DNA from: a virus | Lineage: Duplodnaviria; Heunggongvirae; Uroviricota; Caudoviricetes | Direction: 5' to 3' (one strand) | IMG/VR virus record: IMGVR_UViG_2645727867_000003 | DNA length: 53,137 nt | Shown: in pieces, positions 1-53,137 of the stretch | Layout of the letters: every line of letters starts with the position of its first letter | Numbering within the stretch: the first letter of the stretch is position 1 | Position numbers and translations under genes: made by a program | The notes under the pieces: model-generated | Told to the model about the DNA's origin: nothing | Database searches by the model: none | Seen by the model: only the letters and a program-made list of their open reading frames with translations

Positions 1-524
1 ATGACAACTCAAATCTCTGTTGAAACCATCTCCCCGTTCACCCATAACCAGATTCCTGTTATTACCACCGAACTTTTGGCGCAGCTTTATGGCACCGAAA
101 TTCTGAATATCCAGGTTAACTTCACCAGAAACAAAGAGCGTTTTGTCGAAGGAAAGCACTTTTTTAAAGCATCGGGTGAAGAATTAAAAAATTTGCGACT
201 TACTTTAAGTAAGTCACAAAACCCCATATCTCCCAAAGCCCGCCCCTCACCCTATGGACAGAACGCGGAGCAGCACGCCACGCAAAAATGCTGGAAACCG
301 TTCAGGCGTGGGAAGTGTTCGAAAAACTCGAAGACTGTTATTTCAGCCAAAAACAGCCACCAGCAGCACAAAACCCCCCAACCCAAAATGATGGATACGC
401 ATTACTGATCCACCTCGATAAACACGGGCAGGTCGAATTCACGGAAAAAATCCCCGCCGATGCGATGGTATGCACTCTGGAACGGTTTTTATCTGGAGCA
501 ACACGACTGGATCGTTGCCCGTAA
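1..524 (+). pseudogene. ORF6N-domain antirepressor-like gene, disrupted by a frameshift near 230-245
   Basis: Frame 1 (1..408) matches the N-terminus of the intact paralog at 42437..42988 (ITTELLAxLYGTE...RFxEGKHFFKA). Homology then continues in frame 2 (288..524, ...AARHAKMLETVQAWEVFEKLED...). Confidence 0.5.
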
Positions 525-930
525 AGAACAACTGGTAGAACGGTTGATGCGGTTTTAATGATTGCAAAACCCCGGATGATCACTGGGGTTAATTTTATCA
601 AGCGTGATTGCCGCTAATCGCCCTCTCTCTGATTGAGCGTAAATCATCCAGGTTATGCAGTTCTTCCTGGACGTAATTGTCACAGGCTCCAGCAATGATA
701 GACTCTCAATTTTAAGAGCCGTAGATAAAGAGCCTGCACATACGTTCATTAAGCAAACGCTTCAAAATGTCTGGAAAAAAATACGGACTTCCGAAAATCT
801 GAAAAATCATCCATATCAACAGGATGCACGAAAAATGAGAGTTCCGTCACTTCCGGAATTAACTTTTCCGTGGCACTATTTACCCGGCATAGTGTATATC
901 TTCACAATAATGACATAATCAACGCAGTTC

Positions 931-962
931 ATGGGGGAGGTGATGGTCCCCCATCTTTTTGT
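931..962 (+). terminator. intrinsic terminator (8-bp stem ATGGGGGA/TCCCCCAT followed by T-run)
   Basis: Perfect inverted repeat with 8-nt loop followed by CTTTTTGT on the plus strand. Confidence 0.5.
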
Positions 963-965
963 CTG

Positions 966-1637
966 TTATTCCTGTGCCCAGCCAACCCTGTATACCAGGA
1001 TCTCATCCGCACTGCTCAGCGATTCCAGGTCCTTCTTCATGGTGCGCTGGCGAATGTGGATTTCCATCCCTTTGCTGAACATCGCCTGCTCTGCCGCTTC
1101 ACTCAGCGCAATAAGCTCTTCTGCTGTCACCTGTACATCATTGTTTTCCGCATCCGTCCAGAAAAACGCCTCCGGCAGTTTCCCCGCTTTCGCTGCCGCC
1201 ACCGATGGCTCAAGGCGCGTCTGCGTTGACTTTCCGTAGTCCCATTTCCGGCCATTGTGCTCAAACGTGTAGTTCGCCGCCTCCATCGCATTACGCCACG
1301 CGTTTATTTCATCGCCCTTCATCCCGCGCGCTTTCTCCGCGGTCAGAGTATCAACGACGTTTTCCCCGTCAAACTTCCACCGCCCGGAGATATCAGCTTT
1401 GCGGTTTTCTGCTGTATCCTCAACCTCCACCACACTCTGCCCCACTGGCCACAGCATCGACACATCCTTACTGATACTCGTGATTATGCCTTCGCTGTCA
1501 TAAACCAGCTTCAGCGTATCCGCCTTAAATGACGACTGGCTTTCATACCAGTCACGGCCATCCTCTGCCTTCAGGTACATTGACCCCGGAACATCCGACT
1601 TCTCAGGAGTATAACGTTGCAGATTTTTAAGATTCAT
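966..1637 (-). CDS. putative tail fiber assembly/chaperone protein (called mainly from position downstream of stf)
   Basis: 223-aa ORF immediately downstream of the side tail fiber gene. No clear match to the lambda Tfa C-terminal motif. Confidence 0.45.
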   Translation of the reverse strand: MNLKNLQRYTPEKSDVPGSMYLKAEDGRDWYESQSSFKADTLKLVYDSEGIITSISKDVSMLWPVGQSVVEVEDTAENRKADISGRWKFDGENVVDTLTAEKARGMKGDEINAWRNAMEAANYTFEHNGRKWDYGKSTQTRLEPSVAAAKAGKLPEAFFWTDAENNDVQVTAEELIALSEAAEQAMFSKGMEIHIRQRTMKKDLESLSSADEILVYRVGWAQE

Positions 1638-1705
1638 TTCTTCTCCTCATACGAATATTCAGGACAGGGTACCCGTTTAAGCTTTCCGCGCCCGGAAAAA
1701 TCATG

Positions 1706-2974
1706 TTATTCATGTTCCACCGTAACCCACTGGCTGCCATCATGAACCTGAAGGAAGCCGTAAGTGACAGCGGTGACACAGGCTGCCCCTAAATTGCCGT
1801 TCGTCAGTGATACCGGAGCCGTCCTGATATTCAGAATCACAGCGCCATCAGGGGCTGCATTTTCCCCCTGCGCACCGCCATAAAAAGAGGGGAAAACGAC
1901 TGTGCTGGAGGTGACTTCTGTTTTCTCGCTGATACGCACTCTGTTCGCCTGTGAATCTGCGCCATCCTTCCCTGCGGGGCCCGTCGGCCCGGTATCACCT
2001 TTCGGCCCCCGCTCACCGGCAGGGCCTGCCGGGCCGGGGTCACCTTTATCCCCTTTTTCCCCTTGTGGTCCTCTGGGGCCGGTAGCACCCTGTGGACCTC
2101 GATCACCAGGCTCGCCTTTTTCCCCCTTAGGACCGACGCTACCTGTTGGCCCCGGAGGTCCAGGTATACCCTGTGGACCAGCCGGACCTGTATCGCCTCT
2201 CTCCCCTGCCACACCCTGCAATCCTTGCGGCCCTCTCTCTCCGGCGGGTCCCCTCGGACCTGCCGGGCCCTGAGGCCCCGGCTCCCCTCTGGGGCCAGTG
2301 TCACCTTTTGGTCCCGGAGGTCCTCCGGGATCTCCCGGCTCTCCTTTTTCGCCTCTGGCTCCGGTTTCACCTCGCGGGCCCGCAGGACCAGCAGGCCCCT
2401 GAATACCCGCCTCTCCTTGCGGTCCCACGGGTCCGGTTTCACCCCGTGGCCCCTGTACCCCCTGTGGGCCTGCCTCACCACGCTCACCCTTTGGCCCACG
2501 CTCGCCGGTATCGCCTTTTGGCCCGGGAATACCCTGTGGCCCGGTGTCTCCCTTATCCCCCTTCGGTCCCCGCGCATTCTCTGCCCGTTTCTTCGCTTCC
2601 TCTGCACTCGCCGCTGACGCTTCCGCACGTTTCAGGATTTCCGCGGCCACCGCTTCCAGCTCTGCAAGGGCTTTCGGGTAATACTGTGCGTCCTCCAGGT
2701 CCATCAGAAATTTATTCAGCGTTCCCGGTGCAGAGTCCGCCTTCACCAGAATGTCACCCACATATGACGGCGCGTACCCTTCCGTGTTCAGCGTCACCCG
2801 GTACAACCCCGGCTCAACATCCATACTGTAACTGCCGGTTTCCCCCGGCTGACCATACGCCACCGTGGTGACAATCACCGTCTCCGTTGTGCGTCGCGCT
2901 TTCAGCTCTATCGTGCATCCCGGTACCGGCTTACCGGCCCCGTCCTTCAGCACACCAGAAATTTTAACCGTCAT
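1706..2974 (-). CDS. stf: side tail fiber protein with long collagen-like Gly-X-Y repeat region
   Basis: N-terminus [17 protein letters not shown]...CTIELKARR resembles lambda Stf. The central ~270 aa are Gly-X-Y triplets ([20 protein letters not shown]...). SD GGAAAGG precedes the ATG at 2974. Confidence 0.85.
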
Positions 2975-2986
2975 ACCTTTCCACCA

Positions 2987-3018
2987 ATAAAAAAGCCCGC
3001 AGCAGTAATGCCACGGGC
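2987..3018 (-). terminator. intrinsic terminator between lom and stf
   Basis: Minus-strand hairpin GCCCG...CGGGC followed by T6, about 14 nt upstream of the stf RBS. Confidence 0.5.
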
Positions 3019-3123
3019 TTCAGGACAGTGTAACTTTACGTTTCCTCAGACGCAGCTCACCCATAAGGTGGATGAACATGCTCATTATACCAATATTTAC
3101 AGAAGATAAAGCTGTATCTGCCG

Positions 3124-3747
3124 TCAGAAACGGTATCCAATCCCAACAATAAACGCATCCGTTCGCCAGTCACCATGACCGGCCACTTCGTACGCAAGGT
3201 CAACCGCCACCGTATCCGCCGGATTAAACTGAAGTCCAGCCCCCCATGCCAGCGTCAGATGACGTGCAGAATGACCATCACTGGCAGTGGTGGTCACCCT
3301 GACATCCCCCGGTGTCACTTCATCACGCCGGTAATCCTGAACACTGTCAGACCAGCGGGTGTGCGCCATCCCGGCCATGCCATAAAGGCTGAGCTGCTCA
3401 CTGACCTGCCAGACCGGCCCCGCCATCAGGCTCACATAACGGCCACGCAGACTTTCATAATGAAATGCCTTATCCCCGGTCATCGTGGTTCTGCTCTTTT
3501 TCGCAGAGGCGTAACTCAGCGAGGCTATGCCGCCCAGATGGTCTGTGAATTCATAACGGTATTTCACGTTGATCCCTTTTAAATCACCTGTACGGGCACC
3601 GGTACCGGACAATACCGGTGCGCCGCCCGGGTGAACCTGAGCATATCCCACGGAAAATGCACCGTGTCCGCCTGCAGCCTGTGCAGGAAAAGTCATTACT
3701 GCCGGCAGGGTGGTAAAAAATAAAATGGCTCCGTATAAATACCGCAT
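3124..3747 (-). CDS. lom: Lom/Ail/OmpX-family outer membrane beta-barrel protein
   Basis: Signal peptide MRYLYGAILFFTTLPA... and C-terminal ...IVGIGYRF typical of Lom/Ail. Lies between J and stf as in lambda. SD AGAGG before the ATG at 3747. Confidence 0.85.
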   Translation of the reverse strand: MRYLYGAILFFTTLPAVMTFPAQAAGGHGAFSVGYAQVHPGGAPVLSGTGARTGDLKGINVKYRYEFTDHLGGIASLSYASAKKSRTTMTGDKAFHYESLRGRYVSLMAGPVWQVSEQLSLYGMAGMAHTRWSDSVQDYRRDEVTPGDVRVTTTASDGHSARHLTLAWGAGLQFNPADTVAVDLAYEVAGHGDWRTDAFIVGIGYRF

Positions 3748-3770
3748 GATTACCTCTTTGTTTTCAGTCA

Positions 3771-3796
3771 ATAAAAAAGGCACCACTTCGGGTGCC
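3771..3796 (-). terminator. intrinsic terminator downstream of J
   Basis: Minus-strand hairpin GGCACC-CGAAGT-GGTGCC followed by T6. Confidence 0.5.
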
Positions 3797-3815
3797 CGTC
3801 CGGGTTAATAAACCG

Positions 3816-6800
3816 TCAGCTGATACTGATTCCCGCCGTGGATTTTTTCATCACCACAACCAGTAAATCACTGATGTACGTCGTCGGTGTCCAGTTGTTC
3901 GCGCCGGTAGACGACACATTAAACGTCAGGGTGACATGACCCCGTCCTGCTGGCATGTCAATCACCGATGAGAACACCCGGCTGACATCCGTTGCCGGTT
4001 CATGAAAAATCTCTGCCCCGTTTTTCAGCACCTGCAGCTTACAGGTTGAATACCAGTACGACTGCTGATTCGGGCTGTTGACGTTCTGGTGTTTCGTCCC
4101 ACGAAACAGCACCGGTGGAATGATAATCTGCCGGTCGAAGCCCTGGTCATCGTAAACCGTGACGGTTATCGTGCCACGGGCATAACTGTTATTCCGGGGA
4201 AAGGCTTTCCCCACCGTCTTCACCAGATCGCCTTCAATCTGGTTCGCAGACAGTTTCCCTCTGATGACACAGTTCTCGTTAATGGTGACATTATTGAGCG
4301 TGCCAGAATTCGCTGTCACAGCTCCGCTGATATCCGCATTGCGGGCCGTCAGCCTGCCCTCCGGCGTCAGGGAGAACGTCGGGGGATTGCCGGATGACGT
4401 GATACTCACCGCAAACAGTCGCTTCAGGAACACGTCGTTCATAAACAGCTGATTCCCCTGCGCCACAAACAGCGGCGTGGTGTTGCCGTTCTCCGGGGTA
4501 ATCATCGCGATACGGTCCGCCTGCAGCAGAATATTGCTCAGCGTCTGGCCATCAGCATCCTCAATCCCCGCACCAATACCGGCAACATACGGAATGCCGT
4601 TTTTCGTTTTCTGCACCTTCAGCATGTACAGCGCTGCCAGCTCATCATTCGTGTCTGACTGGACCTGCTGTATCTGCTGTATGGTGGCGCTCTGGTCTTC
4701 CAGCTTTTTATCCGTGGTCGAGGTGATTTCACTCCCTTTGTCATCCACGTACTGGCGGACCTGCGCTATCTGCCTGGCGTTTTCCTCCGTGCTCTGGCTG
4801 ACTGTCTGTGTGATTTCACTGCTCACCCGGTCCACCTGCTGACTCACCTGCGCGATGGCCAGCGTCTGGTCCTCATTCTTTTTCGCAACCAGCTGCGTGA
4901 GGCTGTTTTCCGCCTCCCCGATTTTTCGGGTCACTTCCGCAACATCCGTCTCCAGCCGCTGGCGGATGTCTTCTTCCAGTTGCGTGACCTCAGTACGCAG
5001 GGCTGACGCATCAATACGCTCTTTCAGTGCCTTCCCCAGCAGCGCCTCATCTATCAGCCCACGGAAAATTTCCAGATACCCTTCACCATCATTGCTGGCC
5101 TGCCCGCTGGCCTCCACAAACGCAGATTTCCCCACCAGGTTGACGCTGCGCACATAAAACCAGAAATCCTTCCCCGGCTTAATGTGCGGGCCGGAGACGC
5201 TCCACTGGCTGCCGGTACCCAGATAACGGGCAGAGGTTTCCACCTGTGCCGTGTCCGTGATGCGTTTTTCTGAGAACCAGAATTCATGCTGTACCGTCGG
5301 GTCATACACCGCAGGATGCGGGACCACCGTTATCTGAAAATAGCCCGGCGTCAGTTCAATGCTGGCCGGTGCCGCCGGTGCATTAATCCGGAATGTGGTG
5401 GTGGCAGGTTCGCCCTGCTGGCCGTAGCTGTTTATCGCCCTGACCGTCAGGGTGTATTCCCCGAGCGGCAGGCCACTGAAACGGTACTCCGTGTCCGCCG
5501 TGATGGCGCTGGTCACCAGGCGGCTGTTCTCACCACTGCCACTGGTCAGGCGCAGACTGAAGCGCACGCCCTTCACCACCCGCGGCGAGTCCCATTTCGC
5601 CAGCGCCAGATACTGGCCGTCTGAGGCACTCACCTCCACCGTGAGGTGCTGCACCGCTGGCGGGATGACGCTGTTCAGTGAGCCGGACATCGGCTCAAAG
5701 CGGGCCCCGTTATCCACAATGGCTTCTTTTTCCGGCACATGCTGCACCGCCGTGATGGCAAAGGTGCCGTCCGTGTTTTCCCGGATGGAAACACAGCGGA
5801 ACAGGCGACGACGCAGTGACGGCAGGGAGAGTCCCCACACACCGTATGTCGCCACGCCATCAGGCAGGACGCTGACCTGTATCCGGTCAGGGGCGGGGTG
5901 TGCAGTGATGTCCACGCGCACCGGCTTACCGCTGCCGTTAATCAGGTTCACCGTCGATGTACCTGTCTCCGGCAGTGTCACCTCACGGTCCAGCGTCAGT
6001 GTGCGGCTGGCGGCATCGATGGACAGGATGCGTCCGCCGGTCAGGGTCCCGGCATAGTCGTTATCACAGATTTCAATGATGTCACCGGGTGTGTGCCGCA
6101 GCCCCTGAGACCCGAGCGTGAAATCCACCGTCTGCGTTTCCAGCAGTTCTGTCTTTATCACCCACAGTCCGGCACGGTGAGCCTGACCGCGGCTGGTACA
6201 GCCGAACGCATCCATCTTCAGCAGGTTGCGCCCGTAGCGCAGGATGGCATCCGGGTCTTCCACCAGTTCCGTGGACGTCTGCCAGCCGTTCTGCGGGTCG
6301 GTGTAATTCACCTCCACCGCCGTGTGCCGGTCCTTCAGGGCACTGAAGCTGTAGCGGAACCCCACGCCGTTATCATCCACCACCACATCGCTGTTGGTGT
6401 ACGGCCACACCACATCCGACGGACGGTCCTGAACGAACGTCAGCGTCTGGCCGTTCCATACCGGCATACAGCGCATCGCCGAGCAGAAATCCCCCAGGAC
6501 ATCCCACACCTTACGCTGCTGTGACAGGTACGCATTAAAGGTCATCCGCGGCTCTGTGCCCCCGAAACCATCCGGGACCGTCTGGTCGCAGTACTGCCCG
6601 ATGGCATACAGCGCCCACTTGTCCACATCCGCGGCCCCCAGGCGTTTTCCCATCCCGTAGCGCGGGTGGGTCAGCATGTCCCACAGGCACCAGGCCGGGT
6701 TATTGCTGTATGCCGGTTTCAGACTCCCGTCCCAGATACCGCTGTAGGTGCGTTTTTCCGGGGCATAGTTTGACGGCACCTGAATGATGCGGCCGCGGAT

Positions 6801-7511
6801 ATGGTAGTTCACCACCATCTGCTGGCCACCGAACTGCTCCGCATCCACCTGCAGCCCCACAATGGCCGTGTTCGGGTAGCACTGTTTCACATCGATGATT
6901 TCGGTGTATGACGACCACAGCGTTCTGTTCTGCAGCTGGTCCGTGGTACTGTCCGCCGTCACCCTGACCACCCGGATGTTAAAGGGCCGCTCAGGGAGAT
7001 TATTCAGAATCACCGACGTCAGGTACTGCGAGGTGGTCTTGCCGTTAATGGTGACATCCTTCTCCGTCACCCAGTTACCGTTACGCTCAAGCTGAATCAG
7101 CAGGCGGACAGAAGAGGGATTACGGTCACCCTTTGAGGTGGTCTCCACCAGTGACTGCACCCCGAAGGTGACCCGCAGACGGTCAATGTTCGCTGACGTG
7201 ATGGTGCGCGTCACCGGCTTTGCCTTCGTCACCTCCACGCCCAGTGCGGTTTCTGCCCCGGAGGACTCAAAGCCTTCCGGCGGTGTCTGCTCCTGCTCCC
7301 CGGCACGCCAGACGGCGGTCACACCGTGTATCACGGGATTACCGTCCGTGTCCGTCAGCGGGGTTTTGTTCACCAGAATACTCTGCAGTCCCTTCACCGG
7401 ACCTTCCACCGGTCCCTCACCAATGGCATCAATCACGCTCATCATCTGCGTTGACTTGAGATTGTCCTTCGCCTCACGCGGTGTGTGCCCCTTGCCGCCC
7501 CCTTTACCCAC
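3816..7511 (-). CDS. J: host specificity protein J (central tail fiber/tip)
   Basis: Collinear similarity to lambda gpJ from [22 protein letters not shown] onward. Likely GTG start at 7511 preceded by SD AGGAGAGGGGG; the 5' part of the ORF-track ORF has no counterpart in J. Confidence 0.9.
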
Positions 7512-7555
7512 TCTGTCCCCCTCTCCTGTCTGATGTCTGAATCTGTTTATGCCCA

Positions 7556-7586
7556 AAAACAACAGGCACCCCGGAGGGTGCCTGTG
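7556..7586 (-). terminator. intrinsic terminator in the J 5' leader
   Basis: Minus-strand hairpin ACAGGCACC-CTCCGG-GGTGCCTGT followed by TGTTTTTGGG. Confidence 0.45.
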
Positions 7587-7715
7587 TCATGACGGAATAA
7601 AATTTCTGAAATTCTTCACATTTCTGCAAATTGCCTGTAGCCGCAATAATGACGCTGCGTTACTTTTTTGATGCCTGAAAAATAACTCCATAACGTTAAT
7701 CTTCATCGTTTATTT

Positions 7716-7749
7716 CCCGCAGCTCCGCTAACTCTGCGGGATTTTTTTA
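7716..7749 (+). terminator. intrinsic terminator of mini-unit 1
   Basis: CCCGCAG-11 nt-CTGCGGG followed by ATTTTTTTA. Confidence 0.6.
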
Positions 7750-7940
7750 TCCCTTAAACCCGGCCTGATATTTTCTGTCCTCTGCCACCGATATCCCGCA
7801 GCCCCTTCCTGTGAATAAAAATTCTGAATTTATTCACATTTCTGCAAATTACCTGTGGCACTCATAATCACCATACGTTACAATTCGCCCGCTGATTACA
7901 GGCAATAATCAAAACTACTCCTTAAGGTGACTATTCGTTT

Positions 7941-7978
7941 CTCCCGTCAATATCCAGGTGTATTACGGGAGATTTTTT
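7941..7978 (+). terminator. intrinsic terminator of mini-unit 2
   Basis: CTCCCGT-17 nt-ACGGGAG followed by ATTTTTTAA. Confidence 0.5.
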
Positions 7979-8170
7979 AATTCCCCCCTCAGTATCACGG
8001 ACATTACTGACGCCACTCTGTCGCCAGAGACGAATGTACGGGATAAATAAAAACTCTGATTTTCTTCACATTTTCAGTCATTCTCCGTGGCAGAGTGCAT
8101 TCCGGCAGGTTACAGTTTCTTCGGGTCAATAAAAATAAAACGCCAACAGGTTAGTCAACATCGTTCTCTT

Positions 8171-8201
8171 CCCGCAGCACGGAGTACTGCGGGATTTTTT
8201 T
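8171..8201 (+). terminator. intrinsic terminator of mini-unit 3
   Basis: CCCGCAG-9 nt-CTGCGGG followed by ATTTTTTTA. Confidence 0.6.
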
Positions 8202-8389
8202 ATCCCCTTAAACCGGCATGATGCCTTCTGTCCTCTGCCACCGATATCCGGCCCCTCCCTTCCCGTGAATAAAAATTCTGAGTTTATTCACATTTCCGCA
8301 CACTGACTGTAGTGCTCATAATCACGCTGCGTTACAGTTCATCTGCCAGAATAATGAAAAATTCCTTAAAGTTAATCTTCGTATCTCTT

Positions 8390-8422
8390 CCCGCAGGCGC
8401 CGAACACTGCGGGATTTTTTTT
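8390..8422 (+). terminator. intrinsic terminator of mini-unit 4
   Basis: CCCGCAG-10 nt-CTGCGGG followed by ATTTTTTTT, abutting the stop codon of gene I. Confidence 0.6.
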
Positions 8423-9066
8423 CATCCCCGCCCGATAACCACCACTTTCCCGTCACCGCCCTCATCACGGGTGCTGATGTCCTGGGATATCCGTCGTGAA
8501 CCAACCAGCATTTCACCGTAAGGCACCGGCACCGGATTCCCCTGAGCAATCATGTTGTCCAGTGACGAAAAATACGTGTTCTGTCTGCCGTTATCCGTGC
8601 TTTTGTACTCCGGCGTCTTTGCCTTCGGGGCCAGCATCTGGGCCACACCACCCAGTGCCATTGCAGAGCCCATGGAAAACATGATGTTGCTGGCTGCAAT
8701 ACCGATACCCGGCATCCAGATAGCTGCCGCAACCAGCGCAACGCCAAGCACGGCCTGAAACACTCCGCCACTTTTGGCACCTTCTGCCCGGGGAACCAGA
8801 TGAATGACATCCCCCGGGTTCAGTGGCTCATGCAGTCGGGGCGATATCTGGTCCGGCGCGGTATCCTCACCGGCAATACGTATCTGATACCAGCCTTCGT
8901 TCATCTGACGGCGGAATCCCGGCACCTGCTGCGACAGGGCACGGATGGCCTCCGCTGCCGTGTTCACATACAGACTGATGCGGCGACCAAATCGTTGTAA
9001 ATCCCCGTGAAGGCAGATGCGGACCAGTGGCGGTGACGCCAGACAGAATGCGTTCGTCGTTGCCAT
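8422..9066 (-). CDS. I: tail assembly protein I
   Basis: Collinear with lambda gpI (…RICLHGDLQRFGRRI…, …GGVAQMLAPKAKTP…, C-terminal VVVIGRG). Confidence 0.85.
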   Translation of the reverse strand: MATTNAFCLASPPLVRICLHGDLQRFGRRISLYVNTAAEAIRALSQQVPGFRRQMNEGWYQIRIAGEDTAPDQISPRLHEPLNPGDVIHLVPRAEGAKSGGVFQAVLGVALVAAAIWMPGIGIAASNIMFSMGSAMALGGVAQMLAPKAKTPEYKSTDNGRQNTYFSSLDNMIAQGNPVPVPYGEMLVGSRRISQDISTRDEGGDGKVVVIGRG

Positions 9067-9707
9067 TTTTCAGAATACCTCTCCCGTTTACTCAGTTGTT
9101 CAGGTATATGGTGAAGCAGGTCACCGTTGCCACAGTAAATGGCAGCATGATTCGGCACCGATGAACCAAAGCAGCACAGCAGAATATCGCCTGCCTGTGC
9201 ACAGGACGGAGACACACGGTAAAAGCCAGTGGCCTCCATATTGTCCAGGTACAGGTTCTGACCGTTGCGCCACCAGTCATCCTCACGCACAAAATCCGGC
9301 AGCGTTATCCCCGCCAGATGGTATGCATCCCGGAACAGGGTGTAACAGTCCGTCACACCGTGTTCAAAGCGCCGTCCGGTCAGGTGCGGCACACAGCGGA
9401 AGCGGTGAATTTCACCCCGGCAGACCAGCCACCAGGGCAGGGCACTCTTTATCTGCAGCCGCCGGTCCGCCTCGCTCAGCCAGGGCAGACCACCGGGATG
9501 ACTGTGGACCAGCGTCACAATCTCCCCCTGCATCTGTGCCTGCAGCCAGTCTTCCGGTGCAATACGAAAATACGCCTCCGGCTCTGCGGAGATATTCACG
9601 CAGGGCTGGTACCGCTCGCCCTCCGGGGTGCTTATCACGAAGCCGCACGACTCCGCTGGCGCACACCGCCGGGCATGCGCCAGAATCGCTGATTCAGTCT
9701 GTGTCAT
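8964..9707 (-). CDS. K: tail assembly protein K (JAB/MPN plus NlpC/P60-like)
   Basis: Start MTQTESAILAHARRCAPAESCGF matches the lambda gpK family; motifs HSHPGG and CxGxxxH present. The 3' end overlaps I by ~100 nt. Confidence 0.85.
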   Translation of the reverse strand: MTQTESAILAHARRCAPAESCGFVISTPEGERYQPCVNISAEPEAYFRIAPEDWLQAQMQGEIVTLVHSHPGGLPWLSEADRRLQIKSALPWWLVCRGEIHRFRCVPHLTGRRFEHGVTDCYTLFRDAYHLAGITLPDFVREDDWWRNGQNLYLDNMEATGFYRVSPSCAQAGDILLCCFGSSVPNHAAIYCGNGDLLHHIPEQLSKRERYSEKWQRRTHSVWRHRHWSASAFTGIYNDLVAASVCM

Positions 9708-9717
9708 AAAACGGGAT

Positions 9718-10416
9718 TTACTGCGAAAGTTTATTAATGGAAAGGAAACCGCCGAAATTAACCGCCATGCCGCGCATCTCACACCCGCGCATGCATTTAC
9801 TGCATCTGTCCTTCCGGATATCCGTGGTGGGGTTGTCGAACTCATCCGCCACTGCCGGACCGTTATACCCGCATTCATCGCCCCGGTAATCCCACATACA
9901 GGTGTTCACCAGCATGATGCGACCGGGAAACAGCGCACCGTCCGTCTCCGTCGGTGTCGCCAGCACAAACGAGGCCGTCATGGCCGTCAGCGCTGACATC
10001 TGCTCCACCACCCACCGGTCCGTCAGCTCCTGCTCCGGGTCGGCCTCCGGATTCCCCGCCACAAAATTCACCGCATCCAGAAAACGCGCATACACCCGGC
10101 GGCGGACCACCGTGGCCCCCACCAGGCTCTGCAAATCCTCCGCCATCCCGGTGACAAGGCCGAAAAGATTGGACACTGTCAGCGACGGGCGGGCACTGCT
10201 GCCCTTTCCGTTCATCTCAAAGCCGCTGCCCTCAATCGGGTACGCCTGATATTCACGCCCCTGCCAGGTCACCGGCTCCCCTTTTTCATTCAGCTCATTG
10301 CAGAAAAAATACCGCTCACCGCCCTGCACCGTCAGGTCGATTTCCCAGAGCACCACCCGCGGTGACTGCTCTGACTTAACCGACTCGTTCAGGCTTTCTT
10401 CGTGAATATCCTGCAT
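9718..10416 (-). CDS. L: minor tail protein L
   Basis: MQDIHEESLNESVK...WEIDLTVQGGERYFFCNE... and C-terminal Cys cluster and FGGFLSINKLSQ, as in lambda gpL. Confidence 0.85.
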   Translation of the reverse strand: MQDIHEESLNESVKSEQSPRVVLWEIDLTVQGGERYFFCNELNEKGEPVTWQGREYQAYPIEGSGFEMNGKGSSARPSLTVSNLFGLVTGMAEDLQSLVGATVVRRRVYARFLDAVNFVAGNPEADPEQELTDRWVVEQMSALTAMTASFVLATPTETDGALFPGRIMLVNTCMWDYRGDECGYNGPAVADEFDNPTTDIRKDRCSKCMRGCEMRGMAVNFGGFLSINKLSQ

Positions 10417-29035: not shown

Positions 29036-29308
29036 TTACAGCATCATGACCGATTCGGGTTGCGGTTCAGTCGCATCGGCGACCGGTGATTCAGGCTGAA
29101 CTTCACCGCTCTCTGCGGTGGTATCTCCCGCTTCAGTCGCTGGCTCTGCCTGTACACCAAGCAGCTCATCCAGAATGGCATCCACTTCTGCATCAAGACG
29201 CGCTTCCAGCTTATGGCGGAGTTTCTGTTTCAGTGCGCTCAGGACTTCTTCAGAGCGCAGGACGTCCTTCACTGCTTCAGCAGTGACCAGGGATGTAATT
29301 TCTGACAT
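29036..29308 (-). CDS. acidic hypothetical protein (90 aa)
   Basis: [22 protein letters not shown]… between nanS-p and the holin. Confidence 0.45.
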
Positions 29309-29348
29309 GGGATTTTCTCGTCGAAAGGTGTGATTAAGAAAGTTGCCG

Positions 29349-29527
29349 CTAAATGAGCGGCTCTTCGGGTTTGCTTCCGGCTGACTGACTGGCGCTGATT
29401 TTCTCAGCGGCCCTTTTGTCAATCTGTCTGCGCCAGAAGTCACGCATGGCCCGGTATCCACCCGAAAGGAGATACAGCACACAGACTGCCGTACAGAAGT
29501 ACAGCATCACCTGATGAATAAAAGTCA
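29349..29527 (-). CDS. small membrane protein (59 aa), below the ORF-track length cut-off
   Basis: Hand translation MTFIHQVMLYFCTAVCVLYLLSGGYRAMRDFWRRQIDKRAAEK… with one TM segment. Weak SD. Confidence 0.3.
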
Positions 29528-29662
29528 TAATTTCTTACCGTTATTGTTGACAATAAGAACTGTTTTCATTTAAAAAAACAGAGCACGAAAGTATCGTTCC
29601 TTTATATTTCTCCATGGGTATTACCACCGCCAGTCCATTCCGGTAGCTGGCGGCTTTTTTTA

Positions 29663-31627
29663 TCATGCCGCAGTGTCTGTGCTGTTCACTTCCACCGCAA
29701 TGCTGTCAATCAGCAGCGTATACGTCGCCGATTTTGATATATCGGTCAGTTGCAGTTTGTCCGCCACCCCCGATGCCGGTGACTTCACCAGTGTGAACGC
29801 CGCTCCCCGTTTCTCATCCAGTACTGGTGTCACCTGAATGCTGTTGTTTCCGGCAAACTCAAAAGCCAGCGTGTGCCATCCGTTATCAAAGACCCCGAAT
29901 GTATCCAGCTTCGCATTCGGCTTCCTGTGATGCATCGCGTTCAGGTTCGTCGTATCCGTCTGCAGAAAGAAGGACATCAGCATATCGTTACCTTCTCCTG
30001 ACAGCGTCACCCCCTCCGGCAGGGACGACAACTGCCAGTAAATGCCCAGGGCAAACTGATTCGGCACCAGTGAACCCGGCAACTTAAACCGTACGCTCAC
30101 ACGTCCGCCCTTCTTCAGTAACTCCGCCCCCTGTCCGGCTGCATCATGCTCCAGAAACCAGATGTGGTTTTCCGGTTTGTTCAGTTGCAGAGCCTTACCT
30201 CCCGTAGCCCCCGCATCACTGACCACCGCTTCAGCAATGTTTTTGTTAACACTGTCTCCGCCCGCCGGTTTGTGATAATAGCGCCAGCCCTGTGATGCCA
30301 GGTCTTCGCCGGATGCCAGCAGACTCATCAGGGTACGCTTACTGGCCGGGGCTTCCGCCTCTCTCTCCGGACCTTCACCGGAAGGTACGGTGGGCCTCAC
30401 CATATCAGGCTGTTTTCCGGTAATGAATTCAGCGGTTCTCCCGGCGTGCACCAGAATCGCCGTTGCCAGACGGTCGGAAATAATCCCCCGGCGTGCCCAG
30501 GTGCTGAAATGGCTCGCCCTGTCCTGTGACGTCCAGGTGGCTGAGCTGTCACGCCATTTCGAACCGTAATACCCGATACCCGGAATGTCCGGGTCTTCTT
30601 CCGGTTTGTTCGTCGGCACATTCACCCCGTTCTCATCCGTCATGAACGGTACGAAATGGATATTCTTTTCCGTTTTGTTTTTATAGCTGCCGTACACCGT
30701 CTGGTACGTGGATTCGTTCTTCTGCTTCCAGAAATACGTCGTATCTCCACATATCCAGGGAACACCGCCAGCAGAGCCACCAACGCACTGACCTGCCATA
30801 TCCGTCAGGTCTGCACGGAATTTATCAACCAGCGCACCAAACTGTGCTGCGTGATTTACCGGCGTACCGCCAAAATCAAATTCCCCCTGCATCCACACCA
30901 CGGCAAACAGCACATTTTTCGGGTTCTTCTTCAGTGCTGCTTTTGTTCGACCGATAAGGTCCTTGTACAGCGGCTTGTCCACACCCCAGCGGGTTGAATT
31001 CTCCGAGGCACCACTCGCGTCACTGTATGTGCCATCAGCTCCGGTGGTGAACGCTGAACCACCACGACAGCACGGAGCCAGCAGAATGCCCGCATTCGCC
31101 GGTATAAACGGCAGCAATTTTTTGGCAATATGCAGCCCCTGCCCCACGGTTCCGTACTGCCCCTTTGACAGGTCCGCTTTCGGATGGTTAAGGCGGCTCA
31201 TGTCCTGCACATCATGCAGACAATGGTCCGCCGGAATGATGTCGTTATATTTGCATGCTGCACCGCCCGGTGTCACCGTACTGCGGCGCGCCAGCTGCTT
31301 AATGCGCGGCTCCGGACGGTCATATGTCTCCGGCAGCGGAAGACCTTCACCATACGACATGCCATTTGACTGCCCTGCCAGAACCACAACAAAGTAATAC
31401 TCCGGGTCGCTGGTGGCACTGACAGCCACCGCCTTACCCTCATTACCGGTCACCGCCACTGGTGTGGTGACATCACCTTCCGCCGCAATGGCCTGCATCA
31501 GGGTATAAGGCGTGATGGCCACCGGACTGCCAAATGGCTGCCAGCCCTCCTTCAGTTTTTGTGTCAGTCGTTCAGCAAGGTCTGACGGCGATGCCGCCCT
31601 GACCACATCGTAGTGTTTAAATGCCAT
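29663..31627 (-). CDS. nanS: prophage-type sialate O-acetylesterase (NanS-p family, SGNH hydrolase) with C-terminal extension
   Basis: Block YYFVVVLAGQSNGMSYGEGLPLP…RIKQLAR…YGTVGQGLHIAKKLLPFIP…CCRGGSAFT…WMQGEFD matches the E. coli NanS/YjhS family as recalled from memory. Confidence 0.85.
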   Translation of the reverse strand: MAFKHYDVVRAASPSDLAERLTQKLKEGWQPFGSPVAITPYTLMQAIAAEGDVTTPVAVTGNEGKAVAVSATSDPEYYFVVVLAGQSNGMSYGEGLPLPETYDRPEPRIKQLARRSTVTPGGAACKYNDIIPADHCLHDVQDMSRLNHPKADLSKGQYGTVGQGLHIAKKLLPFIPANAGILLAPCCRGGSAFTTGADGTYSDASGASENSTRWGVDKPLYKDLIGRTKAALKKNPKNVLFAVVWMQGEFDFGGTPVNHAAQFGALVDKFRADLTDMAGQCVGGSAGGVPWICGDTTYFWKQKNESTYQTVYGSYKNKTEKNIHFVPFMTDENGVNVPTNKPEEDPDIPGIGYYGSKWRDSSATWTSQDRASHFSTWARRGIISDRLATAILVHAGRTAEFITGKQPDMVRPTVPSGEGPEREAEAPASKRTLMSLLASGEDLASQGWRYYHKPAGGDSVNKNIAEAVVSDAGATGGKALQLNKPENHIWFLEHDAAGQGAELLKKGGRVSVRFKLPGSLVPNQFALGIYWQLSSLPEGVTLSGEGNDMLMSFFLQTDTTNLNAMHHRKPNAKLDTFGVFDNGWHTLAFEFAGNNSIQVTPVLDEKRGAAFTLVKSPASGVADKLQLTDISKSATYTLLIDSIAVEVNSTDTAA

Positions 31628-31739
31628 GAATCCTCCCGGCCGGGATAATGTTCTGAGTCAGAGAAGGCACGGGCTGACCTCCGGAAACACAAAAGTCACA
31701 CAGAAAAACAGCCCGCAAAAAAGAAATACGCCCTTACAG

Positions 31740-31769
31740 TTGCGCAAGGTGATTACTCTAAGGTATTAT
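31740..31769 (+). promoter_or_regulatory. sigma70-like promoter (TTGCGC-18 nt-TATTAT)
   Basis: Both hexamers and the spacing are conserved in the paralogous copy at 34487-34516. Confidence 0.45.
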
Positions 31770-31776
31770 TAGGGTG

Positions 31777-31853
31777 CTGAATAAATTACTTCACGTTTTG
31801 TTATTTATTCCTTGCTTCCTTGCCAACCGCTCTTCCCAGGAGCGGTTTTTTTT
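31777..31853 (+). ncRNA. candidate ~77-nt sRNA (promoter to intrinsic terminator), paralog A
   Basis: No ORF. Conserved core ATTACTTCACGTTTTGTTATTTATTCCTTGC, then hairpin CCGCT-N9-AGCGG and T8. Confidence 0.4.
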
Positions 31854-31859
31854 ACATGT

Positions 31860-31885
31860 AAAAAGGCTCCTGCGATGAGGAGCCT
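31860..31885 (-). terminator. minus-strand intrinsic terminator convergent with the sRNA-A terminator
   Basis: Hairpin GGCTCCT-N6-AGGAGCC followed by T5 on the minus strand. Confidence 0.5.
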
Positions 31886-31899
31886 GGATGTATGCCTAA

Positions 31900-32900
31900 T
31901 CTCTGTATACTGCATGGTGCCGGGTGCCTCCCGGTGAACAAATGTCCGTGATATCAGTCGGCCACACAGGAAATGATACGATATCACCCCTCCGCACAGG
32001 GGGATTCACCATGCCCGTTTTTTTTAACAAACTCCTCATCAATCAGACAATCATCAACCTCATGAATTGTGAGGAATTTAACATTTCACAACACAGCCTT
32101 TTCCCTGCATAAAAAAGCCCCTCCGGAGAGGGGCTTCGCTACGTGTCTGTTAACCATATGCATGATGCCGGGTGCCTCCCGGTGAGTTCAGTATCAGCAC
32201 CTGAACCCGCACAGAAAGGATAGAGTAGAAACACCTGCGCTGATATGCCCCTCCGCTCAGGGGGATTCACCATGCAGAACTTTTTTAACAACTCCCCGTA
32301 AGACAGGCAAGCATCAACCATCTGAACTGTGAGGAATTTAACATTTCACAACACAGCGTTTTTCCTGCATAAAAAAGCCCCTCAGGAGAGGGGCTGACAC
32401 TGCGTATCTGTATCATCATGAACATGGTGCCGGGTGCCTCCCGGTGAGTCCAGTCTGGTGTCCCTGAACCCGCGTTTGCATTGCCTACAACAGAAAAGAT
32501 GCAAATCACACCAGTCGCCCCTCCGCACAGGGGGATTCACCATGCAGAACTTTTTTAACAACTCCCCCTCAGACAGGCAAGCATCAACCACCTGAACTGT
32601 GAGGAATTTAACACTTAACAACACAGCCTTTTCCCGCACAAAAAAAGCCCCTCCGGAGAGGGGCCGATCGCTATGTATACACCATAAGCAGCATAGTGCC
32701 GGGTGCCTCCCGGTAGATTCAGCCTGACTACTGAATCTGCGTATTGTGACCATCGCTATGGAGACCATGTCAGACGCCCCTCCGCACAGGGGGATTCACT
32801 ATGCTGGCTCGTTTTTACAAGACTTCCATCGATCAGACAATAGCCCATCAACCGAATTGTGAGTCATTTAACATTTCCATGAGGTAACTGATATCCAGCT
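31900..32900 (-). repeat. tandem array of four ~260-bp structured repeat units (candidate minus-strand sRNA genes), each with a hypervariable internal hairpin
   Basis: Each unit has conserved blocks GTGCCGGGTGCCTCCCGGTGA, CCCCTCCGCACAGGGGGATTCACCATGC, GAATTGTGAGGAATTTAACATTTCACAACACAG and a minus-strand terminator GCCCCTC-CGGA-GAGGGGC plus T6 (32111-32134, 32371-32394, 32641-32664). A 50-70-nt unit-specific segment lies between the first two blocks. Confidence 0.6.
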
Positions 32901-33122
32901 AACAATCATCTACAATGGACGAAGCCAGTTCCAGAACTTGCCCACGGTACAGCAACAACCACTGCATACACATAATTACCACCGGACTCTCTGAACCTGC
33001 CTCCTGGCTAACCCCAGATACAACACCACCAGTCACAAAAGCATCTTATTCTGAAGTACAACTGCCGTGCGGCAGATACTAAAAGCGCCTGTATGTAACA
33101 ACATAAATATACAGGATATGTT

Positions 33123-33401
33123 TTATCCACGGGATATAATTTTGATTTCATCAAAACCGTTACTACCTGCAATTCTGTTGTACTCCTGAACAAGACTCAG
33201 TAACTCCGAATTAGCCGCGGTGAACTCCTCACAGACGTTCCGAAGTGCATCTACATCCAGAAGAACCATCTCCTGACCTGAACGTCGATCAGGGGTACAA
33301 AATAAAACTGTCAGACGACTGAAGACCTTTGTTCGTTCCACATTGACGGCTTCAATACGCTGTAACAGTTGGCTACATCTGATTTTCTCATCAATATTCA
33401 C
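33123..33401 (-). CDS. hypothetical protein (92 aa) downstream of the AraC-family regulator
   Basis: GTG-start ORF in an AT-rich segment. Weak SD. Confidence 0.3.
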   Translation of the reverse strand: MNIDEKIRCSQLLQRIEAVNVERTKVFSRLTVLFCTPDRRSGQEMVLLDVDALRNVCEEFTAANSELLSLVQEYNRIAGSNGFDEIKIISRG

Positions 33402-33489
33402 GCAAACACCAAATGATTATAACTTTTTATGCTGAACACATTCAGACTATATCTAATACAGTCAATCAATATATGCCTGATGAAAAACA

Positions 33490-34215
33490 TCAGATAACGT
33501 CTGCTTTCTGCAAATATGCATAGCTCTCAGGTGGTGCACCATAATACTGGTGAAATACAGAAATGAAGTAGGACTTACTTGAGTAACCACATTTTTCCGC
33601 TATCGCTTGTCCACACTCTCGCTGGAAACATACAAGATTAACAGCAACACGCATTCGCTCCTCCAGCAACAACCGACTAAAGCTATAACCTTCATCCTTA
33701 AGTTTTCGCTTCAACAAGCTTTCGCTCATATGCAATTGTAATGCAATCACACCAAGCATCCAGCCTGCCGATATGTCGGTCTGAATTATAGCCCTTACTT
33801 TACAGCTGATATTATTTACAGCACCGGACAAAAATAATGGCAGACGTCTGTCTGTTGCAAATAAGGAGATACATGAAAATGCGGTTATAACAGAGAAATC
33901 CTTCAAAGTATCACTGGATTCACTATGCTGGGTTATTAAAGCCTCCGCCAGTTCCGTATTGTAAATATCAGACATCAAATAAAGAGGAATTTTTGTCGGT
34001 GTATACTCCGTCAGTTCACACTCCCTTTCCAGATACTGATTGACGACGCTGTTACTTATATCTGCCATTTTCACTCTGTCGGCATAAGCACAGAAAAGCC
34101 CTCTTATATTTCTGGCAACAAGCATAACACTTCCGGCATCGAGTGAAACTTTTTCTTTTTCAAGAAAAATATCTATCGGATAGCGAATCAGGACCACAGA
34201 GCAGGCAACATCCAT
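33490..34215 (-). CDS. AraC/XylS-family transcriptional regulator (GadX-like C-terminal HTH)
   Basis: C-terminal …LLKRKLKDEGYSFSRLLLEERMRVAVNL…CGYSSKSYFISVFHQYYGAPP… is an AraC-type double HTH. AT-rich codon usage. Confidence 0.8.
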   Translation of the reverse strand: MDVACSVVLIRYPIDIFLEKEKVSLDAGSVMLVARNIRGLFCAYADRVKMADISNSVVNQYLERECELTEYTPTKIPLYLMSDIYNTELAEALITQHSESSDTLKDFSVITAFSCISLFATDRRLPLFLSGAVNNISCKVRAIIQTDISAGWMLGVIALQLHMSESLLKRKLKDEGYSFSRLLLEERMRVAVNLVCFQRECGQAIAEKCGYSSKSYFISVFHQYYGAPPESYAYLQKADVI

Positions 34216-34282
34216 TTTGAATTAACCTTAGCAAAAAGACTTAATACCAGTATATTCCAAAAATGGCATTTTGGGAGATTAC

Positions 34283-34455
34283 TTCTGCAAACCGCTCCCG
34301 CTAAATACATCCCTGATTTCCTGCGCAGTCTGTTCAAAACGCCCGGTATCCAGCTCAACGCCAGTTGCACGACGCCCCAGCGCCATCGCTGCTTTAACTG
34401 CCGAACCCTACCCCATGAAGAAATCTGCAACCAGGACACCCAGCAGAAGGGAGAC
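34283..34455 (-). pseudogene. remnant 3' fragment of a DNA methyltransferase gene (paralogous to 35819-35990)
   Basis: Nucleotide alignment to the 3' end of the intact methylase gene. Translation …ADFFMG*GSAVKAAMALGRRATGVELDTGRFEQ… carries an in-frame TAG. Confidence 0.55.
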
Positions 34456-34486
34456 TACAGCCCGCAATTCGAAAAAGGCCACGCTA

Positions 34487-34516
34487 TTGCGCAGAGTGAT
34501 TACTGTCGGGTATTAT
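34487..34516 (+). promoter_or_regulatory. sigma70-like promoter (TTGCGC-18 nt-TATTAT), paralog of 31740-31769
   Basis: Identical hexamers and spacing. Confidence 0.45.
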
Positions 34517-34523
34517 TCGCCAG

Positions 34524-34591
34524 TTGAAGTATTACTTCACGTTTTATTGTTTATTCCTTGCCGCCCGCGTCTCCCAGCGCGGGCTTTTTTT
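34524..34591 (+). ncRNA. candidate ~70-nt sRNA, paralog B
   Basis: Same conserved core as paralog A. The terminator stem is changed in a compensatory way (GCCCGCG-N8-CGCGGGC plus T7). Confidence 0.4.
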
Positions 34592-34599
34592 GTCCATAA

Positions 34600-34860
34600 G
34601 AAAGCCCCTCCGGAGAGGGGCTGAAGCCGCATTTCTGTATCACCATGAGCATGGTGCCGGGTGCCTCCCGGTGAGTTCAGCCCGGTGACACCAAACCCGC
34701 GTATTCTCGCTTACGATCATCAAAGAGATCATACCGTTCACCAGTCGCCCCTCCGCACAGGGGGATTCACCATGCGAAATTTTTTTAACAAATGCTCAGT
34801 CTGACAGGCAACTGTCAACTTACTGAATTGTGAGGGATTTAACACTTCACAGCACAATAT
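34600..34860 (-). repeat. solitary fifth copy of the ~260-bp structured repeat unit
   Basis: Contains all four conserved blocks plus its own variable segment. Minus-strand terminator at 34605-34628. Confidence 0.55.
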
Positions 34861-34910
34861 CTTTCCAGCGCCCCAAAATCATCAGGACAGGAGAAAATCT
34901 TCTCCCCCTG

Positions 34911-35339
34911 TCAGAGTTTAAAATCCAGCACGCCATTTCTAAATGCTTTATATACTCCTGAAGACGGTGGTGATGGTATATCAGCATTCTTTACTGCATT
35001 CATCGCTTCACGACATAAATCGGGATCACCGCTTTCTCTTTTAACCTGTAGCAGAAGACCATTCGGGGCCATATACATTCTCAGTGAACACTCTTTTCCT
35101 GAATACTTACTCGCATCCTTTAACTGTTCTTCTATGGCTTTCCTGACCTGAATGGCATACTGCCGGATTTCTTCACTGGCATCAGGGGTACGTTCCGATG
35201 AGCTCAAATTTTGTGACTTTATTAATTTATCTGAGTGATACAGAGAAGCATCATAATTATTTGTCGATACATCTTTTGTGCAGCCAGTTGTCAGACTGGC
35301 TAATATCAAAACAAGAACCGGTACAGCACGGCAATACAT
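34911..35339 (-). CDS. lipoprotein with TolA C-terminal (domain III)-like region
   Basis: Signal peptide/lipobox-like LTTGC. C-terminal …YSGKECSLRMYMAPNGLLLQVKRESGDPDLCREAMNAVKNADIPSPPSSGVYKAFRNGVLDFKL is collinear with TolA domain III as recalled from memory (…YAGKTCTLRIKLAPDGMLLDIKPEGGDPALCQAAL…FKNAPLDFKP). SD GGAG. Confidence 0.7.
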   Translation of the reverse strand: MYCRAVPVLVLILASLTTGCTKDVSTNNYDASLYHSDKLIKSQNLSSSERTPDASEEIRQYAIQVRKAIEEQLKDASKYSGKECSLRMYMAPNGLLLQVKRESGDPDLCREAMNAVKNADIPSPPSSGVYKAFRNGVLDFKL

Positions 35340-35617
35340 TTATCCATCTCCATATTAACAAGAACAATTATCTATAAAATATAGTAAATATGCGGGATCC
35401 GGGAGGACTTGTAACTATCATCTCCGGATCAGCATGTAGTTTTTATTTTTCCGGATGATATATGCCGCAATAATACCCCTGCATACAGATGCCTGCAAAT
35501 ATCTACGAAGCATCCGGCGAGAATAAACAAGGAAGTCTGAGGCTATCTTATATGATAGCCTGTTGCTCAAAAGACAATGATTCACTCATCAGAACCAACA
35601 ACGCATAATGCTGATAA

Positions 35618-35694
35618 TGGACCGCCATCGAGGACTCGAACCCCGCGCAGCCAGCTTCGAAGGCTGGCGCTCTATCCCGATGAGCTAATGGCGG
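35618..35694 (-). tRNA. tRNA-Arg (anticodon UCG)
   Basis: Hand-folded cloverleaf: acceptor CCGCCAT/ATGGCGG, D-stem GCTC/GAGC, anticodon loop CUUCGAA, T-loop TTCGAGT, 3' CCA encoded. Confidence 0.7.
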
Positions 35695-35702
35695 TATGGA
35701 TA

Positions 35703-35778
35703 TGGTGGCCCTTGCTGGATTTGAACCAGCGACCTGGCGATTATGAGTCGCTCGCTCTCACCACTGAGCTAAAGGGCC
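35703..35778 (-). tRNA. tRNA with CAU anticodon, ileX-like (tRNA-Ile2 read via lysidine, or Met)
   Basis: GGCCCTTTAGCTCAGTGGTGAGAGCGAGCGACTCATAATCGCCAGGTCGCTGGTTCAAATCCAGCAAGGGCCACCA closely resembles E. coli ileX as recalled from memory. Confidence 0.8.
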
Positions 35779-35818
35779 GGGCGCATGATAATAACGGTAC
35801 GTAACTAATCCTGCAATA

Positions 35819-36880
35819 TCATCCATTCTGACTGACTAAATCCTGTACTTCCCTGACCGTCTGCTCAAAACGTTCAGTCTCCAGCTCAACGCCAGTTGCA
35901 CGACGCCCCAGCGCCATCGCGGCTTTGACTGTCGAACCCGACCCCATGAAGAAATCTGCAACCAGGTCACCCGGACGACTGCTCGCACTGATTATCTGCT
36001 GCAGCATTTCTGCCGGTTTTTCGCACGGATGTTTCCCGGGATAGTACTGCACCGGTTTATGCGTCCACACATCCGTGTACGGCACCTGCGCCGTCACGCC
36101 AAAATACCGCCGCAGATGCTTATATTCACTCTGCAGTTCCGCATACTGCCGGTTCAGTGAAGTATACGTCTCCAGCAGCTGGTGGTGGGGCTTTTCCAGT
36201 TCACCCCGCTGATGCTTCTCTTCTGCCACCCGGGCAAACAGCGCCTGTAATTTCAGATAATCGCTTTCGTTCGGTAGCTGCCACTGACTGGCACTGAACC
36301 AGTGCGACACCATGTTTTTCTTTCCTGTGGCATCCACTATCTGTTTTGCCGTTATCCCCAGGGCAGCACGCGCATCACGAAAGTAAGCAATCAGCGGAGC
36401 CATCACATGCTGTTTCAGTGCCCTGCCCTTCGCCTCATAGCCATCATCTTTCGAGCGATACGGCCCCTGATAGTGTTCCGCGAACAGAATGCGCTCTGTG
36501 GCGGGGAAATACGCCCTCAGGCTTTCCTTGTTGCACCCGTTCCAGCGTCCGGACGGCTTCGCCCAGATAATATGGTTCAGCACACTGAAGCGTTCACGCA
36601 TCATGATTTCAATGTCAGACGCCAGGCGATGGCCACAGAACAGGTAAAGACTTCCGGCAGGTTTCAGCACCCGCCAGAACTGCGCCAGACACTGGTCCAG
36701 CCACTTCAGGTAATCATCGTCGCCCTTCCACTGGTTATCCCAGCCCTCAGGCTTCACTTTAAAGTACGGCGGGTCCGTGACTATCAGGTCAACAGAATTT
36801 TCGGGTAACGACCGGATAAATTCCAGGCAGTCGGCGTTGATTAACTCACAACTGGATATTTTTACAGTATTAAACTTGGA
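35819..36880 (-). CDS. DNA N6-adenine/N4-cytosine methyltransferase; the conserved N-terminus lies upstream of the first canonical start codon
   Basis: In-frame translation upstream of the called GTG start reads …ELINADCLEFIRSLPENSVDLIVTDPPYFKVKPEGW…, including the DPPY motif. No ATG/GTG/TTG between the upstream stop (36881-36883) and 36757. Confidence 0.7.
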   Translation of the reverse strand, partial: SKFNTVKISSCELINADCLEFIRSLPENSVDLIVTDPPYFKVKPEGWDNQWKGDDDYLKWLDQCLAQFWRVLKPAGSLYLFCGHRLASDIEIMMRERFSVLNHIIWAKPSGRWNGCNKESLRAYFPATERILFAEHYQGPYRSKDDGYEAKGRALKQHVMAPLIAYFRDARAALGITAKQIVDATGKKNMVSHWFSASQWQLPNESDYLKLQALFARVAEEKHQRGELEKPHHQLLETYTSLNRQYAELQSEYKHLRRYFGVTAQVPYTDVWTHKPVQYYPGKHPCEKPAEMLQQIISASSRPGDLVADFFMGSGSTVKAAMALGRRATGVELETERFEQTVREVQDLVSQNG

Positions 36881-37028
36881 TCATTAAGCCTGTCTCTGAT
36901 AGGCTCATACCGCTTTTGCGCAAAGCAGATGGGCCTGAGGTTTGCTTGTGACCCCAACGCATGAGCAGATGGCTGGTGAGTGCCCCTAACACCCACCAGC
37001 CGCCCATTTACCACAAATAAAAAAGCCT

Positions 37029-37226
37029 TCAGGACTGAAGGCGTCTGTAACAACCAAACTGATAGTCTGCCAGACCCGCCATAACAAGCTGGGTCAGTAT
37101 TAGCTGGCAGCGTTCGCGTGAAAGGTACGTATTCTGTGCAATCTCCCCGACTGTCGCCGGTTCGGTGGCACTTAATTCATTAAAAACTGCTCTGGCGGTT
37201 TCTGTCATATCCTGCTGTTTCAGCAT
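37029..37226 (-). CDS. small putative winged-helix protein
   Basis: MLKQQDMTETARAVFNELSATEPATVGEIAQNTYLSRERCQLIL… with SD AAGGGA. Confidence 0.45.
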   Translation of the reverse strand: MLKQQDMTETARAVFNELSATEPATVGEIAQNTYLSRERCQLILTQLVMAGLADYQFGCYRRLQS

Positions 37227-37399
37227 GTCTTTTTCCCTTTTCCGGTTAACGTGACACACCAATAACTCTTGTCAAAAAAGCCAGCAAGCTGAAAGACCGG
37301 TATTAATAACCACCTGCACATTTTATGTACTGCACCATTTTTCTGGCATAAAAAAGCCGCTCAATGCCGGGCAGTAAAATCTTTATTACTCAGGAAATT

Positions 37400-38113
37400 T
37401 TAACGTACTCTGACAGTATTAATTTCAAAATCATTAATATTTCCGCTATTAAATATAACGAATTTCTTACCCCCACTCCTGTATGATTTCGATAACACCA
37501 GACGATCATCATAGCGCGCAATAATGTAATACCATACATTCTCATAGTGGACCGCCTGATATTCCCTCTTAAACTGTGGTTTGTACCAACCGGCAATAAG
37601 AGAGAATGCCCAGAAATAAATCATAAACCCAGCCATCATGAACTCAATTCGGTGATGGCGAATAACAGACATTTCCGAAAAACATTTGACTGAAACAAGT
37701 CTTCTTCCAGACCTGACAAAAAGCGTGATTGCAAAGGCAGCAAGAACGCAGAAAATCAGTACATCTGGCTCAACATGCTGATGAATTACAGAAAACTCCA
37801 GAACAGGTGGAATAAAAAGCAGCAATATCGCGAGAAAAAGCCGGATAAAACTCAAATTTTGTATATTGCGCTTTTGTTTTATGCCCAAAAAGAAAACAAT
37901 ACCAACTCCCCATCCAATAAGGAATATAACAATAACTGTCACAGCATAAAACAAACTTCGTGCTACATCATCGACACCAGCCCCGACAACCCACCATGGA
38001 AAGCCATAGTAAAATGAAGTACCCCATCCATAGAAATAAGCGCTCCCCCATCCGAGACAGCCCATATAAGCAACAAAAAGTGAAGAGTTTCTGAGCAGAG
38101 CACTGTCATCCAT
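37400..38113 (-). CDS. polytopic inner-membrane protein of unknown function (AT-rich accessory gene)
   Basis: 237 aa with several Trp/Gly/Phe-rich hydrophobic segments. First gene downstream of the late promoter. Confidence 0.55.
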   Translation of the reverse strand: MDDSALLRNSSLFVAYMGCLGWGSAYFYGWGTSFYYGFPWWVVGAGVDDVARSLFYAVTVIVIFLIGWGVGIVFFLGIKQKRNIQNLSFIRLFLAILLLFIPPVLEFSVIHQHVEPDVLIFCVLAAFAITLFVRSGRRLVSVKCFSEMSVIRHHRIEFMMAGFMIYFWAFSLIAGWYKPQFKREYQAVHYENVWYYIIARYDDRLVLSKSYRSGGKKFVIFNSGNINDFEINTVRVR

Positions 38114-38244
38114 AGTAACACCATTAACAACTCAAAAATATCAACACACATTACATAACAAATTGGATTCCATGCAGTCAAGGGGCGTCATTGATGGAGA
38201 AAGTATTGGCACAATCGTCATCACGTTTAATGTCTATGCCATTT

Positions 38245-38266
38245 TTTGGGGGGTAAAAAACCCGCT
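38245..38266 (-). terminator. tR'-like terminator about 60-80 nt downstream of the late promoter
   Basis: Hairpin CCCG-N8-CGGG followed by T6 on the minus strand. Confidence 0.4.
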
Positions 38267-38330
38267 CGGTCACGGGTTTTAGTGGCTTTGCCATCACGTA
38301 TAATAACGGCAAAATATCAGATTTACACGA

Positions 38331-38359
38331 AATATATGCCTTTTTATCTACTTTTGCAA
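38331..38359 (-). promoter_or_regulatory. candidate late promoter pR' (TTGCAA-17 nt-TATATT) immediately downstream of Q
   Basis: Near-consensus hexamers with 17-nt spacer, 8 nt after the Q-like stop codon. Confidence 0.5.
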
Positions 38360-38366
38360 TACTTTG

Positions 38367-39032
38367 CTATGAAAATGCCGCCTTTTGTTTTGAACGTGTT
38401 CCCTCCACCAACAATAAAGCTTCACTATCCAGCCGATGAAAAATGTGTTTCATTGCAACCCAGTGACCAGTAAATGTCTTGGACCAGTTTTTGGTTGTTA
38501 CTCCCACCAGTAACGCCAGTTCCTGGTATTCGTAACCTTCCCCACCAAAAAACTCAGCTTTTACCGCCTGCGCCGCCAACCAGATCAACGTCTTCAGGCG
38601 CACCAGAGTTTTTCCTGCAATTTTTCTGGTACCGGATTGAGCATTAAATTCAGTCCACGCCCACTGCGTTATCGCGATCTGATGCTCCCAGCAAATGCTA
38701 CCGCTGTAACACCACAGCAGCCAGGCTTTATGATGTTCTTCAAGAGACAGAACGGCGCGTCGCCATGATGATGTCGAAAACTCAACCGGACTGACCAGGG
38801 CAATTGATGAGCCTTTCGCCAGTGATTGTTTGCCCGGGATCGGGGGATTATCCCGCGTGATCATTTTTCCGGTTACCTCATCGCGGTAACGAATTTTTTT
38901 GCGTCTGTAACGCCCTGTATCGAACAGGGCATTTTCCTGCCAGACTTCCAGCTGGCCTTTTGTCGACCCACTAAGATCCGCAGTGGCAATCATGAGTTGC
39001 TCACGAACAAACTGTAAATACTGGTTATTCAT
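38367..39032 (-). CDS. late-gene antiterminator Q-like protein
   Basis: ~220-aa protein directly upstream of the pR'/tR'-like module and downstream of rusA. Family assignment is from position and size. Confidence 0.55.
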   Translation of the reverse strand: MNNQYLQFVREQLMIATADLSGSTKGQLEVWQENALFDTGRYRRKKIRYRDEVTGKMITRDNPPIPGKQSLAKGSSIALVSPVEFSTSSWRRAVLSLEEHHKAWLLWCYSGSICWEHQIAITQWAWTEFNAQSGTRKIAGKTLVRLKTLIWLAAQAVKAEFFGGEGYEYQELALLVGVTTKNWSKTFTGHWVAMKHIFHRLDSEALLLVEGTRSKQKAAFS

Positions 39033-39387
39033 GCACACCCACCTCTGTAATTCTTATCTCCAGCCGTCCACCAGATACTGGCTTGCCACGTACAATATTG
39101 ATTTCATCAAACTGCTCATCGTCCATTAACAACCCCGCGTGCGTCAGCGCATCCAGCGGTGCTTTCAGAATATTGTCCAGGTCACGGCGGCGCTTATCCG
39201 GTGGCTCTGCAATAATTTTTATTGCCAGCCGTCCGGACAGGCTTAATTTCAGTCGCTGCTGGCGAACAATAAGCGCCACTGCCCGGCGATAACGCTCCCC
39301 GGCTTTTGATACAAAATATGTGCTGCCACGGCGTCGCCAGTAAGTGTTCACCGTCGGCGGGTAAGGTAAAACCAAATCTATGAGCAT
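39025..39387 (-). CDS. rusA: Holliday junction resolvase RusA
   Basis: MLIDLVLPYPPTVNTYWRRRG… with the characteristic RusA N-terminus and acidic catalytic residues. Confidence 0.9.
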   Translation of the reverse strand: MLIDLVLPYPPTVNTYWRRRGSTYFVSKAGERYRRAVALIVRQQRLKLSLSGRLAIKIIAEPPDKRRRDLDNILKAPLDALTHAGLLMDDEQFDEINIVRGKPVSGGRLEIRITEVGVHE

Positions 39388-39399
39388 CAGTCACCTCTT

Positions 39400-40449
39400 T
39401 TACCCGAGCACGCCAGTCGCAAAGGCGTGATCAAGAAAACGAAAAATTAACTCAATCTGAGAGCCGTACTTTTTCTCAAACTTCAGCGGGTCTGCATGAA
39501 GTTCGTTGTGGTGCTCCCGGCACAACGGTAGCGTGAAAATATCGTGGGCCTTTGTTCCCACTCCCCCCTGACCATGACCAATCAGGTGATGCGGATCGTC
39601 AGCTGGCTTACCACAACACGCACACGGCTGTGTCTTTACCCAGCGCGTGTATTTCTCATTAACCCAACGGCGACGTTTAGGCCGCCTCATGAACGATTCA
39701 GGAGACTCCGGATCAACGGCGATACTGACAACCGTTTTTTTCTGTGGTGGATTTTGTTGCTGGTGGACGTGAAGTGGCAGCGCAATATTTTTTGTGCGCT
39801 GCTTCAGTATGCTGATGGCTGTCTGTTCTCCCGGTACGATGTCACTCTCACGGTATACGGAGCGGATTTTTTCCGCTGGTAATCCCAGCGAACGACGCGC
39901 TACTGCCTCAGGTAGTGCATCCACCACCTGATTGCAGGCCGCCCACCAGGATAATTCGGCCAGCGATAACTCCCTCTCCTGCGTACCGCTTATTGCGTGA
40001 CGGATGACATCAATCATCCAGGCAACCAGATTCTGCTGAGCAAGTTGATCGAGTGATTCTGATGTCTGGTCGCGCAGCTGGTTGTCACAGTGCCAGCACA
40101 ACACCATCGCGCCGGTACCATAACGGTGAATGGCTGTTTCGCTGTGATGATAATCGCCGTGTGGCCACTGGCAGGATTTCACGTGACGTAATAACCAGTC
40201 AGACAGTGCACCTGCACCACCTGCTGCACGAATAACCCGCTCATCGCTGAAAAATGGCAGTAATGTTTTATCCTCTGCCAGCGGCTGGCGAACGGCAGGA
40301 ACGACTCCGGACGGCAGACCGCGCATGTTTTTCGGTTCCGGCTCCACCAATATTCTGCCGTTATGGAATACTGACATTGATTCACGGCCTGGCTTAACGA
40401 TAACCAGACCGAGTTCCGGTACCAGAACAGGTCGAAGTAATACCCGCAC
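39400..40449 (-). CDS. DUF968-family protein (YdfU-like) with C-terminal HNH-like zinc finger
   Basis: C-terminal CACCGKPADDPHHL…CREHHNELH. Size and position match Qin-prophage ydfU. Confidence 0.7.
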   Translation of the reverse strand: MRVLLRPVLVPELGLVIVKPGRESMSVFHNGRILVEPEPKNMRGLPSGVVPAVRQPLAEDKTLLPFFSDERVIRAAGGAGALSDWLLRHVKSCQWPHGDYHHSETAIHRYGTGAMVLCWHCDNQLRDQTSESLDQLAQQNLVAWMIDVIRHAISGTQERELSLAELSWWAACNQVVDALPEAVARRSLGLPAEKIRSVYRESDIVPGEQTAISILKQRTKNIALPLHVHQQQNPPQKKTVVSIAVDPESPESFMRRPKRRRWVNEKYTRWVKTQPCACCGKPADDPHHLIGHGQGGVGTKAHDIFTLPLCREHHNELHADPLKFEKKYGSQIELIFRFLDHAFATGVLG

Positions 40450-40450
40450 G

Positions 40451-40720
40451 TTACCTCCAGATGCGCTGCTGGAATGTGCGGGACGGACGCGGTGGGCGTT
40501 CGGAATAAGGGAGCCTGACGGAGATTATCCAGTGACGACGATCGAAGCTGAGGGCTTTCTCAAACTCATATCCGCGCCTGCGGTAACACTGGATCAGCCA
40601 TTCGGCCTGTTCTTCAGTGCATGGGGGATGCTGGAACCAGTCGGTTTTAAATACGTGCGAACACCGCCCTTGCCTACTGGCAAGGGCGGCAGAATTGTGC
40701 AATCTGCTATCGTGCGCCAT
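40451..40720 (-). CDS. YbcO-like small protein
   Basis: ~90-aa Cys/His-containing protein between the DUF968 gene and the replication region, as in DLP12. Confidence 0.5.
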   Translation of the reverse strand: MAHDSRLHNSAALASRQGRCSHVFKTDWFQHPPCTEEQAEWLIQCYRRRGYEFEKALSFDRRHWIISVRLPYSERPPRPSRTFQQRIWR

Positions 40721-40773
40721 CGGGATCTCCGGTGGCACGGTGTTTCTCAGCGACGGTTCAAGTCAGCCTGATT

Positions 40774-41046
40774 TTATAGCTGCTTCTGAATATCATCAAC
40801 AGGTAATCCTGCCAACTCTCTTACCTCAGAAAGAAGAGAAAGGCTTACAACAACCTCATTACTTCGCATAACAAAACCACATTGAAAAGAACCATCACTG
40901 TTTCTGTAAACAACAACCGGGCGCGTGCTCTCATAAAACCCCGGGATCAAACTGGCTGGGATTTTCACAACACCTCCTGACGTAAAGGAAATGAAATGCA
41001 TTATCGCTTCTCTCGGACTATAACCATGAAAAGAGACGCATTTCAC
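40774..41046 (-). CDS. hypothetical protein
   Basis: ORF only; no SD identified. Confidence 0.25.
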   Translation of the reverse strand: MKCVSFHGYSPREAIMHFISFTSGGVVKIPASLIPGFYESTRPVVVYRNSDGSFQCGFVMRSNEVVVSLSLLSEVRELAGLPVDDIQKQL

Positions 41047-41181
41047 TCAGTAAATCTGAGGATTTTATGCGCAAGAACAATGACTTTTTCTGTCTGCCGT
41101 TTATACAATCTGAATTACGTCTGTTTTTTGAACACGGATAAATCAGCAAGCATTCTCAAATAAAGATTGCCTCCATAGTCC

Positions 41182-41209
41182 ACATAGTGTAACACTATGT
41201 GTTATATAA
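41182..41209 (+). promoter_or_regulatory. operator palindrome overlapping a -10 element upstream of the higB-like gene
   Basis: ACATAGTG-TAA-CACTATGT perfect inverted repeat followed by TATATAAA. SD GAGG before the ATG at 41225. Confidence 0.45.
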
Positions 41210-41224
41210 AATGCAGAGGCAGGT

Positions 41225-41597
41225 ATGCGAATTTTCAAAAACGCCTGGTTTGAACGTTTCGCCCGAAAACATCGGATTTCCGATAAATCGCTGCGCAAAA
41301 TCGTGGAGCAGGCCGATAAGGGGGATCATATCCGCAAATTTGGGTAGTGGTGTCATTAAACAAAGATTAGCCCGAAGTGGTGGCGGAAAATCAGGCGGTT
41401 ACCGGACAATAATTTTTTACCGCGTTGCAGAAAAAGCCTTTTTCATCTACGCATACGCAAAGAATGAACGAGAGAATATCACTGCTATAGAGGAAAATGC
41501 TTTTCGAAAAGCCGCTCCCCATGTCCTCAATCTTACTGATGAACAGCTGGCACAATTGATTCAACAAGGCCAGTTCACGGAGGTACCCAATGAGTAA
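41225..41597 (+). pseudogene. HigB/RelE-like toxin gene interrupted by a +1 frameshift in a G5 tract
   Basis: Frame A from ATG 41225 reads MRIFKNAWFERFARKHRISDKSLRKIVEQADKGDHIRKFG* (stop at 41345). The rest of the family sequence (…GVIKQRLARSGGGKSGGYRTIIFYRV…) continues in frame B. The shift maps to GGGGG at 41310-41314. Confidence 0.6.
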
Positions 41598-41907
41598 AAA
41601 TTACCGCAGTGATGCACTTGCATCTGTACATGAAATGATGGAGTCACTCCATGATATCGGTGCAATCACAAAACAAACTATGCGCGAATTCGATGAAACT
41701 TGTCTTCAGCCTGCGCCGGTAATGTCTCCAGAAAGGATCCGTGCACTGCGAGAACGAGAGCATCTGTCTCAACCTGTTTTTGCCAGATACCTCAACGTCA
41801 GTAAAAACCTGATATCAGACTGGGAACGAGGAGTGAAACGCCCGGGAGGTGCAGCTCTTCGGCTTCTTTCAGTTGTCGAGAAAAACGGGATCCAGGTAAT
41901 ATCCTGA
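41590..41907 (+). CDS. HigA-like antitoxin (XRE-family HTH)
   Basis: …LSQPVFARYLNVSKNLISDWERGVKRPGGAALRLL… HTH. Start overlaps the toxin stop. Confidence 0.7.
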   Translation: MSKNYRSDALASVHEMMESLHDIGAITKQTMREFDETCLQPAPVMSPERIRALREREHLSQPVFARYLNVSKNLISDWERGVKRPGGAALRLLSVVEKNGIQVIS

Positions 41908-42009
41908 TATTCTAATACAACAAAACCCGCCGAAGCAGGTTAAGTGCGGGTGCGTTGAGGATGCCTGACACATCAGAGGTGGCGAGGGATTTCTCCCTCG
42001 CCAGGTCTC

Positions 42010-42165
42010 TTACTCCTCAGGTTCGTAAGCTGTGAAGACAGCGACCTCCGTCTGGCCGGTTCGGATTCGTACCTCGCAGAGGTCTTTCCTCGTTACCAGT
42101 GCCGTCATTATGACGGTTAAACAGATGACAATCAGGGCGATTAACATCGCCTTTTGCTGCTTCAT
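42010..42165 (-). CDS. hokD: Hok/Gef-family type I toxin (HokD/RelF-like)
   Basis: MKQQKAMLIALIVICLTVIMTALVTRKDLCEVRIRTGQTEVAVFTAYEPEE. SD AGGAG upstream. Confidence 0.8.
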   Translation of the reverse strand: MKQQKAMLIALIVICLTVIMTALVTRKDLCEVRIRTGQTEVAVFTAYEPEE

Positions 42166-42436
42166 AGCCTGCTTCTCCTTGCCTTTCGGCACGTAAGAGG
42201 CTAACCTACATGTGCAAAGCATGAAATTGGCCTCAGATTAATGTTAAGCGTCCTGCAAGACGCGTAATGTTAACTGGGGCTTTTCTCTGTCTGCCTTACG
42301 GCGGCATGCCCGAGGCAGACAGCCTCAAGCACCCGCAGCAATTCTACTTAACTCTTCTTTCCCCGCAAATCATTTTATCCCCGATGGTAATGTTCTCCCG
42401 ATATGGGAATTCCCATATCAAGGTTAACTCAATCGG

Positions 42437-42988
42437 TTAAAGCTCCATTAATTTTCCGGCCAGTTCATCTCGTGGCATTACCAGCCATCCGCGCGATTTA
42501 AGCAAAGCCAGGGCTTCTTCAACCGTCACCAGCTGGCCTGGCGCATAACTTCGGATGAAGGCGGTTTTATCGTCACGGATCGCCAGGTGAAAATCGATAT
42601 TCATTTTTCCCATAGCCCGCTCTTTCTCGTACTGGTTGAAGTAACTGTCTTCGAGTTTTTCGAATACTTCCCACGCCTGATCGGTTTCGAGCATTTTTGC
42701 ATGACGGGCTGCTCCGCGTTCTGTCCAGAGGATGAGAGTGCGGGTTTTGGGAGAAATTTTCACCTCATTTTGCGACTCGTTTAAAACTAGTCGCAAATTT
42801 TTGAGCTCATCACCAACAGCTTTAAAGAAGTGTTTTCCCTCAATAAATCGAGATTTATTTTCATGGTGATTCTGCTGTATACGGATTGCTTCTGTTCCGT
42901 AAAGGCGGGCGAGTAACTCAGTTGTGATTACAGGAATCTGGTTATAAGTGACAGGGGAAAGGTTTTTGACAGTAACTTGAGTCGTCAT
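42437..42988 (-). CDS. ORF6N-domain antirepressor-like protein (intact paralog)
   Basis: N-terminal …ITTELLARLYGTE…RFIEGKHFFKAVGDELK… ORF6N-like. 183 aa. Confidence 0.6.
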   Translation of the reverse strand: MTTQVTVKNLSPVTYNQIPVITTELLARLYGTEAIRIQQNHHENKSRFIEGKHFFKAVGDELKNLRLVLNESQNEVKISPKTRTLILWTERGAARHAKMLETDQAWEVFEKLEDSYFNQYEKERAMGKMNIDFHLAIRDDKTAFIRSYAPGQLVTVEEALALLKSRGWLVMPRDELAGKLMEL

Positions 42989-43329
42989 GATAACGCCCTC
43001 TGGTTGATGAATTTAACTATCACCACCTTCAGGTCTCAATCATCAGGTGGCGAGACGTACAGGGTTGAGACTACCGGATCAACCAACCGGCCAGCCTTTC
43101 GGCTGCCCCATACGCCTCACCATAATTCAGATGTGCGTGCGCATACGACAATAAAAAACACGCTCGCGGCGTGTGTCTGTCGCGGTTGAATATCCGGGGT
43201 CTCAATCCCGACGGTCAACTCGACCGTGCGGTGAATATAGCCCCGGATTAGTAATTACGTCAACCCCAGCGGCAAATCGAATAAACCACCAGCGCTACCG
43301 CCATTGCAACTCCTGCCGTTACGAATGCC

Positions 43330-43524
43330 TCAGGCCAGGTCATCGTAAACTATCTCAGCGCCAATCAGTCCGTTTCGCTTCAGGCAGTCCATCGCTTTAT
43401 ACGGTAATTTGGCTGACAGGCGAAAATCACCCTGCAGCATCAGGCTTATTCCCTTATCCCGGGCTTTCGCTCTGACCGCTGCCTCGCTACGACCAATCAG
43501 ACTGCCGATACTTTCGACAGTCAT
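43330..43524 (-). CDS. small hypothetical protein
   Basis: MTVESIGSLIGRSEAAVRAKARDKGISL…. Confidence 0.3.
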   Translation of the reverse strand: MTVESIGSLIGRSEAAVRAKARDKGISLMLQGDFRLSAKLPYKAMDCLKRNGLIGAEIVYDDLA

Positions 43525-43583
43525 CGTTCCCGCGCACTGCCGGAGTATCAGAATTTCAGCCCGGCACCACGTCTTCCACCCAC

Positions 43584-44345
43584 TCACCGCTGCTGTTCTC
43601 TGGTGGCGGTAATATCCCGGAGAATATCCCGGCACTTGTTCAGCTCCCGCAGCGCGGCGCAGACTCGCTCCCACTTCTGAACCTGACCTTTTGCCCGGCG
43701 CAGCTCGCGGTTAGCCACATGCAGCGATGGTAAAATCAGCCCATCCGGATGCTTTCTGGTGAACGACGGCTGTGACTGCACTGTGACCGCCACACTTTCC
43801 GTTTTTATTTCTTCCTGTGTTTCCGCTTCCCGGACTGGTAACGCAACACATGCTGGCTGAGGAAAGGCTTTACCATCGGTTTCCGCTACGGATGCAGCTT
43901 CCGGCTCTGCCGGTAAATCAGCGCCCGGTATGCAGTAACGAAATTTACCGTTCTGATTTACGCGTGCCAGGCGCCCCGTTGCTGTTACGACCGCCAACGT
44001 GGAAGCAACCTTGCGAATGCTAACACCGAACTTATCCGCCAGTTCCTCACACGTTTTAGCCCCATCCTGACAGATAAACTCAATCATCATGTCCGCGGTA
44101 ACTTTTTGTTCGACCTCCCCGGTCAGCACATCCGGTACTTCAGACTGTGCTGGCTGTTCTTCGGTTACCCCGGATTCACCTTCACCAGCCAGAAACCAGG
44201 TGTGACCCGTTTTATCAACAACGCCATTTTTTTTGAGTTCCCACAGTTCGTTGAGAACTTCTTCACGGCTGATATCAAGCCGCGCCGCCAGTTCAACAGA
44301 ATTGGCTTTACCCATCGCTTTCAGTGCATGCAATACGGTTTCCAT
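43584..44345 (-). CDS. hypothetical protein with N-terminal winged-helix-like region
   Basis: [43 protein letters not shown]… Downstream of the DnaC-like gene. Confidence 0.5.
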
Positions 44346-44374
44346 TAAAACTTCCTCCGGATAAAAATTACTTC

Positions 44375-45115
44375 TCAGTTCCTGTGCTGGCTGACGTTCG
44401 GACGCCAGCTCTCCCAGTTAAACGTCACCCAGCGACCACCGTTCATGGACATGCGGTCCATCACCCGCTCGCTGAGAAGTGTATTCATCGCTGCATGGTT
44501 AAGATTTGTCAGCATCCCCACACTGAGTAACGATGCCGTTCTGCGGTCAACAATCTGATTCAGCGTGACCTGCTCATTACGCGTATCCCGTTGCATGCCA
44601 ATTTCATCCAGTACCAGCAGGTCAACGCCACACAATCCCTGCAAAAATTTTTCGCCCGAGTTTTTGTTGTCGTAGCTGCCATGTAACGCCAGCATCACAT
44701 CCGCCACTGTTATCACAATCACACTGCGACCTTTCGCCAGAAGGTGGTTGCCAATAGCCGCCGCCAGGTGGTTTTTTCCTGTGCCAGGCCTGCCACTGAA
44801 AACAAAATTCGTACAGCCGCCTTCCAGCTCTGCCGCAATGGATTTCGCCTGACTCAGGGCATGGCGCTGACCATCGTTCTGCACCCGGTAGTTACCGAAC
44901 GTACACTTCCGGTGAAGCTGCTGGATACCGGAGCGGTTAATGATTTTTTCAACCCGCGTCTGATGATTCAGACGATTAACCTCCTCGCTTCGCTTACGCC
45001 CTTCAGCAAGCTGCCATTCCCGCCACTCCGTCACCGTACGGTACGGAGGGATTGCATCCTGCGGCACAAATCTGCTGACTCTTGCCAGAACACCACCTGA
45101 CGTAATGTTTTTCAT
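44375..45115 (-). CDS. DnaC-like helicase loader (IstB-type AAA+ ATPase)
   Basis: Walker [16 protein letters not shown] and Walker B LLVLDEIG. Confidence 0.85.
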
Positions 45116-45121
45116 GATGCG

Positions 45122-46129
45122 CTACCCCCTGAAACCCGGCGGAATTTCGGTATCCGGTTCAGAAATATGATTCACGCAACGCTGCGCGGGACCACGCCAC
45201 AGTCGAATAACCAGTTCATCCCATTTCTCACGGAGTTTTTCCGGGCTCTTGATGTTTTTTATCCAGAACGGATCCCGTTGTGCCCGGCTGAACATTTCGC
45301 AAATTTGTCTGTGACTTCTTCCATCCAGCATCCGCATTGTGCGCACGTCATTGGCCCACGCCGTCCAGTTGGGCTCTTTCGGTCGCGTAATCTCACCATC
45401 ATCACTGGCAGCCTGTTCGTACAAGTTTACAACCCGCCCCCAGATCCACTGCGCACATGTCAAATCCTCCCGGGCTCCCCACTGGCGTTTTTTCACGCTG
45501 AACACAACAGCATCAGGATGGCGGGTTAAAAACGCCTGTTCAGCCGTCAACTCGTCCGGTTGCGAAGCGTCCGGACAAGAGAGTTTTTTATTCTCTGTTG
45601 TATTCTCTGTTGTATTCTCTGTAGGATCATCGGGCCATTTTGACCTGATGACATTGGGCCGTTTTGAACCAATGGAACGTTTCATTTTGACCTCTTCCAT
45701 CGTGTCATTTTGACCTGATGGAGTGGCGCATTTTGACCCGATGGATTCGTTCACTTTGCCATCATCTAAAAGCGCGCTATCGTAGTTAATTGTGTAAAAA
45801 TTAGTCATATCACGCTTCGATTTATTGAGCTTTTCGCTACGCAAAAGCCCCAGCGCTTTCAGACTTGCAAACGCACGCTTTAACGTTGACTCTGACCAGA
45901 ACGGAAACTGTTCCAGCCATTGTTCCGTTGTGTTGTAAATCCAGCGAACGCCATCACATTCCATGCCGGAACTGGTATCCCTCAACCAGTAATGCAGTTG
46001 CTGCAACACAATGGCTTCGTTTAAACCAATCTTCATCGCCAGCTGTGTGTTTATAACCAGCGGGCGTTCAGCAAAAAGAAGGCTCATAATTCCATCCGGC
46101 TTTTTGTTGGTACTGGTGACGATAGGCAC
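45122..46129 (-). CDS. replication initiator/replisome organiser (lambda O-like N-terminal domain)
   Basis: N-terminal …LVINTQLAMKIGLNEAIVLQQLHYWL… The gene contains direct nucleotide repeats (TTCTCTGTTGTA x3 near 45590-45630) typical of an embedded origin. Confidence 0.75.
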   Translation of the reverse strand: MPIVTSTNKKPDGIMSLLFAERPLVINTQLAMKIGLNEAIVLQQLHYWLRDTSSGMECDGVRWIYNTTEQWLEQFPFWSESTLKRAFASLKALGLLRSEKLNKSKRDMTNFYTINYDSALLDDGKVNESIGSKCATPSGQNDTMEEVKMKRSIGSKRPNVIRSKWPDDPTENTTENTTENKKLSCPDASQPDELTAEQAFLTRHPDAVVFSVKKRQWGAREDLTCAQWIWGRVVNLYEQAASDDGEITRPKEPNWTAWANDVRTMRMLDGRSHRQICEMFSRAQRDPFWIKNIKSPEKLREKWDELVIRLWRGPAQRCVNHISEPDTEIPPGFRG

Positions 46130-46589
46130 GCTTGAAAGCGATTGCTTTTTCTATAAGCTCGTCTGTCTCACGTTCCACAACAGCTGGATCTGCAAAAAGC
46201 AGCCCGGACTCCACCACATCGCCATATTCTTTGTTTAACCCGGCAATCATGTACGTAATGCTTTTTCCGTCAGTAATTTCGCGGTACAACCTGAAATCAC
46301 TAATCCGGATAGCCTCCATAATTGCCGGAATCAGCGCCGTGAATTTTTCACGCTTATCCCTGGTGTCGATAGCCTTCCAGCGTTCGAATATCTTCACCCG
46401 GTTAACGCCAAGCGCACGCTGATCAACCCCGCCATCATCAAGCGTGACACGCTGAACATCGATGTTCGGGCGTTCCTGTAGAGCCCAGAAGGCTTCAGTG
46501 ATTAATATCGTCGCCTGCTCCTGCGTCATTCCTGGTCGGCTTATCCAGGCATCCAGGGCATCGCGTGCCTGCTCAAGGGTGATTTTCAT
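46068..46589 (-). CDS. YdaT-like protein
   Basis: Partial similarity to Rac YdaT as recalled (…REKFTALIPAIMEAI…). Lies directly after the Cro-like gene. Confidence 0.45.
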   Translation of the reverse strand: MKITLEQARDALDAWISRPGMTQEQATILITEAFWALQERPNIDVQRVTLDDGGVDQRALGVNRVKIFERWKAIDTRDKREKFTALIPAIMEAIRISDFRLYREITDGKSITYMIAGLNKEYGDVVESGLLFADPAVVERETDELIEKAIAFKRAYRHQYQQKAGWNYEPSFC

Positions 46590-46803
46590 TGTTCAACCGC
46601 CCCGCCCGCTTCGTCTTACGATATTCGTCATAAACTTTGGGGTCATACTGAAGCTCCCCGCCGGATGCCTCTTGCAGGCGCATCGCGCGACCTTCAGGTA
46701 CTAGCTCCCCTTTCCAGCTATAAAGCGAAGCCAAACGAATACCAGCAGCTTGTGCAAGTTTTGTTTTTGAACCGAAATACAAAAGTGCATCAGTTTTAAG
46801 CAT
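46573..46803 (-). CDS. dicC: DicC-like Cro-type repressor
   Basis: MLKTDALLYFGSKTKLAQAAGIRLASLYSWKGELVPEGRAMRLQEASGGELQYDPKVYDEYRK… is near-identical to E. coli DicC as recalled. Confidence 0.85.
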   Translation of the reverse strand: MLKTDALLYFGSKTKLAQAAGIRLASLYSWKGELVPEGRAMRLQEASGGELQYDPKVYDEYRKTKRAGRLNNENHP

Positions 46804-46886
46804 TTAAAACACCTTGATAGTTAGTCATAGCTAACAAAATAAATGTTAACAAAAACATAGTCAATAAGGTTTAGCATTAGCTAACT
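46804..46886. promoter_or_regulatory. divergent dicC/dicA promoter-operator region
   Basis: Inverted repeats GTTAGTCATAGCTAAC and TTAGCATTAGCTAACTATGG (core TTAGCTAA) between the divergent genes. Confidence 0.6.
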
Positions 46887-47294
46887 ATGGATACAAAAAA
46901 TTTAACCATTGGCGAACGCATTAGACATCGCCGAAAAAACCTCAAATACACCCAAAGGTCTCTTGCTAAAGCCCTGAAAATTTCTCATGTATCGGTTTCA
47001 CAATGGGAACGGGATGTTAGCGAACCTACAGGGAAGAATCTTTTTGCCCTCAGCAACGTACTGCAGTGCTCGCCAACATGGATTCTATTTGGCGATGAAG
47101 ACAAGCAGCCATCACCACCTATTGAGGAGCCAGTTGCTCTATCCCCCAAAGAACATGAGCTCCTTGAGCTTTTTAATGCATTGCCTGAATCAGAACAGGA
47201 TGCTCAGCTCACCGAGATGCGCGCCCGAGTAAAAAATTTCAACAAACTCTTTGAAGAGTTATTAAAAGCCCGTCAACGAACAAACAAAAGATAA
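46887..47294 (+). CDS. dicA: DicA-like CI-type repressor (XRE HTH)
   Basis: MDTKNLTIGERIRHRRKNLKYTQRSLAKALKISHVSVSQWER… 135 aa, near-identical to E. coli DicA as recalled. Confidence 0.9.
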   Translation: MDTKNLTIGERIRHRRKNLKYTQRSLAKALKISHVSVSQWERDVSEPTGKNLFALSNVLQCSPTWILFGDEDKQPSPPIEEPVALSPKEHELLELFNALPESEQDAQLTEMRARVKNFNKLFEELLKARQRTNKR

Positions 47295-47458
47295 CGCAAT
47301 CAATGCGTTATCTTTTTGGCTGACAAAAATGTTAGCCATGGCAAACAAAACACTTGACCGAACTGTTAGCCATGACTAATCTTGCTTACATCAAGACACC
47401 GCACGGTGTTCTCAGCAAACAGTTCCGCTACCCGGCGTTAAGGGCAAATGAGGTCAAC

Positions 47459-47611
47459 ATGGATACACTCAATCTTGGCAACAACGAATCTCTGGTATGC
47501 GGTGTGTTCCCTAACCAGGACGGCACGTTTACCGCGATGACATATACCAGAAGCAAAACGTTTAAAACTGAAGCTGGCGCGCATCGCTGGTTAGCCAGAA
47601 ACACTGACTGA
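47459..47611 (+). CDS. ydfA: YdfA-like small protein
   Basis: MDTLNLGNNESLVCGVFPNQDGTFTAMTYTRSKTFKTEAGAHRWLARNTD. Position after dicA as in Qin. Confidence 0.55.
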   Translation: MDTLNLGNNESLVCGVFPNQDGTFTAMTYTRSKTFKTEAGAHRWLARNTD

Positions 47612-47991
47612 TGAGGTTGACGATGGAATTTAAAGATTTACCAGTACCATTCCAGGATATGGCAGCGAATATAGTTCGTTCTCAACTGGCGACTCTTGAC
47701 CTGAGTACCGTAGAAAAAGAAACCATCGACAATATATCCCATAATGTGCGTAATGCCTTTATCAAGCTGTACGAAGAGAAGCTGAGTTCTGAAAACAAAG
47801 ATTATTCACCTAAATTCACCCCACCCCCAGGTGGAGTGAGTGAGATTTATCATGAAACAATGGTTAAAGCACTACGTATGCAAATAGCCGAACTTGAACA
47901 TAAATTAAATTTAGTTAGTAAGTGCCAAAATCAGCACAAGGCAAAAGGGTTGCACTTTCATCATAAGGGCAAACAAAAATGTGAGCATTAA
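47611..47991 (+). CDS. hypothetical protein (126 aa) in the repressor operon
   Basis: ORF directly after the ydfA-like gene. No recognisable domain. Confidence 0.4.
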   Translation: MRLTMEFKDLPVPFQDMAANIVRSQLATLDLSTVEKETIDNISHNVRNAFIKLYEEKLSSENKDYSPKFTPPPGGVSEIYHETMVKALRMQIAELEHKLNLVSKCQNQHKAKGLHFHHKGKQKCEH

Positions 47992-48217
47992 CACCAACTG
48001 AATTAGCAACAGAAAAGGTTTGTTCAAGTATTTGATTCGAATTGAGCGTTGACTGAATAACGTATGCCCCTGGCAACAATTTATATTCAACGTCACCTTC
48101 ATTAATCATCCTGGAGTATTTAAAATTTGGCATCAGAGTCTCGAACTTTTTCTCCTGTTCCATTGTTGCTTCAAATAACTGCACATGAACATAATATCGA
48201 TTTGATTTAGAGTGCAT
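47915..48217 (-). CDS. hypothetical protein (100 aa), convergent with the repressor operon
   Basis: SD GGAGGAT 5 nt before the ATG at 48217. AT-rich. Confidence 0.4.
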   Translation of the reverse strand: MHSKSNRYYVHVQLFEATMEQEKKFETLMPNFKYSRMINEGDVEYKLLPGAYVIQSTLNSNQILEQTFSVANSVGVNAHIFVCPYDESATLLPCADFGTY

Positions 48218-49244
48218 TTTATCCTCCATAGAGGTTCTGGGTTAAAAATGGAGACCAACACGCTGTCACGTGTGGTCGTGCGCCGGACACGGATAAGAAT
48301 CCGGCACTGACAGTTTACTGAAAGAACATATCCCTGAAAAGTCAGGGCATAACACGAAAGCGCACGGCGAAGTTAGTCTCTCTGTACAGGTCGTCGTTAA
48401 ATTTAATTCGATCGTGCGCTTCCGGTTGTGGCAATCCGCGAAATGGCGCGGCGGTAAGTATGGCTGGGGCTTCCTCCATTACTCCAGAAAATGCACCGGG
48501 TTGTCAGGTTGACCATACGCCTGAGTGACAACACCGCCACAACAATCTCTGTTATCACTTTTCTGGTGATTCGGCGGAAATGGATATCCGCCATTTTTAA
48601 AGTGTATTTTGTGATGCGGTGAATGCGGCTAAGCGCACGCGGAACAGTTAAAACAAGCGGTCTTTTACTGGCGTAACAGACATCAACTAACAATCCGGCG
48701 TTAATTGTTAACTGGTTAACGTCACCTGGAGGCACCAGACACCACATCACAAAATTCATTGTTGAGGACGCGATAATGGAAACGTCACTACCAAACGTTA
48801 ATACGTCTGAAGGGTGTTTTAATATTGGTATTCTGCTCAGTAACCGGGAGTTTACTGAGGACGCCATCAGGATGAGAAAATATGAGCCTTATCTTCTCAA
48901 TGATAATTCCATACTCTCCAGAATTGCCCTTCTTGAACTTGGCATTTTCGGAGGGCAGCAGTGAGTTCAGCGTTTGCACTGATGATGACGGTTTTTCTGA
49001 TAACAGGTGAGCCACAGAATGTGATTACCGGAATTTATGCCAGTAAAGAATCCTGCCATCAGGCAAGAGACGAGCAAAAAATTTCCGGTGAATGTCTCCC
49101 GTTAAACAAAGTATCGCTGTACCTGAATAACGAAATACCGGCTGGATAACCCACCAGCCATATTAACGCCATACCAACGGATTAAAAATGCCAGCAATGG
49201 CAGGGATTCGTTCACCCTGAAATCTGTAATGAGGTTTAAACACA

Positions 49245-51716
49245 ATGAGTAAAATATTTATTTGCGCCGCCATTCCTGACGAACAGGCAATAAAAAACGA
49301 GGGCGCTGTTGCTGTGGCCACTGCCATTGAAGCCGGTGATGAACGTCGCGCCCGCGCAAAATTTCACTGGCAATTCCTTGAACATTATCCGGCTGCTCAG
49401 GACTGCGCTTATAAATTTCTTGTCTGTGAGGATAAACCCGGTACACCCCGCCCAGCCCTCGACTCCTGGGATGCTGAATATATGCTGGAAAACCGCTGGG
49501 ATGAGGCGTCTGCTTCCTTTGTCCCGGTCGAACCTGAATCAGATCCGATGAACGTCACTTTTGACAAGCTGGCCCCTGAAGTACAGAACGCTGTCATGGT
49601 TAAGTTCGATACATGTGAAAACATCACCGTTGATATGGTGATTAGCGCACAGGAATTGTTGCAGGAAGACATGGCAACCTTCGACGGACATATCGTGGAA
49701 GCTTTGATGAAAATGCCAGAAGTTAACGCCATGTATCCGGAGCTTAAGCTGTATGCCATCGGGTGGGTTAAGCATAAATGTAAGCCTAGTGCCAAATGGC
49801 CAGAAATTCAGGCAGAGATGCGCACCTGGAAAAAACGTCGCGAAGCAGAACGAAAAGAAACCGGGAAACATACTTCTGTTGTTGAGCTGGCCCGCGCCAG
49901 AGTCAACCAACAGCACACTGAAAACTCAGCAGCAAAAATCAACCCTGTCACTACTGCCATTCGTCGCGAATACAAGCAGACATGGAAAACCCTGGATGAA
50001 GAGCTGGCTTACGCTCTCTGGCCTGGTGATATTGATGCCGGAAACATTGACGGTACCATCCATCGCTGGGCTAAAAATGAGGTTATCGACAAGGATCGCG
50101 AAGACTGGAAGCGTATCTCTGCATCAATGCGCAAACAGCCTGATGCGCTTCGCTATGACCGTCAGACTATTTTTGGCCTTGTTCGTGAGCGCCCGATCGA
50201 CATTCACAAAGATCCCGTTGCACTGAACAAATACATCAGCGAATACCTGACGACAAAGGGCGTGTTTGAACATGAAGAAACAGACCAGAGCTCTGCTGAT
50301 GCTATCCTGTCGTCAGCAGCACAAACTGATCCAGTGGAGACGGCGGAATCCAATTCTCAAAAAAATGAAATCCTGGTGGAAGCTGAACCATCTGTAGAGC
50401 GTGAAGGACCGTTTTATTTCGTCTTTACCGATAAGGACGGGGAAAAATACGGCAGGGCAAACAAACTTTCTGGCCTGGACAAGGCGCTGGCTGCCGGTGG
50501 TACCGAAATCTCAAAAGAAGAATATTTTGCCCGAAAAAATGGCACATATACGGGCTTACAGCAAAATACAGATACCGCAGAAGATTCAGAACAACCAGAG
50601 CCGGTAAAAGTTACCGCTGACGAAGTAAACAAAATTATGCAGGCAGCCAATATCAGCCAGCCTGACACCGATAAATTGCTTGCTGCATCACGTGGTGAAT
50701 TTGTTGAAGGGATTAGCGACCCGAATGATCCGAAATGGGTTAAGGGGATTGAAACCCGCGATTCTGTGAACCAGAACCAGCCCGAATCGGAACAAAACGA
50801 CCAGAAAGCGGAACAAAACAGTCCAAATGCGTTACAAAACGAGCCAGAAACGAAACTGCCTGAACCAGAAGTGCAACAAGAACCGGAAAAAGTTTGCACC
50901 GCATGCGGTCAGACCGGTGGCGGCAACTGTCCTGACTGTGGTGCGGTGATGGGGAACGCAACCAACCAGGAAACATTCGATGAAGAGAATCAGGCTGAAG
51001 CTCAGGAAAATGATCCGGAGGAAATGGAAGGCACTGAACATCTGCACAAGGAGAACACTGTCAGCGATCAGTATCACGCCAGCGATAATAAAACTGGCGA
51101 GACAGCAAATCCCTTAATTAAAGTGAACGGTCATCATGAAATCACATCCACCAGCAGGTTGTGGCACCATCTGATGATTGACCTTGAAACAATGGGAAAA
51201 AATCCTGATGCGCCAATAAACGCTATAGCCGGTAAGTTTTTTGATCCGGCAACCGGAGAGATGGGGCCAGAATTCAGCAAAACTATCGATCTGGAAACCG
51301 CAGGCGGGGTCATCGATCGGGGCACCATTAAGTGGTGGCTGAAACAGTCACGCGAAGCACAATCCGCCATTCTGACCGATGAAATCCCGTTGGATGATGC
51401 ACTGCTGCAATTCCGGGAATTTATCGACGAAAACTCCGGTGAATTTTTTGTTCAGGTCTGGGGTAACGGTGCAACTTTCGACAACGTGATTTTACGCCGT
51501 TCATATGAACGGCAGGGGATCCCCTGCCCGTGGCGTTACACCAATGATCGCGATGTAAGAACGATGGTTGCTCTGGGACTGGTGATGGATTTCGACGCAA
51601 GAACGACTATTCCATTCGAAGGTGAACGCCATAACGCGCTGCACGATGCGCGTTACCAGGCAAAATACGTTTCAGCCATCTGGCAAAAACTGATCCCGAG
51701 TCAGGCTGATTTTTAA
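49245..51716 (+). CDS. large early protein with C-terminal DnaQ-like (DEDDh) 3'-5' exonuclease domain and central Cys4 zinc ribbon
   Basis: C-terminal motifs MIDLETMG (Exo I), VWGNGATFD (Exo II), HNALHDARY (Exo III); CTACGQ…CPDCG zinc ribbon; acidic linker. Confidence 0.7.
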   Translation: MSKIFICAAIPDEQAIKNEGAVAVATAIEAGDERRARAKFHWQFLEHYPAAQDCAYKFLVCEDKPGTPRPALDSWDAEYMLENRWDEASASFVPVEPESDPMNVTFDKLAPEVQNAVMVKFDTCENITVDMVISAQELLQEDMATFDGHIVEALMKMPEVNAMYPELKLYAIGWVKHKCKPSAKWPEIQAEMRTWKKRREAERKETGKHTSVVELARARVNQQHTENSAAKINPVTTAIRREYKQTWKTLDEELAYALWPGDIDAGNIDGTIHRWAKNEVIDKDREDWKRISASMRKQPDALRYDRQTIFGLVRERPIDIHKDPVALNKYISEYLTTKGVFEHEETDQSSADAILSSAAQTDPVETAESNSQKNEILVEAEPSVEREGPFYFVFTDKDGEKYGRANKLSGLDKALAAGGTEISKEEYFARKNGTYTGLQQNTDTAEDSEQPEPVKVTADEVNKIMQAANISQPDTDKLLAASRGEFVEGISDPNDPKWVKGIETRDSVNQNQPESEQNDQKAEQNSPNALQNEPETKLPEPEVQQEPEKVCTACGQTGGGNCPDCGAVMGNATNQETFDEENQAEAQENDPEEMEGTEHLHKENTVSDQYHASDNKTGETANPLIKVNGHHEITSTSRLWHHLMIDLETMGKNPDAPINAIAGKFFDPATGEMGPEFSKTIDLETAGGVIDRGTIKWWLKQSREAQSAILTDEIPLDDALLQFREFIDENSGEFFVQVWGNGATFDNVILRRSYERQGIPCPWRYTNDRDVRTMVALGLVMDFDARTTIPFEGERHNALHDARYQAKYVSAIWQKLIPSQADF

Positions 51717-51780
51717 TGTTCAACCCCGGTCGTCGCCCGCAAGCTATAGTGGCGGCGACCATGATTAGCGAACAACGTTC

Positions 51781-52029
51781 ATGGCAAGACTTATTCTGCT
51801 CACTGAGTGGGCAAAAGAGGAATTCAGTGAACCGGTCCCTACTCCGGGCACGTTAAGTAAATACGCTAAAGCCGGAATGATATTTCCTCTCCCCAAAAAA
51901 GTTGGAAGACACTGGCGAGTGGATCCTCGAGCTCGCTTTGTCGGAATGGTAAACAAGCCGGAAGTGATCGCCACAGATCACCCTGCTTTGAAGAGGATAC
52001 TGGAAGATGGCGCGCCCACGAAAATATAA
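51781..52029 (+). CDS. xis: excisionase
   Basis: MARLILLTEWAKEEFSEPVPTPGTLSKYAKAGMIFP… Xis-like winged helix. Overlaps the int start. Confidence 0.75.
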   Translation: MARLILLTEWAKEEFSEPVPTPGTLSKYAKAGMIFPLPKKVGRHWRVDPRARFVGMVNKPEVIATDHPALKRILEDGAPTKI

Positions 52030-53137
52030 AACTGAAGTTCCGGGATTATCTCCGTATTTTGACAAAAGAAATAACAAAGTTTACTGGCGTTACAGGCATC
52101 CCATAACAGGAAAAAATCACGGGCTCGGCAGTATTGACCAGAAACAGGCAGAAGCTATTGCAGCAGAAGCGAACAGCCGTCTTGCCAGGCAACAAATGGA
52201 ACAAATGCTCACTCTGCAGGAGAAAATTATTCGTGATACCGGTGGTTCATCAACCGTTTCTGTTTTTCTGAATAGTTACCGAAAAATTCAACAGGAAAGA
52301 TATGAAAACGGAGAGATCAAACTCAACACACTGAAACAGAAAGCATCCCCTCTCAGGGTATTTGATGAACGTTTTGGTACCAGACCATTAGATGCCATAA
52401 CCGTAAAAGATGTGGTATCGGTGCTGGAAGATTACAAGGCAAAAGGACATAACAGAATGGGACAAATTTTCAGGAAAGTACTGATTGATGTTTTCCGGGA
52501 GGCCCAGCAAACGGGCGATGTCCCGCCTGGCTTTAACCCTGCAGAATCGGCAAAAAAACCACAGGTACGGATATCACGGCAACGACTGACCTTTGATGAG
52601 TGGATGATGATTTATAATGCAGCGGAAAAGGATGGCTACTTTTTACAGCGTGGTATGCTGCTGGCACTGATGACAGGCCAGCGCCTTTCAGATATTTGCA
52701 AAATGAAATTTTCGGATATCAGGGATGGTTATCTTCATGTCGAACAGCAAAAAACAGGAACCCGGATTGCCATCCCTCTGGCTCTGCGTTGCGATAAATT
52801 AAATCTCACCCTGGATGATGTGGTGTCATCCTGTCGCGATTGCGTTCTTAGTCCGTGGCTATTGCACCACCATCATGCTAAAGGGACAGCTAAGCGCGGC
52901 GGGATGGTTAAGCCAGCAACGTTGACAGTTGCATTTAAAAAAGCCCGGGATTCTGTGGATTACAACTGGCGCGCTAATGGCACTCCACCCTCTTTCCATG
53001 AGCAGAGATCTTTATCAGAGCGATTGTTCAGGGAGCAGGGAATTGATACCCAAATTTTGCTGGGTCATTCGAATCAAAAAATGACCGATATTTACAACGA
53101 TGTACGCGGTAAAGAGTGGAAAAAACTGGTCATTTGA
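52007..53137 (+). CDS. int: tyrosine integrase (lambda Int family)
   Basis: 376 aa. C-terminal catalytic region with …LLGHSN…MTDIYN… and conserved R/H/Y context. Stop at the window end. Confidence 0.9.
   Translation: MARPRKYKTEVPGLSPYFDKRNNKVYWRYRHPITGKNHGLGSIDQKQAEAIAAEANSRLARQQMEQMLTLQEKIIRDTGGSSTVSVFLNSYRKIQQERYENGEIKLNTLKQKASPLRVFDERFGTRPLDAITVKDVVSVLEDYKAKGHNRMGQIFRKVLIDVFREAQQTGDVPPGFNPAESAKKPQVRISRQRLTFDEWMMIYNAAEKDGYFLQRGMLLALMTGQRLSDICKMKFSDIRDGYLHVEQQKTGTRIAIPLALRCDKLNLTLDDVVSSCRDCVLSPWLLHHHHAKGTAKRGGMVKPATLTVAFKKARDSVDYNWRANGTPPSFHEQRSLSERLFREQGIDTQILLGHSNQKMTDIYNDVRGKEWKKLVI

What the first reader, a model, noticed from the sequence alone, without database searches (positions are those of the whole stretch)
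38245..38366. pR'/tR'-like module after the Q-like gene predicts a short terminated leader RNA
A near-consensus promoter (TTGCAA-17-TATATT) lies 8 nt after the Q-like stop and is followed ~60-80 nt later by a hairpin and T6. This resembles the lambda pR'-6S RNA-tR' arrangement and supports the Q assignment. The short RNA could itself be regulatory, as terminated late-promoter leaders in Stx phages have been reported to be.
Basis: partly seen in the sequence, partly recalled or inferred. Interest (0 to 1): 0.4.

Follow-up and report, generated by a model that had tools for sequence, protein, structure and literature searches.

The report
Phage-82-type late promoter, IsrJ-like leader RNA
This is the ordinary late-gene switch of a phage-82-type prophage: a promoter, a built-in pause site and a terminator just after the Q antiterminator gene. 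The roughly 70-nt RNA it should make is an unannotated E. coli relative of the Salmonella small RNA IsrJ.

Summary
On the minus strand, 7 nt after the stop of a Q gene (Pfam PF06323, 77% identical to phage 82 Q), lie TTGCAA-17-TATATT and then an intrinsic terminator (AAAACCCGU...GCGGGUUUUUU). The predicted RNA is 70-72 nt (38324/38326 to 38255), not about 80.

The transcribed region has TGaTATTTT at +6..+14, GCC at +15-17, and an AT-rich run ending in U at +25. These match the published description of the sigma-70-dependent pause site of phage 82 pR'.

The same layout follows Q82-family genes in about 140 loci from about 50 Enterobacteriaceae species. The terminator shows compensatory changes.

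Rfam's isrJ model (Salmonella Gifsy-1 sRNA) passes its threshold at this position in 15 of 20 related loci. It aligns full-length to the window RNA at 20 bits, below the 37-bit threshold. A model trained without E. coli sequences finds the window RNA at E = 7e-7.

So this is a known kind of module, a diverged and unannotated member.

The parts
38367..39032 (-). Q antiterminator gene of the phage 82 family, 221 aa including the stop TAG at 38369-38367. The ATG at 39032 is the probable start.
   Evidence: PF06323 at E = 5.8e-90. 77% identical to phage 82 Q and to phage 434 Q over 220-221 aa. It ends 8 codons before the stop used in 99 of 141 related loci.
38354..38359 (-). -35 hexamer TTGCAA of the late promoter pR'.
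   Evidence: The first three bases, T, T and G, are invariant and C and A nearly so in 79 distinct related promoters. The authentic phage 82 record has the same hexamer.
38331..38336 (-). -10 hexamer TATATT, 17 nt after the -35 hexamer.
   Evidence: A at -11 and T at -7 are invariant in 79 distinct promoters.
38324..38326 (-). Inferred transcription start. It is A at 38324 by phage 82 numbering, or G at 38326 by analogy with the primer-extension 5' end of IsrJ.
   Evidence: Inference. Placing +1 at 38324 puts GCC at +15-17 and U at +25, as described for 82 pR'. The 74-nt IsrJ starts 2 nt upstream of the equivalent A.
38311..38319 (-). Sigma-70-dependent pause element TGaTATTTT at +6..+14: a -10-like hexamer with a TG extension.
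   Evidence: Sequence. It fits the description of 82 pR' in PMC5001585. T+9, A+10, T+11 and T+14 are invariant, and TG at +6/+7 is present in 74-78 of 79.
38300..38310 (-). GCC at +15-17, then the AT-rich stretch GTTATTAT at +18-25. The predicted pause site is U at +25 (38300).
   Evidence: Sequence set against the roles of +15-17 GCC, the +18-25 AT-rich stretch and U at +25 in 82 pR'. C+17 is kept in 74 of 79 and T+25 in 72 of 79.
38286..38314 (-). Hairpin 1 of the leader RNA (+11..+39): 12 pairs including G-U pairs, with a 5-nt loop.
   Evidence: RNAfold. z = -4.0 against shuffles of the 3' part, with 2 in 1000 shuffles as stable. It aligns to the first helix of Rfam isrJ with all five pairs kept, one changed on both sides. 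It is not universal: absent from the short class such as phage 434, and weak in IsrJ itself.
38255..38280 (-). Intrinsic terminator tR': AAAACCCGU-GACCGA-GCGGGUUUU, with six U in all.
   Evidence: RNAfold. Across 64 distinct leaders 91.7% of cells pair, 7 of 9 pairs change on both sides, and 0 of 500 shuffles reach the covariation score. The equivalent hairpin is annotated as a terminator in the phage 434 record.
38255..38324 (-). Predicted 70-72-nt terminated leader RNA, a homologue of IsrJ.
   Evidence: Rfam isrJ aligns full-length at 20 bits, E = 0.1, below the threshold of 37. Model R1, trained on 40 leaders from other genera, scores 39.9 bits with E = 7e-7 and gives the only significant hit in the window.

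Best explanation
This is the late-gene control module of a phage-82-type lambdoid prophage.

**In the lysogen (inferred from the family).** Host RNA polymerase with sigma-70 starts at pR' (about 38324). It pauses near +25, because sigma-70 rebinds the -10-like TGaTATTTT at +6..+14. It then escapes and stops at the intrinsic terminator, releasing a 70-72-nt RNA with two hairpins.

**After induction (inferred).** The Q protein encoded just upstream binds the paused complex and rides with the polymerase. This makes the polymerase resistant to tR' and to at least six further terminator-like hairpins on the same strand. Transcription then reaches the accessory genes, the tRNAs, the lysis genes about 11 kb downstream and the structural genes.

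**The short RNA.** It is the E. coli counterpart of Salmonella IsrJ.

**Shown here:** the sequence anatomy, its conservation, the terminator covariation and the homologies.

**Inferred:** promoter activity, pausing, Q loading and any function of the RNA.
For: - **Q family.** PF06323 and 77% identity to phage 82 Q.
- **Promoter.** The -35 hexamer and early spacer match the end of the authentic phage 82 record.
- **Pause site.** The extended -10-like element, GCC at +15-17, AT-rich +18-25 and U at +25 fit the description of 82 pR' in PMC5001585.
- **Chance.** The composite motif is unique in the window, with 0 matches in 100 shuffles.
- **Conservation.** The same architecture follows Q82-family genes in 80 viral contigs and 58 loci from about 50 species. 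This holds even where Q is only 57-65% identical. The invariant positions are those sigma-70 reads.
- **Terminator.** Conserved as a structure while its sequence is exchanged.
- **Downstream genes.** Endolysin, spanin and terminase lie on the same strand, with further terminators in between.
- **IsrJ link.** Rfam isrJ passes its threshold at the same position in 15 of 20 related loci. In Gifsy-1 IsrJ is preceded by the same promoter and pause element.
- **Experimental support from the homologue.** IsrJ's 5' end was mapped by primer extension and it is made from its own promoter (PMC2330248). It is transcribed in all conditions tested in lysogens (PMC7067206).
- **Independent model.** R1 finds the window RNA at E = 7e-7.
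Against: - No expression data exist for this prophage.
- The promoter match is only 9 of 12 and alone is not above chance.
- I could not obtain the authentic 82 pR' sequence beyond the Q stop codon. The match to its pause site rests on a verbal description.
- The sequence of the Q82 binding element is unknown to me, so that feature is untested.
- This Q lacks the last 8 residues found in phage 82 Q and in 99 of 141 relatives. Its activity is therefore not guaranteed.
- The Rfam isrJ score is below the family threshold (20 against 37 bits).
Confidence: 0.88

Rival explanations
1. The main biological role of the element is the RNA itself. On this reading it is a trans-acting, Hfq-associated small RNA like IsrJ or StxS that regulates host or prophage mRNAs in the lysogen. 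This does not exclude the antitermination role.
For: - It is homologous to IsrJ, whose deletion lowers invasion and effector translocation in Salmonella (PMC2330248; homology).
- StxS shows that a terminated pR' leader can be a regulator.
- The RNA is stably folded, with a Rho-independent terminator and a U tail.
- 1823 of 5426 complete E. coli genomes have a match to the module, with up to 5 places per genome.
Against: - No target, Hfq-binding or expression data exist for the E. coli form.
- The best-conserved part, the 5' 17 nt, is already explained by its DNA-level role in pausing.
- The rest of the RNA, including hairpin 1, the spacer and the terminator sequence, is swapped freely between lineages. 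A conserved base-pairing regulator would not be expected to vary this way.
Confidence: 0.2
2. The module is a relic. The promoter still makes the short RNA, but this Q (8 residues shorter at the C terminus) or the prophage as a whole is defective. Late genes are then never antiterminated from here.
For: - The Q ORF stops 8 codons early compared with 82, 434 and 99 of 141 loci.
- Clearly decayed copies exist elsewhere. L089/L090 have a 1-nt deletion after the -10 hexamer, a mutated pause element and a broken stem.
Against: - The short Q form is shared by 36 loci with otherwise intact modules.
- It is at least 80% covered, mostly at 99-100% identity, in 181 complete genomes, which suggests it is tolerated.
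- The promoter, pause element and terminator here carry none of the lesions seen in decayed copies.
- Lysis and packaging genes downstream are intact ORFs.
Confidence: 0.1
3. There is no promoter. The hairpin and T-run only terminate the early operon that includes Q, and the promoter-like hexamers are a chance match.
For: A 9-of-12 promoter match is common by chance. A terminator after the last early gene would be plausible.
Against: - The hexamers, their 17-nt spacing and the downstream -10-like element are invariant across Q genes only 57% identical, while the flanking non-coding sequence diverges.
- In Gifsy-1 the same block is separated from Q by an inserted module and still yields IsrJ, with a mapped 5' end and its own promoter.
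Confidence: 0.02

Closest known systems
Phage 82 late promoter pR' with its +25 sigma-70-dependent pause and downstream terminator (Roberts laboratory system)
   Same: - The Q family is the same, at 77% identity.
- The -35 TTGCAA and the start of the spacer are the same.
- An extended -10-like element, GCC at +15-17, an AT-rich +18-25 stretch and U at +25 are all present.
- A short terminated RNA is made ahead of the late genes.
   Different: - The Q ORF here ends 10 nt before the -35 hexamer, whereas in 82 it ends 14 nt after the first base of the hexamer, overlapping it.
- The spacer and body of the leader differ in sequence.
- About 11 kb of accessory genes and tRNAs lie between tR' and the lysis genes.
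- I could not compare the transcribed sequence of 82 itself.
IsrJ small RNA of Salmonella Gifsy-1 (Rfam RF01393)
   Same: - The promoter and pause element are the same, and the first 14 nt of the model are identical.
- Both have a 5' hairpin, an A-rich spacer and a terminator, and are about 70-75 nt.
- Both occupy the same place at the head of the late operon of a prophage with a Q82-family antiterminator.
   Different: - The window RNA scores 20 bits, below the family threshold of 37.
- The arms of hairpin 1 and the terminator sequence differ.
- In Gifsy-1 the isrK-orf45-anrP module is inserted between Q and the promoter.
- A virulence phenotype and HilA dependence are known only for Salmonella.
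Lambda pR' - 6S RNA - tR'
   Same: [quoted passage not shown]
   Different: - The Q family is unrelated (PF03589 for lambda, PF06323 here).
- Lambda pauses at +16/17 with the -10-like element 9 bp nearer the start.
- The lambda RNA is about 194 nt, against about 70 nt here.
StxS, the pR' leader small RNA of Stx phages (PMC7547250)
   Same: Both are terminated late-promoter leaders in STEC prophages. StxS is proposed as a general source of regulatory RNAs.
   Different: - StxS comes from a 258-nt leader processed by RNase E to 74 nt.
- According to the bioRxiv preprint 10.1101/651190, the 933W-type Q of Stx phages belongs to the Q21 family.
- I made no sequence comparison with StxS.

Membership tests
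Phage-82-type Q antitermination module (Q82, pR', pause, tR') | A Q protein of the Q82 family (PF06323) is encoded immediately upstream. | tested here: met
   PF06323 at E = 5.8e-90. 77% identity to phage 82 Q over 221 aa.
Phage-82-type Q antitermination module (Q82, pR', pause, tR') | A sigma-70 promoter lies at the 3' end of Q. | tested here: met
   TTGCAA-17-TATATT. The same -35 hexamer and early spacer occur in the phage 82 record. The key positions are invariant in 79 distinct relatives. Promoter activity itself cannot be tested with these tools.
Phage-82-type Q antitermination module (Q82, pR', pause, tR') | A promoter-proximal pause site with a -10-like element carrying a TG extension, GCC at +15-17, an AT-rich +18-25 stretch and U at +25. 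| tested here: met
   TGaTATTTT at +6..+14, GCC at +15-17, GTTATTAT at +18-25, set against the description in PMC5001585. Conserved across loci. Pausing itself was not tested.
Phage-82-type Q antitermination module (Q82, pR', pause, tR') | A Q82 binding element within -31..+30. | tested here: inconclusive
Invariant non-promoter positions that could belong to it are A-29, A-28, A-23, A-19, T-6 and T+4.
Phage-82-type Q antitermination module (Q82, pR', pause, tR') | An intrinsic terminator lies between the promoter and the late genes, and the late genes follow on the same strand. | tested here: met
   Hairpin plus U6 with covariation. Endolysin, spanin, TerS and TerL follow on the minus strand.
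Phage-82-type Q antitermination module (Q82, pR', pause, tR') | Q-dependent readthrough of the terminator. | not testable with these tools
   This needs in vitro transcription or a reporter assay.
isrJ (Rfam RF01393) | Score at or above the curated gathering threshold of 37 bits. | tested here: not met
   20.0 bits, E = 0.1, full-length alignment 1-75 at 38327..38256. Related loci of the Klebsiella, Enterobacter and Salmonella type score 41.6-93.5 bits.
isrJ (Rfam RF01393) | The same genomic position, directly downstream of the 82-type promoter and pause element at the head of the late operon. | tested here: met
   Gifsy-1 has TTGCAA-17-TATATT followed by AAATCTGATAT... = IsrJ. The same holds in 15 loci with isrJ hits above threshold.
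isrJ (Rfam RF01393) | Shared sequence and structure: the 5' UGUAAAUCUGAUAU, helix 1, and a terminator helix. | tested here: met
   The first 14 model positions are identical. All 5 pairs of helix 1 are kept, one changed on both sides. The terminator is aligned. Model R1, built without any E. coli leader, gives 39.9 bits and E = 7e-7.
isrJ (Rfam RF01393) | Hfq association and an effect on invasion or effector translocation. | not testable with these tools
   Known only for Salmonella (PMC2330248).
Lambda pR' - 6S RNA - tR' | A Q-lambda family protein (PF03589) and a pause at +16/17 with the -10-like element at about +2..+7. | tested here: not met
   Only PF06323 matches the protein. The -10-like element lies at +9..+14. 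The module works like lambda's but is not a member of that family.
StxS | Sequence homology to the Stx-phage pR' leader and RNase E processing to 74 nt. | not tested
   I made no StxS sequence comparison. It serves only as a functional analogy.

The most novel reading that the evidence does not exclude
The leaders of Q82-type prophages, including this E. coli/STEC form, are one widespread family of trans-acting small RNAs, and Salmonella IsrJ is a single member of it. Their 5' end is fixed by the pause element and so is shared by all copies. It could act as a common seed, letting the up to five copies per genome jointly tune host genes, such as type III secretion, during lysogeny.
Probability: 0.15. 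Interest if true: 0.6.

Novelty: new member of a known kind. Interest (0 to 1): 0.33.

Why it matters
For this window, the result fixes where late transcription starts. It also shows which genes sit under Q control: the 237-aa membrane protein, a methyltransferase, two tRNAs, five STnc100 repeats, and the lysis and structural genes.

More generally, the comparison shows that the Salmonella small RNA IsrJ is the terminated leader of a phage-82-type late promoter. I found no paper in the searchable library that states this. Diverged, unannotated homologues match in about a third of complete E. coli genomes.

This gives a mechanistic explanation for IsrJ's constitutive transcription in lysogens. 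It also offers a defined set of candidates for testing whether terminated late-promoter leaders are generally used as regulators, as proposed for StxS.

Tried and rejected
**Authentic 82 pR' sequence.**
- Full-text searches for fragments of the transcribed region found only unrelated hits.
- The supplements of the two relevant papers are not held.
- The phage 82 GenBank record ends at the Q stop codon.

**Solved structures.** None exists for a Q82-family protein by sequence search.

**Hairpin 1 covariation.**
- RNAalifold on 40 non-E. coli leaders recovered only the terminator.
- A test swapping 5' and 3' arms between classes was not decisive: native mean -9.6 against cross-class mean -7.4 kcal/mol.
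- The hairpin is weak in IsrJ itself.
- I therefore claim hairpin 1 only for this lineage and some others.

**CII-type motif.** TTGCN6TTGC lies on the opposite strand over the -35 hexamer and is annotated as paQ in the phage 434 record. It occurs once in the window against 3.3 expected by chance. It has no well-spaced -10 hexamer by eye, so I do not claim it as a promoter.

**The 44-aa ORF at 38312..38178.** It overlaps the leader, and an equivalent is annotated as hypothetical in phage 606R7. I rejected it as a gene because it has a TTG start, runs through the terminator, and covers a region that is exchanged between lineages.

**E. coli K-12 Qin prophage.** I checked it for a copy with published start-site data. 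Its Q gene (ydfT) has a different leader, with a lambda-like AACGATGGG element, and the family model finds no match.

Full report
**What is there.** The window is a lambdoid prophage of E. coli. Identical copies of this 1.8-kb stretch occur in STEC-type strains. Read on the minus strand, the order is:
- a DUF968/YdfU gene;
- rusA;
- a 221-aa gene that matches Pfam PF06323 at E = 6e-90 and is 77% identical over its whole length to the Q antiterminators of phages 82 and 434.

The Q stop codon TAG is at 38369-38367. Seven bases later comes TTGCAA (38359-38354), then 17 bases, then TATATT (38336-38331). From 38280 to 38255 lies AAAACCCGTGACCGAGCGGGTTTTTT. Two corrections apply: the hairpin begins 44 nt after the likely start site, and the terminated RNA is about 70-72 nt rather than about 80.

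**Is it more than chance?** A 9-of-12 promoter match is not. The scan finds 11 such sites in 11.6 kb against 14.3 expected. The transcribed region adds specificity. With +1 at A 38324, it reads AAATC-TGaTATTTT-GCC-GTTATTAT. That gives:
- a -10-like hexamer with a TG extension at +6..+14;
- GCC at +15-17;
- an AT-rich stretch at +18-25 ending in U at +25.

This is the published description of the sigma-70-dependent pause site of phage 82 pR': an extended -10-like element, a +15-17 GCC discriminator-like element, an AT-rich +18-25 stretch, and a pause at +25/+26 with U at +25 (PMC5001585). The composite of -35, -10 and TGnTATnnT at these spacings occurs once in the 53-kb window and never in 100 shuffles. 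The authentic phage 82 record ends at the Q stop codon but already shows the same TTGCAA and a similar early spacer. The predicted 71-nt RNA folds into two hairpins at -24.1 kcal/mol, z = -4.4.

**Comparative evidence.** I collected three sets of loci:
- 80 viral contigs with close relatives of this Q;
- 58 loci from about 50 Enterobacteriaceae species with Q proteins 57-90% identical;
- several sequenced phages.

In 141 of them the same block follows the Q gene. It consists of TTGCAA, 17 nt, (T/C)ATATT, TGATAT at +6..+11, a GC-rich triplet, an AT-rich run, and then an intrinsic terminator. Among 79 distinct promoter regions, the invariant or near-invariant positions are those sigma-70 reads in a promoter and in a -10-like pause element:
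- TTG at -35 to -33;
- A-11 and T-7;
- TG at +6/+7;
- T+9, A+10, T+11 and T+14.

A few further positions could belong to the Q binding element: A-29, A-28, A-23, A-19, T-6 and T+4. T+25 is kept in 72 of 79.

The terminator is conserved as a structure while its sequence is exchanged between lineages. Across 64 distinct leaders, 91.7% of cells pair, 7 of 9 pairs change on both sides, no shuffle of 500 reaches the observed covariation score, and slid controls are far lower. Predicted leader lengths cluster at 68-82 nt. A smaller class of 51-54 nt, including phage 434, lacks the first hairpin.

**The link to IsrJ.** A permissive Rfam search of the region aligned the isrJ model (RF01393) full-length to exactly the predicted RNA, at 38327..38256 on the minus strand. 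The score was 20 bits, below the family threshold of 37. In 15 of 20 related loci the same model passes its threshold (41.6-93.5 bits) directly downstream of the Q82-family gene.

In Gifsy-1, the phage where IsrJ was discovered, the gene order is Q (annotated as similar to phage 82 Q), isrK, orf45, anrP, and then TTGCAAAACTGGATTAAAACGGCTATATTTTATGTAAATCTGATATCGTCGCC... This is the same promoter and pause element running into IsrJ, followed by a tRNA and the lysis genes.

Published properties of IsrJ:
- it is 74 nt, with a 5' end mapped by primer extension and a 3' end at the last U of its terminator;
- it is expressed from its own promoter on a plasmid (PMC2330248);
- it is transcribed in all conditions tested in lysogens (PMC7067206).

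The mapped 5' end lies 2 nt upstream of the A that I call +1. The start site in the window is therefore 38324 or 38326.

As an independent test, I built a covariance model from 40 leaders of other genera, with none of the E. coli type. It finds the window RNA as the only significant hit in 53 kb: 39.9 bits, E = 7e-7, full length. So the window RNA belongs to the same family in the broad sense, but it is a diverged form that Rfam's curated model does not capture.

I found no paper in the searchable library that identifies IsrJ as a late-promoter leader. The StxS paper notes that phages 21, phi80, 82 and P22 make short RNAs from their late promoters. It names IsrK, not IsrJ, as linked to antitermination.

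**How it most likely works.** Steps that are shown:
- the Q family;
- the promoter, pause and terminator anatomy and its conservation;
- terminator covariation;
- homology to 82 pR' features and to IsrJ;
- late genes downstream on the same strand, namely endolysin 27437..26904, spanin 26422..25949, terminase 24002..21781;
- at least six more terminator-like hairpins in between.

Steps inferred from established knowledge of the Q82 and lambda systems:
- the promoter fires constitutively;
- sigma-70 rebinding holds the polymerase near +25;
- without Q, the polymerase terminates at tR' and releases the 70-72-nt RNA;
- after induction, Q loads on the paused complex and carries the polymerase through tR' and the later terminators.

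**Hairpin 1.** The first hairpin (+11..+39) is strong in this lineage, with z = -4.0 and 2 in 1000 shuffles as stable. It fits helix 1 of the isrJ model with all five pairs kept. It uses G-U pairs, so the transcript strand would be the one that folds. It is absent from the short class and weak in IsrJ itself, and my cross-class tests were not decisive. The 82 pR' fragments used in vitro end at +30, so its 3' arm is not needed for Q action in vitro. Its role is open. Possibilities are RNA stability, pause escape, or something else.

**A difference from phage 82.** In 99 of 141 loci, including 82 and 434, the Q stop codon lies 14 nt after the first base of the -35 hexamer, so the ORF overlaps the promoter. 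In the window and 35 other loci a TAG 24 nt earlier shortens Q by 8 residues. This form is widespread and is therefore probably tolerated. It is still the main reason not to take Q function for granted.

**Verdict.** It is a known kind of module, the phage 82 version of pR'/tR', in an unannotated and diverged copy. Its modest added interest lies in two points. Its RNA is a relative of IsrJ, and IsrJ itself can be read as a late-promoter leader. Whether the E. coli RNA regulates anything is untested.

Noticed in passing
window 31854-34804 (minus strand): Five tandem copies of the Rfam family STnc100 (119-172 bits), at least four ending in a terminator-like hairpin. They lie between the late promoter and the lysis genes. 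STnc100 also sits within about 100 nt after the IsrJ-like leader in L085 and L087, and further downstream in L092. It therefore seems to be a regular part of this late leader region.
   Followed up: partly
window 43043-43227 (minus strand), with the ORF at 42988..42437: An isrK match (51 bits, just above threshold) and a C4 antisense RNA match (69 bits) lie side by side upstream of a 183-aa ORF. This resembles the IsrK-orf45-AnrP, or P1 c4-ant type, antirepressor module. In Gifsy-1 that module sits between Q and the late promoter. Here it lies about 4 kb upstream of Q.
   Followed up: no
window 38354-38367 (plus strand): TTGCAATACTTTGC fits the CII-binding consensus TTGCN6TTGC on the strand opposite to Q and overlaps the -35 hexamer of pR'. 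The equivalent site is annotated as paQ in the phage 434 record. It is the only exact match in the window, but 3.3 are expected by chance, and I see no well-placed -10 hexamer.
   Followed up: partly
window 38367-38369 compared with L001, L002 and L003: The Q ORF ends 8 codons earlier than in phages 82 and 434 and most relatives, where the ORF overlaps the -35 hexamer of pR'. 36 of 141 loci share the short form.
   Followed up: yes
window 35618-35778 (minus strand): tRNA-Met (CAT) and tRNA-Arg (TCG) genes lie in the late leader region, downstream of a DNA methyltransferase gene (36757..35819). tRNA genes are also found after the leader in many related loci.
   Followed up: no
window 38140-38180 (minus strand): The block CTTGACTGCATGGAAT...TTTGTTATG, upstream of the 237-aa membrane-protein gene (38113..37400, phrog_1521), is shared with phage 434 while the surrounding sequence is not. 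It could be that gene's own promoter, which would allow expression in the lysogen independent of Q. This was not tested.
   Followed up: no
window 42160-42334 (minus strand): A sok antitoxin RNA match (117 bits) indicates a hok/sok-type toxin-antitoxin locus in the early region.
   Followed up: no
L148 3340-3470 (E. coli K-12 Qin prophage, downstream of ydfT): The K-12 Qin Q gene is followed by a different leader. It contains AACGATGGG, which from memory looks like the lambda pR' pause element, and a terminator AAAACCCGCTGATGAGCGGGTTTT. It is not matched by the Q82-leader model.
   Followed up: partly
L089 and L090 (E. coli ECMA0423, Shigella flexneri), about 1870-1980: These are decayed copies of the module. 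They have a 1-nt deletion between the -10 hexamer and the start site, TGATAC in place of TGATAT, and a broken terminator stem. They are a useful contrast with the intact copy in the window.
   Followed up: partly

Follow-up and report, generated by a model that had tools for sequence, protein, structure and literature searches.

A prophage-borne HigB-2/HigA-2 toxin–antitoxin operon of Escherichia coli with a frameshifted toxin gene and an intact antitoxin gene

The window analysed here, a 53,137-nt stretch recorded in IMG/VR as IMGVR_UViG_2645727867_000003, carries a small two-gene operon that lies on the + strand, in antisense orientation to the phage genes around it. The operon consists of a toxin gene, whose frame is broken in a run of five guanines, and a complete antitoxin gene (Table 1). 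Its neighbours are a DUF968/RusA/Q block on one side and, on the other, an ORF6N gene together with hokD. Two separately deposited assemblies, those of E. coli 94-3024 and of O104:H21 CFSAN002236, match the right-hand 25 kb of the window at 100% identity. According to the annotation, the element is a lambdoid prophage of ~53 kb, with an integrase adjoining ompW and a partial ompW copy at the far end, and stx is absent from the annotated genes. With a frameshift in its portal gene and a number of partial genes, the prophage is defective and already decaying.

Table 1. Features of the toxin–antitoxin locus in the window
Feature	Position	Strand	Description
Inverted repeat CACATAGTGT-A-ACACTATGTG	41181-41190 + 41192-41201	.	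Perfect 10+10 nt, 1-nt spacer, 5' of the toxin RBS
Toxin SD-like motif AGAGG	41215-41219	+	5-nt spacer to ATG at 41225; direct reading of the sequence
5' toxin ORF	41225-41347	+	40 codons, TAG at 41345-41347
G5 homopolymer, frameshift site	41320-41324	+	One G above the intact G4 allele; codon 33/34
Toxin remainder, native residues 34-123	41325-41597	+	+1 frame, TAA at 41595-41597
Antitoxin RBS GGAGG	41579-41583	+	6 nt before ATG; direct reading, putative function
HigA-2-like antitoxin, intact	41590-41907	+	105 aa; ORF, Pfam HTH_3, VcHigA-2 match
Terminator-like hairpin between convergent antitoxin and hokD	41924-41941	-	Consensus scan only; context

The toxin start and the Shine–Dalgarno-like motif in front of it lie where an earlier note on this DNA, made from the letters alone, had read them, and the frame that begins there does end after 40 codons. 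The product would contain 33 native residues, MRIFKNAWFERFARKHRISDKSLRKIVEQADKG, followed by seven out-of-frame ones, DHIRKFG. The same note had blamed an extra G in a GGGGG run; the run and the frameshift are there, but the coordinates that it gave, 41310–41314, are 10 nt off. The run is the only one of four or more guanines within 41180–41910. Beyond it the toxin sequence continues in the next frame, as had been noticed, and deletion of a single G restores an ORF of 372 nt encoding 123 aa. The frame of the G5 toxin is otherwise without indel or stop in all 14 G5 sequences of a 1.4-kb alignment, and the lesion is young and formally one slippage event from repair. The β-sheet core and R47, R60, Y77 and K79, the equivalents of catalytic residues, are all encoded 3' of the frameshift; by comparison with VcHigB2, the 40-aa stub would comprise two N-terminal helices only. 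Overlapping the premature stop is a TTG-initiated C-terminal ORF of 85 aa, which re-initiation could in principle produce.

The antitoxin gene is undamaged and its ATG overlaps the end of the toxin gene by 8 nt (ATGAGTAA), which agrees with the earlier description. Its own ribosome-binding site would permit translation uncoupled from that of the toxin. The C-terminal part of the protein is an XRE-type helix-turn-helix (HTH_3, E 1e-7) and the N-terminal ~44 residues are presumed to be the toxin-neutralising segment. Genomes with four guanines in the run (G4) and genomes with five (G5) encode an identical antitoxin, WP_000042395.1. The palindrome that had been reported beside the toxin start is a perfect repeat and presumably serves as an operator for the dimeric helix-turn-helix antitoxin. 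Site 41186, in the left arm, is an A in the window, which makes the repeat perfect, and a G in the G4 alleles and in a second G5 haplotype (haplotype B, see below), where nine of the ten positions match; the right arm is conserved in a diverged “type-2” allele. No promoter matching the sigma-70 consensus was detected over the palindrome; the scan placed the nearest candidate at 41080–41109.

Once repaired, the 123-aa toxin matches PF06296 from end to end (positions 1–120 of 120, 161 bits, E 1.4e-47; cut-off 27 bits), and the 40-aa stub alone matches positions 1–35 (39.9 bits, E 5.8e-10). By sequence, the nearest solved structures are those of VcHigB-2 (toxin; phmmer E ~4e-4) and VcHigA-2 (antitoxin; 5jaa, E 6.7e-8, residues 45–99). 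The labels HigB-like and HigA-like given in the first reading hold and can be sharpened to HigB-2 and HigA-2; on sequence grounds, the pair is a type II toxin–antitoxin (TA) system of this type. The HigB families of Rts1 (PF05015) and of K-12 (PF09907) are not the ones matched, and no NCBIfam model was found for the repaired toxin. V. cholerae HigB-2 belongs to PF06296 (“RelE”), a family of ribosome-dependent mRNases whose genes stand in toxin-then-antitoxin order (PMC11980606, a 2025 review). The catalytic residues of VcHigB2 established by mutagenesis, R51, R64, Y82 and K84 (PMC5416850), align pairwise with R47, R60, Y77 and K79 of the repaired toxin. Family membership, together with the upstream palindrome, predicts ribosome-dependent mRNA cleavage, neutralisation by the antitoxin and autoregulation for the intact E. 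coli pair. Its likeness to V. cholerae higBA-2 (PDB 5JA8, 5JA9, 5JAA, 8A0X) covers the common Pfam family, at full length once the toxin is repaired, the toxin-first order, the overlapping genes, the C-terminal XRE helix-turn-helix of the antitoxin and the four catalytic residues. The V. cholerae genes, however, are located in the superintegron, whereas the E. coli copy sits in a lambdoid prophage and has a frameshifted toxin, and the similarity between the two is distant. A functional HigB-2/HigA-2 module has an uninterrupted toxin frame; here the frame is interrupted by the G5 run and the stop that follows it. The window holds a broken member of the family, a toxin pseudogene with an orphan antitoxin. 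Literature searches with the RefSeq protein accessions and among STEC studies found nothing specific to this E. coli pair.

A scan of GTDB species representatives yielded 80 homologous loci with 42–64% identity, mostly from Proteobacteria. In 77 of them the toxin runs in a single frame across residues 3–118 or more, one of the three exceptions being a Lamprobacter MAG with an internal deletion of its own in the toxin, and a HigA-2-like gene lies directly downstream on the same strand in 78. These two counts identify G4 as the ancestral functional state. The single-frame homologues, together with the full-length PF06296 match after repair, also indicate that the locus is a broken gene and not a pair of chance ORFs.

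The comparison of orthologous prophages that the earlier note had proposed turned up both alleles. Probes of 80/81 nt centred on the G run were searched for exact matches in 5,426 complete E. coli genomes, and G4 was found in 113 of these, the window's version of G5 in 37, and G5 with a linked synonymous SNP (41293 A) in another 14. The G5 total is 51 genomes, ~30% of the ~169 that carry the cassette; six carriers have two copies of it. The G4 carriers include O157:H7, O26, O145, O103 and O111 strains; the G5 carriers are mostly non-O157, with genomes of 4.8–5.1 Mb, and their named serotypes are O104:H21, O91, O178:H19, O22:H8 and O43. The G4 cassette of the O157:H7, O26, O145, O103 and O111 prophages (toxin WP_001217944.1, antitoxin WP_000042395.1) has >99.5% nucleotide identity over 1.4 kb, the same DUF968/RusA and hokD/ORF6N neighbours and an identical antitoxin, and differs in having one G fewer, and hence a single 123-aa toxin ORF, and in the G of the left palindrome arm. 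In IMG/VR, 12 contigs have G4 and four have G5 (n = 16). In a collection of 15 billion proteins, at least 1,000 contigs encode the intact toxin, and the same lower bound applies to the 40-aa stub and to the 85-aa fragment. The G-run allele was not found by an exact-pattern scan of the GTDB species representatives, and the phage collection contained one diverged relative only. The HigBA-2-type module is common in STEC prophages, where intact and disarmed alleles co-exist across serotypes.

Other lesions are found in relatives of this toxin. The type-2 allele of the cassette, present in phage PhiR12_3, strain ML35 and the O104:H4 outbreak lineage, has ~80% nucleotide and ~85% amino-acid identity. 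It is likewise a lambdoid-prophage pair with an intact antitoxin and a toxin lost through a 1-nt frameshift in a homopolymer, but the site and the direction are different (A5 to A4 at codons 14–16, a −1 shift), and so are the neighbouring genes. Among 36 complete genomes with this allele, 28 have A4, many of them clonal O104:H4 isolates, and six have the intact A5. In O104:H4 2009EL-2071 a second one-base deletion is found further down the toxin gene, with the antitoxin undamaged. A rare type-1 protein (P0024, 87 aa, three contigs) corresponds to a change of T6 to T5 at 41422–41427 on a G4 background. No damage to the antitoxin ORF was seen in any of the 34 complete loci examined. Two prophages of strain ST130 carry the cassette, one as G5 and one as G4, and each encodes antitoxin WP_000042395.1.

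We consider it highly probable that G5 is a stably inherited loss-of-function allele of a prophage HigB-2/HigA-2 operon, produced by the ordinary, toxin-first erosion of a TA system. In the intact G4 operon, the first gene would encode a 123-aa RelE-fold, ribosome-dependent mRNA endonuclease, which the N-terminal segment of the antitoxin would neutralise, while the C-terminal helix-turn-helix dimer would repress the operon, presumably at the upstream palindrome. Insertion of a single G into the G4 run at codon 33/34 would make ribosomes stop after 40 codons, so that the β-sheet and all the catalytic residues would not be made from the G5 allele. The antitoxin would still be produced from its own ribosome-binding site and is expected to repress its own promoter, becoming an orphan antitoxin. 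The G5 allele has spread through mosaic lambdoid prophages, mostly those of non-O157 STEC. Lesions of the toxin survive because loss of the antitoxin first is lethal. The suggestion that the toxin has been inactivated and the antitoxin kept is therefore accurate as a description of the locus. Similar remnants have been described elsewhere: in a Photorhabdus survey, most of the predicted TA systems that were non-functional had significant truncations of the toxin ORF (PMC13617665), orphan antitoxins were highly abundant in an E. coli survey (PMC10790755), and the decay of ccdO157 (Mine et al. 2009, as cited in PMC13617665) is presented there as a case of an eroded chromosomal type II TA system. 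Such eroded chromosomal systems and orphan antitoxins share with the present locus an inactivated toxin, an intact antitoxin and a degrading mobile element; erosion of the ccdO157 type differs in that it concerns another toxin family, and the lesion described here is one reversible base, present in ~30% of carriers. Anti-addiction is the role usually proposed for leftover antitoxins (PMC13617665, PMC10790755).

This role leads to the alternative that survives best, in which the orphan antitoxin is kept by selection, either for anti-addiction or immunity against an identical HigB-2 carried by a co-resident or incoming prophage or as a transcriptional regulator, and in which knockout of the toxin was itself favoured. 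Such a reading would add to erosion, not replace it. Orphan antitoxins acting as counter-defence or anti-addiction factors have been described (PMC11825919, PMC10790755). In the present family, toxin lesions occurred independently at three homopolymers in two allele lineages while every complete antitoxin locus checked is intact, and the O104:H4 toxin has accumulated two lesions and its antitoxin none. The double lysogen ST130 joins a disarmed and an intact copy with the same antitoxin protein, the antitoxin has its own ribosome-binding site, and the palindrome has been perfected in the window's haplotype. Toxin-first decay is, however, expected without any benefit, since antitoxin loss first would be lethal. 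The tally of ~3–4 toxin events and no antitoxin event, in targets of 372 and 318 nt, respectively, is not significant (~p = 0.16 for 3 vs 0). The alleles are also young, with at most five SNPs per 1.4 kb, and the intact antitoxin may reflect lack of time; moreover, the six carriers with two copies are few among ~168. The pattern of toxin-only lesions, double lysogen and perfected palindrome fits retention of the antitoxin but is at most suggestive with so few independent events and such young alleles. On balance, selection for keeping the antitoxin is possible but unlikely. Somewhat less likely again is the more specific proposal that the toxin was knocked out repeatedly under selection at short homopolymers (G4 to G5, A5 to A4, T6 to T5) and that the antitoxin is kept as a trans-acting shield or prophage regulator. 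If that were true, the antitoxin could cancel addiction or abortive infection caused by the same TA system when other prophages carry it, and G5 would represent an adaptive “disarmed” state instead of neutral decay.

The distribution of G5 over haplotypes bears on a different idea, already raised in the earlier note, namely that replication slippage in the G run turns the toxin on and off as a phase-variable switch. An alignment of 29 copies over 1.4 kb places G5 on three local haplotypes: haplotype A, which is the window's own and has A at 41186, haplotype B, defined by 40925 A and 41293 A, and an intermediate one represented by a single sequence, STEC1585. The G-run state and site 41730 are found in every one of the four possible combinations, in violation of the four-gamete test, and in a neighbour-joining tree of 3.6 kb one G4 sequence is nested among G5 sequences. 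The presence of G5 on several haplotypes, the four-gamete violation and the fact that the homopolymer lesion is the sole damage to the gene and reversible in one step are what a switch would produce. The prophages are mosaic, however, and one and the same haplotype is found beside replication and Q modules that differ between genomes; recombination among such prophages explains the spread of G5 over haplotypes at least as well as repeated insertion, and the G may have been inserted more than once or may have moved by recombination. Known contingency loci have longer repeat tracts than the 4–5 nt of this run. A search with the window's 851-nt haplotype gave 35 best matches, in each of which the annotated toxin is split, i.e. 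G5; any G4 revertant would have scored high enough to be one of these, so there are no revertants near this haplotype (0 of 35). Haplotype B is G5 in 14 of 14 genomes, and neither G3 nor G6 was seen in the E. coli genome probe matches or the IMG/VR contigs. Within the aligned copies, the state of the run goes with the local haplotype. With a 5-nt run and no length variation inside haplotypes, the locus does not look like a phase-variable contingency locus, and we regard a slippage switch as very improbable.

Slightly more improbable still is a small, regulated output of full-length toxin from the G5 run, through either +1 ribosomal frameshifting or transcriptional slippage. A +1 slip on GGG-G would let the P-site tRNA-Gly pair perfectly again, the run belongs to an AGGGGG string resembling a Shine–Dalgarno sequence, and the frame beyond it is open throughout and carries no damage. 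The prfB frameshift, however, depends on a slow or stop codon after the slippery codon and on a correctly spaced stimulator. Here the next zero-frame codon is GAU, which is common and neither a stop nor rare, and no separate stimulator was seen upstream at prfB-type spacing. Nor is the shift conserved, the toxin being in a single frame in 77 of 80 homologues and in 113 of ~169 E. coli copies, and no one recoding mechanism would rescue all of the related alleles, which are broken elsewhere and in the opposite (−1) direction. A programmed +1 frameshift of the prfB kind does not match these features, and functional recoding of G5 is unlikely as far as the sequence can tell.

Although homopolymer indels are a frequent error of some sequencing platforms, an error of sequencing or assembly, the other possibility raised at first, has next to no probability and, as an error in one assembly, is ruled out by the population counts: G5 recurs in identical form in 51 complete genomes, which come from many laboratories, countries and years, and also in the two separate assemblies matching the window and in four of 16 IMG/VR contigs; at least 1,000 contigs encode its protein fragments, and specific flanking SNPs are linked to it.

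The locus is, then, a broken member of a known family, and the underlying phenomenon is well known and matters little by itself. The G5 allele and the frameshifts of the O104:H4 lineage nevertheless form a natural series in which anti-addiction or cross-immunity by an orphan antitoxin can be tested. In RefSeq the broken toxin has no pseudogene mark and is labelled “RelE/ParE family toxin”. It is split there into WP_001365959.1 (40 aa) and WP_024173694.1 (85 aa, TTG start, 41340–41597), and in some genomes it is annotated as one 132-aa ORF with a GTG start (41199–41597). Calling a broken toxin as one or two normal proteins in this way inflates the toxin counts of TA surveys.

The toxin gene of this cassette family has been broken by homopolymer frameshifts more than once. 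In the diverged allele, the type-2 cassette, the toxin is interrupted by a −1 frameshift at codons 14-16, where a run of five adenines is reduced to four (A5 to A4), and the antitoxin is intact despite this lesion. The A4 frameshift is found in 28 of the 36 complete E. coli genomes carrying the type-2 allele, including the O104:H4 outbreak lineage, whose type-2 toxin has a second 1-nt deletion in addition. The A5 to A4 change is an event independent of the extra G (G5) that breaks the toxin of the window. A third independent homopolymer lesion, T6 to T5, lies on an otherwise intact G4 toxin and is seen as the 87-residue protein MDX1861008.1, which is rare among the public proteins (3 contigs). 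A distant toxin homologue in a Lamprobacter sp. MAG has an internal deletion of ~34 nt near residues 28-40, which also shifts the frame; because the source is a MAG, this deletion may be an assembly error.

The broken and intact alleles coexist in E. coli ST130 (NZ_CP043478.1), which carries a G5 copy and a G4 copy in two different prophages. The antitoxin proteins of the two cassettes are identical, and this strain is a natural setting for trans-neutralisation by the antitoxin. Upstream of the toxin, position 41186 is A in the G5 haplotype of the window, which makes the palindrome, the presumed operator, perfect (10/10); the equivalent position is G in the G4 alleles and in the other G5 haplotype (9/10). 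The RefSeq pipeline gives the broken toxin no pseudogene label, and its fragments (WP_001365959.1, WP_024173694.1 and WP_236940275.1) are called normal “RelE/ParE family toxin” proteins, so that toxin counts in surveys of TA systems would be inflated.

The prophage of the window is itself probably defective. The annotation of the identical RefSeq record marks a frameshift in the portal gene and lists several further prophage genes as partial or interrupted by internal stops. The insertion is at ompW, with the integrase abutting an intact ompW and a partial copy at the opposite end. No stx genes are annotated in the record of this prophage, the host nonetheless being an O104:H21 strain.

The type I toxin gene hokD is found directly downstream of the antitoxin and convergent with it; as hokD/sok adjoins the antitoxin, two TA systems lie side by side. 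Rfam matches to C4 antisense RNA, isrK and, weakly, a c4-a1b1 target are located just upstream of an antirepressor-like ORF6N gene, and the region resembles an antirepressor module under antisense control, as in P1/P7.

Coordinates of the features, in the window unless a locus (L) is named
Feature	Position	Strand
Portal gene	about 16984-19568	-
Further damaged genes, among others	about 28492-28740, 34279-34440	
RefSeq toxin fragments	41199-41597	
T6 to T5 (equivalent position)	41422-41427	
hokD and Rfam “sok” match (117 bits)	42010-42165 and 42160-42334	-
ORF6N gene	42437-42988	
C4 (69 bits), isrK (51 bits), weak c4-a1b1	43043-43240	-
Insertion at ompW	52007-53137 and beyond; L004 37484-38122; L117 29597-29722	
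Type-2 cassette, phage PhiR12_3	L112:2540-2910	
Type-2 cassette, E. coli O104:H4 2009EL-2071	L115	
Type-2 cassette, ML35	L116	
Lamprobacter homologue	L111:3001-3335

What the first reader, a model, noticed from the sequence alone, without database searches (positions are those of the whole stretch)
46804..47390. Family of related operator-like boxes flanking the dicA-like repressor gene
The divergent dicC/dicA intergenic region contains GTTAGTCATAGCTAAC and TTAGCTAACTATGG. Downstream of dicA there are two further related boxes, GTTAGCCATGGCAAAC (about 47328-47343) and GTTAGCCATGACTAAT (about 47364-47379). Operators on both sides of the repressor gene would allow looping or control of the downstream ydfA-like operon.
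Basis: seen in the sequence. Interest (0 to 1): 0.4.

Follow-up and report, generated by a model that had tools for sequence, protein, structure and literature searches.

The report
Known DicA/DicC prophage operator boxes
The repeated boxes on both sides of the dicA-like gene are the ordinary repressor-binding sites (operators) of a Qin/P22-type prophage immunity switch, already described in E. coli K-12, so the finding is real but not new.

Summary
Four 16-bp boxes with the core TTAGY-N4-RCTAA flank the dicA-like gene: 46820-46835, 46870-46885, 47331-47346 and 47365-47380. The core matches exactly 3 times in 53 kb against 0.09 expected, and the four boxes are the only sites above chance.

The window is an E. 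coli lambdoid prophage whose dicC-dicA-ydfA region is 89% identical to K-12 Qin, which has the same four boxes.
- Box 1 is the K-12 Oc operator, shown in vivo to depend on DicA.
- Box 4 lies between the -35 (TTGACC) and -10 (TAATCT) of the dicBp-like promoter.
- Box 3 lies just upstream of that -35.
- Box 2 holds the likely -10 of the dicA promoter.

The layout matches P22 OR/OL, and the DicA N-terminal domain is a P22 C2 homologue. In seven heteroimmune relatives the downstream boxes change together with the upstream operator and the recognition helix; the correct pairing is the single best of 5040 permutations.

Published K-12 work reports operators in both intergenic regions, 22-fold DicA repression of dicBp, and DicC ChIP-seq sites on either side of dicA. 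Control of the downstream operon is therefore supported. DNA looping is untested and has no support here. Verdict: already known, low interest.

The parts
46573..46803 (-). dicC (Cro-like regulator, 76 aa)
   Evidence: ORF. Pfam P22_Cro, E 1.3e-11. RefSeq annotates it as dicC in the identical strain 94-3024.
46820..46835 (.). Box 1 = Oc operator (OR1 analogue), GTTAGTCATAGCTAAC. It abuts the -10 of dicCp and covers its start site.
   Evidence: One substitution relative to K-12 Oc GTTAGTCATAACTAAC. K-12 Oc mediates DicA-dependent repression in an in vivo reporter assay, and a single A-to-C change abolishes it (PMC3441716). The arms GTTAG/CTAAC are invariant in 52 distinct type-A sequences.
46836..46864 (-). 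dicCp promoter (PR analogue): -35 TTGACT at 46864-46859, 17-bp spacer, -10 TATTTT at 46841-46836
   Evidence: Promoter scan. The AGTCAA hexamer is at a fixed offset from the repressor ATG in 15 of 17 loci, P22 included; L008 has AGTAAA and L014 GGTCAA. In K-12 the DicA site is annotated at -8 to +12 of dicCp (bioRxiv 10.1101/2025.05.13.653802).
46845..46860 (.). Candidate weak middle operator Om (OR2 analogue), GTTAACAAAAACATAG
   Evidence: It matches 8 of 12 arm positions by my reading of the sequence. The equivalent right arm next to AGTCAA co-varies with immunity type in most relatives, and P22 OR2 has the same offset from the ATG. It is invariant within type A. K-12 Om did not bind DicA in vivo (PMC3441716).
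46870..46885 (.). Box 2 = Oa operator (OR3 analogue), TTTAGCATTAGCTAAC. It contains the probable dicA -10 (TAGCAT, 46872-46877).
   Evidence: Exact core match. Identical to K-12 and invariant in 52 type-A sequences. A TAnnnT hexamer lies 12-15 nt before the ATG in 17 of 17 loci, with no Shine-Dalgarno sequence in 16 of them. K-12 Oa did not bind DicA in vivo (PMC3441716). DicC ChIP-seq peaks at this intergenic region (PMC11430063).
46887..47294 (+). dicA-like repressor (135 aa)
   Evidence: 91% identical to K-12 DicA. Pfam HTH_3 only. Residues 7-71 match the P22 C2 N-terminal domain, E 7e-19 (PDB 1adr, 2r1j, 3jxb).
47286..47318 (+). Hairpin plus T-run after dicA (terminator-like, symmetric)
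   Evidence: 13-pair stem at 47286-47316; the scan reported it on the minus strand. The + strand reads GATAACGCA..TGCGTTATC followed by TTTTT.
47331..47346 (.). Box 3 = distal dicBp operator (OL2 analogue), GTTAGCCATGGCAAAC, 7 bp upstream of the -35
   Evidence: One-mismatch core match. The left arm is nearly invariant while the sequence just upstream is highly variable, and the right arm is degenerate (GCAAAC or GCATAC) throughout type A. In other immunity types the box at this position is a perfect palindrome of their own sequence.
47354..47382 (+). dicBp-like promoter (PL analogue): -35 TTGACC at 47354-47359, 17-bp spacer, -10 TAATCT at 47377-47382; likely start near 47389-47390 (CATCAA)
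   Evidence: Read from the sequence. The -10 matches the consensus at only 3 of 6 positions, so the consensus scan did not report this promoter. The -35 is invariant in type A and present as TTGACC in P22 PL. K-12 dicBp lies upstream of ydfA (PMC10448788).
47365..47380 (.). Box 4 = proximal dicBp operator (OL1 analogue), GTTAGCCATGACTAAT, overlapping the spacer and -10
   Evidence: Exact core match. Matches K-12 Oc at 10 of 12 arm positions. Its arms are invariant, apart from rare variants at the last base, in type A. The 34-bp centre-to-centre distance to box 3 equals the P22 OL1-OL2 distance.
47459..47611 (+). ydfA-like first gene of the repressed operon (DUF1391)
   Evidence: Pfam DUF1391, E 1.3e-29. 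RefSeq CDS. dicB lies further downstream at 48776-48964 (Pfam DicB).

Best explanation
The boxes are the operators of a Qin/P22-type lambdoid immunity switch.

The DicA-like repressor, presumably as a dimer, is inferred to bind the 14-bp palindromic core TTAGY-N4-RCTAA through a P22-C2-like helix-turn-helix domain.

- At box 1 (Oc) it blocks the dicC promoter, whose -10 abuts the box and whose start site lies inside it. In K-12 it also stimulates its own promoter from this site.
- At box 4, which sits in the spacer and -10 of the promoter downstream of dicA, and at box 3, just upstream of the -35, it excludes RNA polymerase. This keeps the ydfA-like/dicB early-left operon silent.
- Box 2 (Oa) overlaps the -10 of the probable leaderless dicA promoter. 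It is the OR3-like site through which the Cro-like DicC, and perhaps excess DicA, shuts off dicA.

What is shown here: the sequence, its positions, non-randomness, conservation, and covariation with repressor type. What is shown in the literature for the 89%-identical K-12 locus: DicA dependence of Oc, repression of dicBp, and DicC occupancy on both sides of dicA. What is inferred: direct DicA contact with boxes 3 and 4, and the division of labour between DicA and DicC at box 2.
For: - **Non-random and confined.** The boxes are far above chance and occur only in the two intergenic regions flanking dicA.
- **Orthology with K-12 Qin.** The region is orthologous to K-12 Qin with all four boxes, the -35 and the -10 conserved.
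- **Within-type conservation.** In 52 distinct type-A sequences the arms GTTAG/CTAAC are invariant or nearly so. Box position 6, the central bases and the flanks vary.
- **Covariation across heteroimmune relatives.** The same four positions carry other palindromes, for example TTAGR-N4-YCTAA with helix VAHVTISQWE, TTGAG-N4-CTCAA with VSGSSISLWE, and ATAAC-N4-GTTAT with KSSVSVFKWE.
- **Pairing test.** Each type's upstream operator matches its own downstream region best. Own mean is 19.8 against 15.7 across types, and the identity pairing is the unique maximum of 5040 permutations.
- **Homology to P22.** The DicA N-terminal domain is homologous to P22 C2 and DicC is in the P22_Cro family.
- **Same layout as P22.** A P22-like phage has OR boxes at -64, -41 and -16 from the c2 ATG, and OL1/OL2 34 bp apart around a TTGACC -35.
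- **Literature on K-12.**
  - DicA-dependent repression through Oc in an in vivo reporter assay, abolished by one base change (PMC3441716).
  - Operators reported in both intergenic regions, and dicBp derepressed 22-fold in a dicA deletion (PMC10448788).
Against: - No direct binding data exist for this allele.
- In K-12, Om and Oa did not bind DicA in the in vivo assay (PMC3441716).
- The DicA site at dicBp was still listed as low-evidence with unknown location in 2020 (PMC7567609).
- The right arm of box 3 is degenerate (GCAAAC), so it may be weak or may need cooperativity.
- The proposed -10, TAATCT, matches the consensus at only 3 of 6 positions and was not picked up by the consensus scan.
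Confidence: 0.9

Rival explanations
1. Long-range looping. DicA bound at the Oc/Oa cluster and at the box 3/4 cluster, 511-545 bp apart, would interact to form a DNA loop over the dicA gene, giving cooperative repression as with lambda CI at OL-OR.
For: Operator clusters do lie on both sides of the repressor gene. The layout is homologous to OR and OL of lambdoid phages. Ten of 15 loci have an Oc-to-proximal-box distance within about 1.5 bp of a multiple of 10.5 bp, but most of these share ancestry and gene length.
Against: DicA is 135 aa with only an HTH domain detected, so it has no LexA/S24-like C-terminal domain of the kind that mediates tetramer and octamer formation in lambda CI (established knowledge). 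Five of 15 loci are clearly out of phase, at 4-7 bp. No experimental report of DicA oligomers beyond what an inverted-repeat site implies turned up in the papers read.
Confidence: 0.12
2. The downstream boxes, and box 2, are mainly DicC (Cro-like) sites rather than DicA sites. DicA would repress dicBp through box 4 only, or indirectly.
For: ChIP-seq in K-12 directly shows DicC at two sites, one on each side of dicA, with a matching palindromic motif (PMC11430063). DicA did not bind Oa or Om in vivo (PMC3441716). The DicA site at dicBp is undocumented in databases (PMC7567609).
Against: Deleting dicA derepresses dicBp 22-fold, while deleting dicC has no effect (PMC10448788). Box 4 is the second-best match in the window to the DicA-validated Oc. 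In lambdoid switches the repressor and Cro share the same operators, so DicC binding does not exclude DicA binding. The box sequences co-vary with the repressor recognition helix, although the Cro-like helix also differs between types.
Confidence: 0.15
3. The similarity of the boxes reflects chance or shared promoter elements (AT-rich -10-like sequence) rather than protein-binding sites.
For: Box 4 and box 2 each overlap a -10-like hexamer. With one mismatch allowed, the window-wide count is not significant (5 found against 2.6 expected).
Against: Exact matches number 3 against 0.09 expected. The palindromic arms are invariant while the centres vary. The arms change in concert at all positions when the repressor type changes, while the -35 hexamers stay the same.
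Confidence: 0.02

Closest known systems
dicA-dicC-dicBp immunity region of the Qin cryptic prophage of E. coli K-12 (Bejar et al. 1988, not held here; Yun et al. 2012, PMC3441716; PMC10448788, J Bacteriol 2023)
   Same: Same gene order: ydaT/ydfX side, dicC, dicA, ydfA, then dicB. DicA is 91% identical. The nucleotide identity is about 89% across the region. All four boxes, both promoters and the terminator hairpin lie at the same positions.
   Different: Box 1 has one substitution (A to G), which makes it a slightly less symmetric palindrome than K-12 Oc (5 rather than 6 of 6 arm pairs). Boxes 3 and 4 differ at 4 and 2 positions, mostly central. This prophage has intact replication genes next to dicC, no detectable DicF and different genes between ydfA and dicB.
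Phage P22 immC region: c2 repressor, cro, OR1-3 and PL/OL1-3
   Same: The repressor N-terminal domain is homologous (E 7e-19) and the Cro-like protein is in the P22_Cro family. Operators have two 5-bp arms around a 4-bp centre. Box offsets from the repressor ATG are the same. The -35 hexamers are the same (TTGACT for PR, TTGACC for PL). The OL1-OL2 spacing is the same at 34 bp. The transcript start CATCA is shared.
   Different: The arm sequence is TTAGY here and TTAAG in P22. No OL3-like third box lies upstream of box 3. DicA lacks the LexA-like cleavable C-terminal domain (135 aa against 216 aa for P22 C2; PMC10448788). No nutL boxA/boxB is recognisable in the leader.
Antirepressor-controlled lambdoid repressors that RecA does not cleave (Gifsy prophage repressors; DicA with Rem)
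   Same: A short repressor without a cleavage domain. A candidate antirepressor module (an ORF6N protein behind C4/isrK RNAs) lies 4 kb away in the same prophage.
   Different: No test was done on whether the ORF6N protein acts on this DicA. Rem itself was not searched for.

Membership tests
Qin-type dicA/dicC/dicBp immunity region | Divergent dicC (Cro-like) and dicA (HTH repressor) genes orthologous to those of K-12 | tested here: met
   DicA is 91% identical to K-12 DicA. DicC differs at 2 of 76 residues. RefSeq names both genes in the identical strain.
Qin-type dicA/dicC/dicBp immunity region | Oc operator (TTGTTAGTCATAACTAACAA in K-12) at the dicC promoter | tested here: met
   46820-46835 differs from the K-12 16-mer at one position. 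It abuts the -10 of the predicted dicCp.
Qin-type dicA/dicC/dicBp immunity region | A separate promoter (dicBp) downstream of dicA, preceding ydfA and carrying related operator boxes | tested here: met
   TTGACC, 17 bp, TAATCT, with boxes 3 and 4, all aligned with K-12. A DUF1391 gene follows.
Qin-type dicA/dicC/dicBp immunity region | DicA protein binds the boxes and represses both promoters | not testable with these tools
   Only literature on the K-12 orthologue is available (PMC3441716, PMC10448788). Support here is indirect, from the covariation test.
P22/lambda-type lambdoid immunity region (OR and OL operator clusters) | Repressor DNA-binding domain and Cro homologous to those of a lambdoid phage | tested here: met
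   P22 C2 N-terminal domain, E 7e-19. P22_Cro family, E 1.3e-11.
P22/lambda-type lambdoid immunity region (OR and OL operator clusters) | Three tandem operators between the repressor and cro genes | tested here: inconclusive
   Oc and Oa are clear. The middle site, 46845-46860, matches only 8 of 12 arm positions, although its position equals that of P22 OR2 and its counterpart co-varies in other types. K-12 Om did not bind DicA (PMC3441716).
P22/lambda-type lambdoid immunity region (OR and OL operator clusters) | Operators overlapping the leftward early promoter on the far side of the repressor gene | tested here: met
   Boxes 3 and 4 bracket the -35 with the same 34-bp spacing as P22 OL2/OL1. 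No OL3 equivalent was found.
P22/lambda-type lambdoid immunity region (OR and OL operator clusters) | Repressor with a LexA/S24-like C-terminal domain that RecA-stimulated self-cleavage inactivates | tested here: not met
   Only HTH families hit the 135-aa protein. The literature states that DicA lacks the Ala-Gly cleavage site (PMC10448788). The switch therefore works like a P22 switch, but the repressor is not a c2/cI-class protein.
Lambda-type OL-OR looping | Higher-order repressor oligomers bridging the two clusters, with helical phasing conserved | tested here: inconclusive
   Inter-cluster distances are 532-600 bp, and 5 of 15 loci are out of phase. The oligomeric state cannot be tested here.

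The most novel reading that the evidence does not exclude
DicA-type repressors lack the lambda-type cooperativity domain. They might nevertheless bridge the OR-like and OL-like operator clusters, about 0.5 kb apart, through their short helical C-terminal half. That would loop out their own gene and couple repression of dicCp and dicBp to autoregulation.
Probability: 0.12. Interest if true: 0.35.

Novelty: already known. Interest (0 to 1): 0.1.

Why it matters
The finding matters little beyond correct annotation. It places the operators and promoters of a DicA-type immunity switch in this prophage, which controls the cell-division inhibitor DicB. The analysis adds two modest points.

- **Formal covariation test.** The dicBp boxes co-vary with the repressor type. 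Databases still listed the DicA site at dicBp as unlocated in 2020, so this supports its position.
- **Candidate specificity position.** Base 5 of each arm is Y in type A and R in types with helix VAHVTISQWE. This could be used to engineer orthogonal repressor-operator pairs.

Tried and rejected
- **More boxes elsewhere in the prophage.** Degenerate pattern, K-12 Oc identity scan and position weight matrix all found nothing above chance. The only extra hit, at 47915, is at chance level.
- **A third, OL3-like box upstream of box 3.** None was found. That stretch is the most variable part of the region.
- **Helical phasing as evidence for looping.** Not informative. The distances are confounded by shared ancestry, and a third of loci are out of phase.
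- **An RNA structure or nut/put-like element in the conserved leader after dicBp.**
  - Single-sequence fold z-score is 0.12.
  - The consensus fold has only 7 pairs at -2.7 kcal/mol.
  - There is no Rfam hit.
  - I left this as a passing note.
- **Automated choice of the Oc register by best palindrome.** It mis-registered several loci. I replaced it with boxes curated from the ATG-anchored alignment.
- **Bejar et al. 1988, the original description.** The paper is not held, so its content is cited only through later papers.
- **Searches not run.** I did not run the large protein searches or structure prediction, because a monomer model would not settle oligomerisation.

Full report
**1. What is in the sequence.**

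The region 46573-47611 holds four genes or gene parts:
- a leftward 76-aa gene, 46573-46803;
- a rightward 135-aa gene, 46887-47294;
- a hairpin with a T-run, 47286-47318;
- a rightward 50-aa DUF1391 gene, 47459-47611.

The window is 100% identical to E. coli strain 94-3024, where RefSeq names the two regulators dicC and dicA. dicB lies further downstream, and phage replication genes (O-like, ATPase) and ydaT lie to the left.

Three are correctly framed 16-mers: 46820-46835, 47331-47346 and 47365-47380. The fourth, TTAGCTAACTATGG (46877-46890), is out of register and runs into the dicA start codon. The true palindrome there is TTTAGCATTAGCTAAC at 46870-46885. In register, the four boxes read:
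- G TTAGT CATA GCTAA C
- T TTAGC ATTA GCTAA C
- G TTAGC CATG GCAAA C
- G TTAGC CATG ACTAA T

**2. More than chance.**

The core TTAGY-N4-RCTAA matches exactly three times in 53,137 bp against 0.09 expected, and no shuffle of 100 reached three. All three matches lie within 560 bp, in the two non-coding stretches flanking dicA. Allowing one mismatch adds box 3 and one site at 47915, and that count is at chance level.

Two further scans found nothing else in the prophage. One used the experimentally validated K-12 Oc sequence and the other a position weight matrix built from the boxes. Oc matches at 11/12 and 10/12 arm positions at boxes 1 and 4. The best matrix score outside the four boxes is 10.6 bits, below the maxima seen in shuffled sequence.

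**3. Position relative to promoters.**

On the minus strand a promoter, TTGACT-17-TATTTT (46864-46836), reads toward dicC. Box 1 begins immediately after its -10 and so covers the start site. This agrees with the K-12 annotation of the DicA site at -8 to +12 of dicCp (bioRxiv 10.1101/2025.05.13.653802).

Downstream of dicA the sequence reads TTGACC (47354-47359), a 17-bp spacer, then TAATCT (47377-47382). Box 4 occupies the spacer and the first four bases of the -10, and box 3 ends 7 bp upstream of the -35. The -10 is weak, at 3 of 6 consensus positions though with the key T1, A2 and T6, and the consensus scan did not report it.

Box 2 ends one base before the dicA ATG and contains TAGCAT 10-15 nt upstream of it. 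In 17 of 17 related loci, P22 included, a TAnnnT hexamer sits 12-15 nt before the repressor ATG. No Shine-Dalgarno sequence is present in 16 of them. I infer a PRM-like promoter giving a leaderless or nearly leaderless repressor mRNA, with box 2 as its OR3-like operator.

**4. Orthology with K-12 Qin.**

The region aligns with the dicC-dicA-ydfA region of K-12 (strain MC4100) at about 89% identity over the query (94% mean column identity in the 693-column alignment). All four boxes, both -35 hexamers, the -10 and the hairpin are in place.

Box 1 differs from the K-12 Oc operator at one base. Yun et al. showed in an in vivo reporter assay that repression through Oc depends on DicA, that one A-to-C change in the right arm abolishes it, that Oc on a multicopy plasmid is toxic by titration, and that DicA at Oc represses dicC and activates dicA. 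Two further sequence-predicted sites, Om and Oa, did not bind in that assay (PMC3441716).

The J Bacteriol 2023 study (PMC10448788) states that both intergenic regions contain operator sequences like those of lambda PR and PL, citing Bejar et al. 1988. It shows 22-fold derepression of dicBp in a dicA deletion, no effect of a dicC deletion, and an antirepressor, Rem.

A 2024 preprint reports DicC ChIP-seq. [quoted passage not shown] In contrast, the 2020 Reg-Seq paper notes that the DicA site for dicB was low-evidence with unknown location (PMC7567609).

**5. Comparative test of the operator reading.**

Within the same immunity type (52 distinct sequences from 78 loci):
- The arms GTTAG and CTAAC of boxes 1 and 4 are invariant, apart from rare variants at the last base of box 4.
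- Box position 6 and the central bases vary.
- Box 2 is fully invariant.
- The left arm of box 3 is nearly invariant, and its right arm is degenerate everywhere (GCAAAC or GCATAC).
- The stretch just upstream of box 3 is the most variable part of the region.

Many E. coli genomes match only the flanks of the query. The central part, including the box 3/4 stretch, is replaced there by a different repressor/Cro module. Loci from other E. coli strains and other Enterobacterales have the same architecture but different palindromes at the same four offsets:
- TTAGR-N4-YCTAA with recognition helix VAHVTISQWE;
- GTTAGA...TTTAAC with VSHVTISQWE;
- TTGAG-N4-CTCAA with VSGSSISLWE;
- GTTGAG...TTAAAC with VSYASISLWE;
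- ATAAC-N4-GTTAT with KSSVSVFKWE.

I scored each locus's upstream operator against every locus's downstream region. The own-locus mean was 19.8 of 24 against 15.7 across types. With one representative for each of seven types, the correct pairing is the single best of all 5040 permutations.

The downstream boxes therefore belong to the immunity specificity module and co-evolve with the repressor and Cro. Shared promoter elements cannot explain this, because the -35 hexamers stay constant.

**6. Relation to P22.**

Residues 7-71 of the repressor match the P22 C2 N-terminal domain with E 7e-19 (PDB 1adr, and the DNA complexes 2r1j and 3jxb). DicC is in the P22_Cro family.

In a P22-like phage the TTAAG-N4-CTTAA boxes lie at -64, -41 and -16 from the c2 ATG. 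Here the core 14-mers lie at -66, about -41 and -16. OL1 and OL2 lie 34 bp apart around a TTGACC -35, followed by CCATCA. The window has the same 34 bp, the same -35 and CATCAA.

There are three differences. No OL3-like box is present. The repressor has no LexA-like C-terminal domain. The leader has no recognisable nutL.

**7. Looping.**

Centre-to-centre distances are 50 bp (box 1 to box 2), 34 bp (box 3 to box 4), and 511 and 545 bp between the clusters. Among 15 loci the Oc-to-proximal-box distance is 532-600 bp. Ten are near a multiple of 10.5 bp, but most of those share the same gene length by descent, and five are 4-7 bp out of phase. With no cooperativity domain of the lambda type and no oligomerisation data, looping remains a possibility without support.

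**8. Verdict.**

Its operator interpretation and the control of the downstream operon are well supported. It restates the published architecture of the Qin immunity region, here in an 89%-identical allele inside a more complete prophage. Novelty: already known. Interest: low.

Noticed in passing
window 42437-43227 (-): An ORF6N-domain protein (42437-42988; Pfam E 1.9e-20) lies directly downstream, on the same strand, of a C4 antisense RNA (43043-43127) and an isrK RNA (43153-43227). This looks like a P1-type c4/ant antirepressor module. It could be the inducer of the non-cleavable DicA-like repressor, analogous to Rem in Qin.
   Followed up: partly
window 47611-48776: No DicF sRNA was detected between the ydfA-like gene and dicB (48776-48964), either at the Rfam gathering threshold or at E<=1. 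The interval holds a 126-aa ORF (47611-47991, +) and two minus-strand ORFs (47915-48229 and 48403-48867). None of the three has a Pfam hit.
   Followed up: partly
window 47389-47458: The transcribed leader after the dicBp-like promoter starts with CATCAA. Its first roughly 60 nt are nearly identical across several heteroimmune types in which the operators differ. It contains small inverted repeats (ACACCG/CGGTGT at 47396-47410 and CCC..GGG at 47431-47445). Structural support is weak: fold z-score 0.12, and only 7 consensus pairs. Its function is unknown. It is not a recognisable nutL.
   Followed up: partly
window 46872-46889, and loci L001-L023 and L107: Repressor genes of this family, P22 c2 included, have a TAnnnT hexamer 12-15 nt before the ATG in 17 of 17 loci and no Shine-Dalgarno sequence in 16 of them. 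This suggests leaderless mRNA from a PRM-like promoter embedded in the Oa/OR3 operator.
   Followed up: partly
window 31854-34804 (-): Five copies of the STnc100 sRNA family lie in this stretch, four of them in a tight tandem run (31854-32833) and the fifth at 34592-34804. Bit scores are 119-172. Two tRNA genes lie nearby at 35621-35778 (-), and a hok/sok-type sok RNA at 42160-42334 (-).
   Followed up: no
whole window: The + strand is C-rich (C 29.2%, G 22.9%), a strong strand compositional skew.
   Followed up: no
L006, L016, L017 (genome contigs): Contigs carrying this enterobacterial prophage module are filed under metagenome bins named Collinsella, Bacillota and Veillonella parvula. These are probably binning contaminants.
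   Followed up: no

What the first reader, a model, noticed from the sequence alone, without database searches (positions are those of the whole stretch)
47611..48217. Convergent, overlapping unknown genes immediately downstream of the repressor operon
The position downstream of the CI-like repressor is where lambda carries rexAB (lysogen-expressed exclusion genes). Here a 126-aa plus-strand ORF follows the ydfA-like gene and overlaps by ~77 nt a convergent 100-aa minus-strand gene with a strong SD. Lysogen-expressed genes of unknown function at this site are candidates for superinfection exclusion.
Basis: inference. Interest (0 to 1): 0.4.

Follow-up and report, generated by a model that had tools for sequence, protein, structure and literature searches.

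The report
ymfJ/ymfI-type convergent prophage gene pair
The two overlapping genes are real and match the uncharacterised ymfJ/ymfI pair of the E. coli K-12 e14 prophage; the forward gene is a repressed early gene rather than a lysogen-expressed one, and the unannotated reverse gene encodes a small protein predicted to fold like the RNA-cutting antitoxin GhoS.

Summary
A plus ORF (47611/47623-47991) and a minus ORF (47915-48217, GGAGG Shine-Dalgarno) converge and overlap by 77 nt. Both are under purifying selection.

The window is a Qin-like (DicA/DicC immunity) prophage at ompW. dicA ends in a strong terminator. The ydfA-like gene and the plus ORF then lie behind an orthologue of dicBp, the DicA-repressed promoter of the dicBF early operon. 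The plus ORF is therefore a repressed early gene, not a rexAB-like lysogenic gene.

RefSeq does not annotate the minus gene. It is a YmfI-family protein, 56% identical to K-12 e14 YmfI. The last ~35 conserved residues of the plus ORF match the C-terminus of e14 YmfJ. The two features always co-occurred, convergent and overlapping by 14-77 nt, in all IMG/VR and GTDB loci found with either query.

Function is untested. I favour a mutually exclusive ("excludon") switch involving a small RNA-directed protein. A role in exclusion remains possible for the minus gene only.

The parts
46573..46803 (-). dicC / Cro-like regulator (76 aa)
   Evidence: Pfam P22_Cro E 1e-11. PGAP annotates it as 'dicB transcriptional regulator DicC'.
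46887..47294 (+). dicA-like CI-type repressor (135 aa)
   Evidence: Pfam HTH_3 E 2e-15. PGAP gene name dicA.
46821..46885 (.). Two operator-like palindromes (46821-46835 and 46871-46885) between dicC and dicA
   Evidence: TTAGCNNNNGCTAA with at most 1 mismatch occurs only four times in the whole window, all in the immunity region. Repeat family D1.
47286..47316 (.). Terminator after dicA: 13-bp perfect stem flanked by an A-run and a T-run, so potentially bidirectional
   Evidence: Inverted repeat I6, 100% complementary. Flagged as terminator-like on the minus strand. On the plus strand the stem is followed by TCTTTTTGG.
47332..47382 (+). dicBp-type early promoter (-35 TTGACC 47354-47359, -10 TAATCT 47377-47382) with two operator-like palindromes (47332-47346, 47365-47379)
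   Evidence: The stretch is 91% identical to the K-12 dicA-3'/ydfA region, including both hexamers and both operators. Operator matches. dicBp is DicA-repressed in K-12 (PMC10448788).
47459..47611 (+). ydfA-like DUF1391 gene (50 aa), first gene of the early operon
   Evidence: Pfam DUF1391 E 4e-29. PGAP coordinates.
47623..47991 (+). 122-aa early-operon protein (alternative ATG at 47611). Residues 1-59 form an N-terminal helical hairpin, 61-72 a disordered Pro-rich linker, 73-107 a YmfJ-type C-terminal helix, and 102-122 an unconserved tail.
   Evidence: phrog_6937, phrog_1363, phrog_9419 and phrog_2151 match only residues 1-66; phrog_12693 (the YmfJ family) matches residues 75-100. 47% identity to the e14 YmfJ C-terminus. 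AlphaFold model. Mosaic C-termini among homologues.
47915..48217 (-). 100-aa YmfI-family gene, not annotated in RefSeq, with a predicted GhoS/Cas2-like ferredoxin fold
47915..47991 (.). 77-nt convergent 3' overlap of the two coding regions
   Evidence: Coordinates. The overlap is 14-77 nt in all 47 related loci.
48218..48277 (-). 5' region of the YmfI-like gene: SD GGAGG at 48227-48223 and a weak promoter candidate, GTGACA (48269-48264)-17-TTTAAC (48246-48241). This is the right-hand end of the low-GC cassette.
   Evidence: Sequence. Homology with the K-12 ydfC-dicF spacer begins near 48277. GC is 0.355-0.38 in the cassette and 0.45-0.51 in the flanks. The promoter assignment is my inference and is weak.
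48560..48598 (+). dicF-like sRNA gene with an internal deletion, ending in a terminator hairpin; next element of the same early operon
   Evidence: Alignment to K-12 dicF. Terminator-like site at 48573-48592.
48776..48964 (+). dicB cell-division inhibitor, downstream in the same operon
   Evidence: NCBIfam CellDivInhibDicB E 1e-29, above the cut-off. PGAP annotation.

Best explanation
SHOWN: The region holds a roughly 480-bp, low-GC cassette (about 47800-48277) of the same kind as ymfJ/ymfI in the K-12 cryptic prophage e14. Here it sits inside the DicA-repressed dicBF-type early operon of a Qin-like prophage integrated at ompW. The plus gene (122 aa) is the second gene of that operon. It is a mosaic of a common N-terminal helical-hairpin domain and a YmfJ-type C-terminal helix. 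The minus gene (100 aa) is a YmfI-family protein with its own Shine-Dalgarno sequence. It is transcribed head-on against the operon. Its stop lies inside the partner's 3' end, so no terminator can separate the two transcription units.

INFERRED: The two genes form a mutually exclusive ('excludon') switch. While DicA keeps dicBp shut, the YmfI-like gene can be expressed, and its transcript runs antisense through orf122 and ydfA toward the bidirectional dicA terminator. When dicBp fires, early transcription reads antisense through the YmfI-like gene on its way to dicF and dicB, and silences it. The YmfI-like protein has a GhoS/Cas2-like fold, so I take it to be a small RNA-binding protein or endoribonuclease active in the lysogenic state. 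The YmfJ-type helix travels with it in every close relative, so that helix is most likely its protein partner or antagonist made at induction.

Which RNAs the protein acts on is unknown. They could be leaky early-operon mRNA carrying dicF/dicB or kil, or RNA of incoming phages.

My sub-confidences are: identity as a ymfJ/ymfI cassette in a repressed early operon, about 0.9; excludon-type mutual exclusion, about 0.5; RNA-directed activity of the YmfI-like protein, about 0.4; direct protein-protein coupling, about 0.3.
For: Operon placement:
- A terminator follows dicA. The next promoter is orthologous to dicBp and carries operators.
- The PGAP gene order is dicC, dicA, DUF1391, hypothetical, dicB, DUF1482, exonuclease, xis, int, ompW.
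- K-12 dicBp is DicA-repressed (PMC10448788).

Identity with the e14 pair:
- YmfI identity is 56%. The YmfJ C-terminus is 47% identical.
- In K-12, ymfI and ymfJ are convergent, overlap by 63 nt, and lie just after the repressor ymfK.
- e14 has the same layout of repressor, terminator, strong promoter TTGACA-16-CATAAT, then ymfJ.

Coupling of the two features:
- All 46 IMG/VR loci found with YmfI carry a convergent partner with the motif (Y/F)H(D/E)T(M/L)(V/I)K(A/C)L, overlapping by 14-77 nt. This holds across at least three partner N-terminal types and several immunity types.
- The reciprocal search with the YmfJ-C module returned 46 of 46 IMG/VR loci and 4 of 4 GTDB loci (Edwardsiella, Scandinavium, E. 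coli) with YmfI on the opposite strand.

Other support:
- Both genes are under purifying selection.
- Expression of the e14 homologues: ymfJ is SOS-induced late with ymfM and intE, while ymfI changes little (PMC11002266; PMC2634741). ymfI-ymfJ is listed in the MG1655 convergent excludome (PMC12288877).
- The cassette is low in GC.
Against: - There is no expression data for this prophage.
- The promoter of the minus gene is only a weak consensus match here. The conserved extended -10 candidate of the e14-type genes is absent.
- Sequence does not link YmfI to GhoS (hhalign probability 0.4%; no Pfam hit; no PDB sequence hit). I could not establish conservation of GhoS catalytic residues.
- Ferredoxin-like folds serve many functions.
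- The coupling breaks down in the two most divergent YmfI relatives. In L105 (34% identity) the convergent overlapping partner lacks the YmfJ motif. In L106/L107 (40% identity) only a degenerate 54-aa remnant is left, with no overlap.
- The excludome listing is nearly automatic for genes whose coding regions overlap.
- Physical linkage alone could explain much of the co-occurrence.
Confidence: 0.6

Rival explanations
1. First reader's model, restricted to the minus gene. The YmfI-like protein is a lysogen-expressed superinfection-exclusion or abortive-infection factor, a moron comparable to sieB of Rac or rexAB of lambda. The convergent arrangement only serves to switch it off during the prophage's own lytic growth.
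For: The gene is oriented against the early operon, has its own SD and lies in a low-GC cassette. The site is a hotspot where other DicA-type prophages carry unrelated convergent small genes. An RNase-like fold is compatible with abortive infection. sieB-ydaF of Rac is listed as a similar convergent excludon.
Against: PADLOC gives no hit. The protein is absent from all 50,697 isolated phage genomes and is rare overall. No phenotype is reported for ymfI among the papers found. The plus gene is clearly not lysogen-expressed.
Confidence: 0.2
2. Type V-antitoxin-like safeguard. The YmfI-like protein works like GhoS: in the lysogen it cleaves leaky polycistronic early mRNA, possibly within the always-linked YmfJ-C coding segment. 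This keeps the downstream toxic genes (dicF/dicB here, kil elsewhere) silent.
For: GhoS is the closest structure by a clear margin. Cell-division inhibitors lie just downstream in the operon: dicF/dicB here, a Kil protein (phrog_294, E 2e-25) in L026/L058, and KilR in L105 and L106. Strict linkage to the YmfJ-C segment would be expected if that segment were the RNA target.
Against: Most e14-type loci have no recognisable Kil or DicB downstream. The YmfJ-C segment is under protein-level purifying selection. No GhoT-like membrane toxin is co-transcribed with the gene. Conservation of GhoS catalytic residues is not demonstrated. K-12 Qin controls dicBF without any YmfI homologue.
Confidence: 0.2
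3. No functional coupling. These are two independent small genes of unknown function that recombination cannot separate because their 3' ends abut. The overlap is an accident of stop-codon drift.
For: The overlap length varies from 14 to 77 nt and the plus-ORF tail is unconserved. The most divergent YmfI relatives lack the YmfJ-type partner. Lambdoid early regions are highly mosaic.
Against: The conserved YmfJ-C module extends about 100 nt beyond the YmfI stop. Mosaic junctions nevertheless always fall upstream of it, across at least three partner N-terminal types and several immunity types, in every close relative found with either query.
Confidence: 0.2
4. The minus-strand ORF is not a gene, which is the implicit view of the RefSeq annotation.
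For: PGAP does not call it in NZ_CP009106.2. It scores below the NCBIfam equivalog cut-off.
Against: dN/dS is 0.13-0.34 with saturated dS across relatives. There is a full-length PHROG match and 56% identity to the annotated K-12 YmfI. The fold prediction is confident. A strong SD is present.
Confidence: 0.03

Closest known systems
ymfJ / ymfI of E. coli K-12 cryptic prophage e14 (b1144 / b1143), both uncharacterised
   Same: The small proteins are homologous: YmfI is 56% identical, and the YmfJ C-terminal helix is 47% identical. Both pairs are convergent with overlapping 3' ends. Both lie directly after the CI-like repressor gene, a terminator and an early promoter.
   Different: The partner here has a different N-terminal domain (MEFKDLP..., phrog_6937 type) in place of the YmfJ N-terminus. 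A ydfA gene precedes it. The immunity region is DicA/DicC rather than CohE/CroE. dicF and dicB follow it. The overlap is 77 nt rather than 63 nt. The YmfI C-terminal extension is missing. The conserved e14-type promoter candidate upstream of ymfI is absent.
GhoS (YjdK), type V antitoxin endoribonuclease of GhoT/GhoS (PDB 2LLZ)
   Different: Identity is 12-13%, and no profile-level similarity is detectable. ghoS is co-transcribed with the membrane toxin gene ghoT. Here there is no GhoT-like gene and the neighbour is convergent. RNase activity is untested.
Cas2 / VapD ferredoxin-fold nucleases
   Different: The match is much weaker than to GhoS, in the range of generic ferredoxin-like hits. There is no CRISPR or VapX/VapW context.
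dicBF operon of the Qin cryptic prophage (ydfABC-dicF-dicB-ydfDE under DicA-repressed dicBp)
   Same: The promoter and operator region is orthologous (91%). ydfA, the pre-dicF spacer (86%), dicF and dicB are all present.
   Different: ydfB and ydfC are replaced by the orf122/YmfI-like cassette. dicF carries a 19-nt internal deletion.
Lambda rexAB, and sieB of Rac and lambda (lysogen-expressed exclusion genes near the immunity region)
   Same: They lie close to the repressor gene. sieB of Rac is likewise convergent to an early-left gene and is listed as the excludon sieB-ydaF.
   Different: rexAB is co-transcribed with cI. Here a terminator and an operator-controlled promoter intervene, and no defence-model hit was found.
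Excludons (convergent genes with overlapping transcripts and mutually exclusive expression)
   Same: The genes are convergent and there is no space for a terminator between them. ymfI-ymfJ is in the MG1655 excludome.
   Different: Here the coding regions themselves overlap. Reciprocal regulation has not been measured for this locus.

Membership tests
YmfI family (NCBIfam NF051477 / phrog_8894) | Full-length match to the family HMM | tested here: met
   phrog_8894 E 6.6e-34, covering residues 10-100 of the 104-aa ORF against model positions 2-93 of 94. NF051477 E 8e-32, model positions 2-89 of 89.
YmfI family (NCBIfam NF051477 / phrog_8894) | Score above the NCBIfam equivalog cut-off (140 bits) | tested here: not met
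   The score is 109.6 bits. The protein is a divergent subfamily, 56% identical to K-12 YmfI, not an equivalog.
ymfJ/ymfI cassette (e14 type) | Convergent partner that carries the YmfJ C-terminal module and overlaps at the 3' end | tested here: met
   (phrog_12693 matches residues 75-100 of the plus ORF). The overlap is 77 nt.
ymfJ/ymfI cassette (e14 type) | Position directly after the CI-type repressor gene, a terminator and an early promoter | tested here: met
   Window. e14.
GhoS (Pfam PF11080) / type V toxin-antitoxin | GhoS-like three-dimensional fold | tested here: met
GhoS (Pfam PF11080) / type V toxin-antitoxin | Sequence or profile similarity to GhoS | tested here: not met
   No Pfam hit at E <= 0.1. 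hhalign probability 0.4%. No PDB sequence hit.
GhoS (Pfam PF11080) / type V toxin-antitoxin | Adjacent co-transcribed GhoT-like small membrane toxin whose mRNA is the target | tested here: not met
   There is no such ORF next to the gene in the window. The flanks vary among related loci. In K-12, ghoS is followed by ghoT.
GhoS (Pfam PF11080) / type V toxin-antitoxin | Endoribonuclease activity and catalytic residues (R28 of GhoS, PMC4010927) | not testable with these tools
   No reliable residue-level alignment could be made. This needs coordinates or biochemistry.
dicBF-type early operon (for the plus ORF) | Located behind a DicA-operator-controlled dicBp and upstream of dicF and dicB on the same strand | tested here: met
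   Repression itself is known only from K-12 (PMC10448788).
Lambda RexAB-like lysogenic exclusion operon | Co-transcription with the repressor gene | tested here: not met
   A terminator at 47286-47316 and a separate promoter lie between dicA and these genes.
Lambda RexAB-like lysogenic exclusion operon | Similarity to known defence proteins | tested here: not met
   PADLOC gives no hit for either protein.
Excludon | Overlapping antisense transcripts with reciprocal expression | tested here: inconclusive
   The coding overlap makes transcript overlap unavoidable. RNA evidence exists only for the e14 homologues.

The most novel reading that the evidence does not exclude
The YmfJ-C helix and YmfI form a previously unrecognised two-component prophage module. 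In this reading, a GhoS-fold endoribonuclease is made only in the lysogen and acts either as an abortive-infection or exclusion effector or as a silencer of toxic early transcripts. At induction, its dedicated neutraliser is supplied in two ways at once: convergent antisense transcription and a helical antagonist peptide fused to whichever early protein lies upstream. That would make it a toxin/antidote-like or type V-like system wired as an excludon.
Probability: 0.2. Interest if true: 0.65.

Novelty: new member of a known kind. Interest (0 to 1): 0.42.

Why it matters
- It corrects the regulatory reading of this locus: these genes belong to a repressed early operon, not to the repressor operon.
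- It recovers a real gene that RefSeq annotation omits.
- It gives the first structural lead, to my knowledge, for the K-12 y-gene ymfI, namely a GhoS/Cas2-like fold.
- It shows that YmfI is tied to a short helical module of its convergent neighbour across different prophage backbones.

If the pair turns out to be an RNase-based switch placed just upstream of cell-division inhibitors (dicF/dicB, kil), it would be a new layer of control of toxic prophage genes, or a new exclusion module. It could be tested directly in K-12 with existing e14 strains.

Tried and rejected
- Pfam gave no hit for either protein, and PADLOC gave none.
- Rfam at E <= 1 over 46500-49400 gave only sub-threshold hits. 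Nothing relevant fell in 47611-48217, and dicF itself was not detected.
- hhalign of the YmfI alignment against GhoS, and a profile search of PDB sequences, showed no similarity.
- Foldseek against BFVD gave nothing below E 1e-3. The afdb50 library was unavailable.
- tblastn of the YmfI-like protein against 50,697 isolated phage genomes gave no match.
- The word-indexed protein search found only 4 near-identical relatives. Exhaustive phmmer found only about 6 real relatives among 1.8 billion representatives.
- A search of genome contigs with the YmfI alignment failed because no stretch was conserved enough. I replaced it with the YmfJ-C motif search.
- The plus ORF is not YdfB or YdfC.
- I looked for a GhoT-like toxin next to ymfI and found no consistent one. 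A 36-aa transmembrane peptide occurs in only some loci.
- I tested the idea that ymfI always lies upstream of a kil gene. It holds for the window type, L026/L058, L105 and L106, but not for most e14-type loci.
- The promoter-like site reported by the scan for the minus gene (TTAACC-18-TAAAAT, 48245-48216) runs into the start codon, so I rejected it.
- The 154-aa minus ORF at 48403-48867 is antisense to dicF and dicB and has no family match, so I rejected it as spurious.
Full report
**1. Observation**

The ORF table shows a plus ORF at 47611-47991 (126 aa) and a minus ORF at 47915-48229. The minus ORF has an internal ATG at 48217 that gives 100 aa. On the minus strand, GGAGG lies 5 nt before that ATG.

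All homologues of the plus ORF, and the RefSeq protein WP_024199679.1, begin at MEFKDLP. That corresponds to ATG 47623 and 122 aa, preceded by GAGG.

**2. Where the window comes from, and the operon structure**

The 1.7 kb around the finding is 100% identical to E. coli 94-3024 / O104:H21 CFSAN002236. The RefSeq gene order there is dicC(-), dicA(+), DUF1391/ydfA-like(+), hypothetical 122 aa(+), [an unannotated gap], dicB(+), DUF1482(+), exonuclease, excisionase, integrase, ompW. This is a Qin-like lambdoid prophage integrated at ompW.

Several features separate dicA from the genes downstream:
- dicA (46887-47294) ends in a 13-bp perfect inverted repeat (47286-47316), flanked by an A-run and a T-run.
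- After it comes TTGACC-17 nt-TAATCT (47354-47382).
- The palindrome TTAGCNNNNGCTAA occurs with at most 1 mismatch only four times in the 53-kb window. Two copies lie between dicC and dicA, and two overlap this promoter.
- The stretch 47280-47625 is 91% identical to the K-12 dicA-3'/ydfA region, including both hexamers and both operators.

In K-12 this promoter is dicBp. DicA represses it, a dicA deletion derepresses it 22-fold, and it drives ydfABC-dicF-dicB-ydfDE (PMC10448788). From 48277 onward the window is 86% identical to the K-12 ydfC-dicF-dicB spacer. dicB follows at 48776-48964.

The ydfA-like gene and the 122-aa ORF are therefore the first two genes of a repressor-controlled early operon, the equivalent of lambda PL. 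They are not a continuation of the repressor transcript. This removes the rexAB analogy for the plus-strand gene.

**3. The two proteins**

The minus ORF matches phrog_8894 over its full length (E 7e-34). It also matches the NCBIfam equivalog model 'YmfI family phage protein' (E 8e-32), but at 109.6 bits it falls below the 140-bit cut-off. It is 56% identical over 91 residues to YmfI of the K-12 cryptic prophage e14. PGAP does not annotate it.

The plus ORF is a mosaic:
- Residues 1-66 match four different PHROGs that differ in their C-termini. Its 222 database homologues share about 53% of the length and then diverge into at least three unrelated tails.
- Residues 65-95 are 47% identical to the C-terminus of e14 YmfJ and hit the YmfJ PHROG, phrog_12693.
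- The AlphaFold model shows a confident helical hairpin (residues 8-59, pLDDT above 90), a disordered Pro-rich linker (61-72), a long helix (73-107, pLDDT about 83) and an unstructured tail (111-122, pLDDT 30-42).

Natural variants of the tail stop after residue 101 (P0006; L013, overlap 14 nt) or at residue 125 (P0007). The last roughly 21 codons, which make up most of the 77-nt overlap, are therefore probably unconstrained read-through across the YmfI C-terminal codons.

**4. Both genes are real**

Codon alignments across relatives give dN/dS of 0.13-0.34 for the YmfI core. They give 0.11-0.37 for the 26-codon YmfJ-C module. dS is saturated in the deepest comparisons.

**5. The pairing is conserved**

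In K-12, ymfI (+) and ymfJ (-) converge and overlap by 63 nt, immediately after the repressor ymfK/cohE. e14 also has a terminator after the repressor and a strong promoter (TTGACA-16-CATAAT) before ymfJ.

The two features always co-occurred in the close relatives I could find:
- A YmfI-based scan of IMG/VR returned 46 loci at 43-100% identity.
- Every one has a convergent partner carrying the motif (Y/F)H(D/E)T(M/L)(V/I)K(A/C)L, with a 3' overlap of 14-77 nt. The partner N-termini vary (MEFKDLP type, YmfJ type and others), as do the immunity regions (DicA/DicC, CohE/CroE and others).
- The reciprocal scan with the YmfJ-C module returned 46 IMG/VR loci, all with the YmfI motif on the other strand.
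- The same scan found only 4 loci among 185,579 species-representative genomes: Edwardsiella anguillarum, a Scandinavium MAG and two E. coli. All four have a convergent YmfI.

The unit that travels together is about 47800-48277 in the window. It has lower GC (0.355-0.38) than its flanks (0.45-0.51).

There are limits to the coupling. In the two most divergent YmfI relatives it loosens. In L105 (34% identity) the partner is convergent and overlapping but lacks the motif. In L106/L107 (40% identity) only a degenerate 54-aa remnant is left.

The family is very small and rare:
- about 6 real relatives among 1.8 billion cluster representatives;
- none in 50,697 isolated phage genomes;
- the e14 type in 303 of 5426 complete E. 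coli genomes;
- the window type in about 65 of them.

**6. Fold of the YmfI-like protein**

AlphaFold2 with a 6-sequence alignment gives pLDDT 87 and pTM 0.76. The five models range from 83.6 to 87.0. The topology is beta-alpha-beta-beta-beta-alpha-beta.

- Foldseek gives GhoS as the only hit below E 1e-3 (E 3.6e-5, TM 0.70).

GhoS is the type V antitoxin, an endoribonuclease that cleaves ghoT mRNA and is structurally related to Cas2 (PMC4010927). No sequence-level relationship to GhoS is detectable. No GhoT-like gene accompanies the minus gene. I therefore treat 'works like GhoS' as a lead and do not claim membership of the GhoS family.

**7. Context clues**

At the same site, other DicA-type prophages carry unrelated small genes that are also convergent (L005 69 aa, L007 91 aa). 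The site is thus a hotspot for counter-oriented insertions.

Cell-division inhibitors lie just downstream in the operon in several contexts:
- dicF and dicB here;
- a Kil protein (phrog_294, E 2e-25) in L026/L058;
- KilR in L105 and L106.

Most e14-type loci have no recognisable Kil or DicB downstream.

Published data for the e14 homologues show ymfJ rising late in the SOS response with ymfM and intE (log2FC 4.8), while ymfI changes much less (log2FC 2.0 at the last time point) (PMC11002266; PMC2634741). ymfI-ymfJ belongs to the MG1655 convergent 'excludome' (PMC12288877).

**8. Most likely mechanism**

Shown:
- the identity of the cassette;
- its place in a repressed early operon;
- its obligatory antisense geometry;
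- a GhoS-like predicted fold.

Inferred:
- The two transcription units exclude each other.
- The YmfI-like protein is made while DicA holds dicBp off, and acts on RNA.
- At derepression, read-through from dicBp silences it, and perhaps the YmfJ-type helix of the early protein neutralises it.

The target and physiological role remain open. The candidates are silencing of leaky dicF/dicB or kil transcripts, or interference with incoming phages.

The promoter of the minus gene is the weakest link. e14-type genes share a conserved 70-nt upstream block with a TTCACC-16-TGgTATGCT extended -10 candidate. The window has only GTGACA-17-TTTAAC.

**9. Verdict**

The locus is a new, divergent member of the known but uncharacterised ymfJ/ymfI gene pair. 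Interest is moderate. The structural lead and the strict linkage make a K-12 y-gene pair experimentally approachable, but there is no functional evidence yet.

Noticed in passing
window 48560-48598 (+): The dicF homologue lacks 19 nt (a 2-nt gap and a 17-nt gap) relative to K-12 dicF, inside the region that precedes the terminator stem. The 5' end UUUCUGGUGA and the terminator hairpin are kept. Rfam did not report DicF here even at E <= 1. This may be a functionally altered DicF variant.
   Followed up: partly
window 47992-48775; L001 7193-7976: RefSeq/PGAP leaves a 784-bp gap with no annotation between the 122-aa hypothetical gene and dicB. The gap contains most of the YmfI-family gene (303 bp) and the dicF-like sRNA.
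   Followed up: yes
window 48403-48867 (-); L002 5199-5507 and 5564-5899: A 154-aa minus-strand ORF lies antisense to dicF and dicB and has no family match, so it is probably spurious. Equivalent antisense ORFs are annotated as CDSs in Escherichia phage PhiR42_1.
   Followed up: partly
L005 2163-2372 (-); L007 1822-2097 (-): Other DicA-type prophages carry unrelated small genes (69 aa and 91 aa) at the same site, also convergent to the early operon. In L007 the gene overlaps the upstream gene by 23 nt. The site is a hotspot for counter-oriented cassettes.
   Followed up: partly
L022 ~3755-3862, L041, L045, L048-L051; L106 2043-2183 (all early-operon strand): A conserved 36-46-aa single-transmembrane peptide (MSRNGIRSLVIALAIGLVFWGGLAVEIMYIKGVFNG type; weak phrog_27196 hit) is encoded 270-600 nt downstream of the antisense ymfI in some related loci. 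It could be a small membrane toxin. It is not present in the window.
   Followed up: partly
window 47286-47316: The dicA terminator is a perfect 13-bp palindrome with an A-run on one side and a T-run on the other. It could also stop minus-strand transcripts arriving from the YmfI-like gene before they reach dicA.
   Followed up: no
window ~41225-42165 (L001 426-1366): Upstream in the same prophage there is a split RelE/ParE-family toxin annotation (two adjacent CDSs of 40 aa and 85 aa), an HTH antitoxin-like gene and hokD.
   Followed up: no
window 48591-48808 (+): A sub-threshold Rfam match to the Salmonella sRNA STnc100 (25.6 bits against a gathering score of 47, E 0.007) spans the dicF-dicB spacer.
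   Followed up: no
L003 5420-5497 and the equivalent in 40 IMG/VR loci: About 70 nt upstream of e14-type ymfI is almost invariant across otherwise different flanks. It contains a TTCACC-16-TGgTATGCT extended -10 promoter candidate. The window-type gene lacks this block.
   Followed up: partly

What the first reader, a model, noticed from the sequence alone, without database searches (positions are those of the whole stretch)
49245..51716. Early-left operon carries a large DEDDh exonuclease fusion and no recognisable single-strand annealing partner
The 823-aa protein ends in a DnaQ-type 3'-5' exonuclease domain (Exo I, II and III motifs) after a zinc ribbon and an acidic linker. The N-terminal ~550 aa are unassigned. 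No Red-beta/RecT/Erf-like gene was seen between the repressor and xis–int. This differs from the canonical lambda exo/bet pair and may be a distinct recombination or anti-restriction function.
Basis: partly seen in the sequence, partly recalled or inferred. Interest (0 to 1): 0.45.

Follow-up and report, generated by a model that had tools for sequence, protein, structure and literature searches.

The report
Intact YdfE: RecE scaffold, DEDDh exonuclease
The 823-aa gene is real and is the intact form of the E. coli K-12 pseudogene ydfE: the non-catalytic body of the RecE recombination exonuclease carrying a DexA-type 3'-5' exonuclease instead of RecE's 5'-3' nuclease, with no annealing partner; it is very common in E. 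coli prophages and has never been studied.

Summary
ORF 49245-51716 (+) encodes 823 aa. It ends in a Pfam Rv2179c-like/DexA-like DEDDh domain (E 2e-61) with catalytic residues D646, E648, D746, H796 and D801. These are conserved in 120/120 close homologues and in distant phage homologues. A CxxC-x7-CxxC ribbon and an acidic linker precede the domain. No RecT, Redβ, Erf or Rad52-type gene is in the operon or elsewhere in the prophage.

The arrangement is not rare. The protein is identical to annotated E. coli "exonuclease" proteins (PHROG 2082; Pfam YdfE_N + YdfE_C + Rv2179c-like). Residues 1-256 are 90% identical to the IS2-truncated K-12 Qin pseudogene ydfE. DNA for the DEDDh domain occurs in 4040 of 5426 complete E. 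coli genomes. The RecE nuclease occurs in 1730, each listed record with recT.

The most likely function is annealase-independent 3'-end processing of DNA during lytic growth. An EcD/HREX-like anti-phage nuclease is the main rival. Biochemistry is untested.

The parts
49245..51716 (+). 823-aa gene: intact YdfE-type protein (RecE-family scaffold + DEDDh exonuclease)
   Evidence: ORF. 100% identical to WP_021293386.1 'exonuclease'. PHROG 2082 matched over 823/823 positions. Pfam YdfE_N, YdfE_C and Rv2179c-like.
49245..49859 (+). N-terminal module, residues 1-205: D1 alpha/beta (1-100) and D2 helical (105-205). This is the part that survives in the K-12 pseudogene ydfE.
   Evidence: 90% identity to K-12 ydfE over residues 1-256. 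AlphaFold2 pLDDT is mostly above 90. No PDB match by Foldseek. Weak hhalign link of D1 to the RecE N-terminus (probability 62%, E 8e-5).
49983..50264 (+). D3 helical domain, residues 247-340, shared with RecE
   Evidence: BLASTP to RecE 294-351, E 4e-6. Confident AlphaFold2 helices.
50406..50549 (+). D4 small beta-beta-alpha domain, residues 388-435 (GPFYF...GRANK...EISxEEY)
   Evidence: pLDDT 94-97. Conserved in the scaffold-Rad52-like fusions but absent from K-12 RecE.
50652..50756 (+). Conserved peptide DKLLAASRGEFVEGISDPNDPKWVKGIETRD, residues 470-504
   Evidence: Lies within the 65%-identical stretch shared with RecE 454-591. Also present in the DEDDh-type homologues and in P0131.
50889..50942 (+). 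CxxC-x7-CxxC zinc ribbon, residues 549-566
   Evidence: C551, C554, C562 and C565. Conserved in RecE. Missing in homologues P0123, P0133, P0237 and P0267.
50943..51119 (+). Acidic linker, residues 567-625. Homology with RecE ends here.
   Evidence: 15 D/E against 2 K/R. The RecE alignment stops at 625/591.
51165..51683 (+). DEDDh 3'-5' exonuclease domain (Rv2179c-like / DexA-like), residues 641-813
   Evidence: Pfam E 2.3e-61. PDB 8kel 'Exodeoxyribonuclease', E 7e-6; the paper describing the T4 DexA crystal structures is PMC12153337. Catalytic residues conserved.
46887..47294 (+). DicA-type repressor at the head of the early-left operon
   Evidence: Annotated dicA. Pfam HTH_3.
48560..48593 (+). 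Shortened DicF-like RNA with its terminator hairpin
   Evidence: Alignment to K-12 and phage Tritos dicF. Terminator-like site at 48573-48592.
48776..49149 (+). dicB (48776-48964) and the ydfD-like DUF1482 gene (48961-49149), directly upstream of the exonuclease gene
51781..53137 (+). Excisionase (51781-52029) and integrase (52007-53137), directly downstream. There is no room for an annealase gene.
   Evidence: Pfam Exc, Arm-DNA-bind_1 and Phage_integrase. ompW flanks the prophage.

Best explanation
The gene encodes the intact form of YdfE. It is a modular protein. The body (residues ~1-625) belongs to the same family as the functionally unassigned N-terminal ~600 aa of RecE. The catalytic end is a DexA/Rv2179c-type DEDDh 3'->5' exonuclease, in place of RecE's PD-(D/E)XK 5'->3' nuclease.

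Inferred, not shown:
- It is transcribed as the last gene of the DicA-repressed early-left operon, so it would be made after induction or infection rather than in the lysogen.
- The scaffold brings the nuclease to DNA ends or to a common partner.
- The nuclease trims 3' ends of DNA (ssDNA tails, flaps or duplex ends) during phage DNA replication or repair.
- It does this without a phage annealase, leaving pairing to host functions or to spontaneous annealing. This resembles the contribution of T4 DexA to double-strand-break repair in intron homing.

Shown here: domain composition, catalytic motif conservation, homology to RecE, absence of an annealase, and the swapping of C-terminal modules on one scaffold.
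For: Family assignment and catalytic residues:
- Pfam Rv2179c-like, E 2e-61.
- DEDDh residues invariant in distant homologues and in 120/120 close ones.

Scaffold homology with RecE:
- 65% identity over residues 474-625, plus domain D3.
- Homology ends exactly at the start of the catalytic domain.

The same scaffolds carry three different C-termini:
- DEDDh: P0121 and P0123; P0129 combines the RecE N-terminus with DEDDh.
- RecE nuclease: P0139, P0190, P0244.
- A Rad52-like predicted fold: P0131, P0134 and others, P0225, and ZF40 gp07.
- This ties the scaffold to DNA-end recombination functions.

Position and distribution:
- The gene sits where recE-recT sits in Rac, directly upstream of xis-int.
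- In 9 of 12 fused loci from other species, an integrase homologue starts 179-291 nt downstream.
- No RecT or Rad52-like gene lies within 9 kb of any of the 75 loci fetched.
- In the eight RecE-nuclease records listed, recT lies at the match.

Literature:
- The RecE N-terminal domain has no known function, but the full-length protein enhances linear-linear recombination (review PMC11611040).
- T4 DexA is a 3'-5' DNA exonuclease that contributes to intron homing (PMC12153337).

The prophage also keeps a RusA resolvase.
Against: - No biochemical or genetic data exist for this protein. A full-text search for ydfE found 19 papers, none a functional study.
- A 3'->5' polarity does not make the 3' tails used by RecA or by annealases, so the recombination logic is not the RecET one.
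- The domain family also includes an RNA exonuclease (the Pfam family is named for the 3'-5' exoribonuclease Rv2179c) and a defence nuclease (EcD).
- The scaffold has no detectable structural relative in the PDB, so its targeting role is inferred only from domain architecture.
- Expression timing is inferred from operon position and from what is known of Qin and Rac. It was not measured.
Confidence: 0.4

Rival explanations
1. Inter-phage defence nuclease of the HREX/EcD kind. The DEDDh domain would degrade the modified (5hmC-type) DNA of superinfecting T-even-like phages while sparing unmodified DNA.
For: - PMC12153337 reports that the E. coli DexA homologue EcD digests T4 DNA, does not digest unmodified dsDNA, and protects cells from T4.
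- An EcD-like 189-aa protein (begins MIDTET as the EcD forward primer does, Ala at position 78), found on viral contigs, is 39% identical to residues 644-816, E 6e-36.
- The D169-equivalent acidic residue is present (D782).
Against: - At the position of DexA W152, which is needed for cutting T4 DNA, this protein has T766. Close homologues have T or Y.
- At the position of D90, which EcD lacks, it has D718.
- No PADLOC defence model matches.
- The gene is the distal gene of a repressor-controlled lytic operon, and no promoter-like site was found on its strand.
- It is fused to the RecE-family scaffold, which EcD lacks.
Confidence: 0.2
2. Nucleotide scavenging. After induction the enzyme would degrade host or broken DNA from 3' ends to feed phage DNA synthesis. 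This is the other documented role of T4 DexA.
For: DexA's scavenging role is described in PMC12153337. The catalytic family is the same.
Against: - Temperate lambdoid phages are not known to depend on host-DNA breakdown (general knowledge).
- This role does not explain the 625-aa RecE-type scaffold.
- It does not explain why the same scaffold carries a Rad52-like domain in other phages.
Confidence: 0.1
3. RNA-directed 3' exonuclease, for example trimming or degrading operon or host RNAs, as in the family's founding member Rv2179c.
For: The Pfam family is named '3'-5' exoribonuclease Rv2179c-like'. NCBI names many copies '3'-5' exoribonuclease'. The operon produces a processed small RNA, a DicF-like one.
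Against: - The closest characterised relatives by sequence are DNA exonucleases: DexA in the PDB and EcD.
- The scaffold is shared with DNA recombination proteins.
Confidence: 0.1
4. A partner annealase exists but was missed. It could be a small or novel one among ORFs 47354-49149, or one supplied in trans by another prophage.
For: Several upstream ORFs have no assigned function. E. coli genomes carry up to 7 copies of this gene and many prophages.
Against: - The upstream ORFs are DUF1391, a YdfB/C-like protein, DicB and a YdfD-like protein, of 50-126 aa, with no annealase hit in Pfam or PHROGs.
- No RecT or Rad52-like hit lies within 9 kb of any of the 75 loci from other species.
- A Pfam scan of ten upstream same-strand ORFs from seven of those loci found no annealase.
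- Nothing was found elsewhere in the window.
Confidence: 0.07

Closest known systems
RecE (exonuclease VIII) of the Rac prophage, with RecT
   Same: - Same position in the early-left operon, next to xis-int.
- Homologous non-catalytic body: 65% identity over residues 474-625, including the zinc ribbon and the acidic linker, plus domain D3.
- Some homologues even carry the RecE N-terminus (PF06630) joined to the DEDDh domain (P0129; loci).
   Different: - The catalytic domain is a DEDDh 3'-5' exonuclease, not the PD-(D/E)XK 5'-3' nuclease.
- It scores 265 bits against an NCBIfam RecE cut-off of 1269.
- There is no recT.
- The first ~205 residues are of the YdfE_N type, not Exonuc_VIII. The link between the two is weak.
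T4 DexA (PDB 8kel/8ken) and the Rv2179c-like family (PF16473)
   Same: Same fold family and the same DEDDh catalytic residues. DexA is a 3'-5' DNA exonuclease used in homing recombination and in scavenging (PMC12153337).
   Different: - DexA and Rv2179c are stand-alone proteins of about 170-230 aa. Here the domain is the C-terminus of an 823-aa protein.
- Identity to a T4-type DexA is 26%.
- DexA's surface insertions are absent.
EcD / HREX defence exonuclease of E. coli (PMC12153337)
   Same: Same domain family. 39% identity to an EcD-like protein. Catalytic residues are conserved.
   Different: - EcD is a stand-alone protein of about 190 aa.
- This protein has T766 where DexA and EcD have the Trp needed for 5hmC DNA.
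- It has D718 where EcD has Ala.
- No defence phenotype was tested here.
K-12 Qin pseudogene ydfE
   Same: Residues 1-256 are 90% identical. The operon order is the same: dicA, ydfA-C, dicF, dicB, ydfD.
   Different: The K-12 copy is cut by IS2 after about 256 codons and has lost the RecE-like middle part and the exonuclease domain.
Scaffold-Rad52-like fusions (Pectobacterium phage ZF40 gp07, Stenotrophomonas phage BUCT709; PHROG 2489 'exonuclease')
   Same: Same N-terminal scaffold, including D1-D4. Same operon position between repressor and integrase.
   Different: - It is followed by a Gp157/Gam-like gene.
- Its 'exonuclease' label appears to be carried over from the scaffold.

Membership tests
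DEDDh exonucleases, Rv2179c-like / DexA-like (PF16473) | Full-length match to the family profile above the curated cut-off | tested here: met
   207 bits against a cut-off of 27, profile positions 1-177/177, E 2.3e-61.
DEDDh exonucleases, Rv2179c-like / DexA-like (PF16473) | Exo I DxE, Exo II D and Exo III H-x4-D catalytic residues present and conserved in homologues | tested here: met
   D646, E648, D746, H796, D801. Invariant in 6 distant sequences. Present in 120/120 close homologues.
DEDDh exonucleases, Rv2179c-like / DexA-like (PF16473) | 3'-5' exonuclease activity, and its substrate (DNA or RNA) | not testable with these tools
   Needs a nuclease assay.
RecE (exodeoxyribonuclease VIII) | C-terminal PD-(D/E)XK lambda-Exo-like 5'-3' nuclease domain | tested here: not met
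   The alignment with RecE stops at residue 625/591. NCBIfam RecE equivalog: 265 bits against a cut-off of 1269. The C-terminus is DEDDh.
RecE (exodeoxyribonuclease VIII) | Adjacent recT annealase gene | tested here: not met
   xis begins 65 nt after the stop codon. No RecT was found in the window.
RecE (exodeoxyribonuclease VIII) | Shared non-catalytic N-terminal and middle region | tested here: met
   65% identity over residues 474-625. D3 at E 4e-6. For the first ~200 residues the link is only weak.
HREX / EcD defence exonuclease | Trp equivalent to DexA W152 and an acidic residue equivalent to D169 (5hmC recognition) | tested here: not met
   T766 at the W152 position; D782 at the D169 position. 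Residue definitions are from PMC12153337.
HREX / EcD defence exonuclease | Loss of the tetramer-forming Asp (DexA D90; Ala78 in EcD) | tested here: not met
   D718 occupies that position. 50 of 120 close homologues have D and 70 have V.
HREX / EcD defence exonuclease | Protection against T4 and selective digestion of 5hmC DNA | not testable with these tools
   Needs plaque assays and nuclease assays.
YdfE family (Pfam YdfE_N PF27430 + YdfE_C PF27432; PHROG 2082) | End-to-end match to family members and to the K-12 ydfE remnant | tested here: met
   PHROG 2082 over 823/823 positions. Precomputed Pfam hits. 90% identity to ydfE.
Two-component phage recombinase (exonuclease + single-strand annealing protein) | An annealase of the Redβ/RecT/Erf/Rad52/Sak4/Gp2.5 kind encoded next to the exonuclease | tested here: not met
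   None in the operon or the prophage. No RecT or Rad52-like gene near the homologous loci of other species, and no annealase Pfam hit in the ten upstream ORFs scanned.

The most novel reading that the evidence does not exclude
The RecE/YdfE N-terminal body would be a dedicated targeting platform for DNA ends, or for a replisome or host partner. Lambdoid phages would plug interchangeable end-processing modules onto it: a 5'-3' nuclease, a 3'-5' nuclease or a Rad52-like annealase. The DEDDh version, present in about three quarters of E. coli genomes, would then be a self-sufficient, annealase-independent recombination/repair or phage-versus-phage device. That would finally assign a function to RecE's enigmatic N-terminal ~600 residues.
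Probability: 0.3. Interest if true: 0.65.

Novelty: new variant of a known kind. Interest (0 to 1): 0.45.

Why it matters
RecET is a workhorse of recombineering, yet about 600 residues of RecE have had no assigned function for decades (PMC11611040). This gene shows that the same body is used with a nuclease of opposite polarity and no annealase. In other phages the body carries a domain with a Rad52-like predicted fold.

The DEDDh version is more widespread in E. coli than RecE itself: 4040 against 1730 of 5426 complete genomes. It is missing from K-12 only because IS2 destroyed it.

That gives a clean experimental handle. One can swap modules on one scaffold, or add the intact gene back to K-12. 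This could show what the scaffold does, and whether the gene serves phage recombination or phage-phage conflict, as the related EcD nuclease suggests.

Tried and rejected
- Foldseek of the AlphaFold2 model of residues 1-470 against the PDB gave nothing (best E about 1; only generic ferredoxin-like hits for D1). No fold assignment is possible for the scaffold.
- Sequence searches of the Rad52-like C-terminal domain against the PDB found nothing useful: phmmer, a profile search and Foldseek.
An alignment of the DEDDh fusions was used instead.
The alignment was rebuilt from library proteins.
- The first literature search (ydfE / Qin / exonuclease) returned only noise. 'Rv2179c + phage' gave nothing relevant. 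'ydfE' alone gave 19 papers, none a functional study.
- Rfam found no DicF at gathering or E-value thresholds. A direct alignment showed a shortened dicF.
- PADLOC has no model that matches the protein.
- The idea that the minus-strand 154-aa ORF 48403-48867 is a gene was dropped. It has no hits and overlaps dicF and dicB.
- The idea of a decaying pseudogene was rejected. The frame is intact and the catalytic residues are conserved in 120/120 close homologues.
Full report
**Observation**

The window holds an 823-codon ORF at exactly 49245-51716 on the + strand. A GAGG ribosome-binding motif lies about 11 nt upstream.

Its C-terminus (residues 641-813) matches the whole Pfam profile PF16473, '3'-5' exoribonuclease Rv2179c-like', at E 2.3e-61. 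The best solved relative is 8kel/8ken, 'Exodeoxyribonuclease'. The paper that describes the T4 DexA crystal structures is PMC12153337.

The DEDDh residues are D646 and E648, D746, and H796 and D801. Their conservation was checked in three sets:
- They are invariant in an alignment with five distant phage homologues: Yersinia PY54 gp51, a Vibrio phage, Bacillus phage Bastille, a T4-like Acinetobacter phage DexA and a Pseudomonas phage.
- They are present in 120 of 120 close E. coli cluster representatives.
- They are present in 58-65 of 66 homologues from other species.

A CxxC-x7-CxxC ribbon (C551, C554, C562, C565) comes before the domain. An acidic linker follows the ribbon, with 15 D/E against 2 K/R in residues 567-625.

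**Surroundings**

The window is a complete lambdoid prophage inserted beside ompW. It is identical over the tested 4.8 kb to E. coli 94-3024 and O104:H21 genomes. It is of the kind called PPompW in EHEC.

The early-left operon is not lambda-like. It is collinear with the Qin cryptic prophage of K-12:
- a DicA-type repressor (46887-47294);
- a DUF1391/YdfA-like gene;
- a YdfB/C-like gene;
- a shortened DicF-like RNA;
- dicB;
- a YdfD-like DUF1482 gene;
- the 823-aa gene;
- xis and int.

Residues 1-256 are 90% identical to the K-12 pseudogene ydfE, which IS2 truncates. The 823-aa protein is thus the intact YdfE. The same operon, with an 87%-identical gene, is found in Escherichia phage Tritos.

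**How common it is**

The protein is annotated as 'exonuclease' or '3'-5' exoribonuclease' in very many E. coli records. One 90%-identity cluster alone was seen on at least 1000 contigs. It matches PHROG 2082 from end to end. A newer Pfam release covers the N-terminal part with YdfE_N (PF27430) and YdfE_C (PF27432).

DNA for the DEDDh domain occurs in 4040 of 5426 complete E. coli genomes, with up to 7 copies per genome. DNA for the RecE nuclease domain occurs in 1730, and recT lies at the match in each of the eight records listed. The arrangement is therefore the commonest 'exo' allele in E. coli prophages, not an oddity.

A full-text search for ydfE found 19 papers, none a functional study.

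**The N-terminal 625 residues**

BLASTP against K-12 RecE aligns residues 262-625 with RecE 278-591. Residues 474-625 are 65% identical to RecE 454-591, and this stretch includes the zinc ribbon and the acidic linker. Homology ends where RecE's nuclease domain begins. [quoted passage not shown]

AlphaFold2 predicts four confident domains joined by disordered acidic segments (mean pLDDT 83):
- D1, residues 1-100, alpha/beta;
- D2, residues 105-205, helical;
- D3, residues 247-340, helical;
- D4, residues 388-435, beta-beta-alpha.

Foldseek found no PDB relative for this model. A profile-profile comparison gives only a weak link between D1 and the RecE N-terminal domain (probability 62%).

**Module swapping**

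An exhaustive HMMER search with residues 1-640 against 1.84 billion representatives found only 247 clusters. The full-length members share the scaffold but end in different ways:
- A DEDDh domain. This includes P0129, which joins the RecE N-terminus to DEDDh, and similar genes in Kluyvera, Pluralibacter, Phytobacter, Kosakonia and Leclercia.
- The RecE nuclease.
- A ~280-aa domain with the motif KKSLTDAxKKALSxLGFSADV, seen in P0131, P0134 and others, P0225 (RecE N-terminus plus this domain), Pectobacterium phage ZF40 gp07 and Stenotrophomonas phage BUCT709.
- At least one further unassigned C-terminus (P0126).

The third domain was examined further:
- It is homologous to stand-alone phage proteins that sit next to Gp157/Gam-like genes. 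One of them is annotated 'RAD52-like annealing protein'.
- Pfam gave only sub-threshold Rad52_Rad22 hits.
- The model rests on a shallow alignment of 14 sequences.

One scaffold family is therefore fused to a 5'-3' nuclease, to a 3'-5' nuclease, or to a domain with an annealase-like fold. This ties the scaffold to the processing of DNA ends.

**No annealase**

Every ORF between the repressor and int was scanned against Pfam and PHROGs, and none resembles an annealase. The replication and nin-region proteins were scanned as well, with the same result. RefSeq annotates none in the prophage.

In species-representative genomes the result is the same:
- 12 fused DEDDh loci were found. In 9 of them an integrase homologue starts 179-291 nt after the gene.
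- No RecT or Rad52-like hit lies within 9 kb of any of the 75 loci.
- Ten upstream same-strand ORFs from seven of these loci have no annealase domain.

The 'RecE nuclease + recT' cassette is thus replaced by a single DEDDh domain. Whatever the protein does, it does not need its own annealase.

**Function**

Nothing here tests activity. Three precedents exist for the domain family:
- T4 DexA is a 3'-5' DNA exonuclease that scavenges host DNA and helps intron homing, which is a double-strand-break repair event (PMC12153337).
- The E. coli homologue EcD digests 5hmC T4 DNA but not unmodified DNA, and protects cells from T4.
- The family name comes from an RNA exonuclease, Rv2179c.

The EcD cloning primers led to a 189-aa EcD-like protein on viral contigs. 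It begins MIDTET and has Ala at position 78. It is 39% identical to residues 644-816 of the window protein.

The window protein differs from the EcD pattern:
- It has T766 where DexA has W152, a residue required for cutting T4 DNA.
- It has D718 where EcD has lost the tetramer-forming Asp.
- It keeps D782 at the D169 position.
- Among 120 close E. coli homologues, 50 have D at both 718 and 782, and 45-48 also share P715 and T766 with the window protein. The other ~70 have S715, V718, Y766 and G782.

No PADLOC defence model matches the protein. The gene is the last gene of a repressor-controlled lytic operon, and no promoter-like site was found on its strand.

I therefore favour a lytic-cycle role in trimming the 3' ends of DNA, delivered by the RecE-type scaffold (confidence 0.4). 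The rivals are an EcD-like inter-phage nuclease (0.2), nucleotide scavenging (0.1), an RNA substrate (0.1) and a missed or trans-acting annealase (0.07).

**Verdict**

The feature is real and is described accurately. It belongs to a catalogued and very common, but experimentally untouched, family. It is best seen as a variant of the RecE kind, with opposite nuclease polarity and no annealase. Its interest lies in the combinatorial architecture, which offers a way into the long-unexplained RecE N-terminal region, and in its abundance in E. coli.

Noticed in passing
window 48560-48593 (+): A shortened DicF-like small RNA, about 34 nt against 53 nt in K-12 and phage Tritos. It has a 19-nt internal deletion but keeps the terminator hairpin (48573-48592). 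The Rfam DicF model does not detect it. A weak STnc100 match (25.6 bits, below gathering) overlaps 48591-48808.
   Followed up: partly
window 47915-48229 (-): A 104-aa ORF on the opposite strand matches PHROG 8894 (unknown function) at E 7e-34. It is not annotated in the identical RefSeq genome. It overlaps the 3' end of the + strand gene 47611-47991.
   Followed up: no
window 43043-43227 (-): Rfam hits above gathering to C4 antisense RNA (69 bits) and isrK (51 bits), next to an ORF6N-domain gene (42437-42988).
   Followed up: no
[not shown]
   Followed up: yes
L098, L103, L113, L114, L116, L119 (IMG/VR viral contigs): A 189-aa stand-alone DEDDh protein begins MIDTET, as the published EcD forward primer does, and has Ala at position 78, as reported for EcD. 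The 'bacterial' HREX defence nuclease EcD therefore appears to be phage- or prophage-borne. The exact reverse-primer sequence was not found in these contigs.
   Followed up: partly
library protein P0267 (752 aa) and one genome locus: Some DEDDh fusions carry substitutions at catalytic positions: E648K plus D746A in P0267, and E648G in another representative. This may indicate inactive variants kept for a non-catalytic role, or simply decay.
   Followed up: no
window residues 715, 718, 766, 782 of the 823-aa protein (nt 51387-51590): Close E. coli homologues show two linked residue patterns at surface positions of the exonuclease domain. The P715/D718/T766/D782 pattern, which the window protein has, occurs in 45-50 of 120. 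The S/V/Y/G pattern occurs in about 70 of 120. These positions correspond to DexA residues implicated in tetramer formation and 5hmC recognition.
   Followed up: partly
L020 2504-5178 (Vibrio phage VvAW1): A stand-alone homologue of the Rad52-like domain lies two genes upstream of a DEDD exonuclease of a different Pfam family (RNase_T, PF00929). This hints that 3'-5' exonucleases may accompany annealases in some phages.
   Followed up: no
prophage structural region, from the RefSeq annotation of the identical genome (L003): The portal gene is annotated as frameshifted, and several genes are partial (a DNA methyltransferase fragment, a DUF1327 fragment). The prophage may therefore be defective although its early-left operon is intact.
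   Followed up: no
L023 (contig labelled MAG: Veillonella parvula): The contig carries an Escherichia-type RecE-N + DEDDh gene together with YdaT-like and repressor-like genes. This is probably a binning contaminant in that metagenome-assembled genome.
   Followed up: no
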